From: Escherichia coli
GTDB taxonomy: Bacteria; Pseudomonadota; Gammaproteobacteria; Enterobacterales; Enterobacteriaceae
Direction: 5' to 3' (one strand)
Assembly (NCBI RefSeq): GCF_003334765.1
Contig: NZ_QOWT01000009.1
Length of the DNA stretch: 64,000 bases
The position numbers and the translations under genes were made by a program. Positions 1-64,000 of the stretch are shown here, in pieces. Position 1 is the first letter of the stretch. The number at the start of each line of letters is the position of its first letter. A model generated the notes under the pieces. It was not told the DNA's origin and ran no database searches. It saw only the letters and a program-made list of their open reading frames with translations.

Positions 1-33325: not shown

Positions 33326-35550
33326 TATCGTTCTGCCGTGAAAAGTGTTTGAATATCATCGCGTAACAGCTGGGCGTCGGTGTAAATCCAGCCGTGAGTC
33401 ATCACAGTCTGCTGCAATTGCTGCTGCATCAGCCTGACCACCGATTCATTTTGTTGACGCAGAGCCAGACTTTCGCGTAAACGCGTCTGTAATTCCGTCA
33501 AACATGAAGCGAACTCAGCGAAAAAAGTATTCATGCCTGCCGTAACAGATTCATCGACCTGCTCTGCCAGAACTTTAGCCATTTGTTGGCAATAGAGATC
33601 GACTTCTGCGCTTAATGCTCGTTGCAACACACTGTAATCAACCGTTTCTGTCGGTGATTTCTCATTTCCCCGTCCCCAGTCGGGCTGATTCAACCAGCGC
33701 GAAAAAGTCTCACGCACAACGCCTAAACGCGTGCTCTGCTCGTCCGTTGCTTCCTGGCGCGAAATGACTTCACTGAACAGCTGGCGAGTGTTGAAGTGGG
33801 GAACTACGCCGTGAAAAACAGGAAAATGAAACCCAGGACGAAACCCTGACTCGCTCAATTCCATTTTGACTTGTTGCTCAATGGGGCGAATAACATCGGT
33901 TAACACCCGGCAAAGGGTGGATTCAAGCTCGGCAAAACGCAGCGTAAAGTCGCGACTGATGGTGTTCTGCGCCGTCTGTAACAGTGTCTCACAGCGGGTA
34001 CGAATCTCGCTTAACGGCTCCGAATCATCCTGAAACAAGGCGGCTAACTGCACCTTCAGCGCATCTTGCTGTTGACGCAGAAAGTGGTTGGCGGAGGTCA
34101 GGGCCAGCTCGATTTCATGTTTAATCTCGCCGCTCACCTGCGCCTGATTGAGTTGCAATAGCTGCAAACTTTCTTCGATCTGGTGGATATTTTGCCGCAA
34201 TTGTTCACAAGCGACGTTTAACCCGTGCGCACGAAAATCCAGGTATTCCCGCGCCTGCTGCGCGTAATTCAACAGTTTATGCGCGGCAGATCGCAGAGCA
34301 TACAACGAGGCGTTAGCGTAAGCGGCATGAAGCAACGCCTGAATTGGCTGGGCGAACAGCGAATCTTCCCACAACTGATCGGCAGCATGACGAATATGTT
34401 CGAGGTCCGCCAGATCGGCATGACGCCAGCGCCTGCCAAGCGCGGCATGGGCAAAATCTTCCACCCAGCGTTGTTGCTCTGGCGGTGGTAACTTACCGTT
34501 GTTGGCTAACTCATAGCGCGCCCGATTCGCCAGGTAGCCCCACATCGACGACACCGGAAATATCTGCTGTGGCGTAATACAGCCTTTCATCAGCGTCCCG
34601 GAAATCAGTGCCCGCACCTGGTCGGCGTCGTCACTGTTACGATCCTGTTGATCGAACTTATTGACCAGCACGTACAGCGGCACCGATTGCCCCACCGCCA
34701 AAATCGCCTCACGGACCTCTTCATCGGAGATCGATTTCAGTTGCGTATAATCCAGCACCGCCAGTACCGCCGAGGCGCGTGCCAGCTGCTGGTTAAGCAT
34801 TTTTTGCAGATGCGGTTGCCCGGCTTCATTTGGCCCGGGGGTATCCAGTAACGTCAACTGACCGGGATAACTCTCCAGCCCCGCTAGATGGACAAACTCC
34901 ACTTCAATCACGGGAATATGCTCAATGGCGGCGTAAGCAGAAAAAGGAAAATCGACGTCCAGCGCCTTCGCCAGTCGCACTAAATCATTCAAACTTTTCA
35001 GACAATGAAAAATAGGCTGGGCACCCAGATAATATTTTTCGAAAGCGACGCCATTTTCGATCCGCTGCATAAGCGCACGCATATCTTTATCTATTTCCAG
35101 CACATCGGTCAGATGCTTAATATCGCAATCACGCAGGCGCTGTTGTAATTGTTGAATTAAACAATCGATTGGCGCGACATGTGAAAAATGCAGTACCGGT
35201 TCCTTTTGCCCGGGCGTATGGCGAATAAGCGTCGGCAGCGCAGTCATTGGGCGATTACGATTAGGCAGAACCTCCGTACCAACAATGGCATTAATGGTGG
35301 TTGATTTCCCTGCTTTCATGGTACCGACAATTGCAAGCACCATTTCCAGTCGGGAAATTTTACGCAACTCATTATTCAGCATCGCGTGACGTTCGGCGAT
35401 ATTAGGCTGACTCCAGGGTAAAGCCAGTTGTGGCGCGTCGTCTCCGGGTACAGAGAGAGGCATTTTTTCCAGTAACTGCAACTGTTGGCGAGAAAGCTGT
35501 AACAGGCGTTCAGCCTCCTGACTTAACTCATACAGGGTCTGTGTGTACAT
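33322..35550 (-). CDS. crfC: CrfC (YjdA), bacterial dynamin-like GTPase (742 aa)
   Basis: Full ORF; P-loop GTMKAGKSTTINAIVG near N-terminus, long coiled-coil-rich C-terminal region; recognised. Confidence 0.92.
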   Translation of the reverse strand: MYTQTLYELSQEAERLLQLSRQQLQLLEKMPLSVPGDDAPQLALPWSQPNIAERHAMLNNELRKISRLEMVLAIVGTMKAGKSTTINAIVGTEVLPNRNRPMTALPTLIRHTPGQKEPVLHFSHVAPIDCLIQQLQQRLRDCDIKHLTDVLEIDKDMRALMQRIENGVAFEKYYLGAQPIFHCLKSLNDLVRLAKALDVDFPFSAYAAIEHIPVIEVEFVHLAGLESYPGQLTLLDTPGPNEAGQPHLQKMLNQQLARASAVLAVLDYTQLKSISDEEVREAILAVGQSVPLYVLVNKFDQQDRNSDDADQVRALISGTLMKGCITPQQIFPVSSMWGYLANRARYELANNGKLPPPEQQRWVEDFAHAALGRRWRHADLADLEHIRHAADQLWEDSLFAQPIQALLHAAYANASLYALRSAAHKLLNYAQQAREYLDFRAHGLNVACEQLRQNIHQIEESLQLLQLNQAQVSGEIKHEIELALTSANHFLRQQQDALKVQLAALFQDDSEPLSEIRTRCETLLQTAQNTISRDFTLRFAELESTLCRVLTDVIRPIEQQVKMELSESGFRPGFHFPVFHGVVPHFNTRQLFSEVISRQEATDEQSTRLGVVRETFSRWLNQPDWGRGNEKSPTETVDYSVLQRALSAEVDLYCQQMAKVLAEQVDESVTAGMNTFFAEFASCLTELQTRLRESLALRQQNESVVRLMQQQLQQTVMTHGWIYTDAQLLRDDIQTLFTAERY

Positions 35551-35950
35551 AGAAAATTCTTCCTTAAAGCAAATTTTGTTATTTTATTTAGCCAGATTGT
35601 TTTTGAGTTCTGTTTTCGGCTTTTATAATTACTGCAAGAAATAATTTTATATTTAGTGTGTTGTTTTTTATCAGAATAAATAACGTCTTCTGATACGTTT
35701 AAAACGTCAGAAAGATAAAAATATCATGTGAATTAAAAAAAGAACAAGTAGAGCATTAACATTATCTTAAATAATAAATAGAGGCAAAAAGATTATTTTC
35801 TTTTTGCGTTTCCTTTCAAATGAAAACGATCGTCGTCTAAAATCAGCAGTACCCCCGACAAACTCAGGGATTTTGTGTATAATTGCGGCCTTTTTCGGCA
35901 ATCTGCCGTTTTTTGGCGCTTTTGCCCTGCTGACTTTTGAGGAAATCCAC

Positions 35951-36286
35951 ATGTCATTACCACACTGCCCAAAATGCAACTCCGAATACACCTACGAAGA
36001 TAACGGCATGTACATCTGCCCGGAATGTGCCTACGAATGGAACGACGCAGAACCTGCACAGGAAAGCGACGAGCTGATCGTTAAAGATGCTAACGGCAAT
36101 CTGCTGGCTGACGGCGACAGCGTTACCATCATTAAAGATCTGAAGGTGAAAGGTAGCTCTTCGATGCTGAAAATTGGCACCAAAGTGAAAAACATCCGCC
36201 TGGTTGAAGGCGACCATAACATCGATTGCAAAATCGACGGTTTTGGTCCGATGAAACTGAAATCTGAGTTTGTGAAAAAGAACTGA
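35951..36286 (+). CDS. phnA: PhnA (YjdM), small zinc-ribbon protein (111 aa)
   Basis: Start at [30 protein letters not shown] (Cys4 zinc ribbon); track ORF begins 49 codons upstream in non-coding leader. Confidence 0.9.
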
Positions 36287-36295
36287 TTGTATTGT

Positions 36296-36582
<287 letters not shown>

Positions 36583-36643
36583 CTCTCATCTGTATAAATT
36601 TCGAACTACACTTAACTGGCTTCTCTTAACTGAGGTCACCATC

Positions 36644-37087
36644 ATGCCGTTAAGTCCCTACCTCTCTTTTGCCGGTAACTGTTCCGACGCGATTGCCTAT
36701 TATCAACGTACGTTGGGCGCGGAACTGCTCTATAAAATCAGCTTCGGCGAAATGCCAAAATCAGCGCAGGACAGCGCCGAGAACTGCCCTTCCGGAATGC
36801 AATTTCCCGATACCGCCATCGCCCACGCCAATGTGCGCATTGCCGGAAGCGACATCATGATGAGCGATGCCATGCCGTCAGGAAAAGCCAGCTACTCCGG
36901 CTTTACGCTGGTGCTCGATTCGCAACAGGTCGAAGAAGGAAAACGCTGGTTTGACAATCTTGCCGCTAACGGAAAAATCGAAATGGCCTGGCAGGAAACT
37001 TTCTGGGCGCATGGCTTTGGCAAAGTCACCGATAAATTTGGCGTACCGTGGATGATTAATGTCGTCAAACAACAACCAACGCAATAA
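36644..37087 (+). CDS. phnB: PhnB (YjdN), VOC/glyoxalase-fold protein (147 aa)
   Basis: Full ORF with SD; recognised. Confidence 0.88.
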   Translation: MPLSPYLSFAGNCSDAIAYYQRTLGAELLYKISFGEMPKSAQDSAENCPSGMQFPDTAIAHANVRIAGSDIMMSDAMPSGKASYSGFTLVLDSQQVEEGKRWFDNLAANGKIEMAWQETFWAHGFGKVTDKFGVPWMINVVKQQPTQ

Positions 37088-37142
37088 CCCGCCGGGAGGC
37101 CCGCCCTCCCGCACTGTCATCGAATTCCCGTTAACTCTTCAT

Positions 37143-37175
37143 CTGTTAGTCACTTTTAATTAACCAAATCGTCAC
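37143..37175 (+). promoter_or_regulatory. Putative Pho box (PhoB binding repeats) of the phnC promoter
   Basis: 11-bp phased repeats ctgttagtcac / ttttaattaac / caaatcgtcac about 45-75 nt upstream of phnC ATG; resembles CTGTCAT-N4 direct repeats. Confidence 0.55.
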
Positions 37176-37219
37176 AATAATCCGCCACGATGGAGCCACT
37201 TTTTTAGGGAGGCTGCATC

Positions 37220-38008
37220 ATGCAAACGATTATCCGTGTCGAGAAGCTCGCCAAAACCTTCAATCAGCATCAGGCGCTGCATGCGGTTGATCTGAACATT
37301 CATCACGGTGAAATGGTGGCTCTGCTTGGGCCGTCGGGTTCCGGAAAATCCACCCTTTTACGTCACTTAAGCGGTTTGATTACCGGCGATAAATCTGTCG
37401 GTAGCCATATCGAGCTGCTGGGCCGCACAGTCCAGCGCGAAGGCCGCCTGGCCCGCGATATCCGCAAAAGCCGCGCCCATACCGGCTACATATTCCAACA
37501 ATTCAACCTGGTGAACCGCCTGAGCGTACTGGAGAACGTGCTGATTGGCGCGCTCGGCAGCACGCCGTTCTGGCGCACCTGTTTTAGCTGGTTCACCGGC
37601 GAGCAGAAACAGCGCGCGTTACAGGCGCTGACCCGCGTTGGCATGGTGCATTTTGCCCATCAGCGCGTTTCCACCCTCTCCGGCGGCCAGCAGCAACGTG
37701 TGGCGATTGCCCGTGCGCTGATGCAGCAGGCGAAAGTGATTCTGGCCGATGAACCCATCGCCTCGCTGGACCCAGAATCAGCGCGCATCGTGATGGACAC
37801 CCTGCGCGACATCAACCAGAACGACGGCATCACCGTGGTCGTCACGCTGCATCAGGTGGATTACGCCCTGCGCTACTGCGAACGCATCGTCGCCCTGCGC
37901 CAGGGGCACGTCTTCTACGACGGCAGCAGCCAACAGTTTGATAACGAACGTTTTGACCATCTCTACCGCAGCATTAACCGCGTCGAAGAGAACGCGAAAG
38001 CTGCCTGA
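37220..38008 (+). CDS. phnC: Phosphonate ABC transporter ATP-binding protein PhnC (262 aa)
   Basis: Walker [13 protein letters not shown] signature LSGGQQQR, Walker B ILADEP. Confidence 0.96.
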
Positions 38009-38032
38009 CATCCCCATCATTGAGGAAAACGA

Positions 38033-39049
38033 ATGAACGCTAAGATAATTGCCTCGCTGGCCTTCACCAGCATGTTCAGCCTCAGCACCCTGTTAAGCCC
38101 GGCGCACGCCGAAGAGCAGGAAAAGGCGTTGAATTTCGGCATTATTTCAACGGAATCACAGCAAAACCTGAAACCGCAATGGACGCCGTTCTTGCAGGAT
38201 ATGGAGAAGAAGCTGGGCGTGAAGGTCAACGCCTTCTTTGCCCCGGACTACGCGGGCATTATCCAGGGGATGCGCTTCAATAAAGTGGATATCGCCTGGT
38301 ACGGCAATCTGTCGGCGATGGAAGCGGTGGATCGCGCCAATGGCCAGGTCTTCGCCCAGACGGTCGCGGCGGATGGATCGCCGGGTTACTGGAGCGTGTT
38401 GATCGTCAACAAAGACAGTCCGATCAACAACCTGAACGATCTGCTGGCGAAGCGGAAAGATCTCACCTTTGGCAATGGCGATCCTAACTCCACCTCTGGC
38501 TTCCTCGTCCCCGGCTACTACGTCTTCGCCAAAAACAATATCTCCGCCAGCGACTTCAAGCGCACCGTCAACGCCGGGCATGAAACCAACGCGCTGGCCG
38601 TCGCCAACAAGCAGGTGGATGTTGCCACCAACAACACCGAAAACCTCGACAAGCTGAAAACCTCCGCGCCAGAGAAGCTGAAAGAACTGAAGGTGATCTG
38701 GAAGTCGCCGCTGATCCCAGGCGATCCGATCGTCTGGCGCAAGAATCTTTCCGAAACCACCAAAGACAAGATCTACGACTTCTTTATGAACTACGGCAAA
38801 ACGCCGGAAGAAAAAGCGGTGCTGGAACGCCTGGGCTGGGCGCCATTCCGCGCTTCCAGCGACCTGCAACTGGTGCCGATTCGCCAGCTCGCGCTGTTTA
38901 AAGAGATGCAGGGCGTGAAAAGCAATAAAGGACTGAATGAGCAGGACAAGCTGGCAAAAACCACCGAGATTCAGGCGCAGCTGGATGACCTGGACCGCCT
39001 GAACAACGCGCTAAGCGCGATGAGTTCGGTGAGTAAAGCGGTGCAGTAA
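38033..39049 (+). CDS. phnD: Phosphonate ABC transporter periplasmic binding protein PhnD (338 aa)
   Basis: N-terminal signal peptide ending AHA-EE; recognised. Confidence 0.96.
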   Translation: MNAKIIASLAFTSMFSLSTLLSPAHAEEQEKALNFGIISTESQQNLKPQWTPFLQDMEKKLGVKVNAFFAPDYAGIIQGMRFNKVDIAWYGNLSAMEAVDRANGQVFAQTVAADGSPGYWSVLIVNKDSPINNLNDLLAKRKDLTFGNGDPNSTSGFLVPGYYVFAKNNISASDFKRTVNAGHETNALAVANKQVDVATNNTENLDKLKTSAPEKLKELKVIWKSPLIPGDPIVWRKNLSETTKDKIYDFFMNYGKTPEEKAVLERLGWAPFRASSDLQLVPIRQLALFKEMQGVKSNKGLNEQDKLAKTTEIQAQLDDLDRLNNALSAMSSVSKAVQ

Positions 39050-39052
39050 ATC

Positions 39053-39141
39053 GTAGGTCGGATAAGACGCCCCGGCGTCGCATCCGACAATGTGCAGGCG
39101 TTGATGCCGGATGCGGTGCAAGCACCTTATCCGGCCTACAG
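39053..39141. repeat. REP pair (BIME) between phnD and phnE
   Basis: taggtcggataagacgc...gcgtcgcatccgaca and gatgccggatgcggtgcaagcaccttatccggcctac. Confidence 0.85.
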
Positions 39142-39154
39142 ACCGGAGCCAAAC

Positions 39155-39942
39155 ATGCAAACCATCACCATCGCCCCACCCAAGCGCAGCTGGTTCTCGC
39201 TTCTGAGCTGGGCCGTTGTACTCGCCGTGTTGGTCGTCTCGTGGCAGGGCGCGGAAATGGCCCCGCTTACGCTGATCAAAGACGGCGGCAACATGGCGAC
39301 GTTCGCCGCCGACTTCTTCCCGCCCGATTTCAGCCAGTGGCAGGATTACCTCACCGAAATGGCCGTCACGCTGCAAATCGCCGTCTGGGGCACCGCGCTG
39401 GCGGTGGTTCTCTCCATCCCCTTTGGCCTGATGAGCGCCGAAAACCTGGTGCCGTGGTGGGTTTACCAGCCCGTTCGCCGCCTGATGGACGCCTGCCGCG
39501 CCATTAACGAAATGGTCTTCGCCATGCTGTTCGTGGTCGCCGTCGGCCTCGGCCCGTTCGCTGGCGTGCTGGCGTGCTGGCGCTGTTTATCCACACCACC
39601 GGCGTGCTCTCCAAGCTGCTTTCCGAAGCGGTGGAAGCGATTGAACCCGGCCCGGTGGAAGGCATTCGCGCCACCGGTGCCAACAAGCTCGAAGAGATCC
39701 TCTACGGCGTGCTGCCACAGGTGATGCCACTGCTGATCTCCTACTCCCTCTATCGCTTCGAATCCAACGTCCGCTCGGCGACCGTCGTCGGCATGGTCGG
39801 CGCAGGCGGGATCGGCGTCACCCTGTGGGAAGCGATTCGCGGTTTCCAGTTCCAACAAACCTGCGCCCTGATGGTGCTTATCATCGTCACGGTCAGCCTG
39901 CTGGATTTCCTCTCTCAACGGTTGCGTAAGCACTTTATCTGA
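39155..39942 (+). pseudogene. phnE: phnE, phosphonate ABC transporter permease, disrupted by a frameshift (8-bp tandem duplication at 39560-39575)
   Basis: Frame A (39155-39724) encodes the N-terminal 139 aa then runs into nonsense; frame B continues ...[13 protein letters not shown]... to 39942; mentally removing one gctggcgt copy restores a single ORF. Confidence 0.88.
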
Positions 39943-39962
39943 TAAGCGAGGCATTGATATCT

Positions 39963-40688
39963 ATGCACTTGTCTACACATCCGACCAGCTACCCAACACG
40001 CTATCAAGAGATAGCCGCAAAACTTGAGCAGGAGCTTCGTCAACACTACCGCTGCGGCGACTATCTTCCCGCCGAGCAGCAACTGGCAGCGCGCTTTGAG
40101 GTGAATCGCCACACCCTGCGCCGCGCCATCGACCAACTGGTGGAAAAAGGCTGGGTACAGCGCCGTCAGGGCGTCGGCGTGCTGGTGCTGATGCGCCCGT
40201 TCGATTACCCGCTCAACGCCCAGGCGCGTTTTAGCCAGAATCTGCTGGATCAGGGCAGCCATCCCACCAGCGAAAAACTGCTTTCGGTATTGCGCCCCGC
40301 GTCCGGCCACGTCGCTGACGCACTGGGGATTACCGAGGGGGAGAACGTCATCCACCTGCGCACCCTGCGTCGTGTCAACGGCGTCGCGCTCTGTTTAATC
40401 GACCACTACTTCGCGGACCTCACCCTCTGGCCGACGCTGCAACGCTTCGACAGCGGCTCGCTGCACGATTTTCTGCGCGAGCAAACCGGAATTGCGCTGC
40501 GCCGCAGCCAGACGCGGATCAGCGCCCGCCGCGCCCAGGCCAAAGAGTGCCAGCGTCTTGAAATCCCGAATATGTCGCCGCTGCTGTGCGTGCGCACCCT
40601 TAACCACCGTGACGGTGAAAGCAGCCCGGCGGAGTACTCCGTCAGCCTGACGCGCGCCGACATGATTGAATTCACTATGGAGCACTGA
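39963..40688 (+). CDS. phnF: GntR-family regulator PhnF (241 aa)
   Basis: Start at MHLSTHPTSY; N-terminal GntR HTH. Confidence 0.93.
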   Translation: MHLSTHPTSYPTRYQEIAAKLEQELRQHYRCGDYLPAEQQLAARFEVNRHTLRRAIDQLVEKGWVQRRQGVGVLVLMRPFDYPLNAQARFSQNLLDQGSHPTSEKLLSVLRPASGHVADALGITEGENVIHLRTLRRVNGVALCLIDHYFADLTLWPTLQRFDSGSLHDFLREQTGIALRRSQTRISARRAQAKECQRLEIPNMSPLLCVRTLNHRDGESSPAEYSVSLTRADMIEFTMEH

Positions 40689-41141
40689 ATGCACGCAGAT
40701 ACCGCGACCCGCCAGCACTGGATGTCCGTGCTGGCGCACAGCCAACCGGCTGAACTGGCAGCACGCCTGAACGCGCTAAACATCACCGCCGACTATGAGG
40801 TGATCCGCGCCGCTGAAACTGGCCTGGTACAGATTCAGGCGCGGATGGGCGGCACCGGCGAACGTTTTTTTGCCGGCGACGCCACGCTGACCCGCGCCGC
40901 CGTGCGCCTGACTGACGGCACGCTCGGCTACAGCTGGGTGCAGGGGCGTGATAAACAGCACGCCGAACGCTGCGCGCTGATTGACGCGCTGATGCAGCAA
41001 TCTCGCCACTTTCAAAACTTATCAGAAACCCTTATTGCCCCGCTGGACGCTGACCGTATGACACGCATTGCCGCACGCCAGGCCGAAGTGAACGCCAGCC
41101 GGGTCGACTTCTTTACGATGGTTCGCGGAGACAACGCATGA
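40689..41141 (+). CDS. phnG: C-P lyase core complex subunit PhnG (150 aa)
   Basis: Full ORF; recognised; operon position. Confidence 0.95.
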
Positions 41142-41722
41142 CCCTGGAAACCGCTTTTATGCTTCCCGTGCAGGATGCCCAGCACAGTTTTCGTCGCCTG
41201 TTAAAGGCCATGAGCGAGCCGGGCGTGATTGTCGCCCTGCATCAGCTCAAACGCGGCTGGCAACCGCTGAATATCGCCACCACCAGCGTGCTGCTGACGC
41301 TGGCCGATAACGACACGCCGGTGTGGCTTTCTACCCCATTAAATAACGATATCGTCAACCAGAGCCTGCGTTTTCATACCAACGCGCCGCTGGTCAGCCA
41401 GCCGGAACAGGCGACCTTCGCGGTGACGGATGAGGCGATTTCCAGCGAACAGCTCAACGCCCTTTCCACCGGCACCGCCGTTGCGCCGGAAGCGGGTGCG
41501 ACGCTGATTTTACAGGTCGCCAGCCTGAGCGGCGGACGCATGTTGCGCCTTACTGGTGCGGGTATTGCCGAAGAACGAATGATCGCTCCGCAGCTGCCGG
41601 AGTGCATTCTGCACGAACTCACCGAGCGCCCGCATCCGTTCCCGCTCGGCATCGACCTGATCCTGACCTGTGGCGAGCGCCTGCTGGCTATTCCGCGAAC
41701 CACTCATGTGGAGGTGTGCTGA
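41138..41722 (+). CDS. phnH: C-P lyase core complex subunit PhnH (194 aa)
   Basis: ATGA overlap with phnG; recognised. Confidence 0.95.
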
Positions 41723-42786
41723 TGTACGTTGCCGTGAAAGGGGGCGAGAAGGCGATCGACGCCGCCCACGCCCTGCAAGAGAGCCGACGCCGAGGCGATA
41801 CCGATTTGCCCGAACTGAGCGTCGCCCAGATTGAACAGCAGCTTAACCTCGCGGTAGATCGCGTGATGACCGAAGGCGGCATTGCCGACCGCGAACTGGC
41901 GGCGCTGGCGCTGAAACAGGCCAGCGGCGATAACGTTGAAGCGATTTTCCTGCTGCGCGCCTACCGCACCACGTTGGCGAAGCTGGCGGTAAGCGAGCCG
42001 CTCGACACCACCGGGATGCGTCTCGAACGCCGTATCTCCGCCGTTTATAAAGACATTCCCGGCGGCCAGCTGCTTGGCCCAACCTACGACTACACCCATC
42101 GCCTGCTCGATTTTACCCTGCTGGCAAACGGCGAAGCGCCGACGCTGACCACCGCCGACAGCGAACAGCAGCCGTCGCCGCACGTTTTCAGCCTGCTGGC
42201 GCGTCAGGGGCTGGCGAAGTTTGAAGAGGATAGCGGCGCACAGCCGGATGACATCACCCGCACGCCGCCGGTTTACCCCTGCTCACGCTCCTCCCGTTTG
42301 CAGCAGTTGATGCGCGGCGACGAAGGCTATTTGCTGGCGCTGGCCTACTCCACCCAACGCGGTTACGGGCGCAATCACCCGTTCGCAGGCGAGATCCGCA
42401 GCGGCTATATCGACGTGTCGATTGTGCCGGAAGAGCTGGGATTTGCGGTGAACGTCGGCGAACTGCTGATGACTGAGTGTGAAATGGTTAACGGTTTTAT
42501 CGACCCGCCGGGTGAGCCGCCGCACTTCACGCGCGGCTACGGGCTGGTGTTCGGCATGAGCGAGCGCAAAGCGATGGCGATGGCGCTGGTCGACCGCGCT
42601 CTGCAAGCCCCGGAGTACGGCGAGCACGCGACAGGCCCGGCGCAGGATGAAGAGTTCGTGCTGGCACATGCCGACAACGTCGAAGCCGCAGGCTTTGTCT
42701 CACACCTCAAACTCCCCCACTACGTCGATTTCCAGGCCGAACTGGAGCTACTCAAACGTCTGCAACAGGAGCAGAACCATGGCTAA
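41722..42786 (+). CDS. phnI: C-P lyase subunit PhnI (354 aa)
   Basis: Start at [13 protein letters not shown] overlapping phnH stop (TGATG); track ORF has spurious 40-codon upstream extension. Confidence 0.94.
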   Translation: MYVAVKGGEKAIDAAHALQESRRRGDTDLPELSVAQIEQQLNLAVDRVMTEGGIADRELAALALKQASGDNVEAIFLLRAYRTTLAKLAVSEPLDTTGMRLERRISAVYKDIPGGQLLGPTYDYTHRLLDFTLLANGEAPTLTTADSEQQPSPHVFSLLARQGLAKFEEDSGAQPDDITRTPPVYPCSRSSRLQQLMRGDEGYLLALAYSTQRGYGRNHPFAGEIRSGYIDVSIVPEELGFAVNVGELLMTECEMVNGFIDPPGEPPHFTRGYGLVFGMSERKAMAMALVDRALQAPEYGEHATGPAQDEEFVLAHADNVEAAGFVSHLKLPHYVDFQAELELLKRLQQEQNHG

Positions 42787-43624
42787 TCTGAGCGGCTACA
42801 ACTTTGCCTACCTCGACGAGCAGACCAAACGCATGATCCGCCGCGCCATCTTAAAAGCGGTGGCGATCCCCGGTTATCAGGTGCCGTTTGGCGGGCGCGA
42901 GATGCCGATGCCGTACGGCTGGGGAACCGGCGGCATTCAGCTTACCGCCAGCGTGATTGGCGAAAGCGACGTGCTGAAGGTGATTGACCAGGGCGCGGAT
43001 GACACCACCAACGCCGTGTCGATTCGCAACTTCTTCAAGCGCGTGACCGGGGTAAACACCACGGAACGTACGGACGATGCGACGGTTATCCAGACGCGTC
43101 ACCGCATCCCCGAAACGCCGCTGACCGAAGATCAGATAATTATCTTCCAGGTGCCAATCCCCGAGCCGCTGCGCTTTATCGAGCCGCGCGAAACGGAAAC
43201 CCGCACCATGCACGCGCTGGAAGAGTACGGCGTGATGCAGGTGAAACTGTATGAAGATATCGCCCGCTTCGGTCATATCGCCACCACCTACGCCTATCCG
43301 GTGAAGGTAAATGGGCGCTACGTGATGGACCCGTCGCCGATCCCGAAATTCGATAACCCAAAAATGGACATGATGCCCGCCCTGCAACTGTTCGGCGCGG
43401 GGCGCGAGAAGCGCATCTATGCGGTGCCGCCGTTTACCCGCGTGGAAAGTCTCGATTTCGACGATCACCCGTTCACCGTTCAGCAGTGGGATGAGCCATG
43501 CGCCATCTGCGGATCGACCCACAGCTATCTTGATGAAGTGGTGCTGGATGACGCCGGAAACCGCATGTTTGTCTGCTCCGATACCGATTATTGCCGCCAA
43601 CAGAGCGAGGCAAAAAACCAATGA
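42779..43624 (+). CDS. phnJ: C-P lyase catalytic subunit PhnJ (radical SAM-like, 281 aa)
   Basis: Start at MANLSGYNFAYLDEQ; C-terminal Cys cluster (CAICGS...C...C); track ORF extended upstream. Confidence 0.94.
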   Translation: MANLSGYNFAYLDEQTKRMIRRAILKAVAIPGYQVPFGGREMPMPYGWGTGGIQLTASVIGESDVLKVIDQGADDTTNAVSIRNFFKRVTGVNTTERTDDATVIQTRHRIPETPLTEDQIIIFQVPIPEPLRFIEPRETETRTMHALEEYGVMQVKLYEDIARFGHIATTYAYPVKVNGRYVMDPSPIPKFDNPKMDMMPALQLFGAGREKRIYAVPPFTRVESLDFDDHPFTVQQWDEPCAICGSTHSYLDEVVLDDAGNRMFVCSDTDYCRQQSEAKNQ

Positions 43625-44379
43625 ATCAACCGTTACTTTCGGTCAATAACCTGACCCACCTTTACGCGCCGGGCAAAGGCTTTAGCGATGTCTCTTTTGA
43701 TTTATGGCCGGGGGAAGTGCTGGGCATTGTCGGGGAATCCGGCTCCGGGAAGACCACGCTGCTGAAGTCGATCTCCGCGCGCCTGACGCCGCAGCAGGGG
43801 GAAATTCACTACGAGAACCGTTCGCTGTATGCAATGAGCGAGGCCGACCGCCGTCGCCTGCTGCGTACCGAATGGGGCGTGGTGCATCAGCATCCACTCG
43901 ACGGCCTGCGCCGCCAGGTGTCGGCGGGCGGCAATATCGGCGAGCGGCTGATGGCGACCGGGGCACGTCATTACGGCGATATTCGTGCCACCGCGCAGAA
44001 GTGGCTGGAAGAGGTGGAGATTCCCGCCAACCGGATCGACGACCTGCCGACCACCTTTTCCGGCGGTATGCAGCAGCGTTTGCAGATTGCCCGCAACCTG
44101 GTGACGCATCCGAAGCTGGTGTTTATGGATGAACCGACCGGCGGGCTGGATGTGTCGGTGCAGGCCCGCCTGCTCGACCTGCTGCGCGGCCTGGTGGTGG
44201 AGCTGAACCTCGCGGTGGTGATTGTCACCCATGATTTAGGCGTCGCCCGCCTGCTGGCGGACCGTTTGCTGGTGATGAAGCAGGGGCAAGTGGTGGAGAG
44301 TGGGTTAACCGACCGCGTGCTCGACGACCCGCATCATCCGTATACACAGCTGCTGGTGTCATCGGTTTTGCAGAATTGA
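43621..44379 (+). CDS. phnK: ABC-type ATPase PhnK (252 aa)
   Basis: Start at [11 protein letters not shown]; Walker [10 protein letters not shown]. Confidence 0.94.
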
Positions 44380-44382
44380 GCC

Positions 44383-44470
<88 letters not shown>

Positions 44471-44489
44471 CCGAACCACGAGGCGAAAA

Positions 44490-64000: not shown

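Follow-up and report, generated by a model that had tools for sequence, protein, structure and literature searches.

The phnE gene in the 64,000-nucleotide stretch of DNA analyzed here (the window) is almost certainly the classical cryptic allele phn(EcoK0) of Escherichia coli K-12, in which a third copy of an 8-bp unit, probably gained by slippage, has put the gene reversibly out of frame. As encoded in the window, phnE is a pseudogene of the PhnE family (phosphonate ABC transporter permease). The features on which this assignment is based are as follows, in window coordinates.

37220-38008, + strand: phnC (ATPase), intact
38033-39049, + strand: phnD (binding protein), intact, part of the same transporter as phnC
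39155-39942, + strand: phnE pseudogene, phosphonate ABC transporter permease, frameshifted; 788 nt; labeled "frameshifted" by PGAP in matching genomes; repaired product recognized by TIGR01097 and Pfam
39155-39724, + strand: frame-A product of phnE, 140 native residues and a 49-amino-acid aberrant tail; stop codon at 39722-39724
39560-39583, + strand: 8-bp repeat tract GCTGGCGT GCTGGCGT GCTGGCGC, three units (two units in functional alleles)
39574-39942, + strand: second-frame segment, native C-terminal 122 amino acids of PhnE, including an EAA-type loop
39963-48041, + strand: phnFGHIJKLMNOP, intact regulator and C-P lyase pathway genes

Frame break, repair in silico, and operon context

A first-pass annotation of the window had proposed that phnE reads in frame from 39155 and is broken at an 8-bp repeat. 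This was borne out: translation from an ATG at 39155 gave 140 native amino acids followed by a shift of frame. The annotation had placed two repeat units at 39560-39575; the tandem 8-mer was indeed found, but the count was too low by one, since working alleles already have two units and the window has three, at 39560-39583. Period-8 matching was perfect across 39560-39582, and the tract corresponds to nucleotides 406 to 421 of the ORF. Beyond it, frame A proceeds through 49 aberrant residues to the stop at 39724, agreeing with the nonsense sequence that had been described, and the second frame, which is open from 39508 and has a GTG at 39574, encodes native permease sequence up to 39942, also as described. 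The two frames overlap by approximately 216 nt (39508-39724). Apart from the phnE tract, the 64 kb of the window had no tandem tract of period 8. By first-order Markov simulation (n = 200), 0.91 two-copy period-8 tracts would be expected per window, and a tract as long as that of phnE (at least 15 periodic matches) occurred in none of the 200.

Removal of one 8-bp unit in silico produced a single 780-nt ORF encoding 259 amino acids. The fusion of both frames that had been predicted was thus obtained, with a product shorter than the approximately 276 amino acids expected. The frame was not regained in silico when two units were removed or one was added. Compared to the PhnE equivalog in NCBIfam (TIGR01097; profile length, 252; curated cutoff, 216.7 bits), the repaired 259-amino-acid protein scored 311.5 bits over profile positions 8 to 251 of 252 and was assigned to the family. 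The frame-A fragment alone scored 127.7 bits (profile positions 8 to 133) and the second-frame fragment alone scored 176.5 bits (profile positions 131 to 251); both are below the cutoff, and phnE as it stands is therefore a pseudogene of the family. The Pfam permease domain BPD_transp_1 (PF00528) was detected at residues 88 to 258 of the repaired protein (E = 5.6e-26), so that the break at residue 140 cuts the membrane domain. The break sits in a hydrophobic stretch (residues 113 to 153), upstream of an EAA-type cytoplasmic loop at residues 166 to 185 of the repaired protein. The loop was labeled by inspection, and a strict EAA-motif regular expression gave 0 matches on PhnE. The EAA loop of ABC importer permeases docks to the ATPase and couples to it, a role that residues 166 to 185 would presumably have in PhnE.

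An alignment to phnE of a strain with a functional gene, which had been proposed as a check, gave full agreement: the repaired protein was identical to PhnE (WP_001193500.1) of E. coli B (BL21(DE3)), the classical Phn+ reference, at 259 of 259 residues. Loss of one unit in silico thus returns a PhnE of the functional type, identical to that of E. coli B. At the nucleotide level, K-12 and E. coli B phnE differed at 16 of 780 positions, all of them synonymous. The K-12 pseudogene has gained no amino acid change although it is out of frame, a pattern that fits recent inactivation or intermittent selection.

The rest of the phn locus was complete. The phnCDEFGHIJKLMNOP operon occupies 37220-48041 on the + strand in the standard order, which places phnE among phnC, phnD, and phnF to phnP. 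The claim that the remaining 13 phn genes look intact was upheld, in that all were open and had the lengths given in the PGAP/RefSeq annotation of the matching genome. Curated NCBIfam cutoffs were passed by 11 of them (PhnC, D, F, G, H, K, L, M, N, O, and P); PhnI and PhnJ lack an NCBIfam equivalog, and their intactness was judged by ORF length only. Positions in the record of strain tolC- (L001) were offset from those of the window, probably by an indel, and ORF checks were used instead. A 25-kb stretch of the window (30000-54999) was 100% identical to E. coli K-12 EMG2 and MG1655, and the window is therefore from K-12 or a near-identical relative. In matching genomes, RefSeq/PGAP labels phnE as "frameshifted."

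Both of the larger intergenic gaps of the operon, phnD-phnE (39050-39154) and phnK-phnL (44380-44489), contained paired palindromic units (GCCGGATGCGGCG...CTTATCCGGCCTAC), and inverted repeats were confirmed in each. These units are presumably REP/BIME elements, which they resemble. Near the phn operon of BL21(DE3), dcuS is annotated as frameshifted (L014, 42112-43748); this is unrelated to the break in phnE.

Repeat number across complete E. coli genomes

The distribution of repeat number was surveyed in 5,426 complete E. coli genomes, of which 5,395 contained phnE. The three-unit tract with 26-nt flanks was present in 997 of the 5,426 genomes (999 matching records), and the three-unit OFF allele thus occurs in about a fifth of them. 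Flanks identical to those of K-12 were found in 991 of the 999 records and other flanks in the remaining 8. Approximately 4,400 genomes with other haplotypes kept two units. Two units were present in BL21(DE3), ETEC1732, O157:H7, O127:H6, and others, compared to three in the window. Sources were checked for 60 evenly spaced three-unit records. About 35 of these 60, more than half, were of human, animal, food, or environmental source and were not named K-12 derivatives; laboratory strains are therefore not the only carriers of the OFF allele.

Other repeat numbers were found on the K-12 haplotype. A four-unit allele (796 nt, out of frame, and flagged "frameshifted") had exact full-length matches in 12 genomes, and the four-unit alleles of strains VR50, EF7-18-51, SW071611, and TB4019 (L003 to L006, positions 222-1017) showed 0 SNPs relative to the window in the 780-nt core. 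The repaired, two-unit form of the K-12 haplotype was found in 5 genomes. It was exact in ETEC1732, ETEC1734, Z217-2, and Z217-4; the fifth, an MG1655 from Sao Paulo with one SNP, may be the published revertant. One-unit alleles were absent from all complete E. coli genomes searched, as were five-unit alleles from the same collection.

A three-unit tract was also found outside the K-12 haplotype. The frameshifted phnE of strain 35 (bovine, Kazakhstan; L002, positions 222-1009) has three units, and the sites at which it differs from K-12 are exactly the 16 synonymous ones that distinguish BL21(DE3). Judged by these sites, its third unit was gained independently, on the haplotype of E. coli B. 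Seven more three-unit records, besides that of strain 35, had non-K-12 flanks. The three-unit tract also matched three places on plasmid-classed records, including NZ_CP083870.1 (strain NDM6; 18,105 bp), which may be chromosomal fragments filed as plasmids. In O157:H7 strain 2149 (L011), the first unit at nucleotides 406 to 421 of phnE was the imperfect GCTGGTGT, which interrupts the periodic tract. O157:H7 lineages with this interruption may be less prone to slippage.

Repeat number is thus polymorphic in natural isolates, with 2, 3, and 4 units on the K-12 haplotype and an independent event in strain 35, as would be found at a contingency locus. On this comparative evidence, the phnE tract is a slippage hotspot with natural 2/3/4-unit variation. 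The distribution on the K-12 haplotype was strongly skewed, with approximately 991 three-unit records versus 12 four-unit and 5 two-unit genomes, and the OFF state was almost fixed. A fast switch accounts for this skew no better than does an inherited lesion that seldom reverts. Given the dominance of the OFF state on this haplotype, phnE in nature appears to behave more like an inherited pseudogene that occasionally reverts than like a fast switch.

Published record, mechanism, and alternative explanations

The phnE lesion and its interpretation are already known and fully published (Makino 1991; Iqbal 2004; Guillemet and Moreau 2012; Stasi 2019). In K-12, an insertion of 8 bp in phnE makes the PhnCDE transporter cryptic, and phnE+ revertants arise by slippage (PMC6469041). 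One such K-12 revertant was shown by genome and Sanger sequencing to lack 5'-GCTGGCGT at ORF positions 407 to 414 (PMC6469041); the tract at ORF positions 406 to 421 in the window is the site of that deletion. The 8-bp deletion was also reported in five strains evolved under phosphate starvation, where it was ascribed to high-frequency slippage between direct repeats (PMC4759930). These published deletions of GCTGGCGT in Phn+/PhnE+ revertants agree with the first-pass statement that a repeat-mediated frameshift is the classic basis of the cryptic Phn phenotype of K-12. The alleles phn(EcoK0), phn(EcoK+), and phn(EcoB) have been described (PMC3463581), K-12 is Phn- until the 8 bp are lost, and Phn+ revertants can be selected (PMC6469041, PMC3463581). 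The revertant papers trace the 8-bp allele to Makino et al. 1991 and Iqbal et al. 2004 (as cited in PMC6469041, PMC4759930, and PMC3463581). According to these later citations, Iqbal et al. 2004 reported that cultures can lose the unit and gain it back ("reversible phase variation in phnE"; cited in PMC6469041 and PMC3463581) and claimed high-frequency switching in both directions (cited in PMC6469041). A preprint that cites both papers too describes phase variation of the phn system, with either 2 or 3 copies of the repeat (bioRxiv 10.1101/2019.12.23.887760). In the TraDIS data of the same preprint, fosfomycin selected for insertions in the phn importer of a K-12 strain that was supposed to be cryptic, a hint that some importer activity may persist or that part of the population may be ON. 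A published survey of the distribution of the phnE frameshift in natural isolates was not found in an incomplete literature search, and Iqbal et al. 2004 may cover part of it.

Under the favored explanation, replication slippage would have added a third GCTGGCGT to the normal GCTGGCGT-GCTGGCGC tract, which encodes A-G-V-L-A. With 8 nt more, translation would leave the native frame once residue 140 of the 259 amino acids had been reached, and the 49-amino-acid aberrant tail and stop would leave no functional permease. Phosphonate uptake would then fail even with phnC, phnD, and the genes for C-P lyase intact, consistent with the phenotype in the literature. Slippage that removes one unit would make the strain Phn+ again, with a PhnE exactly like that of the wild type, and regain of a unit would turn phosphonate uptake off again, as the literature on reversion and reversibility suggests. 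No sequence evidence that contradicts the phn(EcoK0) explanation was found.

The alternative closest to this one is that phnE is a plain, recently inherited pseudogene and not an adaptive switch, produced by one slippage event in the ancestor of the phylogroup-A (K-12-like) lineage and reversible only because the lesion is a repeat. This is possible but doubtful. A single origin would be in keeping with the K-12-identical flanks in 991 of 999 three-unit records and with the absence of SNPs in the 780-nt core among the window and the four sequenced four-unit alleles. The repaired K-12 haplotype in only 5 genomes points the same way, as do the approximately 4,400 genomes that keep two units on other haplotypes and the mere 8 records with three units on other flanks. 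Against it stand the cultures that lost the unit and recovered it, attributed to Iqbal et al. 2004 (as cited in PMC6469041 and PMC3463581), the fact that no nonsynonymous change separates the K-12 allele from that of E. coli B, and the occurrence of 2, 3, and 4 units on a single haplotype together with an independent gain on the B haplotype. The two explanations differ only in whether reversibility is adaptive, and their molecular account is the same.

The other two alternatives concern whether the break is real and whether it matters. A sequencing or assembly artifact is extremely improbable. Short tandem repeats can in principle be miscounted, and no other support for an artifact was found; however, the identical three-unit tract was present in 997 independently assembled complete genomes, RefSeq annotates phnE as frameshifted, and revertants with the 8-bp deletion were confirmed by Sanger sequencing (PMC6469041). 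The artifact was rejected on the basis of the 997 concordant assemblies, and the first-pass concern that the duplication might be an assembly artifact is answered by the identical 76-nt tract and flanks in 991 independent complete-genome records. It is also very unlikely that a functional permease is still made, either by programmed -1 ribosomal frameshifting within the overlap (39508-39724) or as two cooperating half-proteins. The approximately 216-nt overlap and the second-frame GTG at 39574 would permit such a product, and the TraDIS preprint suggests some importer function in the presence of fosfomycin (10.1101/2019.12.23.887760), but an ON subpopulation could account for that signal, and K-12 becomes Phn+ only on loss of the 8 bp (PMC6469041, PMC3463581). 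A split protein is further disfavored by the position of the break inside the hydrophobic stretch (residues 113 to 153) and by the 49-amino-acid aberrant tail of the frame-A product. A search of frame A over the whole phnE gene for X XXY YYZ slippery heptamers gave 0 matches; programmed -1 frameshifting was rejected for this reason and because it conflicts with the published Phn- phenotype.

The identification of phnE as phn(EcoK0) therefore recovers a textbook lesion and has no discovery value. The lesion explains both the Phn- phenotype of K-12 strains and the PhnE+ revertants that sweep phosphate-starved cultures. The practical value lies in the correct annotation, namely, a phnE pseudogene formed by repeat expansion and repairable by an 8-bp deletion. 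The one addition is from the survey, in which the OFF allele was common outside the laboratory; with 997 of 5,426 genomes carrying it, claims that it is a peculiarity of K-12 should be softened. As a tentative extension, the "K-12 laboratory" cryptic allele could be a widespread natural polymorphism, with phnE a true natural contingency locus at which OFF is favored in one large commensal lineage, a proposal that is somewhat improbable as it stands.

Comparison with known systems

The phnE allele in the window does not differ from the cryptic phn(EcoK0) of K-12 (Makino et al. 1991; Iqbal et al. 2004): the gene, the unit (GCTGGCGT), its position, and its consequence are the same, and it is the same allele. 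The phnE of phn(EcoB) in E. coli B is set apart from it by a two-unit tract and 16 synonymous differences, and its protein equals the repaired PhnE of the window. Simple-sequence contingency loci, as in Haemophilus and Neisseria, undergo phase variation by slipped-strand mispairing. phnE is similar to these loci in having a tandem repeat within the gene, with a unit length not divisible by 3, that toggles the reading frame, and in having a copy number that is polymorphic in natural populations (2, 3, and 4). It differs from them in that its tract is very short (2 to 4 units of 8 bp, versus long runs of 1- to 5-bp units), its state is mostly fixed within a lineage, and its function is metabolic rather than that of a surface antigen.
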